A DNA stretch of 63,850 nt, filler included, from Dimargaris cristalligena (taxonomy: Eukaryota): the NCBI GenBank assembly GCA_003614675.1. It is 23 parts of 23 records of this genome, joined end to end, with 100 filler letters (N's around TTAATTAATTAA, not from the genome) between each part and the next. Parts side by side here need not be neighbours in the genome. Positions count along the whole stretch, not along the records: positions 36,415 to 39,092 come from ML004140.1; 22 more parts are not named here. One strand, written 5' to 3'. Position 1 is the stretch's first letter; every line of letters starts with the position of its first letter. Below are positions 1 through 63,850 of the stretch, piece by piece. The notes beneath the pieces are model-generated. The model was not told the origin of the DNA. It made no database searches and was given only the letters and a program-made list of their open reading frames with translations. The position numbers were made by a program, and so were the translations under genes.

Positions 1-2500
1 ATATGTGAGAAAAGCTTTTAACCAGTAATGCTGGCCTCATCCAATGGATTTTTCATTATACAGCCTGAATGAACTTCTCCCATATGCAGTCGGACATCCA
101 ACCAGGCCGCCGATGGTATCCACTCCGCCCTTATCCCCGACACACCCTGGAGACTCTACAAGGGTACTGACGGGCTCGACCAGGCCGTACGAATAGCACG
201 AACCATCCAAGAGGCACTGTTCAAGTTTATATACGCCTAGCCGGTTCTTGAATTATCCCAGTATAAAAGGAACAGTTGGCCAACCCAAACACGAGTCCTC
301 AGATGGCTATTACTCCCACACGACCTCCTTCATTTCTGTAATCGCTACTTTAATCTTCATACCCTATTAAGGCTGTTATTAATAAACGGACCTTGCTAAG
401 CCATCTACATTCGCTCAACCTCGTTTTTTATAATACCGCGTCCCCCATTAGAGAAGCCACCCTAGTTTGGATGAGAGGGAAGGGCCGGCTGGTATCCCCC
501 CTCTCTCACTTGGCTCTCCGCCCTTTTAACTCAACTTTGGACGAACATTTACCCCTATTCGGAAGATCAGGGCCATTCTGGGATAAAGTAGGACCTTGGC
601 CGCAGTCCACCCTACTCCAGTTCTACCCCATTCGTCCCACTGTAATTCAATATGGGGGAGGTTCACCCGAGCAGTACAACAATACATCCGCTGGGTGAGG
701 CCAATGCTACTGGTTAAAATTGAATATCCCACCTATTTTCTCATACACATCTCATTTAATACCCTATATAGCTGGGTCGAATTTCACCTATATTCATCAC
801 CACCATCCAAGAAGTCGGGTCGAGTATCCCCCCTCCATTCCTGTTTTCCCCTTATCTTGATTGTGATTTGCCGTTGGCTCGGCTGTCCCACGCGGACTCA
901 GCCCACCTCTACTCGTGAATAATGTGAAAATGGAGAGGAGGGGAGGTATAGCCACTTGGGTTACTGGCCTCTATAATTAGTTTAATTTAGAAAGTCCCAC
1001 TGCCTCCATTTTATCACCGTTATCCAAGACCTACGGCCTGAAGGAGGCGGTAATGGAGAGGGGGCCGGATATTTCAAGCCAGGGAGTTCGGGGTACACTT
1101 TTAGGCGATACCAGCCATATGTCCTATAATAATAATAGTGACCATTTTGCCTTACAAACTTTACATTTTCCCCATTACCAACTGTAGCTTCCGAACCCTC
1201 ACCCTCCCCTCACCACTAACCAAATAAAACAACCCCTGGAAGGAGTGTGAAAGGGCATTGCCCTCTCTGTGTCGTTAATTTTGACCAAGGTTACAACATT
1301 ACACTTAGCCTTGAAGGCGACTATAGTTAGATTAGTATCGCACCGTCAAGTTGGAGAGAACCTCCCCTCCCCCCTTTCGCGTAGGATTAAAGCCAGCTCT
1401 GTATGTGATAGGTGGAAGTACTCCGTTGAGATTCAGAGTCGCCGAAAGCCGGATTCGGTAAGTGATCAATTAGACCAAGGTTTGTGCCAATAGGCGAAAC
1501 GTTCAACCCATCCAAGTTGGATTATGAATGCCAAGGATTGGACCGCCCAGGAAAGTTGGCGGAGAACTCATTTTTCACCGATCATCAATCGGTTTGACGC
1601 AGCCGGAGTTTCTCGTGGCTGTACAACCGGCTAGGGCCAGTTTCTTTCCCGGTGCGCTATAGTCCAGCGCACCCTAAGGCTTTTCTATCGAACTGGATGT
1701 TCAATTTCATGGGGCCTATATAGGGGGGGGGGAGGGGGGCGTAAAGGCAATGCTAAATAATATATTATTTATATATTTATAATCTGCAGTGGCGAATGCT
1801 GTTTCCTTTCTCCCCTCTCCCTTCCCCTTTTTATTTTCGTCTGTTGTTCGACATTGGCTCTGTAGCGCCTAGTGGTCTACATGTCAACCAATGAATTGAT
1901 GAGCGATAAACCGCTTCAAAGGGGGAGATACTACTAATGAATCTCCCTCGTTTAATCCTCCACACCCACCCGCTTTCGAGAAATTCGATAAACCATACGA
2001 TTGGGTGTGGTTGAATAGGGAAGGAGGGCCTTGTGATCTCGCCTACCTGTATTTTATAATGTTCCCTCTTAACGACGAGGAAAAGCTTCCGCTCGTTTGC
2101 AAGGGAGGGGGGTAGATGTATATAGAGGCAACCCCTCCCCTCGTGAACTAGTTATTGATATTTTGAACATCCTATTTATGTCTGCTATGTATATAACAGA
2201 TAATTTCAGATAATTAACTTTATAAACCACTACTTACTCTGGCCTGTATTTCTGCCATTATCGGGCGTACCCATTATTTAGTATACTCCAACCCAAACCA
2301 TATATTTCCGACCCCACTTCTTTTGTCTACCACACCCGACTACCAATTGCCTACCGGTGGATATTCTATATTATTTAACCTGTATAGAAAAAATAGTTTG
2401 TTTCTATCAAGCCAATTTTTGTCAACTAAAGACCCCGCTAATATAATTTACCCCCAAACGTGCCCCTTTTCTTTTGCAAAACCCCACCACCGCCACCAAC

Positions 2501-2744
2501 ATGCGTGTTACAATCCTTAGCTATGCCACCCTTCTGGTCTCGTCGGCCCATTTTACCAAGGTCATACAGGCCAACGATGTAGAAGGCAACCCTTATTCCC
2601 GGGATAATTATTTCCTCGAGGACTCTGACTATACTATACTGAATGAATTGCTCAGCGACCCGAAATTTGCCTCGCCCCAATCCCACCCGAAACGTCTAAG
2701 TTATATCGAAGGGGTGAACGACCCCAACTATAACGTGGAAGCAA
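2501..2744 (+). CDS. N-terminus of a putative secreted orphan protein (3'-truncated by contig end)
   Basis: ATG in ACCAACATG context; signal-peptide-like MRVTILSYATLLVSSAHFTKVIQA followed by an acidic region; open to the contig end. Confidence 0.45.
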
Positions 2745-2844
2745 NNNNNNNNNNNNNNNNNNNNNNNNNNNNNNNNNNNNNNNNNNNNTTAATTAATTAA
2801 NNNNNNNNNNNNNNNNNNNNNNNNNNNNNNNNNNNNNNNNNNNN
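2745..2844. other. Artificial contig linker (44 N + TTAATTAATTAA + 44 N); first of 22 identical linkers in the window
   Basis: Same 100-nt six-frame-stop spacer starts at 2745, 5582, 8408, 11233, 13939, 16750, 19559, 22366, 25166, 27961, 30750, 33536, 36315, 39093, 41869, 44644, 47418, 50192, 52953, 55714, 58360 and 61110. Contig lengths fall from about 2744 to 2641. Confidence 0.99.
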
Positions 2845-2925
2845 GTCTATCATCACCTTTCCCTTTTATTATCTATCTTTTCAAATAAAGTTCAGTTTTC
2901 AAGGATTTGATTTCAGTTCTTTACA
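2845..2925 (+). mobile_element. LTR family C, 3' end (ends ...TTCTTTACA)
   Basis: Near-identical to 28061-28203, 58460-58520 and the reverse complement of 55605-55713; contains AATAAA and ends in CA. Confidence 0.65.
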
Positions 2926-5681
2926 CCATCTATATCCATAATCTATTATTGGTGCTAACATTAATAACCAGTTCTGTGTTTTAAATGTTATACCATAATA
3001 GTACTATGGTGGCTATAAGCCATTCCTGGTACATTAATCACTACATTTATTACTAGATTTGCCAAGCCTTACCTTCACATTAGGGACATTGTAGTTGTTA
3101 TTGACTACATTATAGCTACTAGGTGTCCTTCTGGTCAGTGGCAGGGCTAGTAGTGTAGAACATAATTAGTTATATTGGTAATGTATTGTAATAACCAACA
3201 GGGCTAAACCCCTTTCAATAGACAATGTAGTAGGTTCTGTTGCAGGGTCTAGCTACTATTATTGGTATGGCCTTCCTCTTGTAAAAGTACGTCCAAAACT
3301 TCAAGGTGCCTTTCTGTACAGTAATTAAAAATACTGCACTTTACAGAAACCTTTATTCAAGAACCCTTGCCATTGTCATGGTCCTGTTCCATTACCAGGT
3401 GGTATCTTTAGCCATAGCAATGATTGGTCATGCTAATCCAAAGTCCAGTGACTAGATCAATATTGAATACTTGGTGGTGGACTTCCATATAGTCATTTGA
3501 ATGGTTGTCAATGGGAACGAATGGGTATATTAATCATCCCTTGCCCAATTATGGCCACAAGTCTCCAATTGTGTTATTGTTCCCCTAATGGTTATGTGGA
3601 ATGGACCTATGGTCTAAGCCCACTTTGAATACCTAGTTGGCCATCATATACCATACCAATTTGATACTAGTGATAACTGGAATCATTATAAAATGGTAAA
3701 GAAATTGCCTCTCCATATCCCACATTGAACTGATATGCACCTCAACATCTCAGAACTTCAGCTATTACTGTTAAATATATACACACATTTTGACATACTA
3801 TAACACACCCCCCCCCCCAAACACAGCTTCCAACAAGATGGCCAGATCAAAGGTTGTTTTGTCTGCTCTATGGGCTGCCTGCATGAGCATATGGAGGCAG
3901 CTCCCTGTGACAAAGCAGGTCAATAAATATACTAGCCACTCCCAACAGGGTGGCTCTGGGGCCACATCTCTTAGCTTATTGGGGGATTACCCCACTGCTG
4001 ACCCTGATACTGACCTCATCAATCAAGATAGAGGTCAGCCATGGAAACCAGCCACCCAGTAATTCCAATCCGGGTGGCACCTGCCCATGTGCAGGTTAAA
4101 TGGGTTTCATATTAAGCAAATCATATGTTTGTACTTGTATGTTTTTTTTATTGGTGGACATTCATTTTTTTATATTGGACAACTTGGTTAGTAATTAATA
4201 AAATAAATATATACCCACACATTAGTACTTTACGGTCAGTAAAATGTATAGGCCGGGAATGTATCTCTTAGTTTGAATTCCTCTGTAATGTTTATAATGA
4301 AACCGTGGCTGTACTAATAATGTAAGAGATACCGATAAAGTCCTTTGATAGTTGTGATGGAGAGTATCGAATTGACTTGTTAATAGGGTCGTGCTGATGG
4401 TTTTACTGATTGAATAAATTCTGAATAATAGCTAACATAGTATTGTCCGAACTGTTTCAGTGGCTTCATTCATTGTTAAACCCTTTGGATGGATTTCAAC
4501 AGGACGCAATGGTTATCCGACTTTTCAACTGAACTATAGAATGCTAAGTGCATGTTGCTAATAGAATGCTCAAAATACTTTATTCTGGTTCCAATAAAAA
4601 TACATCTATTAATTTATATTTGGGCTTAGTGCAATATGCCCGTGTACACAAATTAGTAGCTAGCCCCTTGGTATATTCTATATTCCGAGATCACGATTTC
4701 CTGGGGCATTTTAAGTAATACGTTTCTCTGGCTAAAATTCAATCACTCAAATGAATTACGGTATTCATATGAATACACGATTTTTCCTATTTCTTCTGCC
4801 ACCAGTGAATCTCCAGTCTGATGTATAATGCACCTTCCATTACCTTTTTAACTGGCAACTGCTTTGCCAGGCCCATACCATCTGGCTTTACCAATGTTGG
4901 ATTTATCGGGGGTAGTTCATTACACTACAATATTCTTAAACATTTCCACATTCTATATTATTCCCAGAGTTTTAAATTGGGGCTCCCACAACAACCAATA
5001 TTGTATCGGTACTCATATTCGCCAAACGAGCAATGTCACCTATCCATTGCCGCTGGCTTTGACTTTCCACCCATATCTTCAGTATTGTCTCGTTAAAGCC
5101 GGTCCTAAAATCACGCTGCCACTTTTTTTACTAAATGACCACGTATTTCAGTCTTCCAGCTTTCGTTGTATTGATAAATAACCGGGACCCTGGCGTTTGG
5201 CATTGATGTACTATACCGATTTTTTTATTACCAAGCAATCCTGGCCTATGAAACTGGTCCCGGAGCTTTAAAAGCGGCTCACAGGTGGATATCATATTTG
5301 AAGGTTACCCTATGTAGGGAGAGGACTTCTGAGCAGCCATTGCACTATAGCATCTAGAGGTTCGACCAGTTAAAGAAATATACTCTGTCCGGAATACTAC
5401 ATTTTCCTTTGTTTAAATGGCTGAAGCTAATACAAAAATAGGCCGACTTCACATTCACCTGTTGTGGCCGGGCCTGCTTAAACTCTAATAGCATATCCCA
5501 GCCAAGTTATTTTTAGTTTAGAAAAAATGAAGAACATCACTAAATATCAGTCTTCATCTTTTCCCACCCAGTTATAAGCCANNNNNNNNNNNNNNNNNNN
5601 NNNNNNNNNNNNNNNNNNNNNNNNNTTAATTAATTAANNNNNNNNNNNNNNNNNNNNNNNNNNNNNNNNNNNNNNNNNNNN

Positions 5682-5960
5682 ACTAATGGTCAGACCAGCC
5701 TTGATGAGATCAGACAGTATACCAACTACATCATTTATATCCCCCGTTCTCTGTTTTGTTCCATTGATTACCCATCCCTCCGTTATCCCGCCATGACGAT
5801 GCCCAACTCCGCCCCTGTCTCCTCCAACTCCACGAACCTCCCGTCTTCTACCACCAGGGAGCTGGCCGCTGCGACTTCTGGCCGGGTTGATAAAGAGGCT
5901 GTTGCCTCTACGCGAATTCTGAAGGCCGCTGGCAATAGGCCGGACACCCCGGGTAGTACA
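5682..5960 (+). mobile_element. LTR family A, 3' part (ends GGGTAGTACA)
   Basis: From about 5790 homologous to 23920-24090, with the same terminus and the same short ORF (MTMPNSAPVSS vs MSISNSAPVSS). Confidence 0.65.
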
Positions 5961-6303
5961 CATCATCCTCCTACCAATTATTGATAGAAGTTTACATAAT
6001 GACACTATTTTCCTCTCGACTGGGTTATTTTTATGGCCGGTATCATTACTTCATTAAACCCGGCTTGAATTGACTCATGCCACAGTATCTGACTAAGCCT
6101 TTCTTCCCGACAGAAGCCCCTGCTATAATTGTGGGTTAACAATATTGGTTTGCCTAGCGTTATCAGGGCATATGTATTCTATCTCTACACCCCCTCCCTT
6201 CACGCCAACTGCCCTACCACCACACTGTCCAATAACACAGATCTCCTTCAATAGCATACAAATGCCCCAACTTCATATCATCAAACAGGTGATTGGTGAT
6301 AGA

Positions 6304-7116
6304 TATTGTGCCGGGGATTTGGGGTACCTCCATTCGGAGATCAGAGCTGGGGTTGGATGTCCCACTCCCTTCTGGACTGGAAGGTTCACCGGACGTTAGT
6401 TTCGAGGGGCCAGTGCCTGGATGTAACATGGAGAACTTGGGAAACGGCCCTTCGGCTAGTCGGATTTGCTTGGAGCTGTTATCGGAGGTTGAACTGGGGT
6501 ATGGTGGAAAATGTTCCACGTGAATCGATCCTAGACTCCCGTCGTCAGAGTTGGGTACTGGGGAAGCCATGGTGGCTACGTACTAACAGACTAGTTGTAA
6601 AGAAAAATAGTAAATAAAAAGAATAAGAAAAAGCTTAAAATCGACTTCTGGTTGAAGTCCGCGGCTCATACTAGGTAAAATACTGGGTGAAGTTAAAATA
6701 GATATTTATTCTGAATAATAAAAACTTATCTCAAAGATAACCTACCATTTTAAGGGCCGGCTGGGAGACTATAAATAAGAAAATTCGATGTTACAGCCTT
6801 AAGACTATACTATGACCTTTTGGATGTTGTCCTCAAATGGACTGACAACCATAAAACCACGAAGGGGAAAACTGGTTGGGTCCTTAAGTTTAAACGGTGC
6901 ATGAAAAGAGAAAGGAAATATGGAAAATGGAAAATGAGAATGCCTCGGATCCTCCGGCGCGTTCATAAAAATAAGATATAAATAAGGAAAACTTGGATGT
7001 TGCTCCCTTATTCTAATGTGAAGGCTATTCCCACTGACTCGTCTGGAATTATGTAGCTGACAAAATTAGAAGTAGTTAGTAGGTCGGTTGAAAGTGGAAG
7101 TGATTAGGCCCAAACA
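6304..7116 (-). mobile_element. Solo LTR family D (813 bp)
   Basis: Minus-strand ends TGTTTGGGCC...GGCACAATA (CA mutated to TA); flanks TAGA/CAGA fit a 4-bp TSD with one C>T; 6304-6740 is homologous to 61210-61645. Confidence 0.6.
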
Positions 7117-9029
7117 CAGATCAGCAAAATGGAGGTCTTCCAAGTGCTCGCTCAAAGAGTGTAACGGTGGATATTGAATGCGCAGTCATTATGTGGTGAG
7201 GGAATACTACTAGGTTGTCTCATGGGAAGGAAAATTCGTCTGAACCTATGGCAGTACAATAGAACTATGCCTAAGTAGAGGGAAGTTAACCTAAAAAAAA
7301 CACGGAGTATTAGTGCAGACAATTCCAATATACGCTATTGGGGAATGGTTGTATAGCGGCTCATTGAAAATATTCGAACACATACATGTACAACCTAGTT
7401 GTGAGTGAGCGTAAGCAGTAGGACTATATTGCACTGGTTCTTGGCCGGGTCTCTCGATATTTCGCATTTCCGGGGCGGGTTATTTAGCTGCCGAAGTTCG
7501 GAATATGGAGGGGGCAATACAATAGTCTAAGGCTAACAGGTAACTGGTAACGACGAAACTAGGGACAGTGGCTATCGCCAACAAGACCTAGTGCTCTCTA
7601 TAAGTAACCCCAGCCAAGTTCGCCGTCAGGTACTGATAAGCTGAAAGTTAATGTGAGGCGCGTTGAGAGTTGGGGAATGAAGACCGGGATGGGCTGACGA
7701 CGCAGCCGGAATACTTGGAATAGGCCAAGGGAAATAAAAGCGCAATATATATCAGCCGTACTATAGAAGTACCGAATCCGAGTATTACAAATACACGGGT
7801 GTGGTTACCGCTACAGGTGGAGTAATGGGGGAGATGTGAACGGTAAATGTTCACAGGAAGGGGGAAAGGGATTATCTCTACGGCTCGGGTTAGTGATACT
7901 TCCATCGATGTATTGCCGTCCGCCCAATAATCTAAGCCAATATCCATCATAAAAAGGCTGTACGCCCGATATATGAAAGGATTTAATATCGTTCGCGAAT
8001 AGGGAGGTGGGCGGGTAGCAAAGGCGAACATCATACGATCTACACCCTTTTGCAGCCATTGATATAACATCAATACAAAGCCCTTATAGCTCATTAAATC
8101 GATCGACTCGTTATTGTTTAGAGACGGGAATCTCACCACAGAGAACCTTTAGAGAAGGCTTCTACTGCCAACTGGTTGAAGCGACAGGCGAACATTTGCG
8201 GATACATCAGGGCAGTTTAAACGAAAATATAAAAATAGATTGGATCGGATTAGCTGGGACATGAATGGCTATGACGCTGAATCCCTGTTAGCTTTCGGCA
8301 AGCCTTTAGTCATAAAGTACATGGGCAGATTACCATCGTTGCGGTCCCTTTATTACCCCCCGGGTGTAGAAAAGGCTGAGGTTGAAGACGGCGGTCAACG
8401 GCAGTGANNNNNNNNNNNNNNNNNNNNNNNNNNNNNNNNNNNNNNNNNNNNTTAATTAATTAANNNNNNNNNNNNNNNNNNNNNNNNNNNNNNNNNNNNN
8501 NNNNNNNCATTTTTGCACCACTTTGACTATTTGATAAGCTATACTACGTCCGGTCAATACTTAACATTTCGCAACTAACGGCTACTAATAACACTAACTA
8601 TATATATATATGGCTACCATATTCTACCTGTAAATCTGAACGTACCCTACTTGGTTTTAGGTTGTAACTCTGGGATTCCGCTCGCGCCTATTCCGAAGTC
8701 GGCGTAATATTAGTCTATCGATTCCCCTGCCGCTCTCTTTCTTCCTTTTCTGTCTCGGTAGACACGCCCTACCATCAGTCCCTCGGACTTTAACCACTGG
8801 CGATGTGTATCGCTTATCAATTTAGGTAACATTCCCATATAAAATCAGTCACAATTTACTATTTCAAATTTGGACGTGGTGTCCGTTATTTACGTATTTG
8901 CCTAATTGGGGCACCTTTCTTCACCAACGCTCGGCAGCATTTTAACAATAAATTTTCTACTTACTGCACATGTCTTCCCAATCGCCAATAATTGTGGGAT
9001 TGTCTATAGCAGCTGCACCAGGACTATCT

Positions 9030-11232
9030 AAATGTACGAACATCTGGGAGTCCGTAAACAGATTTAAAGTTAACTTGCCTGATCGGACATTGGGTGGCCC
9101 ATTTTACTAAGAACCACTACCCCTTCACTATGTGAGCAGCTTCAAACAATACACCTCGTTAGATAGACTGCAGACAACTAGGTGTGGGAAACCCATGGCG
9201 GCAGAACGCAACCTCATCTTAAATGTTTATTTTTGCAGTAAACCTCGACTGATTTCTTAACATTTATATAATCCATTCCCAACGATCTCCAGAGATACAC
9301 AAAACTAATGGCAAGCATCCGGTCTTGATTTAGGTTTAAAAAACACAAGAACGCATCGTCTCCACCAATTTAGCCGCATTTTCGAGTACAATCACCGGAT
9401 TATCCCGCAAGGGCAAACTCCAGTCGAATTCACCCGCGGCCGATATTTCGCCGGTCCCTTCAGCCATCGACTCCAACGATTCCGTCACCCACTGCAACTG
9501 CCTACCCAATAAGTCAACTATAAATCCCCATTGATCAGCCAAACTCGGAGAGGCTGACACATCCTTTCCGCCGCCGTAAGGTTGGGCTGGCACGGATATC
9601 AAGAGGTCGGCGACTGTGATGAGGGTGGTAATGAAAGTCGGTAGCGGAAGCCACGGAGTGAGACGGATGGCCTTTTGGGCGGCGGATTTGGCCTGCCGAA
9701 GACGGGTTTTCATGGCAGTGTAGTGGATGAGGGCCGATTGATTCTCCTTAGCAATAACATCATCAGCGTCGTCAGCAGCATCGCCATCGCTATCATTCAA
9801 TTTGACCAATTCGGGATGACAGGTTTGTAAAGCGAGGGCGAGCGATAAGTAAGCGTGGGTGGTCGTCAGGGCACGTTTTGGTTCACCCTGCAAAGCCGTT
9901 CTGACCAACTGCTCCGGTAAGGCGAGGCGGACCACCTCCCTCGAGGGTGTAAGCGCGGTGTTATCTTCGCCTGCATCTCGCCCGGCCGCCTGAGACCACC
10001 GTAACAAGTCGCTCAGGGCGGTAAACAGGGGTTGATGGGTGGGGTAGGTCCGGATGGCTTTACTCAACGTTCGACAGGCACCTCCGGCCAGGTCCTGCTG
10101 TAATAGCGCCAGTCTACTAGTTAGGTAGGGCAACACTAGGCAGGGGTCAGCCTCGGGGGTCACAGCGGGCAGTTCGCGCTGGACAGCGGTAATGAGGTCG
10201 ACGTCGGGTTCACACAAACCAATGGCGAATAGAGTAGCCAGGAGCTGAACATGCGACGACTGGTTCGATGCTGATGAGGTAGATACGTTTGGGTTACCTG
10301 GGTTGTCACCAGCATCGCCAGCACCAGTACTAAGTTCCCCATTCGCTTCACCGGCCGCTTGGACACTTTGAAGTAATTGCTGTTTAGCCAACTCACGATA
10401 CTCGGTCGTGCCTAGGGTCCAAAACATCTTGGCTAGTAGTACCGACGTATCTTGGTAAAGCCGGGCGTCCGGTTCCGCCCAGACGAGTGCCTTTTCGAAT
10501 GAATGGAGACTAGCCTCAAGTTGGCCAGACCAATACTCAGCCAGGCCCTGTCACAGTTTATTACAAACTGAGTACAGGCGTTGCTGGTTAGTGGCCGTGT
10601 CGTCCGCCTGGGACTGTTGCTCTCCTTCTTCTTCCATTTCGATGGTAGCCGCCACACAGTACGGGGACTCCATAAGTTCAGCATAAATGTCCACCGACTT
10701 GGTGCAGTGTCCACCCGCACACAAGGGTCGCGCGTAATTGCTTTCAAGCACCACCATTCCTGGCGGTGATGCGGTGACGGAATCGTTGGAGTCGATGACT
10801 GAAGGGACCGGCGAAATATTGGCCGCGGGTGAATTCGACTGGAGTCTGCCCTTGCGGGATAATCCTGTGATTGTACTCGAAAATGCGACTAAATTGGTAG
10901 AGACGCTGCGTTCTTGTGTTTTTTAAACTTAAATCAAGACCGGATGCTTGCCATTAGTTTTGTGTATCTCTAGAGATCGTTGGGAATGGATTATATAAAT
11001 GCTAAGAAATCAATCGAGGTTTACTGCAAAAATAAACATTTAAGATGAGGTTGCGTTCTGTCGCCATGGGTTTCCCACCCCTAGTTGTCTGCGGTCTATC
11101 TAACGAGGTGTATTGTTTGAAGCTGCTAACATAGTGAAGGAGTAGTGGTTCTTAGTAATATGGGCCACCCAATGTCCGATCAGGCAAGTTAACTTTAAAC
11201 CTGTTTACGGACTACCAGATATTCGTACATTT
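9030..11232. repeat. 460-bp inverted duplication (9030-9489 vs 10773-11232), about 95% identical
   Basis: The + strand ORF 10738-10926 repeats the SKI3 C-terminus (VTESLESM.EGTGEI.AAGEFDWSLPLRDNPVIVLENA.KLVET.RSCVF), and the match continues through the 3' flank to the contig end. Confidence 0.95.
9336..10772 (-). pseudogene. SKI3: SKI3/TTC37 (Ski complex TPR subunit) C-terminal fragment; in-frame TGA at 10551-10553; 5' end replaced by an inverted duplication
   Basis: ORFs 10551-10757 and 9336-10427 are in the same frame and read CNKL*QGLAEYWSGQLEASLHSFEKAL...LLAKMFWTLGTTEYRELAKQQLL...AQKAIRLTPW. This resembles the fungal Ski3 C-terminal motifs (LAQVLWAxG..E.AR.QL; AQRAI..APW). Confidence 0.7.
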
Positions 11233-11332
11233 NNNNNNNNNNNNNNNNNNNNNNNNNNNNNNNNNNNNNNNNNNNNTTAATTAATTAANNNNNNNNNNNN
11301 NNNNNNNNNNNNNNNNNNNNNNNNNNNNNNNN

Positions 11333-11998
11333 GGCGGCGAAGCGCTCCTCGACGTTCTTCCAGTTGACGACCTTCCAGATGTTGGTCAGGTAGTCGGGCC
11401 GCACGTTCTTGTACTGGAGGTAGTAAGCGTGCTCCCAAACGTCGATACCCAGCAGGGGCACCAGGTGGGTGAGCGGGTCCTGGTTGGGGCAAGTGGCGAT
11501 CTCCAACGACTTGGCGTTGGCATTGTAGCCCAGCCAGCCCCAGCCCGAGCCCTGCACGGCGGCGGTTTTCGTGTTGAACTCCTTGGTGAAGGCCTCCAGA
11601 CTACCCCATTTGGACTGAATGGCGGTGAGTAGGTCGCCCTTGTCGAGCTGACCACCCCCCGCCTTGATGGGGGCCAGGTTGGTCCAGAAGATGGAATGGT
11701 TCACGTGGCCCCCTCCGTTGAACTTGAGCATGCCTTGCAATTCGATCTCGGCAGCCAGGTCCTGGCGGTGGCGGGCTTCGGCCAGCTTCTCCTCGGCCAG
11801 GTTGAGGCCATTGACGTAGGCCTGGTGGTGCTTGTCATGGTGGAGACGCATAATTTCGGTGTTGATCACGGGCTCCAGGGCATCGTAGTCGTACGGCAGG
11901 TCCGGCACGGTGTGCTTCTGACGCACCGGGACCGCCTGGGCGGCCAGGCTGCGAGAAAGCAGCGGGCGGGTAGCAAGACGAGTGGACTGGCGCAACAT
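11333..11998 (-). CDS. SOD2: Mitochondrial manganese superoxide dismutase (last few codons cut by contig end)
   Basis: Arg/Ser/Leu-rich presequence; motifs [46 protein letters not shown]. Confidence 0.97.
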
Positions 11999-12489
11999 GG
12001 TAGAAATGAGACCCTAGTGGCGTAAGGCGAAAGAAGTAGGGAATGGGAAAGTGAGTGAAACCAGAGGGTAGAGATATAATAAGCCAGAGAAACAGAGAAG
12101 GAGCTGTATTATAAGACCCACGGTGGAATCACCCCTGGGTAATCAATAATATACCGCGGGATGGGTGTGACTCGGTTGGTGGAGTGGCTCTGATTTAACT
12201 CTGCTGGCGGTGGTGGGATTGGAAGCTTCGTCACCACCATCACCATTGTTTTCGTCCGACTAGACGTCACCGCCCCACTATCATCCCTTTCGTCGGCCGT
12301 CACACGAGCCCTGTGATTGGGGCGGCTTTACTTTATTATCTATCATTTAAGGCACGGGTTTTATTAATAGGCCCGTTTGATCTGATAATTATAATAGGGC
12401 CAAGTGATGCTGACTCTGGCCATCCATCAAATACTGTAACCATCACATGCTATAATTTTGCCAGGATCACCACTGGTATGTCCTGTGGG

Positions 12490-13832
12490 TTAGGCCTTCG
12501 CCGACGGTTTTGTCGCCCGAGTCCCGAATATACTACTACCAACCCGCACGTTGGTAGCCCCCAGCTCCAGCGCATGCTCATAGTCGTGGGACATGCCCAT
12601 GCTCAGCTCAAGGGGGCGTCCGAGGGAAGTCGATAACTGAGTTTGCAGTCCGACCAGTGTCTAGTGACAACAAAAAAATTAGTGTAGGAAGGTACGTAAA
12701 TTTAAATAATTGAGCTCAGACGAGAGAAATCGGCCGCATTATATCACCCATATTGGGTTAGAATAGCACGCTAGGATAACCCATTTGACTACCATAAAAA
12801 GAACGCCGGACCTTCAACATCTACATCATGTTTTTTGCTGGCATGTGCCAGGAATAAGGATCCTTGGAATAGTTCATATTCTCCGACATCTAATTCGGTC
12901 ACCACTTACTTGAAAATCGGGGTTGGGGACCTGGCCACTGTGGGCAACAGACCCAATAGTCATGAGGCCCAAGAGGTTCAACGAAGAGCAGTGTTCAATG
13001 ATAAATCGACACAATTCCTCGCAGTTGGCAGGAGCAACACCTCCCTTGTCTAGTGTGCAGGCATAGCACCGTACAATGAATGGTTAGATAAAAATATAGT
13101 TACACTGATTCACCCGCACGGATAAAACTGGCATAATAAAATACCCATTAATAGGTGAAAATAAAATAGATTCACTTACTCTCTTCGTTACTGGTGTTGA
13201 CTTGGACAAATATATGAACTGGATTGGATCGACCCTTACAGGCCGCATTCAAAGCTTCCGCTCGCTTGACAGTATCCACGGTTTCAACGGCCCATAGATT
13301 AGGCACAGCTAAGGGTAAATTATAGGTGTAGGGCGTGACTGCGTGTAATTTAGTGTCACGGGTAAGTCAGGATCAATTGACTAATGTCTAACAACGGCAG
13401 ATAAGAACGTTAAGAAATAATAGATACGATGCCCACTTACATGCTAGTAGCTTGCTCTTGTTACTCTGAAGCTGCCCAATGTAATGCCAGCGAATGTCTT
13501 GGGGGAGCTATTGTTTGGATTGAAATAGTAGTACAAGAGAGAAACCAATCACAATGCCCATGTTCAACTAAAATTGAAAAATATATACACAAGACCTAGT
13601 GGTAGAAATGATCCCCTTTGACCTGTCTGTTGAAGAATGGCAAGGCATTGCCTATACCTTGCCTATAGATTAAGTTTCCGATACTGATGTGACCCATTCC
13701 CTGTGGAATAGACTAGACCGCACGGGATACGCTGGGGTTTGAACATAGCCAGGCAAACTTCAGCCCCTGGTAGTACATTGGAACTTAGCTGATCTGACCT
13801 ACCTTGGCGCTCTTTTCAACCAGCTCTTGAAT
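12490..13832 (-). CDS. PLPBP: PLP homeostasis protein (PLPBP/PROSC/YggS family), 5'-partial; exons 13832-13803, 13507-13441, 13308-13180, 13049-12910, 12660-12490
   Basis: Manual splicing at GT...TAG sites keeps the frame: [44 protein letters not shown]...[14 protein letters not shown]...GLMTIG...NPDFQ/...[29 protein letters not shown]. Confidence 0.95.
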
Positions 13833-14038
13833 CTAAATCGTAGAGCAGGCGTAATGGGATCATTATAAAAACACAGTATGATGTAAGAATCGATTATTTT
13901 CCGGGCGACTCCAGGCTGGAAATGTAAAAACTCCGGTANNNNNNNNNNNNNNNNNNNNNNNNNNNNNNNNNNNNNNNNNNNNTTAATTAATTAANNNNNN
14001 NNNNNNNNNNNNNNNNNNNNNNNNNNNNNNNNNNNNNN

Positions 14039-14239
14039 GACTTTTTTAATGCAAACCGTGACTGTAAAACTAAATAATATTTTTGGCTTTTGTATATGCC
14101 ACAGTATAGGTGGCAATTTCAGTGGGAAAATGGCGGGGATGATACCGTTGATGTGTACTGCGGCATATTCCGCCCTCTGGTGATGAGGACTGGCCATCCA
14201 CAGTCCGGGGTTAAGTGCCGACCTCCGGATGGCACTACA
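14039..14239 (-). mobile_element. LTR family A, 5' end (TGTAGTGCC...)
   Basis: Reverse complement aligns with 23339-23530; several differences are CG versus CA/TG. Confidence 0.7.
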
Positions 14240-15581
14240 GTTGGTTTCTTGTCCTTGGGATTGTTTTAGCATGGGTGTATATTGGATTGCTCGTTTTAAA
14301 TAAAGCATGCATCCAAAGTGTCAACAACTGGGAATCCAAAGCATGCCTTTGGAGCTAAACATGGATTACTTGAGGGAATAAGAGCCCTGTTGCATTGGGT
14401 ATTTTAGTCTTGCAGCTTACAACCAATGAGCTGTGTATATCGGTAGGCCCACTAGGGCTGCTCACTAGGGTGTTAGGATAATAGTGTAGTATGATTTAGC
14501 TATTTACTGGAAGGCTGGTATCAATAATACTGGTTAGATAGCAAGAGAAAATATAACATGGCAAAGTGACGTACTTGGAGGTACAGATGCTCGTTTTCGA
14601 AAACACCGGTTACTAATGCAGGAATCGATAATAAGTTATACATGATCACTTCGGAAGTAAAAGTGAACATAGTCAGCTGAGGAACTGCCCTCACTTCTCT
14701 AAAAAGCCAGACTTTGATGCACAAGATTGCAGTCAGATCCACTTGTGAGAGGAACTACAGGATGTAGCAAATAATGATTATGAATAGGTTATCCGGTAAG
14801 GAATATAGAAGCACACATATGGGAGAGGTTCAACTGGGCTGTATAACATAAGATCTGTTGGGTGAGGCAAATGCAGTTGGTTAATAATGAATCTCCCATC
14901 CATTTCCACATATACGTACCTGCTAACACATTATACAGCTGGGCCGAATTTCATCCATATGCATTCTTTCGGATTTAACCCTCTCATCCAAACCATATAC
15001 AGAGGATAACCAAGTAATGCGGTGACCCAATCAAGGGTGGATTCGTAAAGAGGTTGGTGCATTGACTATCCAATTCTCCATTATAAAAAGCGAATAGTAT
15101 TATTCCACGATTGTGCTTAAATCAACAACAAGTAAATCCCCCAGGACAGCTACATACAATATGATGTACCTCCAGAACCAACAATAATAATGGTGGTATA
15201 TTTGTAAACAGTAATTTCCCACGACCCTCGCTTTACTGATCTTGCTATAATAAAGTATACAGCAATCCCGATAGCCAATGGCCTATCCAAAATTGGTTTG
15301 GGGTTAATTTTGAGAACCAAATACAGTCAGCCCAGTCCTACCGTAATAGCAGCGCCTTTTAGTGTTTAGCCTTAGTATCAATAACTAACCACCACAATGA
15401 GCTTACACATTGCCAGGGTTTAAAGTAAAGACGTTTAAGTAAATTAATCAGTAATGTATATAATAGTATGGAAAAATATAATGCTCTAATTAGATATTTA
15501 TAGGTACAGCGTAATACTTGCTCAAATAACTCTCATTTATTTGATTTGTTATGGAATGTGCTGCTAGTATTGGAAGGTCAG

Positions 15582-15935
15582 CTATATATACAAAAGGCAA
15601 TTGGGAATACAGGCAGACTCGGCGGCCAGTGCCATAGCGCCAAAATCGTCAGATTCTATCCCAGTATAGTCCTTAAGTTGGTCGTCACAGGACTCCGCTT
15701 GGGGCTGCAGGCTGGAGGCATCCCGAAATTCCCACTGCAGGGCGCAGTTCGAGATGAAATTGATCTGGTAAGAGGTCATGTTGAAGTACATATATAAGCA
15801 ATAGTTACAGTTGTTGATACAGTTGTTGGCCTCGTATCAATTGAACTGGTCCTGTGTGTATGTAGCCTGGGTGGGGATGTCCAAACCTGCGACCATCGCA
15901 GCGGTGGTGGAGATAGTAGTAGATAACAACTTCAT
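15582..15935 (-). pseudogene. Small cysteine-rich secreted protein, interrupted by TGA at 15837-15839
   Basis: Reads MKLLSTTISTTAAMVAGLDIPTQATYTQDQFN*YEANNCINNCNYC...SNC...ESC...SACIPNCLLYI; 117 codons, degraded signal-peptide-like start, 7 Cys. Confidence 0.6.
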
Positions 15936-16849
15936 TTTCAGTGAATTAGGTGGTACTGTAGGGGATAGATAAAGTGTAGAGTGTAGCAGGGCTATATGTT
16001 CCAAATAAATCAGTCAAAGAACATGGGGAATGTGAAAATGCGGGGTAGCGGAAAGCATTTGAGTAACGATTCGGTGTATCCTGGCATCATGCTTGATATA
16101 TTTACCGAACTACCATGATTTTCAAACCATATCTCTCTTCGAAAACTCATAGCTCGGAGATACCTGAGCTGTCCCGACATTCGCAATGCGCAATATATAT
16201 CTTACACCGGATAATGCAATACTCAGACATTCGGGCGATAATTTTTTCATTCTACGGCAATTCGTCTACATGATAAAGTAGTGTTCATAGATGTTCCCAA
16301 CCAAACTGTTTTCCGTGGCTTTTCACCAAGGGATACCCCATCGAGTTCCTCTATCGACTTGGTCACGTCGTGGTGGGAATGGTAATGTCCTGTAAAACCT
16401 GTTTTGAGCAAGATATTGGTGAAATTCGACCCAGCTGTCTAATGTACTTCATGATATATATATATAGGAAAATAAGCGGAGAACTCATTTTTAGCCAGTA
16501 TTATTTGCCTCATCTAATAGATTATTCGTTATACAGCTTGTTTGAATCCCTACAATTTTAACCATCTAGAGGCATATGTTGCCCTCTATCTGCCTTCTTT
16601 CCTTTCTATATAGCCTTATTGATACTCCATTAGCATTTCCAATAAATTTTAGATCCTATTAACGTGAGATCTCGCTGATGAAAGACCTTGCATAAGAGTG
16701 ATGGCAATTATCCACGATCATGAATTTGCGCAAAACGTAATTTGATATGNNNNNNNNNNNNNNNNNNNNNNNNNNNNNNNNNNNNNNNNNNNNTTAATTA
16801 ATTAANNNNNNNNNNNNNNNNNNNNNNNNNNNNNNNNNNNNNNNNNNNN

Positions 16850-17299
16850 TTGGTATTGGGTATCAGTAGTACCAGTGCCGGGTGTTGGTGGAGTCGGTGT
16901 AGGTACCGTCGGTAGTAGTGGTACCATCGGTAGTGTTGGTATCGGTGTCGGTGTTGGTAGTGTTGGTATCGGTGTCGGGTGTTGTTATCAGTGTTGGTAT
17001 CGGGTGTCAGTAGTATCGGTTTCGGTGGAGTTGATGTTGATGTCAGCGGTGTCGGGTGTCGGTGTGTGTCAGTGTTGGTATTGGGTATCAGTAGTGCCAG
17101 TGCCGGGTGTTGGTGGAGTCGGTGTAGGAACTGTCGGAAGTCGTGGTACCATCGGTAGTGTTGGTATCGGTGTCGGTGTTGGTAGTGTTGGTATCGGTGT
17201 CGGGTGTTGTTATCAGTGTTGGTATCGGGTGTCAGTAGTATCGGTGTCGGTGGAGTTGATGTTGATGTCAGTGGTGTCGGGTGTCGGTGTTGGTGTGTG
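16850..17299. repeat. Two copies of a 225-bp unit built from GT-rich short repeats
   Basis: TTGGTATTGGGTATCAGTAGT starts at both 16850 and 17075, and the downstream sequences are nearly identical. Confidence 0.9.
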
Positions 17300-18252
17300 T
17301 TGGTGTTGGTATTTGGTGTCAGTGTCGGCGCCGCTTGCTGGGCAGGGTGGAGGTCAGTAGATAGACCGACCCGGGTTTGCTGGGGGACCGGCGGTTTTGT
17401 AGCGAGGCTTCGATATCCAGCTGTAGTTGGGGTCGGTGCCGCTTTCTGGGCGGGGTGGGGGTCGGTGGACGGACTGGCCCGGTTTTTCCAGGGGACCGGT
17501 GGTTTTGTTATATGGTGTCGATTTCCTGTAACAGCTGGGGCTGCTGGTAGGGGTTCAACGGCTGACTGGACTTTGGTGGCTGGTAGGAATTCGATGGCCG
17601 GCTGGGATTCGACGGGCAGTAGAAAATCGGGTGCTGGTAGGGGTTCGGCAACTGACATGGTTTTAGTAGCCGGCAGGAACTTAATGGCCGGCTGGGATTC
17701 GATGGTCGGCTGGGATTCGATGGGCAGTAGAAAATCGGGTGCTGGTAGGGGTTCGGCAGCTGACATGGTTTTAGTAGCCGGCAGGAACTTAATGGCCGGC
17801 TGGGATTCGATGGTCGGCTGGGATTCGATGGGCAGTAGAAAATCGGGTGCTGGTAGGGGTTCGGCAGCTGACATGGTTTTAGTAGCCGGCAGGAACTTAA
17901 TGGCCGGCTGGGATTCGATGGGCGGTAGGTATTCTACGGCCGGCTGGGATTCTGGTGCTGGTAAGGGTTCGGAAGCTGATATGATTTCAGTGGCCGGCAG
18001 GAACTCGACGGCTGGCTGAAACCTGATGGCCGGCTGGAATTCGGCAGATGACGGGATTTTGATGGTCGATAGGAAATCGGTGGTCAGTTGGGATTCGACG
18101 GGCAGCAATGACAATTCAACTGGCGGCAGCGACGGTTCGATGGGCAATAGCCACTTGATTAGCAGCAGCAATTTAACAACTGGCGGATATTTGAAGGCCA
18201 GTGGAAATTCAACACCTGGTAGATCATTGATGGCCGGGGACTCTTCGGCCAT
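16850..18252 (-). CDS. Multicopy Pro/Glu-rich repeat protein (3'-partial), function unknown
   Basis: ATG at 18252 (MAEESPAINDL); open for more than 460 codons; 6-aa (18-bp) units such as PIESQP and AIEFLP; paralogous starts at 47255 and 50029. Confidence 0.5.
17540..18110. repeat. 18-bp tandem repeat with a 108-bp higher-order unit in three copies
   Basis: TGACATGGTT recurs at 17653, 17761 and 17869 (period 108 = 6 x 18). Confidence 0.9.
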
Positions 18253-19375
18253 CTTTACCAGGTGTAAATAACCGGAAACAGCTAGGCGAGCCACTAGCTC
18301 TAAAATTAGGAGCTATAGTTATTATATATAATGTTTAGAGGCATACAATATTAGTGTCAAATAATTCTATAAATATAGTGTCAGTAATAGTAATAGTAAT
18401 TGATAATAAATTGTATAAATAATAGCAGTATAACCAAAACATTTCACTTACTTGTCCGGCACATTGGATACCAATGGTGATGGGGTGGAACAGGGGCGGT
18501 GTAACAAAAAAAAGTAGACTCATTTTACGAAGTAAGTAGTTATAATATTAAACTATGGTGAAGACGATAGAGAAACCCGGGTAGGACAAGTGATGTGTAT
18601 AAATACTTTTTTTATTCATAATAATTCAACTGGCCTTAGGTTGGCCTGCCGGTTGGCGAGGCTCAACCGAGACTATGATGGCCAGTGTGGTCTGGGCCGG
18701 GTTAAACGGTGTGGTATTTTAGGGCAATGCCACTTCACATACACTCCTATGAGTACAGGATATCAGTGGCCCGTGGGAGGGCTTTTGTAGTGCTGCAAAG
18801 TGCAGCATTGGGAAAGTTTATTCGTTATCCTTTTTACTTGTTTATATACTTCCCGATATTCTCCCCTAGTTCATATAGTGTTGCATATTATGGGGTTCGG
18901 GAAGCCTTTTCTCCTATCAAACCGGATCAATCATTATCAGTTTCAATATATTCCCGTTTCATATAACGGAGGCATCCTCATCGGGCCGTTGTGGGAGCTA
19001 GCTGTTACCGTCATAGCTGCTGGAGGAAGTTTGTGTCTGGAGCTGACCATGGGGCAGCAGTGCACCTCATCGAGAAGGGGCAAACCCCTCCCGCTGCCCG
19101 ACTGAGTGCTGTAAAAATCCTCATTCTTAGTTTGAGGTCTGGGGTATTTCAACCCACCAGTTTTGCTCCCTAAATCGGGGAGCGAAAAACCTAGCAGCAT
19201 ATATTATTTTCATTCGATCCTTAGCATTCATTATAAAATAAAAAAACCCTTCTAGTCATTGTGAATTGAAGAAGTCATCGAGGGTAAAGCAGCAAGTAGC
19301 CACGACTTCTTATTTACATTTCAAATATTAATAACAATCATTGATCCCCTTACGACGTTACCCACAATTCGCAGT

Positions 19376-19558
19376 ATGTTTCGCTCCAGTCGTAATCGAT
19401 CAGTATCCCCGCAAGAGATGTCACCATCACCGTCCCCTTCTCGGCCTGAATCCCCAAATTTACGAAGGTCTGGGCCAACTTCCGTGTCTCGCCCTGGGTC
19501 TTCTCAACCCGGCAGGCAAATCGTCACTCCTCCCGGATCCCCGGGGCGAGGCATTACA
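19376..19558 (+). CDS. Probable N-terminus of a Ser/Pro/Arg-rich protein (3'-partial)
   Basis: MFRSSRNRSVSPQEMSPSPSPSRPESP...; GC-richer than the upstream DNA and open to the contig end. Confidence 0.35.
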
Positions 19559-19792
19559 NNNNNNNNNNNNNNNNNNNNNNNNNNNNNNNNNNNNNNNNNN
19601 NNTTAATTAATTAANNNNNNNNNNNNNNNNNNNNNNNNNNNNNNNNNNNNNNNNNNNNCAAGACCTCGTATCCCCTTCCCCCGCCTGTATTGCTATGCCC
19701 CATGCGCTTTATCAGAGTTTCCCCTTATGCAAGGCACAGCTAACCTCGTTTCTACTCATAAAAAAATATCCTAATAACAGGTATACACTTAC

Positions 19793-20164
19793 CAAAACGG
19801 CCTCGAGACCAAGGGGGGCATCCCCGTTGTACGTAAATTTATGTTGCAGAGTAGCCAATGTGAATGTCAGTCGGGACTCCTCAGTGACCAAAGCGTTTAA
19901 CCCAGCCCGGGACCGTTGTTGTTCCACCTCCTCGGTCTGCGCGGGAGCGGCGGTGGCCTCCTGGGCGGTGGTTGTTAACCATCCCTTTTCGAGGGCCAAC
20001 TGAATGAGCTGTTTCCAGATGCGGGTGTTGAAGCAATAGGCCTGCAGGTTGACTTGCCGGGTCCGGTTCAAATCGGCATAGAGGGAATGGCGACGGTCCA
20101 GTGAGCTGAACTCGGGGTGCTGCTTAAGGTAGGAATGCAATGGGTTGGGGGTGGCCATGGCCAC
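19793..20164 (-). CDS. CHMP7: CHMP7/Chm7 (ESCRT-II/III hybrid) first exon, N-terminal winged-helix region
   Basis: HPEF...RRHSLYADLNRTRQVNLQAYCFNTRIW...F...G.APLGLEAVL matches the fungal CHMP7 N-terminus; donor GTAAGT at 19792. Confidence 0.7.
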
Positions 20165-20760
20165 TGGTGAAATATACGAATGAAGCTAAAGACTGGGCAA
20201 TGCGAGTATGTAATAAGACCATGGACCCGCCGAGTGGGTCCTATGCTGGTTTAATAACGAATAAGCGGGAAATAAGGAAGTTGGAATGGCCCAAAGGAAA
20301 GAATGGAGATGGACATGGGTGGGGGAATATTTTCATATAGAGTTGTACAGTTTCGATACCCATACCAACAAATAAATATGAAGGATGGCTGGCATATAGC
20401 CAACGGACAAGTATAAGAAGCATCACAGGTTCATAGTTCCGCAGGAGGCTATTGTATTGCGGAAAACGGCCAATCCATTAATGGGGGAGAAAATCAACCG
20501 CAGTCAGAACCAGCTGTATAATACCCCACAGAGACAGTGCGTAATAAAGGGTCTCTCTATACATACTACCGGTTATTTAACAGCTGGGGTTAAAAAGGGG
20601 GAAGGAATTGAGGCATGTTTATTGATTGAAGGGAAACATTGACCACTTTTAATTCAGGGCTGGTTAACATACGCAGGAAATACCTGGATCATAGAGAAGG
20701 GATTGACCCTTCAGGTATTGATTTACCAACCACCGGGGCGGGCGTGACCATCTATCTACT

Positions 20761-21957
20761 TTATTCAACGACACGCAGGTCCGAAATCCGGTCCTTGGCA
20801 TAGGTATCCTTGTATTTGTTGAATATCCGCGTGAGCTCTGCAATATACTGCTCTTGGATATCTTTGAGATCCTCTAGAGACGGGTCCGGGTTTCGCTTCA
20901 CGGGAATGGGGCGACCGACCACCGAGACCAGCGGGGCCCGGAAGGGCATAAGACCAAGGTCGTAATTGAAAATTCCCCGGCCATGAAAGAGAGGGGTGGT
21001 GAAGCCACAGTAGGACTGGATTTTCCGTTGAATCGACCGGATGATGGTGCCCGGACCACTGTCGATTTGGTCATAGAGGTCGTTCTCGCCGAATGTGAAT
21101 ATGGGCACGAGAGAGGCACTGCCACGGGGGAGGCAGTTAATACAGCGGATGGTCGGTTAGGTTAATAAAGGGTTTTTGTATAACTTAGTGAATTCGTGTT
21201 CCAGGAATAGGGAGGCTGGCGCCCCGCCACCATGGGTGGGCTGTCGTGAAGGGAGTATGGTGGTGGGCTTCGGGTGGAAATCCCCTCCCCCATCTCTCTA
21301 TCACTCGTTTTCCACTTACCCATTCTTAATGGCCAATTTAATGAAGCCCAGGCGTTTCTTCAGCACCAGGTCGGCCTGCTTCGGTTTAGCGTAGAGAGAT
21401 TCACTGGCCCCGCCGACGACGATAACGCACGAATTACCAGGGCCGCTATTGACAATATGTTCAATGGAGTGGCGGGACACGGAGTTGACGTGCATGCCGA
21501 GGATGATATCGCGGTAAAAGGGAATATGGAAATTGGAGGTTAACGTCAGCAGCCGGATATTAAGGCCGGGAAACTGGGCGGACACGCCGGTGGCCTCCGT
21601 GCCGAAATTGAGCAACGCCCCTACGGAGATAATGCCGTGGGGGTGGTAGCCGAAAATATAATTCTGGGACGGGTCCAAGTCAACTTCTTTAACGAGCTGG
21701 GCGGGGAAGTAGTCGGCGCAATACTTCCAGAACTTAAGACGACGAAGCCAGGGGGAAGGGCGGCCGCCTAAGGCAGGGGCTTGGTTCCTTAGGGTGTAGA
21801 TAACGTAGGGAATGTAGAGTGGCCATATCAGGGGATTGACTAAACAGAGTAAATTGAGAAACAGACAGAAAGGCAGAAGGCAGGCCCAGACGAGAACGCA
21901 GAAGGTCTGTCGACGCCGTTCAAAGGGAATGTTGAAGGGGGCAAATGTGACCCCCAT
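20761..21957 (-). CDS. DGA1: Diacylglycerol acyltransferase type 2; exons 21957-21320 and 21118-20761
   Basis: Motifs FAPFNIPFERRRQT, YFP, YHPHG, VVGGASESL, KKRLGFIKLAIKNG|ASLVPIFTFGENDLY; GTAAGT/CAG intron restores the frame. Confidence 0.95.
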
Positions 21958-22465
21958 GGCGGACAACGCGGTATGGTTTTATACTTGGGGAGGAGGGATA
22001 AAGAAAAGAAAAAGGGAATGCGATAGGTGAAGATAAAAGCGACAGGGAAACAGCAGTATTCTAAGGGTTATATTAGTCGCTTTTACTTTAGTTGGCAATG
22101 CAACTTGGAAGCAATGGAACTGAGGGTTTGGTTTGGCTACCCACTACTACTACTACCACTGGTGGGTCTTTCTGGTACTACGCGCGTCTTGGCAATACGG
22201 TGGAAAGTGAAGAAGGTAGGGCTGCTGGTGTGGTGGTCAGCCGCGTTGGGGAAGAGGCACCCGCACACACTGAGACACAGGCAATAAGGCAGCAGTTAGG
22301 TAAGATAAACCACCCCTTTTTATGAATATAAAACAATTAGACCATTTTTGCATAGAACAGAACATNNNNNNNNNNNNNNNNNNNNNNNNNNNNNNNNNNN
22401 NNNNNNNNNTTAATTAATTAANNNNNNNNNNNNNNNNNNNNNNNNNNNNNNNNNNNNNNNNNNNN

Positions 22466-22535
22466 TATGGCGCTATACGGCCTGATATGACGGTGGTCAT
22501 ATCGGTTGGATTAGGACGGATTAGGAGGGGCGACA
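22466..22535. mobile_element. LTR family B terminus (...GGAGGGGCGACA)
   Basis: Homologous to 24519-24590 and 41401-41467. Confidence 0.55.
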
Positions 22536-23278
22536 GGCTGTACTTGAATGAAATGTCTTGATGCATGCTTTCAACAACAAATACCAGTTTTCATTAGTGG
22601 ATAGGTGGGTGAGTGGCCCTGCATCCAGTTTCCTTAAAATATTCATATTTTCTACATTGTATTTCCAGCTTTGCTGGTGGTGGTGGATTTATGACCATAG
22701 CATGCCCCTATATCTATGTGCTGTCCCTAACCTTTGTTATTGCAGATTTAATCACCATCCTAGGAATAAATACTGCCAATTACTGTTGGATATAGTTCTA
22801 TCTCTAAAGCACCAGATACACTGATATCCATATTCATATACATTGATCTAAGTAAGGAAATAATACTGGCACCTTGTCATGTGGAATTATGAATTGATTG
22901 AGTATATGTAGTAGGAGCACTCTATGATAGGAATTCTGGATAGGTATTTTTATTGCAAAGGGCAATACATATACTTACACATAGACCCCTCATCTAAATA
23001 AATCATTTTTATAACATGCCAACTACTCCATAATAATATGTGGTACTCTGCCAACCAGCTATTCCTCCCTGATAACTATATCAAGTACTCCTCTGCTTTG
23101 TATTTGCTGTTTATCAAGAACATCTTATGCTTCCTATCAGTGTATTTTATATACCAATGGATGTATCCTATTATCTCCAGTAGTATTCATGGGTGACCCT
23201 CTGGTGTTATTATTGTGCTAGTTAATAAGCATGTACGAATGGCAGTAAGTGGTAGGCAAATTAAAATATGTATATATG

Positions 23279-24590
23279 TGTCACAGTCCCAAGGATAGGC
23301 TTCTAATGGTAGGTGGGGCTCAGACTCGACCAAGCAGGTGTAGTGCCATCCAGAGGTCAGCACTTATCCCCAGATTATGGATAGCTAGTCCTTATTGTCA
23401 GAGGGCGGAACATGCCATGACATGTAATGGCGGTATCACTCCCTCCATTTACCCACAAAAAAAAATATAAATATATATATATGTACCACCTACACTGTGG
23501 CATATACAAAAACTAACAAAATATTATTCATTTCCTTATACTCGCAGTTTGCATTTAAAAGTCCGACCTGTTTTTTGATGGATTCCTTATTATTCCATTT
23601 TATTCTATTATTGACCTTCCTTTTACATCCCTTCTCTTGTATCCAGCGGCCCCTAAGGCCCACACGATGGCTGCATAAGTAGCCAGCAAATTCCCACTCA
23701 TTTAAGAGAAGAATCATTGCTCATATCATTTTGAAACTCATAACTCTACCACCCCTTAAGCCCAGTCCCAAATTTTTTATTGATCATTTTCGTATTATTT
23801 ACCATTACTGTCTTTATTCATTTTATTTATTCTCAATAAAACCTTCATATCACTTGTCATATCCTGCCCCCCACCATCCTCTGTCCGCTCCACTGACTAC
23901 TCACCTCCTCCAAAACCCCACTATGTCAATATCTAATTCTGCCCCAGTCTCCTCCCACTCCGTGAACCTCCTGTCTTCTGCTACCAGGGAACCGGCCACC
24001 GCAACTTTAGGCCATGTTGACAAGGAGGCCGCTGCCTCCTTGCAAATCCAAAAGGCTGTCAACAATTGGCCAGTCATCCCGGGTAGTACACAGGCTACTA
24101 GCATTAGGGTAGGTGTAGTACTAACCAATAAAGGACAGATACAGGTAAATGTTAGGGATGTGCAGCAGGCACACATACTAGTTAGTACAAGGAGGGGTGA
24201 GCATATATAGAGTTTATTGAGGTAAACTGGGAGATATGAATAATCTAAGGTACTGAACCAGTCCCAGGAGGGCCTGGTTATATATATGTAGGGATAGCTC
24301 CAGAGGGAGGTCCCAGGGGAAATATGACTAAGACTAAGGTGTGAATAGGTAAAGAATCCAACTGGACAACTTCACATTGGGAAGACTCTCATGAAAACTG
24401 GAAGAGTCTTGGATTGGCAAGTTTAGTATTTGTGGTGTAAAGTGTTGGGGTTGGAATGAGTGGGGTTATATAATAAATGATGACCCCATAGTACCGGGGG
24501 TGACTATGGGAGGGTTATTATGGCACTATAAGGCCTAATAAGGGCAGGTGATTATTAGGTCTGGATTAAGTTGGATTAGGAGGGCCGATA
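23279..24590. mobile_element. Solo LTR family B (about 556 bp) with 5-bp TSD ATATG, interrupted by LTR A
   Basis: Ends TGTCAC...CCGATA; ATATG at 23274-23278 and 24591-24595; the copy at 40607-41467 is uninterrupted at the LTR A insertion site. Confidence 0.75.
23339..24090 (+). mobile_element. Complete solo LTR family A (752 bp) with 4-bp TSD CAGG
   Basis: Ends TGTAGTGCC...GGTAGTACA; CAGG at 23335-23338 and 24091-24094; both ends recur on other contigs (14239, 5960). Confidence 0.8.
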
Positions 24591-25905
24591 ATATGAAAAA
24601 CACATAGTAATAATGATAAAAGGGCAGATCTACTGACAGGAGTAGTAAGCTTAAGGGACCATAATCATCTAGCAATTATTATTGTGTTCAGTTGGCCATT
24701 CCTTTTATATTGGGGGATTATAGGTTCAAGCCAAGCAGGGGTGTGAGTGACTGTTGCTGTTACCCAGATTGAGAACCTTCACCACAGACAGATTTGGAGG
24801 CGGAGTTAAGCACTTGGTTGTCATGGTTTGGGCAGCTAGCCCTGAACATTGGTGATGGCACAGTTAAAAAAAAATTAGCCCTGGAAGTAAATTCGGATTC
24901 TCCATCATCAGGGCCCTGTTTGACTGTGGGGGTCTCCACCTCAATAATAGACTTGGCCCCATGGATTTCTTGGCCGATGCTGAATACCCTATTGGTCCAG
25001 TAATAACAGTAGTATCATTGCATATAATTACTTTGCAGGTTATGCCCAATATATTTCGCAGTATACACCCCCCTTAGCTTAATCAATACACCCTTATCCA
25101 CTCACTCTCGGTTATTACATATACCCTAGGCAATTATTTATTGATATTACTCTTTGCCAGTTCCCNNNNNNNNNNNNNNNNNNNNNNNNNNNNNNNNNNN
25201 NNNNNNNNNTTAATTAATTAANNNNNNNNNNNNNNNNNNNNNNNNNNNNNNNNNNNNNNNNNNNNTAGATCAGTTTTCTAGGTTAAAAACATATCATCAG
25301 CCTGTTTTCCCCTCAAAATCTCATTCAAAATCCGAAATAGTTATATCCAAAATTACACATATTTAAGCAGAAGCACGAGTTGGGCGTACTATAGGTCACC
25401 GGCAGTTTAGCATTGGCATTTAGAACACAACGATGAATAATGGCTAGTAGCCACGGATTTCTCATTAAAGAGGCTCTATACTTTATGAAAAGAAGCCCAG
25501 GATTAGCAATAATCCATTTAGTCAGGTGACCACATTACGTCCCCCATTCCATCGCATTATTCCCCCACTCCATCTAAGATTTTTCCCGCCATCTATTTTG
25601 GGGGGTGTACTGGGTAAAAAGGGCGTTGGGCCTTAATTATAATAGTATTTGCACTTTAGCTCTATGGTCCATAGCTACTAAATTCTCGAGCTATTTAGTC
25701 TAGAAGAAATGTCAAACCAGGGCCGTATATGCTCTTTTTTTGAAGTAATGTGTCTCATGCACCATGTTGGTCACTATTATACCATACTCCCCTCATTAAC
25801 TTAACTACCTCTGTATCGACTATTCTAATATCCCCCCCACTTATACCATTCCCCGTTTACCCCATTACTTTTATTTTGAAGCATTTTTCTTCATACAAGT
25901 CCCCC

Positions 25906-27633
25906 ATGTCGTTCACTTCACTTCGCATCGATAAGGGCCAAACGCGCTTCGCGCCCAAAGTTAAAGCCCGACCAACCCGAAGGCCGGCGGCCGAGACCCC
26001 GTCGACCGCGGCTCCTGGCCCAGCCCCCACCGGTTCTGAAGCCGCCGCTCCTCTACCCGACGCGACCGCCGAATCTCAGTCGAATCCGGTTGTTCCCCCT
26101 TCCACCGAACCTACAGCCCCCCCGCCTATCGCGCTAACCCTCCCGACCTCTGCCCCACCCCAACCTCAACCTTCAACGACGACTGCGGTCGCTTCCTCTG
26201 ACCCGCCGGCCCCGTCCAGCAAAATCAGTGGTGGTGGTGGGGTAGGTGTGATCCAGGCTCCCACGTCGGTTCGAACCATCAGTGCGCCTTCCCGGCAGCG
26301 TACAGTTATGTCCTCCTCTTCCTATTCCGTGGGGGGAGCAGCTTCAACGTCCGGAATCAACCACGACCCATCCTCAACCGATAATATATCCCCCTCGGCT
26401 TCTTCCTTGGCTACCGCAGCGGGCCGAGTGCTTGCGGCGAGTCTTCGCCGGGCCACGGCCAATCCGGCCGAGCCCCGAGCCAAACGGACCCGTACCACGG
26501 GGGGCAATGGAAGGAGTCGTTTGAAGAAGGACCTCAAAACCTGGGAGGAGTACTTGGCGGAACACGAGGAAATGACGGCTGATCTGGATATGACCGATAC
26601 AGCCATGCGGGATTTTTGTCGGAACAATGGCCGGGGATTGCCGATGAAATCGACGGTCGAGCGCCTCTGGGAGGAAAAACGCCGTAAAGATGCGACTGCG
26701 GTTGAAAACGCAGGTGATGCAACGGCCACTACGGCGGAAGCTACTGACAAAAAGCCACTGGGTCTAATGGCAGGGACTGGTTCCACCCAGACCCCCCCTG
26801 CGAAACTGACACCAGTCAAGGATGATGCTAATAAAGACGACGACGACGACGGTGGCCATGCGGACAGTAAGGCAAAATTGGAGGCGGCCGATAGTGACCG
26901 GGTCTTTGCCGTCAATCGCAACGCCGCGCAAGTCCGGGTGGTTGACGGTCGTATCGTGCTGAACGAAGAATCCCTCGTCGTTGACCGTAACGCCCTCAAC
27001 CAAGACGGCGATCCCGAAGCGGCGGCCTTGGCGGCCACCCTCGAAGTGGTGGACGATTCCAATGACCGACGCATCATTAATCAGAATACCTACGCTCGCA
27101 TTAAATATGTGCGCTCGCTTCCCTGGACCCAGGAGGAAACCGTCCGCTTTTACGAACTCCTGGCCCGATTCGGCACAGACTTCAATCTCGTGTCGGCCGC
27201 CCTGGTCACACGAACGCGGAAACAGGTGCTGAATAAGTTCCGGCGCGAAGAATCCCAGCGACCCTGGTTGGTGACCCGGGCCCTACTGAATCGGCCCGTC
27301 GAGGGGTCCGAAGTGGCTAACCTGAAATTGGCCAGCTCCGGGGCGGCCAAAGCTGAGACCCAGGGCGAGGGGAAGGGTGAAGGGGATAATCCGGAAAAAG
27401 GGACAGCACTGTCGTCGGGCCCTAGCGGTGAAGAGGTCGTGGGAGAGTCCAAAGGGGGGGTTCTGGCGAAACCTGGTAGGGAGGAGGAGGTCATTGTAGA
27501 AGACCTTGATGATATTTCATCCGTTAAAATATCGCTCTCCCAGCTGGAAGCGGTAGCACCCGTCTCTAAAAACCCGCGAGCAACGCGTCGGAAACAGGGT
27601 CGGAATGATGTGGAAGTGGTGGGCATACTCTGA
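25906..27633 (+). CDS. BDP1: RNA polymerase III transcription factor TFIIIB subunit B'' (SANT domain)
   Basis: N-terminal RFAPKVKARP; AAQVRVVDGRIVLNEESLVVDR; SANT motif WTQEETVRFYELLARFGTDFNLVS...RTRKQVLNKFRREE. True start taken as the ATG at 25906. Confidence 0.92.
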   Translation: MSFTSLRIDKGQTRFAPKVKARPTRRPAAETPSTAAPGPAPTGSEAAAPLPDATAESQSNPVVPPSTEPTAPPPIALTLPTSAPPQPQPSTTTAVASSDPPAPSSKISGGGGVGVIQAPTSVRTISAPSRQRTVMSSSSYSVGGAASTSGINHDPSSTDNISPSASSLATAAGRVLAASLRRATANPAEPRAKRTRTTGGNGRSRLKKDLKTWEEYLAEHEEMTADLDMTDTAMRDFCRNNGRGLPMKSTVERLWEEKRRKDATAVENAGDATATTAEATDKKPLGLMAGTGSTQTPPAKLTPVKDDANKDDDDDGGHADSKAKLEAADSDRVFAVNRNAAQVRVVDGRIVLNEESLVVDRNALNQDGDPEAAALAATLEVVDDSNDRRIINQNTYARIKYVRSLPWTQEETVRFYELLARFGTDFNLVSAALVTRTRKQVLNKFRREESQRPWLVTRALLNRPVEGSEVANLKLASSGAAKAETQGEGKGEGDNPEKGTALSSGPSGEEVVGESKGGVLAKPGREEEVIVEDLDDISSVKISLSQLEAVAPVSKNPRATRRKQGRNDVEVVGIL

Positions 27634-28060
27634 TTTATTAGTGGCAACTCTATAATATAGTACAGATATTGTTCAGCCAGTTGTACGGATACACTTATCG
27701 GCGGTTGAACATTCCCCTCTGGTATCAAAACCTATTAGCGACGGCCTAACTCACTTGCGGACATTAGTGTTAAACTATAACCCCGTGGGCTGGCAGGAAA
27801 TAATGGTCATTGTATGAGGTTTTGATAACTATCATACATATCTATATTTCATCTTATGTAAACTAAACGTTAATAAATTATTTTCTTCTGTCCCTCCATT
27901 TATTGAATCTCAACTACATGAATGGATTGTATATATTCGCGGGGGAGGGTATGGGATTTTNNNNNNNNNNNNNNNNNNNNNNNNNNNNNNNNNNNNNNNN
28001 NNNNTTAATTAATTAANNNNNNNNNNNNNNNNNNNNNNNNNNNNNNNNNNNNNNNNNNNN

Positions 28061-28203
28061 ATTTAGGCTTCCTCTTTTGAGTATAAATACTCCCCCTTAC
28101 TGCCACCTCTTGGAATAGTAAGTCTATCATCACCTTTCCCTTTTTATTACCTATCTTTTCGAATAAAGTTCAGTTTTTAAGGATTTGAGTTCAGTTCTTT
28201 ACA
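28061..28203 (+). mobile_element. LTR family C, TATA to 3' end
   Basis: TATAAATA at 28082, then AATAAA, ending TTTACA; shared by four contig ends. Confidence 0.65.
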
Positions 28204-29258
28204 CTTGGTAAACAATTTTAAGTCACAATAATGTAGGGTAGTCTATTACCCAAAGCCCCATTTTATTGTTTAATGATATAGTGTTCAATTTGCCACTGGT
28301 AACCAATTAAAGTAAGAGCTATTTGGAAAATGAATATAGATATCACTTATAATGTTAATTAGTTGTAATAATAACACAAAGCCCACCTTCGCCATTGAGT
28401 GCCCGTTCTCTAGATTATCTATTTAAAATGAACCCTACATTCCTAGCAAAATCGCTAACTAAGATATTAGTGTCAATATTATTTTATGGGAGCAGTTCAA
28501 TAAGGCTGTATAATGAAATATCTATTTGATGAGGCAAACACTACTGGTTGAAAATTAACATTCCATTGATTCTCCCATACACATATTAGTTAAAACCTTA
28601 CACAGCTGAGCTGAATTTCACACATATTGATGCTGCATTTTCACTTCAAATTATCATAGATTTCACATAGGCGGACTATCACTTGAAATATCTTACCTTG
28701 GGCACTAACGGATACAACAAATTTCATATTGTACAATCATTTTTACAAAATAGTCTTAGAAATATGATTTTCTGTTTATTTTCGAGTAATGTATTCTTCA
28801 AAAGGTTTTTATACTATATATAGACACCCTAAAAACACAAAACATTATCTACCTGTTTATTATTTTTGACTGTCCCTTCTTTTTTTTTTTGATACAACCA
28901 TGAAAATCAACCAGCAATAGTAATACATTCCTGTGCTACATAGAGGTATATTTATACACTATGAGGCCTTATAGTTTATAGAAGCTGGCGACATTTTACC
29001 AGGGCAAATTTGAATACTCTGCTTGTTGTAATTTATATGTAATATATTTAGCCATATCTTTCCCGGAAGTACATCCTCTAATGGGAGTCCTGTTGGTGGA
29101 CTAATCTTGGCCGGCATAGGCAATACTCCATATAACCAACACTACCCATTATTGCAAGCCAGTTCAAGGCCAAAAAGTAATATATGTAACAATTAGGTCT
29201 GTTGAATCATAGGAATAACAACGAAGAGCCTTCCTTTATTACTTCTATTTGCGATTGA

Positions 29259-30365
29259 CTAATCCTGATTATTTACTCCCATAAATGTGGCAATGAACTT
29301 CTCAAATGCCGCTTCCATCCCGCTAAGAGTATCGAAGACGGGTATAAGACTAATTCGAGCAAAGGGGGAAAATTGCGCCCCGCCATTCCCTAATTGATCG
29401 CATTGGTAGCCAAATTCGCCAGTAAAAAAATGGGGGACAATAGATTGGTTTTCGGCCGACACATCGAGGATATAGATAAGAGAGGGTGATTTCAGACGTT
29501 TCCCTTTGGTTTTTAAGAAAATGGATAATTTCTGATCGAAACTCCTGGGGCGTGACTGTTGAACAGGGATGCCCGGAATGCCTGTAGTTGATAAATGTCG
29601 ATTGATATTAGCCTCAAAGCTACTTAATACAGCTAAAATGGATTTTTTCATGTCCTTCTGAGTATAGCCCATAAATCCATTTGGGAAGGCAACTGAAGAT
29701 AGTTCATCACACAATGCGGTACTTTCCTTTGATGACATTGTCCGTGTGTTGGGGTGGGCACGCTTAAGTTCTAAAGCTTGATCAGAGTCGCTGGGGGATT
29801 TGCGCTTCCGAGTGTTTTGTATATTATTCGAACGGTTCGCCGAAGATGAGGGCTGGAATTGTCTGATGTCACTGTTACTTCGGATACTGGCCGGCTCATT
29901 GGTTGAGGATATGTAGTCAAAGTCATCGGGGCTAGTAAAGGGGAGGGGATTCATGGGATAAAACAGGGAGGAGAATGTGGTGTCTTGGGGGTTCCAATTA
30001 GGAGTGAATAGCTCACCCTCGCTCATGCCCTCTGGCCCACTGGCCCTATTGTTGGGAATAGTGTCAGACAATATGTTCCCTGGTGGAAATCCGGGGGATG
30101 GAGGCGGGGGTATTTGGCCTGCTAAATAGTTTGGATAATATTGGCGGCTCGCATAATCTGCTGGGGTTTCTCGGGGTTTCACTGGGGACTGAACCCAAGA
30201 GACAAGACCTTTCGTTGGATGGACATCACTGATACCGTATTCGGTCGAGTCTCTAGGTATCCAAGCGGGGTTGGACTCACTTGCATCGGACGCCGTGGTG
30301 GCGACAACAAGTGACAGCAGGTAGACTACGCCGATAATACCACCGGAAAGTTGACTGACTGACAT
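29259..30365 (-). CDS. Putative secreted orphan protein (368 aa)
   Basis: Intronless ORF; hydrophobic signal peptide GGIIGVVYLLSLVVATTA; Pro/Ser-rich linker; basic RKRK patch; no recognisable domain. Confidence 0.65.
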   Translation of the reverse strand: MSVSQLSGGIIGVVYLLSLVVATTASDASESNPAWIPRDSTEYGISDVHPTKGLVSWVQSPVKPRETPADYASRQYYPNYLAGQIPPPPSPGFPPGNILSDTIPNNRASGPEGMSEGELFTPNWNPQDTTFSSLFYPMNPLPFTSPDDFDYISSTNEPASIRSNSDIRQFQPSSSANRSNNIQNTRKRKSPSDSDQALELKRAHPNTRTMSSKESTALCDELSSVAFPNGFMGYTQKDMKKSILAVLSSFEANINRHLSTTGIPGIPVQQSRPRSFDQKLSIFLKTKGKRLKSPSLIYILDVSAENQSIVPHFFTGEFGYQCDQLGNGGAQFSPFARISLIPVFDTLSGMEAAFEKFIATFMGVNNQD

Positions 30366-30851
30366 TTTGCAGTGAAGGTAGCTAAGTGGAATAAGGGATA
30401 TGGGGTTAAGTAGAGATAGTGTGGTTTATGGGTGAGGGCCTCGCAGATAGCGTAGTGGCAATGTAAATTAGGTAGGGGAATGACAAAGTAAAACTGAGGT
30501 GGAGTCTAGGTGAAGAGAAGCATATAATATATATATTTATGCTGTAGACTTGGTGTAGGCCACTGGGAGTTCGATAAAGGGAGAGTAAGTCGCACACACT
30601 TCCGAAACATCCTTGAATATTCGAACATACGCAGAATACTTTGGCTGATGTGATCCATTGGTGGTTTTCTATTCAGGGCTTCACCGCCGCACCTATGTTG
30701 CTCCCATTGGGAGAAATGGACCACCGTCCTTCCGTTTCCATTTTTGTAANNNNNNNNNNNNNNNNNNNNNNNNNNNNNNNNNNNNNNNNNNNNTTAATTA
30801 ATTAANNNNNNNNNNNNNNNNNNNNNNNNNNNNNNNNNNNNNNNNNNNNAC

Positions 30852-31766
30852 ACGCTGCAATCCCTTGTGACCACACAGGGCGGCCGGGCGGTCACCGACG
30901 TCAAGCAGCTGGTGCAGATCGCGGCGCAGGCTGGAGCGCAAGGTGGTTTCGTGCCTTACACCGGGCAATTGGGCGACGCAACCATGACACCTAACAATGC
31001 CTATGGCGCGTTCGGCGGCTGGCGTGTGTCGCTCACCGGTTACACGAACCCTGGAAGCGGCCACCTGGCTTCGCTGTTGGCGTTTGGCGGCGCACAGGTC
31101 AACAACAACTATCTGTACCGGGTACAGGTTCCTGGACACCCGGAACTCAACCAGATGCAGACAGCGCTCGACATGACGGGCAACGACATCAACAACATCG
31201 GCAATGCGAACGCCACACAGGCGCATCTGACCGGTACTGGCGCCCCAAACACGGCATGCGCAAGCGCCGGTGCTATTCGCACCAGCACGACGGGAACCGG
31301 CCTAGTGATCTGCAGCGCCAGCACCGGCGTCTGGGAGCCGATTGGCACCGCAGTAGCTAACGTCACCAATGGCATGCCCTGCAACAACAACGGTCAGATC
31401 GCCACAGATGCAACCAATGCCGGTTACATCTGTAAAAACAATCAATATGTGGCGATCAACAATGCGATGGGCAGATTCGCGATCAATCGCCAGTTCACAA
31501 ATGTTACTGACGGTATGACCTTCGCCAAAGATAGTTGTCCCGGCGGCACGCCTTGGGCCATGTATACGCCGGGGACATTCCTTGTGAACGATACCGGCTA
31601 TGTGAATCCGCCAATTGAAGGAAACCTTTTCACCGCTATCGACCAAGGCGCGGTCTGGTATGCGCAGGCATCGGCCCGCTCGTCGTCGACCTGGTACAGC
31701 GGGAACGACACCGGAAATCTTGGTGGCCAGCTCGTGGGTACGCTGACAACGGGCTGTCAGTATTGA
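30852..31766 (+). CDS. pilV: Type IVb pilus tip adhesin PilV (shufflon PilV-type N-terminal region), bacterial, 5'-partial
   Basis: AAQAGAQGGF...AYGAFGGW...GHLA...YLYRVQVPGHPELNQMQTALDMTGNDINN is the PilV signature; Cys-paired C-terminal domain ending TTGCQY; GC-rich bacterial codon usage. Confidence 0.85.
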   Translation, partial: TLQSLVTTQGGRAVTDVKQLVQIAAQAGAQGGFVPYTGQLGDATMTPNNAYGAFGGWRVSLTGYTNPGSGHLASLLAFGGAQVNNNYLYRVQVPGHPELNQMQTALDMTGNDINNIGNANATQAHLTGTGAPNTACASAGAIRTSTTGTGLVICSASTGVWEPIGTAVANVTNGMPCNNNGQIATDATNAGYICKNNQYVAINNAMGRFAINRQFTNVTDGMTFAKDSCPGGTPWAMYTPGTFLVNDTGYVNPPIEGNLFTAIDQGAVWYAQASARSSSTWYSGNDTGNLGGQLVGTLTTGCQY

Positions 31767-31789
31767 CCGAACGTGTGAGGAGAAGAGAA

Positions 31790-32395
31790 ATGTGCAAGAA
31801 GCAAGTGGCCTTGACGGTGTTGTCCTGCGCTGCGATCTGCGCCGCGTTATTCGGTGAGGCTCAAGCGCAGCTGGTTAAATTGCCAGCCGTACCGTTCACA
31901 GTCGCGGATTGTCATCCGGGCGATCATTGGGGATCGTCGCCAAGTCATGGCGGCTTGCTGCGATGTCTGACAAACAATCCGCCGCCCGCGCCTACGTGCC
32001 CGGCGGGCAGCACCCAAACATCAGCTCCTGTGTGGAACGGGGAGGCATGGAGCCAGCCGGTGTGCGCGGTAATTCCGCCGCCTGCTCCACCGTCACCGCC
32101 GCCAGGTCACGTGGTTGTGGCAACGGCCACCACCAACAGCTGCGGAACCCTTGGGGCCTTCAATACATATGCTGACGGGACGTATGACGCAAGCAATCCC
32201 GATTGGAGCCAGTCTTTCTCTGGTACTTGGGATCAGATGTTCAGCAATGGAGCGGCATATATGAACCAGAACTACGCTCGTTACTATCAGCCGATGTACA
32301 TCCCCCAGCCTTCGGACCCGAATACCGCGACCCAATACTTGTCGCGTGTCTTCTTTGTCAACAACCCGTGGGCATGTGGTGGTGGCGTGGGCTAA
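31790..32395 (+). CDS. Bacterial secreted Cys/Pro-rich hypothetical protein downstream of pilV
   Basis: GAGGAG RBS at 31777; signal peptide ending AQA; several Cys residues. Confidence 0.75.
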   Translation: MCKKQVALTVLSCAAICAALFGEAQAQLVKLPAVPFTVADCHPGDHWGSSPSHGGLLRCLTNNPPPAPTCPAGSTQTSAPVWNGEAWSQPVCAVIPPPAPPSPPPGHVVVATATTNSCGTLGAFNTYADGTYDASNPDWSQSFSGTWDQMFSNGAAYMNQNYARYYQPMYIPQPSDPNTATQYLSRVFFVNNPWACGGGVG

Positions 32396-32418
32396 GTTAA
32401 CCAGACCCGCCAGTTACC

Positions 32419-32580
32419 TCATTTCTTCGCCTTGGCCCGCGCCTGAAGAATTTCCAAGATGAGGCGTGGGACCGAAACAGTCTCGCCACGCTTCACAGAT
32501 TCCTGTGAAGCTTCGCGCAGCAAGTCCTGGTGGAGTTTCTGCGGTAGGCGAACCAATACCCCTTTTTTGTCTTCAGTCAT
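32419..32580 (-). CDS. Small ribbon-helix-helix (Arc/CopG-like) DNA-binding protein, 53 aa
   Basis: MTEDKKGVLVRLPQKLHQDL...VSVPRLILEIL shows an alternating beta strand plus two helices; AGGA upstream of the ATG. Confidence 0.7.
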   Translation of the reverse strand: MTEDKKGVLVRLPQKLHQDLLREASQESVKRGETVSVPRLILEILQARAKAKK

Positions 32581-32602
32581 GATTGTCCTGATCAAATTTG
32601 AG

Positions 32603-32651
32603 AGCGAATATATTTCGCTGATAGCAAGATAGCATGCTACGATGATATCAT
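32603..32651. promoter_or_regulatory. Divergent promoter region with candidate operator palindromes and direct repeats
   Basis: AGCGAA-N5-TTCGCT (32603-32619), GATAGCA twice, TAGCATGCTA (32630-32639) and ATGATATCAT (32642-32651), lying between the RHH gene and the lipoprotein gene. Confidence 0.45.
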
Positions 32652-32700
32652 GAACACCCAGAGAGGTCGCCTCTCGCCAAAGCTCAACTGGAGAAGAAGA

Positions 32701-33535
32701 ATGCGAAACACCAGCCAAACAATCTGCATCACCAAGTCGCTTGCCGCGCTCTCCCTCGTTGCCGCACTCGCAGCGTGCGGTGGTGGCGGTGGAGACAGTA
32801 GCACTTCCTCGTCGACAAGCGGATCTTCAAGTTCGTCAGGAGGATCGCCGTCGCAAACCGTAACTGGCACGCTATCAACGCCTCAATACACGAGCGGCAG
32901 CGCGCAAATCACGGCCTTCAATCTGCTCAATCAATACCGTGCCCAGTGCGGCATTCCCGCGCTGCAGGAGAACACCGTACTGGATCAGGCAGCACAGAGC
33001 CATGCAAAGTACATGGGCCTCAACAGCGCCATATCGGATAGCGAAACATCGGGAAGCGCAGGATTTACCGGTGCGTCTTATCAAGATCGAGCGGTGGCCG
33101 CAGGATTGCCGACTTCCACGTTTAGCACAGGTGTGAGCGGAGGTGCTTCGATCACAACTAACGGCTTTACGGCTGCTCAAGCAGGGCAGATGTTTGTCAA
33201 TTCCCTGCTGGCGGGGGTGTACCACGCCGCAATCGTTGCTTACCCTTCCAATACGATGGGGATTGGGGAATACGAAACGCAATCTACCAGCAGTGGTCTG
33301 GCTTGGACGAATGCGTGGGAAAGCATCAGCGTGCTGGTCAGCCAGTCTTCGATTTTTAGCAACACGCCGCTTACGTTCCCCTGCCAAGGGGTTACCGGTG
33401 TGCCGTATAAATCGACAAGCGAGAGCCCCACTCCGCCGAACGTCTCGAACTCGGGCTGGGGCACGCCGGTTGTCGTGATGGGCAACACGTCCGACACGAT
33501 CATCCTGCAGAACGCATCCATGACTGGCCCGTCAG
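32701..33535 (+). CDS. Bacterial CAP (SCP-like) domain lipoprotein, 3'-partial
   Basis: Lipobox LAAC followed by GGGGG and a Ser-rich linker; AFNLLNQYRAQCGIPALQENTVLDQAAQSHAKYM and LLAGVYH are CAP motifs; GGAG RBS. Confidence 0.85.
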
Positions 33536-33635
33536 NNNNNNNNNNNNNNNNNNNNNNNNNNNNNNNNNNNNNNNNNNNNTTAATTAATTAANNNNNNNNN
33601 NNNNNNNNNNNNNNNNNNNNNNNNNNNNNNNNNNN

Positions 33636-34377
33636 ACTAGCTCCTTGCCAGCCTAGTGAGTGACCAATTTTACCCATAAGTAGTAATATTTAAGTAATTT
33701 TATTCAGTACTTTAGGCTAGTCCAGCCAGTTTATTAGGATAGGTAGTATTCCTTTATACTATCTATCCATCCTTTAACCTTTTAAATTTTAACTGTAGGA
33801 GTAATTAAACTCCCTTTAGGAACCTACAGTTTATTTTAGTTTATTTTATTAATAACTTATTTTAAAGGAATGTACATTCCTTTTCCAGTTTAGGTATACA
33901 TTAGCCTATTTAGAGGGAATGAACATGCCTATTCAAATTTGGGTGAACATTGGCCCACTTGGAGGGAATGCACATGCCCATTCAAATGTGGGTAAGCATG
34001 GCCTCCACTTGCCTATTGGATATTATTATTAATAGATGCTGTCGACGTTTTGTTATTTATTGGCGATACTTATTTCACTCAATGGACAAGTCCACGGTCT
34101 ATAATAACCGAAAAGTCATCGTATACAAGTGTAAAGAACACAGCAGAGACAAATTTTGATAGTAAAAATAGAATAAACTAATAGGGTAGGCTGGTAGGAA
34201 GGAATAAAAGAAGGAGAAAGATAGAGAAACAAATTTTTGCATGGAAATTTTTCCTTTCTACTTTGGGGAAAGTAATATTTTTACGGAAAATTTTTTCTTT
34301 CCCCTTTATTAACATAATGAGTTTTTAAAAAACAAATTATCATTAATAGATGCCTATTCCCAATAACCCTAACTCTC
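33636..34377 (+). repeat. Left arm of a 742-bp inverted repeat
   Basis: Reverse complement of 35573-36314 with at least 4 substitutions; contains the palindrome AAAGGAATGTACATTCCTTT and an internal duplication of about 50 bp. Confidence 0.97.
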
Positions 34378-34408
34378 ACAATTTACTCCCAGAACCATTC
34401 ATGAATCG

Positions 34409-35439
34409 ATGTTGGAAAATGATTGTAGCTCAATTTTAGGCTCACTTAGAACCCAGGGGGATTATTCTTCCATGATTACAGACTGGTGGTTGGCACACTT
34501 GGCTCTGAACTTACCAGAAGGAAGTATAGCATCAACCATCCTGAAGAACAGCCTCTCCAAGGCAACTTGGAAGACCTACGAGAATCATCATCACCAATAT
34601 CTGCAATTTTGTCAATTGAGAGGTATATCTGTGCATCTGATCTCAGACGTGACTCTGATTTCATACCTAGTACACCTATATACCTTAAGGGTAAATCCCC
34701 AGTCAATACCCGGTCAATACCTGGGAGGCTAGCACCAATAACAAAGTTTGATAGGGCCACTTATGGCCAGGTCGAATTTTCCAAGGAGGCTGTATCACAG
34801 TTTTGAAAGGGCTATGCAGTTACCTTTTACCAGGACTTTCCAGAGTTAAGGGATCCCGAAGGAGCGCACCCAATCCCCACACATCTATATAGGTGTCTGT
34901 ATTCCCTGGGGTGGGTCCTGAATAAGGTATAATTAGAATGGGGTGTCCTATTTATCATTGGCATTATTTTTGGTCTATGCACGAGTTCATTAGCCAGTCT
35001 ATGATGGCAAGATGTGACCCTCGAGGGTCTTACATTGTCTATCTTCATTGCAGGTGAAAAACGTAAGGCTCACATAGAAGGTATCCATTGGGTGGCCAGT
35101 CCAATTTGCCTGGGCTTTAAAGCCATTCTTGAACAGTATCTAGCATAACTAACCTCAGACAGGCTGTGCCAAACATTCAAGAGCAACCCAGCAGCCTGGG
35201 TTACCTGGTGTATCCAAGCCCTATTCCAGTCATTCAGGCATCAGGGTATCACTGCCTCTGACTACTCATCACATAGTTTAAGGAAGACAATGGTTGCTGG
35301 TATGCTCACTGCTAAGATTGATCCATTGAGGGTATTGGATTGGGGCCATTGGGAGGCATTAGAAACCATGAGGGCTTATTGCCGAGTGTCTTTACCTTAT
35401 CATCCTGATCTCCAGTTAGTTTTTTTATTTATCATTTAA
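34409..35439 (+). pseudogene. Tyrosine recombinase (DIRS/Ngaro-type), decayed
   Basis: Motifs SLSKATWKTY..YLQFC, FGL[C]TSSLASL[*]WQDV (box I with both Arg codons mutated), SSHSLRK, WGHW and TMRAY. One frameshift from an 11-nt duplication near 34700 and four in-frame stops (TGA 34804, TAA 34930, TGA 35002, TAA 35146). Confidence 0.85.
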
Positions 35440-35572
35440 AGGATTCAACCATTTTCAGTTATCACATTTCAATTTCTGCAAGTTTCTATCCATTTAGTCT
35501 ACCTAGTTATAAGTTTTATATATTTAGTTAAGAACCCTTCAGACAACTCCTTTGTAATGGAGTCATCAATTC

Positions 35573-36314
35573 GAGAGTTAGGGTTATTGGGAATAGGCAT
35601 CTATTAATGATAATTTGTTTTTTAAAAACTCATTATGTTAATAAAGGGGAAAGAAAAAATTTTCCGTAAAAATATTACTTTCCCCAAAGTAGAAAGGAAA
35701 AATTTCCATGCAAAAATTTGTTTCTCTATCTTTCTCCTTCTTTTATTCCTTCCTACCAGCCTACCCTATTAGTTTATTCTATTTTTACTATCAAAATTTG
35801 TCTCTGCTGTGTTCTTTACACTTGTATACGATGACTTTTCGGTTATTATAGACCGTGGACTTGTCCATTGAGTGAAATAAGTATCGCCAATAAATAACAA
35901 AACGTCGACAGCATCTATTAATAATAATATCCAATAGGCAAGTGGAGGCCATGCTCACCCACATTTGAATGGGCATGTGCATTCCCTCCAAGTGGGCCAA
36001 TGTTCACCCAAATTTGAATAGGCATGTACATTCCCTCCAAATAGGCTAATGTATACCTAAACTGGAAAAGGAATGTACATTCCTTTAAAATAAGTTATTA
36101 ATAAAATAAACTAAAATAAACTGTAGGTTCCTAAAGGGAGTTTAATTACTCCTACAGTTAAAATTTAAAAGGTTAAAGGATGGATGGATAGTATAAAGGA
36201 ATACTACCTATCCTAATAAACTGGCTGGACTAGCCTAAAGTACTGAATAAAATTACTTAAATATTACTACTTATGGGTAAAATTGGTCACTCACTAGGCT
36301 GGCAAGGAGCTAGT
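35573..36314 (-). repeat. Right arm of the 742-bp inverted repeat
   Basis: The two contig ends are exact reverse complements (ACTAGCTCCTTGCC.../...GGCAAGGAGCTAGT). Confidence 0.97.
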
Positions 36315-36414
36315 NNNNNNNNNNNNNNNNNNNNNNNNNNNNNNNNNNNNNNNNNNNNTTAATTAATTAANNNNNNNNNNNNNNNNNNNNNNNNNNNNNN
36401 NNNNNNNNNNNNNN

Positions 36415-39092
36415 ACTGATGCACGGGTCGCTTCGCTTATCGACTATTATGACAAGGAGCCACCTCGTGGGTGTCTCAGGTAGATCATCTTATTATTAAT
36501 GATCACGGCTGCAGGTTGATGATGGTGATCCTTGATGACGTTGATGTTGGTCATGATGATGTTGAGGGTGGTGACGTTGTTGATGATCCTTTATGAGGTC
36601 GCTTCGCTTACCATCACCGATTGAAGGAGCCACCTCGTGGGTGTCTCAGGTTAATTACCATTCATAACTTTAGACAGCCACAGCTGGCTCCTAGGTGGAG
36701 GACCTATTAATGCTCGTTGGCTTCTTTAGATTGAACCCCTGCTAATCCTGGCGTGATCTCATGTTGAGCCGACTGTGGCCGTCTCAGGTTAACCTTATTA
36801 ATCTTGGCTGCATCGGTGGAGGTGTTGAGACAGCCACAGCTGGCTCCCTTGTTGATCATGAGGTTGACGACGGTTAGGATGATGAGGGTTCTGGTGGTGA
36901 CGTGTCAGATCGAATATGTAAATTATGGCTGCACGGTTCAACATGAACTATGTCGCTCCACTTACCATGAGGATTAGATTGAGCCGCCTATGGCCGTCTC
37001 AGGTCCTTGGCTAATTCATGTTGCACGAGACAGCCACAGCTGGCTCCTTTCATTAATCCTTTACGATCGACGATGCTGATGAGTGACCGATGATGACGGA
37101 TGGAGCCACCTCGTGGGTGTCTCGGGTTGGACCTTATTAATTACCGCCGAATCGTTGAGACAGCCACAGCTGGCTCCTCTTGCTAAGGTTGTTGATGATG
37201 ACGATGATTCACATGTCGCTCCGCTTACCAATTATTGCTGAATGGAGCCACCTCGTGGGTGTCTCACGTTTATGACCTACTAATAACCGTTAATGTTCTT
37301 GAGACAGCCACAGCTGGCTCCTTCGATGGTGATCCCGAGGTTGACTTACCCCGATGTACAAGTCGCTTCGCTTAACAATCGATTCTGTATTGAGCCGCCT
37401 GTGGTCGTCTCAGGTGGATTACGTAGATTAGGGCTGCACGGTTGATGATGCAAGGTCGCTTCGCTTACCAACACCAATAGATTGAGCCGCCTGTTGCCGT
37501 CTCAGGTAGCACTTACAGTCCGTGGCTGTACGGTTAATCTCAACTCTGTTGGTGACGGGGTGATGTCAACCCCGCTGGCTAACCTGTCGAGGTGAATGAT
37601 GATTAGGATAGCTCCTTTAGATCGTGGTTGCAGGGTTGACGATGAACAAGGGGTCGCTTCGCTTAACACTTTTACTGCATTGAGCCACCTCGTGGGTGTC
37701 TCGAGTCACATTTAAACCATGGTTACATGGTTGGGGACTCAGGTGAATCATTGATAGTTAGGGCTGCAGGTAAGTAGCTTAGGTAACACTTAAATCGGCG
37801 CTGCACGGGTTCATGGGCCCTTTGATGGGTCGCTTCGCTAACAGGATTAGTTATATGGAGCCAGCTTGTGGCTGTCTCAAGTTGAATACGATGATGAATC
37901 AGGGTTGCAGATGATGAGCAAGGGGTCGCTTCGCTTATGATGATCGCTGTGTTGAGCCGCCTGTGGCCGTCTCAGGTCGTTTACTAATAATCCTTGCTGC
38001 GGTTGATGATACCCTTACTGGTGTTGAGACAGCCACAGCTGGCTCCTTTCGTTGACCATTTACTACTCCTTGCTGCACCATGATTGAGCCGCCTGTGGCC
38101 GTCTCAGCACTTACTATTAATTCTTGCTGCATGAGACAGCCACAGCTGGCTCGATGGTGACTCGTTGTCTTCGGTGGTAATAGTGATGTAGTCGATCGCG
38201 ATTCCTTCCCGTTAATGATCCAAACGAGGTCGCTTCGCTCACTCATCTTCATCACATGAAACCGACTCGGGTAACTCGTTTAGATCACTGCTGCACTGTT
38301 GGATGAACACAAGGTCGCTTCGCTTATTAAACCGAATGGATGGAGCCGACTCGTGGCCGTCTCAGGTCACTTATAGATCATAGCTGCTCGGGTTCATAGG
38401 TACTGCACAAGGTCGCTTCGTTTACCGATGTTGAGACAGCCACAGCTGGCTCTTATTGCTAAGGTCGATTATCAATTATGGTTGCACCGTTGAACATGAT
38501 CTCGAGGTCGCTTCGCTTACCGGTTATCATTGAAGGAGCCACCTATGGGTGTCTCGGATTACTTACTGAAATTAATGCTGCTTCGTTGATCCTGAACGGT
38601 GTCGCTTCGCTTAATAGCTTAAATAAATGGAGCCACCTCGTGGGTGTCTCATGTTGATTAAAGAGCGTGGTTGCACTGCTGAGACAGCCACAGCTGGCTC
38701 CCTTGAGGACTTTAATAGTCTGATACCCTGAGCCACCTGTAGCCGTTTCATGTAGAATGGTAAATTACTGCTGCAGGTTGAATGAACAAAGGGGCGCTTC
38801 GCTTATCAATGATCACTGAAAGGAGCCGCCTGTGGCCGTCTCAGGTACTAGTCACTTTAACTGGATGAATGGTCTGATGATGAACTTTACCGATTGAAGT
38901 TGAACCTGAGACAGCCGCAGCTGGCTTCCCTTGCTGAATCCTTACTAATCGCTGCTGCACCCTTGATGTCGATTCTGTCGCCCCGCTGGCTAAACTGTCG
39001 AGGGTGATGACGATTCCACGGTGATCTGCACGAGGTCGCTTCGCTCAACATTGCCGTTGAAGGAGCCACCTTGTGGGTGTCTCAGGTAACTT
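36415..39092. repeat. Non-coding modular array of short hairpin motifs with unique fixed-length spacers
   Basis: About 16 copies of motif A (GGTCGCTTCGCT), about 18 of motif B (GAGCC(A/G)CCT(C)GTGG(GT/CC)GTCTC), 10 of inverted B' (GAGACAGCCACAGCTGGCTC) and a recurrent G(C/T)TGCA; no long ORF. Confidence 0.95.
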
Positions 39093-40459
39093 NNNNNNNN
39101 NNNNNNNNNNNNNNNNNNNNNNNNNNNNNNNNNNNNTTAATTAATTAANNNNNNNNNNNNNNNNNNNNNNNNNNNNNNNNNNNNNNNNNNNNACGTTGGG
39201 CTCTGATTTTTAGAAGCCTTGCGACTATCATTCCCGCTACGGCAATGTCCTGACAGCCTGTAGATAATGGTCGTGGGGGCTTCCAATACTTGAAAAATGG
39301 ACCGTCTTCATTCGTAAATGTAAATGCTATTCTGAACCTTAACTAAGGGCGACAACGGTTAGCCTGGATAACACACTCTACGACACTGCCATACAGATAC
39401 TTCCCTTTGCTAGCCATCAGTATCGTCCGGCTTTCTAGGTATAATATAAGGGAGTTGGCCTTGGGTTAGAGCCACGGTGCATTATCTCACAATCAGTAGC
39501 TCTGTCTCTAACCCCAGTTTCGAGGGCATGTATTGAGACTGTCTGAACCCATTGAGCCATGAATAACCTGGAATTAGCGATGCTTGATATCCTAGAATTT
39601 CACTATGCCAGGCTGAAATGTACTTTCGAATATTCCTTCGCATTATTTAGACCAAATGGCGACTAAGCCTTCTAAAACAAGACCACCGCCGCAGGCTTTA
39701 TAAGAACACATTCACTCACTGGCACCACTTTCTACCGCATCAAAAAGAAATATAAGAAGATTGGAAATACGGCGGCAGTCCATCAGTGAAGGTGGCTGGG
39801 GGACACAATATATCTCATTGTATCCAGTTCAACTATTGGCTTCATACGCCAACCATATTTAGGTTTAGAACTACTAAATGTGGTATTCGCCTTGAAGTTA
39901 TTCAATTGGCGCTGCCCTGAAAATACCTAGTTTCTTTACTGTTTCGTCGAGACACTGATAAGTATTAATATTATTATTTAAAAAAGGAGGGTGAATAGCC
40001 CCGCGTGCCATTCCCCGTGAAACATAGTCAATGTATCACCGTCCCTTCATGGATGGAATAGATACCGCATCCCCGTCTATGCTGAACCATGGATAATGCA
40101 CCTAGGCCAAAGATTTGACTCGGAGGTGCCAAGGCGCCTGTTGGGACAGGCATTGTAACCATGTACCAATAAAATAAACGTGGGTCAGCCATGACCAGCC
40201 GTAAGCAGTTCAGCAAGGACTGTCGAAATAAAGTCCCAATAGTTCCTTGTGATGGGCTGTCTTCTGTAGAGAAATGGAAATAGTATGAAGAAACTGTTGG
40301 AAATATAAATTCAATGGTAAATGCAAGTGCCTTCAGATGTAACTAAAATGATTTGAACAAGAGAAAAAGAACCGCAAGGGATAAGGCTAGATGCCTGTAG
40401 TTGGTTTTATTAAGTTGGATAATAGCAGGAATAATGATTAGGACAAAGTCCTGGGTATA

Positions 40460-40606
40460 GAATTCATTTTAAAAAACTTAATATGTTAATAGAGGGGGAA
40501 AAAAATTATGTAAAAAATATTAATTTCCTTGAAGTAGAAAGGAAAAATTTTCTAGCAAAAATTTATTTCTCTATCATTCTCCTTCTTTTATTCCTTCCTA
40601 CCAACC
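40460..40606. repeat. Diverged copy of part of the 742-bp inverted-repeat arm
   Basis: Aligns to 35615-35761 (…AAGTAGAAAGGAAAAATTT…GCAAAAATTT.TTTCTCTATC.TTCTCCTTCTTTTATTCCTTCCTACCA.CC). Confidence 0.85.
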
Positions 40607-41467
40607 TGTTGCCCAAGTTAACCACTCTTAGCCCATCAAGAGTCCCAAGGATAGGCTTCTATCAGTAGGCAGGGCTTAGGCTCAGTTAAGTGGGCTACTA
40701 GCATCAGGTATGGGGCACAGTACTTACCAGTAAAGGCTTAGTGAGATATATATATAAGGGACATACAGTGGATATACTTACTAGTTAGTGTAAGGGGAAG
40801 TGAGTATATATGGAGTTTATTGGGGGTAAACTCAAGGTAAGGATAAGCCAAGGAATTTAACTAGTCCCAATGGGGCCCAGTTATATATCAATGTGGGGAC
40901 AACTCCAGAGGGAGGTCCCAAGGGAAGGATACTACTAAGATTAACATATATGCAAATAAGTTGATTGGTACAAAGAGGTGGAGTCCAGAAGGGGAAGGGT
41001 TATATGATAAGTAATGATCCTATAGTACCAGGGGTGACCATAGGAAAGCTAATATGGTACTATTGCAACTAGGAGAGGCCTCCCCTGCCCATAAAATGGA
41101 GGCCAATCTCCCCCACAGTAACTCCTCCCCAAGTGAGGAAGACCCACAGGACTATAGTAGAGACAGCCTGACCCCCCTAATGGAGGAGGATATCATCCCC
41201 CTAATGGCATAAGAGTAGCACCTCATCCAAGAGGATTAAAACAAAATTCCCTGAGCAGCCAACTATTGTTCTTTATCCTATAAATAAATACTTACTTTAT
41301 ATTCAAACTCATTTAGTCATTTTTTATCTAACTACTCCACTTAGTATCCTAATAGTCAATTTCACTTATAGCTCTCAGCCTTACTTGGCCCACCCAGATA
41401 CACTATATGGCCTAATAGGGTTGGATGTCTAAATTGGCCAGATTAAGGTAGATTAGATGGTCCAATA
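40607..41467. mobile_element. LTR family B copy carrying an insertion of about 340 bp (about 41061-41400)
   Basis: Starts TGTTGCCC; colinear with 23285-23338 and 24095-24590 on both sides of the insertion. Confidence 0.65.
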
Positions 41468-41968
41468 GTCTTATTGACTACCCTCTTATATTTATATCAC
41501 AATAGGCCATCTAAGCCAAAAACTAACAGTCCATAAAGTAGAGGAAATCAATCCACCAGACAGTGAGCATGGCCCAGTAAAGATATAATACTACATGATC
41601 ATCAAGCTATCTGAGAATCATTGGTTATATTGTGTATGTACTTATATTGGGATATCTTCACTATATTAATCCAGGAGAAAGCCATTTTACTTTTTGCATA
41701 CATTAGTGAATAAGTCTAGATTTACCTGTAACCCAGAGGTACTGTACTTTCATGAACAATTACACCCTCTATAATTGTGTTCCACTATCAAACAAAAGAA
41801 ATTATAAGAGAAGTGCCACCATCAGAGGGAATCGGTCCCCCTGAACTAGAGTGGTCACCTGACTCCCTNNNNNNNNNNNNNNNNNNNNNNNNNNNNNNNN
41901 NNNNNNNNNNNNTTAATTAATTAANNNNNNNNNNNNNNNNNNNNNNNNNNNNNNNNNNNNNNNNNNNN

Positions 41969-42701
41969 GGACTAATGTCGGTGGTCGATTAGGATCTTTC
42001 ATGGTCCAGGCCCGAGCTACCGCACTCAGGACCGTGTCAAATTGGTTGGCAAACTCTTCTATAGCAGGGGCCCGGTAGGTATTGCGGGAGTATGTAATAT
42101 TCAGCGTAGCCGAACTGTTTGCTACACTAAATTCAATCAGCAACTTGACTCCCGTCATGGTCAAAAGGGAAGGCAGGAAACTCTCAACATTGGTGTCGGT
42201 AAGATGGATGGAACTGTCAATGGTACTGTCAATGATACTGTTGGTGGACTGATTGGTTGCACTGGATGTATTACAATGCAGGATCACCTCGGGAGGCGGG
42301 GATGAATCTGCAATTGCATTGGACGGGTTTACACTTGTGGTGGTGAAGTTAATTGTTGGCCCGTAGCACTCGTCGCTGAAGTTTATCAACGAAGAAACTT
42401 GGACTTCGGGGACCACGTTAAACAACGCCCAGACCAGTAGGGCACCATCGGGATATCTACCATTAAGGGTTTCGGTAGAGTGTCCAAACGCCACCTCCGA
42501 TTGGCCATAGTACCGACTTAGTAAAATGGCCAATGTAGCCATGGCCACATTTCTGGATCTGGATGCAAGATATGATTGAACAATTTCCGATGAGAGTTGG
42601 TACTGGTAGGTTTCAATACCCTGTTGGACTCGGCTGGGCCTGCCTAGAGGCAACTTAACCTTTGGACGGAATTCGGTGGGTACGGATGCAATCGGGGCCA
42701 T
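41969..42701 (-). CDS. NRPS (or NRPS-like) N-terminus with a truncated condensation domain, 3'-partial
   Basis: KLPLGRP, ATLAILLSRYYGQSEVAFG and LNITYSRNTYRAPAIEEFANQFDTVL match the C-terminal half of a condensation domain (LPxDRP, LLxRYxGQxDxxxG, YxxxLFxxxxI). Confidence 0.65.
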
Positions 42702-44743
42702 ACTACTAGTAGTGATGGTGGAATATTGAGGATTACTTGGTGATTGGAACTGTTGTATATTGGCGGATTAAAAATCCTGGAACTGAGTGAGACGGAGTGT
42801 GTAGGAATACTATTGATAAGAATTTATCACTGTGGATCTAATGAATATGACAAAAAAAAAATGCTATTGTGTACTTATAGATGTCTTTGGCGGTATTTAT
42901 ACCGAAATGGTCGATAAATGTGCCAGACGTGCAGTGGCAATAGCCCCCCCCCCCTTTAGACTCGTTAGCCGATAGAGACCACTACATTATCGGCCAACTA
43001 TACCGTTGGTAGGTGTATTAAACCGGTTTTAAAGACATACGTGGCACGTAAACCTGTTTCCCGACAGGGTTATTTAATCGTTGAGAGACATGTAGGATAT
43101 TTTTTTGACAAGACCTTAAACCTACTCTGCACCATAACGAATAGGATGATGGGTTAAAGCCACGATTACACAATGCATTATAGTATTTGATAATGGGTCT
43201 ACAATTCTAGTTCATACTATCACCTTCACCATGTTAAAGATAGGGAGTTTAGTTTTTTTTAATGAACATCTGAGTGCCACTTATCGACTACCACTACCCT
43301 AAATAGCTGGCCATGTTTCTAGTATCCAAATTACCACCGTATGCAACCTATTTCCGGATCAATACCATTGAATTTAAACACCCAAACGAACCACTATGTC
43401 CATTTCGAGTCGCGGCTAGTCAAAAAACACCCCACTTTTACACTAGATACTAGTATGTTCTTTCACGAAATAGCTGGTATTCAGTGCTGCTGACAGCAAC
43501 AGTAGACCGTGGTGGAGTGATTACATGGATTCCATATATCACGTGCAACTCCACCTCCCTTCCATTACATGGACCACACTTGAGCGCTATTCTTCTGATA
43601 TTAATAGGTCCCGAACTACCTGTATTTATAGTGGGCCCATCAATTTACGACTATCAGTCGATAATGGATATCCTACAACACTTCGAATTAGCCACCAGAC
43701 TTCTCGACCAGAATACTAACACTCGGTTTAGTTGTGCACCGGAGTATCCTAAATAGCTCAAATTTCTTCTGACCTATCCAATCTTACCTATATGTTATGT
43801 ATATGGGCAATATTATCATTCTCCCGATCGAATATACAGCTCTGCTTGTCCAATACTAGGCTAGGTCCGAATTTGTATTTTCCGTTGCCGGACATAACAA
43901 TATATGTGCGTGTAGTGTAAGTAATATTCAGAAATCTTCTGCAGCGGTGTATCTGACTGGTCAGGTTAATAGCCGACAAACGGCGAACACTAAGCCGCCC
44001 TCTACCACGATGTAATAAAATGCAAGTCCGCCAGCGTCGGCGACATAATATCCGACGCAATATATCATCCCTGCGTTGGCGGAATAGTCATAGGGTAGAC
44101 AATGCTTACGCTGGCATCAAAGTTTATCCGACCCCTGCTGCCGCGGATTAGTAGTGGTGCCTTGCCGTAACTATAGAAAGACGAATTGTTCAACACTCTA
44201 CCACTTCTACCAAATCCCCCGATGCACTTTAGATGGAGGACCCTTCTATCGAACCAGGCCTGCAGCTATCAGCCGCCCCCTTTATATATAGTGAATGCCC
44301 AACGTTTGTTTGATCTTACTCATTCCCAGCCGCCTAGTATTAAGTGCCTCCACGCTGCTCAGCAACAGTATCCACGGATTGCCTCCTATAGTTACGTTTG
44401 GGTCGAAGGGGACCAGTATGTTTGGGTGTACCGAGTAGGGTGTGGTGATTTTTAAGATAAATAAGTGTATTTTATTAGAACAAAAAGATCCCGCGATAAC
44501 GTGGGCTATTCCTTATTTTATACTCCGGGTATGTTGGTATTGAAAATAAGTCTTGTAACTATTCGCTCTCCGCTTGGCAATGTACTCTCACTGGGGGGGT
44601 GGGGAGGGCAGAGGAAAGGCCATGCCGGTTTAGAGTTTTAGCGNNNNNNNNNNNNNNNNNNNNNNNNNNNNNNNNNNNNNNNNNNNNTTAATTAATTAAN
44701 NNNNNNNNNNNNNNNNNNNNNNNNNNNNNNNNNNNNNNNNNNN

Positions 44744-47417
44744 TGATTAGTTGCTAATGCAGCTTGTACGTTGCTAAAGAGGCTTCCGACTAGAAGAGTT
44801 GGTTCTAACGTGTTTGTATTTATAGTCTTATAGATTATAACGCTTTCTAATGCTCAATTATTGTTTGGCTCATCAGTCGAAACCGCATTCATGTCACCAT
44901 TCCCCGAAGGCTCACCACTAGTTCAAGGCCCGCGAAGGCTCTACCTGAAGACATATTTAATCGTCATGCCGGGTGGCTGGGACCCACCGATTGAGGAGTA
45001 AATTAGAGTGAATATTCGCGACGAGCCTCAGTATAGTGTTAGGGATATACAAAGTCCGGCTACTAATTTGCTTGAGATGAGGTCAATTCGAAAAAAAACA
45101 ACAACAATATTATCGAGAGAGTGTCCTGTTTTCAGGCGTTGAATGTAGGTGCATCTCCGTACTTGCGAGTGACTTTCTATAATTGTAGCTCCAGTCACCG
45201 CAACTTTGGGTCTATGACAGGTGTACCATCCCCCTCCCTGTTGTAGTATTACGATATCAGGACATTGTAGGGGCAGTATGGTGGCCCGGCAAAGATGGGT
45301 ATAGTCTGGATAGGGACTGTGGTAGACGAGGCAGTGAGTGGGGTTTGGTGGACCGTGAGAGCCGAAATGTGCAAGGCTGGATCGGCCAACAGGAAGCGCA
45401 AAAATAACCTTGGCTATTGTCAAAAAACGATACCGGGAAACCCCTATATTGATGGAGTAAGACGTGAATGGCGTAGACAATCATGTATAATTGCCAATGC
45501 ATTTGGCGCACAACGCAATTGATGGCCATTGATTCAAGTATCTTTTAACGGTGTAAAATGGCCAGGATGAATTGGCTTTTGAGCATGTTATAATAGAATT
45601 GCAACTGGGGAAGGGGTGCATATTTCCCGAATTGTACACCTACAGAGGTAAATCCCGGGCAATAAAGTCGTCAGCTGATGCGGCTGGGTGGAATAGGGTA
45701 AATACCACGCCAAGTTAGCGTTTATAAAAAGACTGCCGCGGAATTCAATCGCCGATAGAAAAGGTATGTCCAATTTAGTGAAAGTGGAGGGCATTGGATA
45801 AGAAGGGGGGTGCGAGGCCACCCCTAATTACAGTTCAGCATAGGCATATTCAGGACCATTCAGTTACAATGGGTGGTCCGCCTCATACCGCCTACTAATG
45901 CCTATTCCACCATGCTCTCTGAATATTAACCGGCTCCCTTCTCTCGCCCCAACCACTGTAAAAATATAGACGACGCGATAGCCGAAAGACAAATGTATAA
46001 TGCACGCCACGCCTAACATGACATATTTTAACGCATTTGGAAGCAGAGCGGAACCACCGGCACACTCGTCTAGAAGCCGCATTCTCCAAGTAATAATTTA
46101 ATTCCTTTTGTAGGGGGGAGTTAACACCGCCCTCCTATCATTATGCTTTATGGCAGGTCATCCTTGCGGTTCGTCCATGTCACCCTGCCAGGATTTGGAA
46201 GGGCATAGCAGGCCTTACCCGCCTCATATCGCTTGAACATCCTCCCTACCATTATGAATAATTTTTAAGTGTGATTATAGCCCACGTCGAATAAGCATAA
46301 TATAAATCAATCCTACCAGGTCAATTTATTTTCCTATACTCCGACCAGTACCTGGTATTCAATCCCGCCGCCCACCGCCCTCCAACTGTAGCTTATTTCC
46401 ATCGAACAGTTGCCCAACCGCCCTGTACAAACCTGTTGAAACGGCAGTGGGAAAGGGGGCTTGGGGATCCGCCTTTCCGCATAAGAACTCATTATAATTC
46501 CAAGTCGCAGCGGAGCCTGGCGGTTCGGATGCCCTACACGCATGGCGTCCGATTTACGGATTGTACGTGTTGTACATTCAGGGGGAGGGATGTCACGGCA
46601 TTGTGAGTGCTGCTATCAAAAAGGTTTGGTTATTCTAATAAATCAAAAAGAAATATATATGAAAATGGCGGATCAGGGGGAAATATACATTTAGGAGCCA
46701 CCTTTCCCCCTGAATCTATAGTAAAGCCCTCCCACGGGCCATTGGTATCCTGTACTCATAGGAGTGTATGTGAAGTGGCATTGTCCTAAAATACCACACC
46801 GTTTAACCCGGCCCAGACCACACCGGCCATCATAGTCTCGGTTGAACCTCGTCAACCGGCAGGCCAAACCAAGGTCAGTCGAATTATTATGAATAAAAAA
46901 GTATTTATACACATTACTCGTCCTACCTGGGTTTCTCTATCGTCTCCACCATAGTTTAATGTTATAACTACTTACTTCGTAAAATGAATCTAGATTTTTT
47001 TGGTACACCGCCCCTGTTCCACCCCATCACCATTGGTATCCAATGTGCCGGACAAGTAAGTGGAATGTGTTGGTTATACTGCTATTATTTATACAATTTA
47101 TTATCAATTACTATTACTATTACTGACACTATATTTATAGAATTATTTAACACTAATATTGTATGCCTCTAAACATTATATATAATAACTATAGATCCTA
47201 ATTTTCGAGCTAGTGGCTCGCCTAGCTGTTTCCGGGTATTTACACCTGGCAAAGAAGGCCGAAGAGTCCCCGGCCATCAATGATCTACCAGGTGTTCAAT
47301 TTCCGCTGGCCTTCAAATATCTGCCATTTGTTAAATTGCTGCTGCTAATCAAGTGGCCATTGCCCATCGAATCGTCGCTACCGCCAGTTGAATTGTTGTT
47401 GCCGCCTGTCGAATTAA
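44744..47417. repeat. Near-identical copy of contig 47518-50191; the 46723-47417 part is also homologous to 18091-18785 (inverted)
   Basis: Same length (2674 bp), same ORF set, virtually identical core, diverged ends. The repeat-protein start codon is AAG here (47255). Confidence 0.97.
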
Positions 47418-47517
47418 NNNNNNNNNNNNNNNNNNNNNNNNNNNNNNNNNNNNNNNNNNNNTTAATTAATTAANNNNNNNNNNNNNNNNNNNNNNNNNNN
47501 NNNNNNNNNNNNNNNNN

Positions 47518-50191
47518 TGATTAGTTGCTAATGCAGCTTGTACGTTGCTAAAGAGGCTTCCGACTAGAAGAGTTGGTTCTAACGTGTTTGTATATATATT
47601 ATTTTACATTATAACGCTTTCTAATGCTCAATTATTGTTTGGCTCATCAGTCGAAACCGCATTCATGTCACCATTCCCCGAAGGCTCACCACTAGTTCAA
47701 GGCCCGCGAAGGCTCTACCTGAAGACATATTTAATCGTCATGCCGGGTGGCTGGGACCCACCGATTGAGGAGTAAATTAGAGTGAATATTCGCGACGAGC
47801 CTCAGTATAGTGTTAGGGATATACAAAGTCCGGCTACTAATTTGCTTGAGATGAGGTCAATTCGAAAAAAAACAACAACAATATTATCGAGAGAGTGTCC
47901 TGTTTTCAGGCGTTGAATGTAGGTGCATCTCCGTACTTGCGAGTGACTTTCTATAATTGTAGCTCCAGTCACCGCAACTTTGGGTCTATGACAGGTGTAC
48001 CATCCCCCTCCCTGTTGTAGTATTACGATATCAGGACATTGTAGGGGCAGTATGGTGGCCCGGCAAAGATGGGTATAGTCTGGATAGGGACTGTGGTAGA
48101 CGAGGCAGTGAGTGGGGTTTGGTGGACCGTGAGAGCCGAAATGTGCAAGGCTGGATCGGCCAACAGGAAGCGCAAAAATAACCTTGGCTATTGTCAAAAA
48201 ACGATACCGGGAAACCCCTATATTGATGGAGTAAGACGTGAATGGCGTAGACAATCATGTATAATTGCCAATGCATTTGGCGCACAACGCAATTGATGGC
48301 CATTGATTCAAGTATCTTTTAACGGTGTAAAATGGCCAGGATGAATTGGCTTTTGAGCATGTTATAATAGAATTGCAACTGGGGAAGGGGTGCATATTTC
48401 CCGAATTGTACACCTACAGAGGTAAATCCCGGGCAATAAAGTCGTCAGCTGATGCGGCTGGGTGGAATAGGGTAAATACCACGCCAAGTTAGCGTTTATA
48501 AAAAGACTGCCGCGGAATTCAATCGCCGATAGAAAAGGTATGTCCAATTTAGTGAAAGTGGAGGGCATTGGATAAGAAGGGGGGTGCGAGGCCACCCCTA
48601 ATTACAGTTCAGCATAGGCATATTCAGGACCATTCAGTTACAATGGGTGGTCCGCCTCATACCGCCTACTAATGCCTATTCCACCATGCTCTCTGAATAT
48701 TAACCGGCTCCCTTCTCTCGCCCCAACCACTGTAAAAATATAGACGACGCGATAGCCGAAAGACAAATGTATAATGCACGCCACGCCTAACATGACATAT
48801 TTTAACGCATTTGGAAGCAGAGCGGAACCACCGGCACACTCGTCTAGAAGCCGCATTCTCCAAGTAATAATTTAATTCCTTTTGTAGGGGGGAGTTAACA
48901 CCGCCCTCCTATCATTATGCTTTATGGCAGGTCATCCTTGCGGTTCGTCCATGTCACCCTGCCAGGATTTGGAAGGGCATAGCAGGCCTTACCCGCCTCA
49001 TATCGCTTGAACATCCTCCCTACCATTATGAATAATTTTTAAGTGTGATTATAGCCCACGTCGAATAAGCATAATATAAATCAATCCTACCAGGTCAATT
49101 TATTTTCCTATACTCCGACCAGTACCTGGTATTCAATCCCGCCGCCCACCGCCCTCCAACTGTAGCTTATTTCCATCGAACAGTTGCCCAACCGCCCTGT
49201 ACAAACCTGTTGAAACGGCAGTGGGAAAGGGGGCTTGGGGATCCGCCTTTCCGCATAAGAACTCATTATAATTCCAAGTCGCAGCGGAGCCTGGCGGTTC
49301 GGATGCCCTACACGCATGGCGTCCGATTTACGGATTGTACGTGTTGTACATTCAGGGGGAGGGATGTCACGGCATTGTGAGTGCTGCTATCAAAAAGGTT
49401 TGGTTATTCTAATAAATCAAAAAGAAATATATATGAAAATGGCGGATCAGGGGGAAATATACATTTAGGAGCCACCTTTCCCCCTGAATCTATAGTAAAG
49501 CCCTCCCACGGGCCATTGGTATCCTGTACTCATAGGAGTGTATGTGAAGTGGCATTGCCCTAAAATACCACACCGTTTAACCCGGCCCAGACCACACCGG
49601 CCATCATAGTCTCGGTTGAACCTCGTCAACCGGCAGGCCAAACCAAGGTCAGTCGAATTATTATGAATAAAAAAGTATTTATACACATTACTCGTCCTAC
49701 CTGGGTTTCTCTATCGTCTCCACCATAGTTTAATGTTATAACTACTTACTTCGTAAAATGAATCTAGATTTTTTTGGTACACCGCCCCTGTTCCACCCCA
49801 TCACCATTGGTATCCAATGTGCCGGACAAGTAAGTGGAATGTTTTGATTTTACTACTATTACTTTTACAATTTATTATCGATTACTATTACTATTAATGT
49901 CACTATATTTATAGAATTACTTGACACTAATATTGAATGCCTCTAAATATTATATATAATAACTCTAGCTCCTAATTTTCGAGCTAGTGGCTCGCCTAGC
50001 TGTTTCCGGTTATTTACACCTGGCAAAGATGGCCGAAGAGTCCCCGGCCACCAATGACCTACTAGGCGCTGAATTTCCGCTGGCCTTCAAATATCTATCA
50101 GTTATTAAATTGCTGCTGCTAATCAAGTGGCCATTTCCCATCGAATCGTCGCTGCCGCCAGTTGAATTGTTGTTGCCGCCTGTTGCACTGG
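47518..50191. repeat. Near-identical copy of contig 44744-47417
   Basis: Offset of 2774 throughout; differences confined mostly to 47590-47610 and 49840-50191. Confidence 0.97.
50029..50191 (+). CDS. Start of a paralog of the Pro/Glu-rich repeat protein (3'-partial)
   Basis: MAEESPATNDLLGAEFPLAFKY... is homologous to the ORF starting at 18252. Confidence 0.45.
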
Positions 50192-51281
50192 NNNNNNNNN
50201 NNNNNNNNNNNNNNNNNNNNNNNNNNNNNNNNNNNTTAATTAATTAANNNNNNNNNNNNNNNNNNNNNNNNNNNNNNNNNNNNNNNNNNNNGGTAAATAT
50301 AGCACATGTATAACACCTTTAACTATTTGTGAGCTTTGAAAAATAAAATATAAACCGGTCTACAACTGAGGTGACTGTAATAATCATTTTTTAAGGCATG
50401 TCGCGGGTATCTCAGGGATATGATGAGTATAAGAGTTTTCAGGAAGATTCAATTGCGATTGATGTGATGACGCTGTAATTGTAAAAGCAAGCGTGATATA
50501 ATCAAATCAATCTAATATATTAATCGTAGAATACAGCTTCCTGTATAGAAAGAAAGGGGGTGCAATAGGTGAGAAAAAAACAGCAGTTAACCGAGCAGTC
50601 GCAATTGTAAAACCTTTAGAGTTGACTTGGTCTTTTCCGTCTTAGGAGGAGAAGATGAAGCGGTCGAAGCATTGGGGTTCCGAAGGGGGATTGCACCCCG
50701 CCTAACCTGCGGGAATATTTGGGGATCAGAGTTCAACTTTTTAGAGCTCATATTAGTAAAGGTACTCTCATAGATATGGTAAGTATCTGTCTTTGGTGGA
50801 GGGTGAGTGTAGCTTAAGTTAATGCACTGAACAACGTTATTCATAAGCGATAAAGAAGCAAACCCCACCAGGCAGAGATTGGTTAAGGAAGAGGCGAAAC
50901 AAGTTTAAAGTGATAAAACGATGTAGGAGGGAAACCACAGAATGGGATACAACAAATCATTTGACTAGGTTACTATGGTGTAATGAAAACTGAGTGAATC
51001 AATATATTGTAGAGCAGAGTAGGATATGGGAAGTGGTGGCACTGAGGATATGGATTTAAACAGGATATCGGAGCGGCTGTTATGTATAATCGACCCCGCA
51101 GGGGGGCAGATTGATCACGTAAAATGAAGGCTTCGCGATGAATCGGTGCATTTTCTCGTCTTCAGTCCGTCACCTAGATAATCGAAGCATCCACACCTAT
51201 ATAGCCAATGGGCAGTATTATTTAGCCGTCTAGAGTCAACAGAGAGATCTACTGCCCAATCAACCGACCTGCTTGAAACAA

Positions 51282-51309
<28 letters not shown>
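51282..51309. repeat. (CT)14 microsatellite
   Basis: Read directly from the sequence. Confidence 0.95.
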
Positions 51310-51312
<3 letters not shown>

Positions 51313-54300
51313 CCAAATTCTGCGTGTTCAACAAGATAAAGCAGGAGTGTTACAATGCCATGTCGTGAAAGAGGGGAGGAAATCTCTAGCCTTTTTTGAG
51401 CCCCCATCTCTCACTATGAGTAACCAAACATATACTGAACCAAACTCAATAGATCCCTTGAAGATTGTGGGCCTTTTGAACAGATCGTCTTTTGAAGCTA
51501 CGTACAAGATTATTCATGGAGGGGGGCTACACCTATACTCTTCCGTATCCTTAGCCCGTCGGGAAAACTGTCTACTGTAATCTTCACAGATGACCCATTA
51601 TTTAGTTAGGTTGATTCGATCGAGTGCTTGCAATCATTATCATATTGTGAACAATCAGGCTTTAAACGTGGATTCTTCTGCTGCCCCAATCGAATTAGGG
51701 GAGGCAGCTTACTTAAGGCATGGAATGATCACTCCAGTATTTATTTGCAAAGTCTTGGCGAGCCGCCAGCTATTACATTACCTCCTGTTCATCCCCCCTT
51801 CACTGGTGGTGCCCATTGCCATAGCCAGAGTAGTGGCCCGGACCGACCAAATAATACTGGTTGGGTAGATCGTATCGAGGCAATTGCGTGGGCATAGCAG
51901 TGTGGATATAAGGGATAGGTGTCCTTTAGTAGATCTATAAGTCCTCGATAATCCACGCCTATCCCACCGGTGCCATTAATTCACTGCCACATTCATAATA
52001 GAGATTGGAGACAACTCGGCCCCAATCTATCGCAGAGGTATAGTATGTGAGTTTGCAGTGCATATGTTTATAGGGTAGCTTACCTCTAGGGCCGACGTGT
52101 CCAATAACTCAACTGAATAATTGTAGGAAGGGTATAATTAAAAGAGGCTATGGGGTTTAGGACTTCTTAACTTCTTGAAACCCATGCCAAAGCAGCATCT
52201 CTTTAAAATAGCAGCTAAAAAAGTATGCAATGAGGTTGGGTATAATAGGTTCAGTAATAGCAAAACCCAGTTTAATTTTAGGCTTGTAGAACTAATTGGT
52301 ATGAGTGATACTTAGTTAAGTAGTATAAGATTTTAAATGATATGTGTATGGGATTAAATGTGAAGAAATGTTTTTAGCCTGTAGTATTGGCCTCAATCAA
52401 TGGTTTTTTTGATATACAGGCCAGTTAAACCTCGCCCATGTGGAGGCCAGGGATGGCTAGACATGGGTTTTCTGTTGAGGAATTAGATGTGATAAATGCA
52501 ATAAGCAGTGGCTGAGCATCACCAAGCCTAAAAATAAATGTTACACTGCTCTATGGTGTATCAAGCCACCAATACAGGATTCCAGTGAACACAGGTCCAA
52601 GACTCTGTAAGCATGTCATCTGGATATAGCAAATTGGCTGTATAAATATGTGTTGCTTCTTCTCTCATCCACTAGTTTTCTGTGGCTGAATATTAAATAA
52701 CCCACTGTCTCTGTCTGTCTCTGCTGGCATATCAACAAGAGATTCAAACTAGATGGTAATCATACTACTATTAGTGAATAACCCTCCATTTACTAGGCAT
52801 GGAGACTGATCCCACTGACCCCCCCACACACCCACCTCTTGGTTAGATACCAATTAATTTAAAATCACTACTGGTGATTATTTTTCATATCCACTCTGAC
52901 TTTAATCTATTATTGGGCTCAGGCTTCAGCATTTACTCAGCAGTCCATTTGANNNNNNNNNNNNNNNNNNNNNNNNNNNNNNNNNNNNNNNNNNNNTTAA
53001 TTAATTAANNNNNNNNNNNNNNNNNNNNNNNNNNNNNNNNNNNNNNNNNNNNTTACTGCTATTATCCAATTCAATAAAACCAACCGCGGGCATCTAGCCT
53101 TGCCCCTCGCGGTTCTTTCTCTCTTCTTTGAATCTTTTCAGTTGTATCTGAAGGCACTTGCTTTTACCATTCAATCTATATTTCCAACATAGTTCACCTG
53201 AAGATATTTCGCCAAAATCCAATTACAATTGCATAATAGCAGCGCTCATAGTGTTCATGCTCGCCTATAGGCCTGCATAACTCGGATTCTCATACATTGA
53301 CCGTTGGCTATTCAGGGCGCCCAAATTAGCCTTATATTCGAGAATTAAGTACGCTATTAACTTAAGAAGTGAATGGTCGATCAATTTAAAATACAGACTG
53401 TTGTGAATGAGATACCGGCGCTAATGAAAGGCAGAGAATCTACGCGGGTAACTTTTAAGGCCAAGCAATATGTCGGTTAAACTAAGGATGGTCTATTTAT
53501 TGGGAAGGACCGAAAAAGTATTGGATGAGTTTTGGCGATGAGTGCTCCCTCTTTAATTATCATTCACGATATTCCTTAAGAATTACCCTTTTGCACTTGG
53601 CTGCGTAGTTTCCTGCTGTACCACTGTTCGTTGGCCTGGAGCTCCAGCAGCCTTAACTCCCCTCCCACCCCCGATCTTGAGAGTACATTCATTCGTTTAA
53701 GCCGGGGACCCAACACTTTATATCCATCAATATACCAATGAGCACGGAAAGAGGGGTGGTGGGTAGCACATCTACTAACATTTTTTGAGGAAATTTGAAA
53801 GATATGCAGACCAGTAGCTACCACTAATTGGATAGGCACCATTTTTCCCCCTTGCCAAACATTGTCGAGCAATAACAGTAGCCCTATCTACCTGGATCTG
53901 GCCCCAGTCACTGATAAGGGCTCTAAAACCATGCAGTGCTCTGGAAAACAAATGAAAACCATAATCCTTAGCATAACAACTTTGGAACCAATGGATAATT
54001 ATACTGGTATAATTGAAACTAACTTAACTTCCTTATAATTCATTGACATGCCTGTGTCGATAATAAGAGGGTAGTGGAGTGAGAATGTAGAGTGTAAAAA
54101 CGCCTCCCCAATGGGCCATGGTGTAAAATGTCTAAATAGCCACTAGACCAAGTCTTTGCAACAATGTCATATATTGTTGTTGTGGTGTCTAAGATCCCTT
54201 GTTACATTAAGGAAGCTAGAGATGGTGGGGGGAACTCGTTTCTGCTGAGGAGACTGTCATCCCATTATGAGAAGTTCTCAGAGTAGTGCATGGATGTAGC

Positions 54301-55604
54301 AGGCCCTGGTCAACCTCACCACTAAAATAGCAAAAGTTGCCTGAGCAAAGGTGGAAAGTGGGGATAGGGACATTCACTGCTCATCAACAGGATCTGGTGA
54401 GAAAAAGAGATTCCATGTATTTCCTTCTGGGTGAGCCACCACAGACAGGGCTGTGGTGGTGGATCTTTGAATGGTTTAGGGGTATTCAGAATATGGCTTG
54501 GATATTTCAGCTTGGTGAACTAAGTAAGCCAAGGCAACTTAAACTGACTATTCCCTCGCAGTCTGTATTATGTTGTGGTCAGTATTGGCTGGGAATTGCC
54601 AAACATGCTACATGAAACAAGATGGGTATCTTAATACAAAATCAAAGGCAGGATATATTCACAAAGTGACTGGTAGAGACATGGGCTGATGTACTTTGTG
54701 TTAGAATGTTTAAATGAATTATAACTGCAAGCTTTATTGTATAAGTATATAATCACTAGTAAAGATAGTAATGAATAAAGAAGAAAGCCATAAAGAGAAA
54801 CCAACAACTCCAGTTGAGTTGTTTTATTGAATAGAGGATGCACTCATAGCTAGAAGGAGACGTGGTCATTGTAAAGTGAATAAAATAGTACTTACAAGAG
54901 CTGAATGAGAATTGGAATAGGTCAGGTGATTTCTAACACTTCATAGGTATCTGGACTTTCTGGTTGTACCTGTGATCCCCTACTGTGCAGTTTAGCAGGA
55001 GATTACTTGGTTGGGAAAGGGCCACTGAGATGCTGTGGTACTTATAACAACAGTTCAAGTAATGTCAATTAGACTTGCTATAAAAAAAACTTAATGGTAT
55101 CTATTAAAGGAGAAAGAAAATATATTGCCATTGAACACTCATTTCCTCTGCTTATGCAAACACAGACTGGAAAAAAACAGATACACCCCTCCCTTTTTTG
55201 GCATGGTTGAATTATTTCCAGACTTACATGTCCAAACACTAATGGGGTGAATATACAATAGTAAAAAATGGTCATGCCATGTCACACCAAGAAAATGTGG
55301 TTCCCATAGACAAGTAAGGATATAATATGTAGGACTTCTTTAAGTTAATATACACCACAATGATTAATTAACTCAAGACACAGTGGCAACCCTGACAACC
55401 ATTATCAGCATTAGCCACTCAGTACCACCCCAACCATACCACAGCCACACATGGTTGGATATCCCTAGCCAAAAATATTATGGAAATGTGGCCATCATCC
55501 TTGGAAGCAATATACCTAAATAGTTGCTAGTTGACTGTACCACCCTAACATCCCCCAATTGAGGTAGCCAGGCCCTTGGTGTCTATTCATTTGTATTATC
55601 CAAA

Positions 55605-55713
55605 TGTAAAGAACTGAACTCAAATCCTTGAAAACTGAACTTTATTTAAAAAGATAGGTGATAAAAGGGAAAGGTGATGATAGACTTGCTGTTCCAAGAG
55701 GTGGCAGCAAGGG
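55605..55713 (-). mobile_element. LTR family C 3' end
   Basis: Reverse complement of 28095-28203 with a few transitions. Confidence 0.65.
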
Positions 55714-55814
55714 NNNNNNNNNNNNNNNNNNNNNNNNNNNNNNNNNNNNNNNNNNNNTTAATTAATTAANNNNNNNNNNNNNNNNNNNNNNNNNNNNNNN
55801 NNNNNNNNNNNNNC

Positions 55815-57563
55815 CCCCGCAAACCCAAACCCCACTCGAACTCGACCAACCCGTTTGATTACCCCTCCATCCCACAACGACAATCGTCCCTGCCGGTACC
55901 CCAGGTGCCCTCGTTTTCGGCCAACAGTGATGTCTACCCTCGTGTTGTGGCGCAAAACGACGCATCCATGCAATCCAGTGGTATGCCCTTCCCTTGCGAG
56001 TCCATTCGCAGTGAGAACTCCTCAGTTTTTGAGCACGTCGACCAACCCCAGGGAAATATGCGGCCCAACGATGAGCCGCAATATAAGGAGGAGACACACG
56101 GTTCGGTCACTATTTCCCTGCGCGATATCCTCAAACAAGTCTTCGCCCGCAAGTACATCGGCAGTTGGCCCGTTGAGAGTATCTGGATCGATGGCCCCGC
56201 CGGCCGTCTCGTCCTTCAATTATTTTACCTGCCTGCTATCCCCCAGTTGCTCCCACGCGAGATCCCTCTGACGTTCCGGGATATGCTAGAAACCGTGGCC
56301 GCCGCTGAATGGCATACCCATATCTGGTTGCATGGTTACCTGTACATGCGCGGTCTAGACAGCCCCTTTTGGCGCCGCCGGTACTTTAAACTCGAGGGCG
56401 CATTCCTCATGGCCTATCACGAAGACACCAAGGCGCCTAAACTGCTGATTGATTTAACCATGGCCAGCCATGTCCTGGATCCAGACCAGGCCACAAACCC
56501 AGCTGCCCAAAATAAGACAGACTTCTCTTCGTCATTGATTAGCCAACCGAAGGGGTCTGTTCGTCGCCGTCGGAACCAGAACGAATCGCAACCCCCAACT
56601 ACTTCATCTGCCCACCTATCGGTCCCTGAAACACATCGTCAACACCGGCAGCGTTCGAGATCTGAGCTGAGCCAACCCCGGGGCAGTTTGGCTATCCGTC
56701 AGCGTGCTCCTTTGCACCAGCCTGTACCCCGCCGACAGTCCTTCGCCACCGGCATACCCCAGCCTTCCGAAAATAGGATCCCCGATTATTTCCATCGACC
56801 ATCCGCCGAACGTGACGACGAGGAGCGATACGCCAGCTCGGACTCGGGGTTCTCGTCGGGTGCAGATAGGCGTATTGGGTCGGGTACGGAAGTTAGCCAA
56901 ACCAAGGCCCATCGCCCCCAGCACTATTCTGCAACCTCATCGGATTATGATTCCCAGGCCACCGGTGACGAAGCGGACGTTGAAGGATACAGCAACCAGT
57001 CTGATCTGACTCGGTCGTTGTCATCTACCAATCCCCGTCCCCAGCATACCAGTCAAATAACCCAAGCCCATCCCCCCAACAGCATGACCATCGTGTTCCG
57101 TAATGACGACGGTATGCTCGAATTGTACGCTGATACGCTCGATTCCAAGCGACGTTGGCTGGCCAACCTTAAGAACGTGGTCGGGCACGTCCCCCGTGTT
57201 CCCACCTGGTTTGTGCGCCTATTGACCATTGACCAATCCGCCCGGCATCGCCAGCAACAACAGCGCCTGGACAGCCAAAGGCAAAAGGCCAAACAAAAGC
57301 AAAAGCGTCACCAACAACAGGCCAACCCACAGTCAACGAAGCGACCATCGGGTGGGACCTCCGCTACTCAGCCAACAGCACCCCGTGCCCCCAGCGGCCA
57401 GTCCTATGGCTCGGCCCCTCGTATCATATCACCTCCCGGTACACGCTCATCCGCTGCTCCGTCGTCCAGCCGACATTCCCATCTCAGGTGGCAGGAGACC
57501 GGGACCACCAAGAGCCACGGCCCTGCCACGCGTTCCACCATTCCTAATTTCATTGTATCATGA
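55815..57563 (+). CDS. Bud4/anillin-like protein C-terminal region with PH domain, 5'-partial
   Basis: GRLVLQLFYLP...EIP; GYLYMRGLDSPFWRRRYFKLEGAFLMAYHEDTKAPKLLIDL; IVFRNDDGMLELYADTLDSKRRW resemble the fungal Bud4 anillin-homology/PH region. Frame open from the contig start. Confidence 0.8.
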   Translation, partial: PRKPKPHSNSTNPFDYPSIPQRQSSLPVPQVPSFSANSDVYPRVVAQNDASMQSSGMPFPCESIRSENSSVFEHVDQPQGNMRPNDEPQYKEETHGSVTISLRDILKQVFARKYIGSWPVESIWIDGPAGRLVLQLFYLPAIPQLLPREIPLTFRDMLETVAAAEWHTHIWLHGYLYMRGLDSPFWRRRYFKLEGAFLMAYHEDTKAPKLLIDLTMASHVLDPDQATNPAAQNKTDFSSSLISQPKGSVRRRRNQNESQPPTTSSAHLSVPETHRQHRQRSRSELSQPRGSLAIRQRAPLHQPVPRRQSFATGIPQPSENRIPDYFHRPSAERDDEERYASSDSGFSSGADRRIGSGTEVSQTKAHRPQHYSATSSDYDSQATGDEADVEGYSNQSDLTRSLSSTNPRPQHTSQITQAHPPNSMTIVFRNDDGMLELYADTLDSKRRWLANLKNVVGHVPRVPTWFVRLLTIDQSARHRQQQQRLDSQRQKAKQKQKRHQQQANPQSTKRPSGGTSATQPTAPRAPSGQSYGSAPRIISPPGTRSSAAPSSSRHSHLRWQETGTTKSHGPATRSTIPNFIVS

Positions 57564-58459
57564 TGTTGTATTCCCCATAATTGACATTTCTAAATCGAAA
57601 TTTGTTTATTGAGCATTATATTCCACATCAGTCTATTCACTGGCATTTTTTATTTATTTATTTCAGTGCGGTCCCCATTTGTCATTAGAACACACATAAG
57701 TTAAATATAATTACATTCCGGATTGCTGATTCCCAAAAATTGTGTACTTCTTTATCATCAGTAACCCACCCTGTTAATTTGGGGCTACCAAAGTTGGTTA
57801 GGGGAATAGACCCTATCAGTTGTCTGTCCTTCCACCGAGTGCCCCTATACTAATTAATTTTACATACATGTTTCTTATTCCATCCTAGCAATTAAATATA
57901 TACGTTATAGAAGACATAATACAAAATTGCACTATCATTTATCATATATGTCGGTCGGGTTTGATTGAATATGGGGGTGGTGGCACTCCGACCGTATATT
58001 TTGCACTTTTTGTTTTCATGCAATTAAGGATTATAATAGTTTACAGGGATTTATTCTATTTACTAACTCCAACCCTAATGTTATTTATAATGCCTTCGAT
58101 CGTGCTAACGGTTAGCCATTTTGACAGGTTGTATATGTTAGTATAAAAATTATGGCTGTGGGAATGAATCATGTACACGATTGGTGGTTAAGTCGAGGAA
58201 AATAAGCTAATAAAGAGGCTGGTTTCCTGTACAATCACGTAGTGTTGTAGATTAAGATTTAATGGAGCGGCATCCGTCTAATTAGAGCGGGCAAATGTCA
58301 ATTGATAAACGCTTGGTCTATAGTTTGGGGAAGAAATGGGACCTATGGTTTGGGGGAGANNNNNNNNNNNNNNNNNNNNNNNNNNNNNNNNNNNNNNNNN
58401 NNNTTAATTAATTAANNNNNNNNNNNNNNNNNNNNNNNNNNNNNNNNNNNNNNNNNNNN

Positions 58460-58520
58460 TTTATTATCTATCTTTTCAAATAAAGTTCAGTTTTCAAGGA
58501 TTTGATTTCAGTTCTTTACA
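58460..58520 (+). mobile_element. LTR family C 3' end
   Basis: Identical to 2865-2925. Confidence 0.65.
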
Positions 58521-61209
58521 TTATGTAATAGAAGCCTTCAGTCAATAACCTTGGTCATATCCCTCTATCCCAGGTCCAAATATCACAGGAATAATACCTT
58601 AGACCATAACACCATTCAATTATGCCTAACCATAATCCAATGACCATCTTACTATAGATATTTTAATTACAGTAGCTATTGATGAAGCCATTTGACTAGG
58701 CCACAAAGTGAATGCTTAGGTATTGTTTTCCCATAAAGGTATTGGGATAAATGCATGGTTGCTATTCACTTTAAAGAGATAGTTAGGTACCAGTACCATA
58801 TAAATACAAGCAAATTTCACCCCTGGTATCCATACCACATACTTATCCACTTACCACCTTGCATTTACATCCACATGTCTCAAACTTTTATAGTCTTTCC
58901 CTCCTCGACTACACCTCCCTTTCTCTCCCTCTCCCCTCCTGCAATGGCCAGAACCAGGCCCTTCTCTTCCCGGTGGCCATATTTATGAAATCATATGGGC
59001 CCCTCCCTGCAGCAATGTGGAGAACAATTTTACTTAGTCACCCCCAACAGGATGACTCTGGGTATCCTTCTTTTACCTTGAAGGATTGCCCAGTCTATGA
59101 CCCCAAACATGAGCTCTCCAAGGCTGACCAGGGTCAAGCTAAAAACTTAGCCTCTAGCTGAACAAATGGCTTAGAGGTGCCTGCCAAAGTGCAGATTAAA
59201 TGCAATTTGCTTCTTGTATATTTATATTTATATTTATATAGATATACATATATTTAGATGTATTTAGCAGGCTATATCATCCTTTTTATATTCAGATTTC
59301 TATTCATTGAATTAGTCCTATCAATAAACCAATCTATCATTTTTGAAATTAGCATAGGATAAAATCCCAGAATAAAGCAATTGGGCTGAATTATTACATA
59401 CACCTGTCATAATGCCTCCGTGGTGATGTGGATAATGGAGGAGCTTTGGACGAGTGCCTTTGTCTGTTTTGATGGAAACTACTGAATCATCCAGCCGAAA
59501 CAGCTACACTAATATATAAAAATACCAAGGCTTACTACATATACCAGTTGGTGTGGTATTTTCGGTCTTTCTCTAAATTGACAGCACTGTTGATTAACGT
59601 TTCTATAAAAACAAGTGTCGGTAACTACAAATACACTATATATCAGCCCATTGAAATGTTCATTGCAGTTTTGAGGGATAATTACATGATAGCAATGGCT
59701 ATGCCATTTCTATATTAATTTAACTGAACCAATATGTTTTCACGATCTGGCATGCAAAATATTATGTTTATACTCAGATTGGATTTAAGACAATTAGTGG
59801 TACGCACACGTATCTAGAGCCCTGTGATATTAATTTCTTAATGGGTTTGAAAGATACTAAATCTAAGCAGCCCGTTTCCGGGTCAAACAATCTGCAGATG
59901 TTAGTGTAGGCGACCAACTGAAGAGCCCATGAGCGAGACCACCGCCTTGGGGTTAAATTTATTTAGATGTATTCACCACCGGGTTAGGTAAACTACAATC
60001 GCCTTGGCAGTGTAAATAAAGTTAGATAAACATGACCGTCATTGCCTTAGTCATATAGATACATATATATGCCCTTGTTATTATAATAATGAAATCTCTC
60101 CCCTTTTTGAGAGTGTGGAAACCTGAGCTAAGAAAAAAGGTGCGTCACCACCCTGTTGATGTATGAAAAGTGGCAAACTTGACTAAGGGTTATTTAAGTT
60201 AGCCCCATACATTTTTACGGAACAAATATAGCACCTTTAGTATAGCACCTGTTAATGAGTAATTGAGCAAGTGGATAGCTAAATAGGATAGTGGTTTATT
60301 GGAACATGAACACTAATAATATATTGTATAATAGTAGTGTTTGGATAATAGGTTGTAAGTGAATATGGGGATAGTCACCTAAAGTTTGCCAGAATCCCAT
60401 TTGGCCCTTTCTTTATATTGGAGGATCAAATGGCCAAGTAGAGAAGAGCATGAATGGCCACACCTATTATCTGTATGCAGGGTCTAAATCCTGGACCGGT
60501 CTAAGGTTAGGATTGAGTGCAACATCACCAGTGGCCTGGAAGTACGCATATAATAGCGGGCTATATGTAAATGATACTGAGTCAGTTCTAGCTATATAGC
60601 CAAGTTCTTATCCTCTGGGGTGGTTCTACCCTGGATATGGGACGCTGGTCTGTATGGTTGGTGCTGGGTACCGCAGTCGGCTCAGCATTGGCACTCCTTT
60701 GGTATAAAGATAGATATATGGATAATAATAGTAATAATTATTGGGCAGCAGTTCTCATCAATCAGGCATTGAGGAGAGTTTGGGATTAGGGGACCGGAAA
60801 TACTAAGGGTTATATATAAATAGTTAGCCTCATGTATTTTTACGAAAAATAGCAGCTTTATAATATAGATAGATAGAATCAGAAATATAGATGGCCCAAT
60901 GGCAGATGTAAACACGGTGTTGTGGTTGCAATTAATGCCACAAGGTAATATAGCCCGATAACCTTATCAGGGCCAACTGGAGCAGCCTCAGTTTAGTGGG
61001 AAAAACTAACTAGCTAAGTGAAACACACACTTCGGTGGGGACAATTCTTATCTGATCTTCAGATAGGGACAACTAGGGTAACCGGGGATCACACAGGGAT
61101 CCTTCTAGTNNNNNNNNNNNNNNNNNNNNNNNNNNNNNNNNNNNNNNNNNNNNTTAATTAATTAANNNNNNNNNNNNNNNNNNNNNNNNNNNNNNNNNNN
61201 NNNNNNNNN

Positions 61210-61645
61210 TATCACCAAGATAAGTTTTTATTAATAAAGAATAAATATCTACCTTTAACTTCACCAGCATTTTACACAGTTTACCCACTGAAAGACTTCA
61301 ACCGGAAGTCACATTTTTGTTTTCTTATATCTTTTATTTTATTTCCCTTACCCAGTTTACCAGCACGCAGCCACCGTGGCTCATCCAACTCCCAACTCCG
61401 ACGACAGGAGCATAGGATCCATCAACCTGGAGTTGATTCCACCACACCCCAGTACCGCCTCCGAGCACAGTTCCGATCCCATCCGTATCGCCGAAGGACC
61501 GCTGCCCGAATTCGGTATGTTCCACCTAGGTTCCCCGAGCCCTCCAAACCCGACGTCCGGTGGCCCATCCAATCCCGAGCATAGCGCGGGGCTCAGCCCC
61601 AGCCTTAGTCCCGGGAGAGGGGTTCCTCAAATCACCGGCCCAACA
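61210..61645 (+). mobile_element. LTR family D 3' part (ends GGCCCAACA)
   Basis: Homologous to the reverse complement of 6304-6740, including the short ORF (MAHPTPNSDD vs MASPVPNSDD). Confidence 0.65.
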
Positions 61646-61826
61646 TATGTCCAGTTTCTTATACCTGAAGCGAGTTTCTGTGCAAATGGAAAACAACCAA
61701 TTATCTATTCTCATAATATACATTATACCTTTCTATATATCTGAATTTACTTCTTCACAATCAGTAGCAACAGCCATCTTCCAGTATCTCATATATTAAA
61801 AATATATAATCTAAATATGTATTTTG

Positions 61827-63795
61827 CTACAGTTCAAGTTTACAGCCTGTACCTGCTATTTGCATAATAGGGCGATTACCCCTTCTATCATGGGAATAAT
61901 TCGTCAGGACCGATCGGGCCACATTCTTATGCAGAGTTGGCCGGTTGTAATAGTCCATAAACGTAGTCCTGACGCGCCAATTTGCCGCTTTCATAATCTC
62001 TTCCTGGCTAAACCCGAGTTGGTAGGCCGCTGTAGACGCGGCAGCCCGAATGGAATGGGCCGAAAAGATGTTGGTATCGACCTGGGCCTCCTGTAACAGG
62101 GATTTGATCTAGTTACCCAGAGTATCCTCCGACGCCATATGGCCATGCTTGGTAATGAATAGGGCCTGTTCTTTAGGTTGACGGAAGGTATAGGGCTTGT
62201 TAATGTAAAACCGGGTATTACGGACCGGGCATAGTCGGGAACTATCTTCCAAGGCCTGGATGTTGATCGATTTTCGTTTACCCTCTTTGGCATGGTATGC
62301 CGTAATCATCATGACCTCAGGCTGGTCACTCTCCTGGTGAAAAGTTACAGAATCCAGGGTTACTCGGGCAAAATCACTACGCGGTCGCCACATGGTGGTT
62401 AGACACAGTATGGTTAAGACTTTCTGGCAGAGTCGGTGCCACAGCAATGCATCATTATCCGGAAGGTTGGCCAAATGGTCAATAAGCTGTTCCACCCGCC
62501 AGATGGGGGGTTTCTCAGTAGGCTGCACTAAATGGTCCAAGCTTCACACAAACAGATTGAGATGTTGGTGTTTTGATACTGGATGACCTGGGTACCTGAT
62601 GTCCCAGGTAGAAATAATAGCCACCTTGTGGAGTTTGATGGTATGGATACTGGCCATTTTGGAAAGTTTAGACAGATAATTTAACAGGGTTAAGGCATCT
62701 GGTTGGCAATGATTCTTTTGGCGAGATAGGCACCAATGGGCAAACTTTTTCCAGGCATACTGGTAGGCCTTGTTAGTATTGTTACACAGTCCCTGGCAGA
62801 CACTGGTAGCAATTGCCAGTGAAACACCCTGCTTTTTGAGGATTGCCCTGATATCTTCTAGGTGATTAATAGGAGCTGCAGGGTCGGTAGTAATAGTGGA
62901 TAATCTACAACTATTGGGAGTAGGCGAGGAAACCAGGATTGGGTCTGCCAATATGGGGTCACTAGGGCCAGGGTCAATTTGCATTGCAGAACCTGATTGA
63001 TCACATGGTGGATCTGGTTCCATGGTGGAAAGGCATAGGTGTTTTCCTAAGGCCAAGGGAATTGAAATGCGTCCTTTGAAGGTTTCTGCCAGTGGGGATA
63101 AAGGTAATAATACTGGGGAAGTTGATGATGGAGGGGACTGGCAAAGAGGTCGATCCCCAGTGGCCCCCATTTCGAATTCAGGTGCCAGAATAATGGGACT
63201 GGGAGTACTAATTCCCGATAGGCTGGGGTTATCCTGCTCAACTGATTGGCTTCAGTATTGCAGTTGCCTAGGATATGCACCGCCTTCAGAGTTAAATTTC
63301 GGTGGGTTAATTTGTTGGAAATCACAAGGGCTAGTGATTGCAGGGCTGGTACTTGAGTACCCCCCTGCCAATTGATATACTTTAGGACAGTGGTATTGTC
63401 TATCCAAAGTAATAGGGACTGGTCCCAAACCTGAGCTGGTAGTTGATTGATAGCCAGTTCGACCACCTTGAGTTCCTTCCAATTGATGGTTTGTAACTGG
63501 TTGGTGGGGGACCAGAGTCTGGCCTGACAGAGGACCAGGCTCACAATCCCATAGCCTGTTTCAGATGCATCTGTGAAGATGGTCATAGTAGGCAGTGGGT
63601 CCCTGTGCAGGGGTTTCCCTGAATTGGTCTGCACTTGTTGGGCCCACCATTCTAACTCCAGTTGGGCCCAGGGTTTGATTTGAATGGGCTTGGTCTACAT
63701 CTGATTCTGCTGGATTAAGCAGCACTGGAGTTGGCATAGGTGGATTAGTCTATTAGGTACCGCTGTGGCAAGGTAGAGTGTCCCCTTGATTGCCA
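61827..63795 (-). mobile_element. Decayed DIRS-type tyrosine-recombinase retrotransposon (RT C-terminus, RNase H, methyltransferase-like domain, YR)
   Basis: RNase H motifs IFTDASETGYG, INWKEL, IDNTT, GGT, NTEANQLSR; MT-like IDLFAS...DAF.FPW...YAFPPW. Overlapping YR with TNKAYQYAWKKFAHWC, TMWRPRSD, CPV, AHSIRAAAS, ANW, TFMDYY; stops at 62544 and 62109. Confidence 0.92.
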
Positions 63796-63850
63796 CAGGT
63801 ATAAAGTATTACTATTTGATTATTATATTTATATATAAGGTATGAAGCGG

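Follow-up and report, generated by a model that had tools for sequence, protein, structure and literature searches.

A non-coding mosaic of box-bearing ~95-nt modules in the Dimargaris cristalligena assembly, probably a fragment of a satellite-type repeat family

One contig of the Dimargaris cristalligena assembly GCA_003614675.1 (ML004140.1; 36415..39092, + strand) is a non-coding mosaic of ~95-nt modules in which short boxes are far better conserved than the sequence between them. It is probably a fragment of a very large and old non-coding satellite-type family of eukaryotic, likely fungal, origin, whose boxes we infer to be recognised by protein. The DNA examined (the window, 63,850 nt) comprises 23 contigs of about 2.7 kb separated by N linkers, and the repeat occupies one whole contig, which has a GC content of 0.495, ends within repeat motifs and carries no sequence outside the repeat that could flank it. 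No stop-to-stop frame exceeds 114 aa, and the reading frames over the motifs vary between copies, with no consistent frame across modules. This agrees with the preliminary description of the whole contig as non-coding, as expected of satellite DNA, and speaks against a coding repeat or peptide-precursor array.

The ancestral unit of ~95 bp consists of box A, 18 nt, box B, ~21 nt, box C (GCTGCA) and ~18 nt. A module profile search recovered 16 near-full direct modules, 4 partial direct modules and 10 inverted partial matches, which together cover 1931 of 2678 nt; the inverted matches span model positions 30-82 and thereby reach into the spacer. Repetition is head-to-tail and one-way, as in satellites, with the 16 near-full modules direct and boxes A and C confined to the + strand. 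The order of the modules is nevertheless that of a mosaic and not of a clean array: only 6 of 15 A-to-A intervals measure 85-98 nt, four of them consecutive, and Tandem Repeats Finder did not call a ~95-nt array on the contig because the copies fall below about 70% identity.

Box A is GTCGCTTCGCT, a doubled TCGCT. With up to one mismatch it was found 15 times within the contig, always on the + strand, compared to 0.24 times in shuffles, and once more in the other DNA of the 23-contig window; a 16th copy with two mismatches lies at 36952. All 16 copies are on the + strand, which reproduces the earlier count of about 16 copies facing one direction, and identity among them is 95%. The reverse complement of A contains GCGAAGC, as had been stated for its minus strand, and this heptamer is kept in 14 of 16 copies (the box A 11-mer is exact in 13, and the 14th, at 38793, differs outside the heptamer only). 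For the GCGAAGC mini-hairpin a Tm of 76.5 C is given, and such sequences are described as frequent at replication and transcription origins, the examples named in that review being single copies at phage and plasmid origins (PMC13037366). This stability is taken from the review and not from folding here, where a nearest-neighbour model gave 0 kcal/mol for box A on either strand. The portrayal of A and B as two conserved hairpin motifs was therefore only partly borne out, as A did not fold and a single forward B folds as DNA, but weakly (-3.1 to -4.3 kcal/mol, z -0.4 to -0.9).

A forward B follows 14 of the 16 A copies, and the gaps between them (19, 18, 18, 19, 19, 18, 18, 18, 18, 18, 18, 18, 19 and 17 nt, in order along the contig) reproduce exactly those listed previously. 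These composite A-B units, all on the + strand, are located in the same order at 36427..36477 (B1 type), 36598..36647 (B1), 36952..37000 (A with two mismatches, B2), 37215..37265 (A with one mismatch, B1), 37362..37411 (B2), 37455..37503 (B2), 37653..37702 (B1), 37829..37878 (B3), 37925..37973 (B2), 38314..38363, 38507..38555 (B1, 20 nt), 38601..38650 (B1), 38793..38842 (A with one mismatch, B2) and 39035..39083 (B1), the last with the contig end 9 nt beyond it. The two remaining A copies, also on the + strand, lie at 38229..38239, followed by a decayed B at the usual place, and at 38412..38422 (one mismatch), where an inverted copy of B (termed b) stands in place of B after 10 nt; by hand count the A-to-C length is 69 nt in this copy and about 70 nt in an ordinary module. 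Of the 12 distances from B to the next GCTGCA-like box that could be measured, 10 are 19-22 nt and the other two 25 and 30 nt, in line with the spacing first reported; the distance from box C to the next A is 15-23 nt, close to the 14-22 nt given before. G[CT]TGCA itself occurs 16 times on the + strand and not once on the - strand of the contig, compared to 1.46 times in shuffles. Gap length varies less for A-B (variance 0.34) than for B-C (9.9; Levene p = 0.044) or C-A (6.5; p = 0.004), which lends modest support to the suggestion that spacer length is selected.

The companion suggestion, that spacer sequence is free, was not supported. No two of the 14 A-B spacers are identical, as noted before, yet they are more alike than shuffles both as a whole (z = 12.9) and in their cores after trimming 4 nt from each end (z = 6.4), with 0 of 500 shuffles as high in either comparison. 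Their identity is 45-46% against 25% expected; they begin with TA(C/A/T)C and finish in GAAG/GATT-type words. The B-C spacers are likewise alike (z = 7.5 versus shuffles). The spacers are therefore diverged copies of one ancestral ~95-bp unit and not acquired guides. According to the preliminary description, spacers of this kind together with a lack of excess conservation in A and B would reduce the array to an old degenerate satellite; spacer likeness bore out the first half of that description, and the second failed. Identity is 0.95 for box A and 0.86-0.91 for box B (0.78 for its AGGT), compared to 0.35-0.36 for the stretches adjoining the boxes and about 35-46% for the inter-box stretches overall, a disparity of the CENP-B-box type, so the repeat is not an evenly drifting satellite. 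Nor do ordinary satellites necessarily drift evenly, as had been assumed, since divergent nematode satellite monomers are reported to share a fully conserved box (PMC3694981, PMC8097292).

Box B is a 20-21-nt imperfect palindrome plus AGGT, present in 18 forward and 10 inverted copies within the contig. Four forward copies on the + strand have no A upstream: 36766..36785 (B2), 37103..37123 (B1), 38086..38105 (B2) and 38730..38749 (a decayed B2). The inverted b copies, which the preliminary description lacked, lie on the - strand at 36671..36690 (first base changed), 36827..36846, 37027..37046, 37157..37176, 37301..37320, 38026..38045, 38133..38152, 38433..38452 (in place of B within its module), 38681..38700 and 38908..38927 (two changes). 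Pairing within the palindrome has been kept, as 94.2% of 224 cells pair across the 28 copies and 0 of 500 shuffles scored as high. In two of the pairs both sides have changed (AU 19 and GC 8 copies; GC 11 and CG 8 copies), a covariation that corresponds to three subtypes and hence to few events, and one pair is left unpaired in 9 of 28 copies. A single C.T mismatch is invariant throughout and therefore gives the element a fixed polarity. The 20-nt core is identical in 8 of 10 b copies, whereas the b flanks and the forward B copies vary, and the B3 type corresponds to b in forward orientation plus one additional T. The position of b within the unit differs, as it can follow C, fall within the B-C stretch or stand 10 nt downstream of A, and its orientation relative to A is the same in all copies. 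It was a segment made up of the 3' part of the spacer and B that was inverted and spread as b, and the b flanks and inverted B flanks are weakly alike (z 3.0-3.3).

Nine of the ten b copies pair with an upstream B to form foldbacks of 68-109 nt in one orientation, which were likewise absent from the preliminary description. Their stems are imperfect and 20-24 bp long, their loops measure 23-65 nt, and they are predicted to fold as RNA at -26.7 to -51.6 kcal/mol (z -2.4 to -7.0); in seven of the nine cases, none of 200 shuffles folded equally well. Along the + strand they are found at 36625..36692 (-34.1 kcal/mol, z -6.95), 36764..36848 (-40.1, z -4.09), 36979..37048 (-26.7, z -2.42), 37101..37178 (-35.1, z -3.76), 37243..37322 (-34.8, z -5.47), 37952..38047 (-37.9, z -3.80), 38084..38154 (-36.9, z -6.53), 38628..38702 (-36.1, z -3.91) and 38821..38929 (-51.6, z -7.00). 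Modules that lack b (seven consecutive ones between 37362 and 37925, and those between 38229 and 38601) form no long hairpin. The b copies show no co-variation with their partners: the same b faces either B1 or B2 with 2-3 fixed mismatches, and the long stem is therefore not visibly selected.

In Logan contigs, six runs of three studies, no RNA run among them, contain 68-93% of the sampled words of the stretch, and in four of these runs 2282, 162, 233 and 4139 contigs match it at >=85%; their modules are shuffled, and spacers other than those of the contig occur at hundreds of joints between modules. All four runs also yielded exact pieces of the stretch. Contig depths are about 3300-4100, 530-750 and 4-8 depending on the run, with no single-copy baseline, and both the counts and the depths summed over contigs are distinct from copy numbers. 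In all four runs the summed depth is highest in the bins that contain b, at several times that of bins with only A-B, which would fit a separately amplified element, and two runs have contigs of 513-764 nt with a match to the B2-C-b part only. Searches with the motifs and the module profile found no member of the family in the ~61 kb of the remaining 22 contigs. The 20-nt b word gave four single matches in a search of one genome from each of 185,579 prokaryotic species and three single matches in metagenome contigs, both about chance level; no viral contig matched. By blastn, the contig as a whole had no match among plasmids or phages. A full-text literature search for the motif strings, with supplementary files outside its scope, returned no paper, and the literature on fungal satellites yielded general reviews only. 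Neighbouring contigs of the window include Mn-SOD and DAGAT genes, which are eukaryotic, and one contig carries a bacterial shufflon protein, so the assembly is mixed. On the basis of the Mn-SOD and DAGAT contigs together with one feature search, the repeat is tentatively assigned to a eukaryote, probably a fungus.

Under the satellite interpretation, the boxes would be retained because one or more sequence-specific DNA-binding proteins recognise them, much as for the CENP-B box or the nematode 19-bp box, with A and B forming a two-part putative binding site at fixed phasing. Palindrome B may be a hot spot for rearrangement, where inversion, template switching and module shuffling would produce the mosaic order. 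The CENP-B box is the box conserved in the alpha satellite of primates. Fungi seldom have satellite arrays, and their centromeres and heterochromatin consist mostly of transposons or AT-rich DNA; a centromeric, pericentromeric or other heterochromatic location is our guess. Biased gene conversion or mobility, in place of protein binding, could also account for the conservation of the boxes. Box A, compared by eye only, does not fit what we take to be the CENP-B box pattern. The closest parallel is provided by Meloidogyne satellite DNA, where Box 1 as well as Box 2 is reported as nearly unchanged at the junctions of non-coding monomers with 32-64% identity (PMC3694981), and by CenH3-bound repeats that share a fully conserved 19-bp box (PMC8097292); mosaic or higher-order arrays of differing monomers are described for these nematode satellites as well. 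In contrast to box-bearing satellites of this kind, the contig has three boxes, two of them at a fixed 17-19 nt and one an imperfect palindrome with inverted copies as well; none is related in sequence to the nematode and CENP-B boxes, and a fungus is the probable host. Should the boxes prove to be genuine binding sites, the contig would represent a satellite defined by its sequence in what is probably a fungus, and a simple system (two boxes, fixed spacing, a flipping palindrome) for studying how boxes survive in a decaying repeat. For the present its main value is corrective, as an array with a repeat-spacer look has mutually related spacers and should therefore not be kept as a candidate guide-RNA locus.

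A bolder version, which we regard as a long shot, is that A-18-B is a polarity-specific recognition module whose dedicated protein reads the palindrome as a hairpin or cruciform, maintains the boxes and drives inversions and shuffling; candidates would be a domesticated transposase, an HUH-type nuclease or a CENP-B-like factor. If true, the repeat would be either the eukaryotic, here fungal, equivalent of REP/BIME-type elements or a centromere satellite defined by its sequence. REP/BIME elements are imperfect palindromes of ~20-35 nt with a fixed polarity mark that occur clustered, in both orientations, in non-coding DNA. Box B resembles them in being an imperfect palindrome with a polarity mark (the C.T mismatch) in 18 forward and 10 inverted copies. 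It differs in that the many copies expected in a bacterium were not found (four single matches of the b word in 185,579 species), that adjoining contigs are eukaryotic, and that REP elements have nothing equivalent to box A or to the tandem ~95-nt frame.

Several other interpretations were weighed against the satellite. The contig might be a cluster of small mobile elements, foldback or palindromic in type (MITE-like, or eukaryotic counterparts of REP/BIME or of mitochondrial hairpin elements), in which the active unit, b or the 70-110-nt B-C-b foldback, was repeatedly inserted into an older repeat. The invariant b core amid varying flanks and forward copies, the differing places of b within the unit, the 9 of 10 b copies that make foldbacks with B and b arms of 20-24 nt like the terminal inverted repeats of a MITE or foldback transposon, the high summed depth of b bins in all four runs and the contigs limited to B2-C-b all speak for it. 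Short hairpin repeats are also reported to invade and spread in the non-coding DNA of mitochondria in fungi and other opisthokonts, as the double-hairpin elements of chytrids and those of sponges do (PMC2800124, PMC4478555). Such elements lie scattered in intergenic mtDNA, however, whereas here a one-way array with non-palindromic boxes was found, at a GC of 0.495 and with no mitochondrial gene or RNA on the contig. Yeast GC clusters also belong to the mitochondrial hairpin elements, and the GC content of the contig exceeds that of most fungal mtDNA. Insertion at random would not yield b in a single orientation relative to A, and the weak flank likeness together with inverted matches that reach into the spacer fits inversion of module parts better. 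No target-site duplication was seen in the flanks of b or of the foldbacks, and no dispersed copy in the other 22 contigs, although both are small samples and thus weak counter-evidence; no transposase or HUH gene is at hand. We consider this interpretation unlikely, though worth keeping in view. A transcribed array whose foldbacks are processed to small RNAs (miRNA-like or siRNA), perhaps feeding heterochromatin on the repeat, is a rather improbable alternative. Nine foldbacks of 68-109 nt in one orientation with imperfect stems do resemble miRNA-like clusters and inverted-repeat siRNA loci, stable precursors are predicted for all of them (z <= -2.4 in 9 of 9), and the sole Rfam near-matches are two miRNA precursor families on two of them. 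These scored E 0.57 and 0.97, at 20-22 bits where the families require 61-75, and unlike in miRNA-like clusters the arms do not co-vary; moreover, such folds arise from any inverted repeat, and the b-less modules have no long hairpin.

With A and B as promoter-, enhancer- or origin-type sites at fixed spacing, the contig could be an array of replication origins or a block of sub-repeats from a regulatory spacer present in many copies, for instance the rDNA intergenic spacer. This would account for two boxes 17-19 nt apart in one polarity throughout and for exact pieces at uniform, high contig depth in two runs, and GCGAAGC on the minus strand of A is of a kind described as frequent at origins (PMC13037366). 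Still, the mini-hairpins named in that review are single-copy phage and plasmid origins, the folding model gives A no structure, and Rfam (E up to 1, both strands) detected no rRNA, tRNA, snRNA, snoRNA or ribozyme on the contig. The 2282 and 4139 contigs of two runs, with their hundreds of joints, exceed in our judgement what one spacer would produce. We regard this explanation as very unlikely. The option favoured by first appearances, a guide-RNA-like array in which each A-B spacer was independently acquired against a target, is scarcely credible. As in CRISPR, conserved and variable stretches alternate, the variable ones are near constant in length and polarity is uniform, with 14 non-identical 17-19-nt spacers between conserved motifs; here, though, the spacers are kin by descent and share their start and end words, and the remaining inter-box stretches vary in the same way. 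The "repeat" is in fact three boxes (11, 20-21 and 6 nt), each separated from the next by a variable stretch, instead of a single 23-55-nt repeat, the spacers are shorter and interrelated where CRISPR spacers are unrelated, no ORF or cas gene lies on the contig itself, and the b word, at chance level in prokaryotic genomes and absent from viral contigs, gives no sign of a prokaryotic or viral host. The preliminary description was thus right that this is not a canonical CRISPR, and its guide-RNA option was rejected; of its other options, a phased protein-binding array and a field of palindromic elements are retained as candidates. An assembly or amplification artefact with chimeric inverted joins is equally hard to believe: the contig does end in repeat motifs and inverted copies are frequent, yet error-free contig pieces of 111-888 nt from runs of three studies tile most of the stretch, and the inverted copy has the same sequence at ten places.

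Four small motif-based candidates were also dismissed. TGATGA and CTGA words near some modules, suggestive of a C/D-box snoRNA cluster, have no fixed place, and Rfam was silent. One CTGATGAG word at 37075, as in hammerhead-type satellites, has no helix II/GAAA partner and no Rfam match. Tiny introns (AG|GT after B, a TTACTAAT-like core and GCTGCAG) were discarded with CAG in 5 of 16 C boxes and no open frame, and Helitron 3' ends were judged by eye, with no CTRR word at a fixed distance past the hairpin. Within the mosaic, a GAT/GTT-rich low-complexity run (36516..36587, + strand) extends the GGTTGATGATG stretch that usually follows box C.

The feature fills one entire contig (36415-39092, 2678 nt, GC 0.495) of the 63,850-base window, in which 23 contigs of ~2.7 kb each are joined by N linkers. 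Three short conserved boxes, A, B and C, recur along it in modules of ~95 nt. Motif A (GTCGCTTCGCT) was found in 15 copies at ≤1 mismatch, every one on the + strand, in line with the single orientation given in the preliminary description (shuffles, 0.24), and a 16th copy carries two mismatches. A forward B lies downstream in 14 of the 16 cases, after gaps of 19, 18, 18, 19, 19, 18, 18, 18, 18, 18, 18, 18, 19 and 17 nt, and the 14 spacers all differ from each other; both the gap list and the lack of identical spacers were thus reproduced exactly. The spacing reported from B to the GCTGCA-like box C, mostly 19-22 nt, was likewise recovered in 10 of 12 measurable cases (25 and 30 nt in the remaining two), with the next A following after 15-23 nt. 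The pattern G[CT]TGCA is confined to the + strand of the contig, where it has 16 occurrences (shuffles, 1.46). The A-B distance is tighter than the other two distances (variance 0.34 versus 9.9 and 6.5; Levene p = 0.044 and 0.004), modest but real evidence that A and B are kept in phase. The contig also proved non-coding, as described, since the longest stop-to-stop frame is 114 aa and frames through the motifs change from copy to copy.

A profile built from 14 modules and run over the whole window returned 34 rows in all, among them 16 near-full modules and four partial modules without A (B-C halves) on the + strand, and 10 inverted partial modules covering model positions 30-82 (the 3' part of the spacer plus B), which never included A. 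Elsewhere in the window, the profile produced a single match at E = 4.2. Rows at E ≤0.01 span 1931 of the 2678 nt, and the contig outside the profile rows consists of GAT/GTT-rich low-complexity sequence extending the post-C stretch and a few other segments. Tandem Repeats Finder did not call the ~95-nt array because its copies share less than ~70% identity. Outside the module profile, a 35-nt segment (CCCCGCTGGCTAA...TGTCGAGG...) occurs twice (37570-37604 and 38981-39015, 86% identity), and an A-like word with two mismatches opens this repeat at 38977.

Spacer sequence had been taken to be free, which the comparison of spacers contradicts. The 14 A-B spacers resemble each other far beyond shuffles (z = 12.9 whole and z = 6.4 with 4 nt removed from each end; 0 of 500 as high), sharing 45-46% identity where composition predicts 25%; they start with TA(C/A/T)C and end in GAAG- or GATT-type words that track the B subtype. 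The B-C stretches are also mutually related (z = 7.5) and have a common TTAYTAAT-like core. On this evidence, every inter-box stretch is a diverged copy of one ancestral unit. Conservation is nevertheless uneven, with identities of 0.95 for A, 0.86-0.91 for B and 0.78 for the AGGT after B versus 0.35-0.36 for the 12 nt flanking each side. The contrast cannot come from picking modules by their boxes: an A sits at the correct distance from 14 of the 18 forward B copies, and by a rough estimate almost no 11-mers would remain had A decayed at the spacer rate. The stretch after B (36477-36513 and other B-to-C stretches) looks like a miniature intron, with AG|GT, a TTACTAAT-like core and GCTGCAG; this was dismissed as coincidence, since CAG is present in only 5 of 16 C boxes and there is no open frame.

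B is an imperfect palindrome present both ways, as 18 forward copies of three subtypes and 10 inverted copies (b); among the latter, eight share an identical 20-nt core. With the 28 copies all turned the same way and aligned, pairing held in 94.2% of 224 cells, a level that 0 of 500 shuffles reached. Two pairs are altered on both sides (AU in 19 and GC in 8 copies; GC in 11 and CG in 8, with 9 unpaired), double changes that rest on three subtypes and hence few events, and an invariant C.T mismatch fixes the polarity of the palindrome. For nine of the 10 b copies, a forward B is found 23-65 nt upstream, and the two form foldbacks of 68-109 nt with RNA folding energies of -26.7 to -51.6 kcal/mol (z -2.4 to -7.0). 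Two of these foldbacks gave -17.0 and -18.3 kcal/mol as DNA (z -3.6 and -4.7), and lone forward B copies gave weak DNA hairpins (-3.1 to -4.3 kcal/mol, z -0.4 to -0.9). For A, the nearest-neighbour model predicts zero structure; the model also fails to reproduce the stability published for the GCGAAGC mini-hairpin (Tm 76.5 °C, withstanding 7 M urea; PMC13037366). In module 38412, b stands in place of B but 8 nt further upstream, and A-to-C measures 69 nt by manual count versus ~70 nt ordinarily, as would be expected of an in-place inversion taking in the spacer end and B. The b flanks resemble inverted B flanks weakly (z 3.0-3.3).

Six public sequencing runs from three studies, under three organism labels, contain 68-93% of the contig's sampled 31-letter words. 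In four of them, 2282, 162, 233 and 4139 Logan contigs (pre-assembled from such runs) match the stretch at ≥85% identity; they contain hundreds of box-to-box joints with differing letters between, and most of the stretch is tiled by pieces of 111-888 nt that carry no errors. Together, these matches, joints and pieces show that the family is large, that it comes in many spacer variants with its modules shuffled, and that the stretch did not arise as an artefact of a single assembly. Summed contig depth, which is not a copy number, was several-fold higher in b-holding 90-nt bins than in A-B-only bins in all four runs, and peaked in each at 36775-36864, 37135-37224 and 37945-38124. In run X1, b bins reached ~100,000-180,000 versus 4,000-35,000 in many b-free bins, which hints that no other piece of the family is as abundant as the part bearing b. 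None of the collections searched yielded a relative. Rfam at E up to 1 gave just two miRNA-family matches, both below threshold and one on each of two foldbacks, and the 20-nt b word had only single matches, in four prokaryote genomes and three metagenome contigs, and none in viral contigs. Blastn of the contig against plasmid and phage collections gave nothing, and a full-text search of papers (main texts) returned no hit to any of four motif strings.

The best-supported explanation is an old, diverged satellite-type repeat family that has kept three boxes and the A-B phasing, given the tandem one-way order, common descent between boxes, uneven constraint, inverted partial modules, large family and preservation of palindrome B despite two-sided changes. 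The premise that ordinary satellites drift evenly does not hold: Meloidogyne satellites of 32-64% identity share boxes exactly at monomer-type junctions (PMC3694981), and in CenH3-bound repeats the monomers diverge while one 19-bp box is fully conserved (PMC8097292). Both combine divergent units with conserved boxes, as here, and offer direct precedent. The boxes may be protein-binding sites, with A-18-B a putative two-part site; palindrome B could drive inversion and module shuffling, and the array may be heterochromatic or centromeric.

Of the rivals, the strongest, albeit an unlikely one, is a field of mobile foldback elements: the near-invariance of b, its occurrence at several unit positions and its seemingly greatest abundance would suit it, but no target-site duplications were seen, b always faces the same way relative to A, and the other 22 contigs hold zero copies. 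The nine stable foldbacks would also fit a hairpin-RNA locus, which we consider less probable again as the foldback arms lack co-variation. Little favours an rDNA-spacer or origin array, a distinctly improbable reading. The guide-RNA-like array proposed in the preliminary description also has little in its favour and was rejected as scarcely credible, its spacers being mutual relatives (z = 12.9 and 6.4), which is directly contrary to it. An assembly artefact is just as implausible, contradicted by error-free pieces in three studies.

The contig thus appears to be of a known kind, box-bearing satellite DNA, here with an invertible palindrome and probably fungal. Genes of eukaryotic type are present on neighbouring contigs (Mn/Fe superoxide dismutase, DAGAT acyltransferase, a Myb-type protein and a PH-domain protein), the superoxide dismutase lying nearest to mostly Basidiomycota clusters, a weak hint from a feature search not designed for taxonomy. 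One contig (30850-33535, GC 0.574) looks bacterial, with one frame matching a shufflon protein N-terminal region (PF04917, E 2.2e-17) and another a CAP domain protein with a lipoprotein-like start (E 3.4e-8); the assembly is therefore a eukaryote mixed with a bacterium (contaminant or associate), and the fungus is probably the source of the satellite-type contig. Elsewhere, a 504-aa open frame of proline-rich tandem repeats, with units such as ESQPAIKFLPATKTMSAAEPLPAPDFLLPI, lies on the - strand of 16850-19558, the region with the strongest GC skew in the window (0.445). An open frame at 41970-42767 runs off the contig end and weakly matches the NRPS condensation domain (E 2e-4; 20.6 bits, where the family cut-off is 30.6). 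Two overlapping - strand frames at 62544-63694 (235 and 215 aa) had no match in a Pfam search; by eye, they bear a tentative likeness to a DIRS-type retroelement in its recombinase and RNase H parts.
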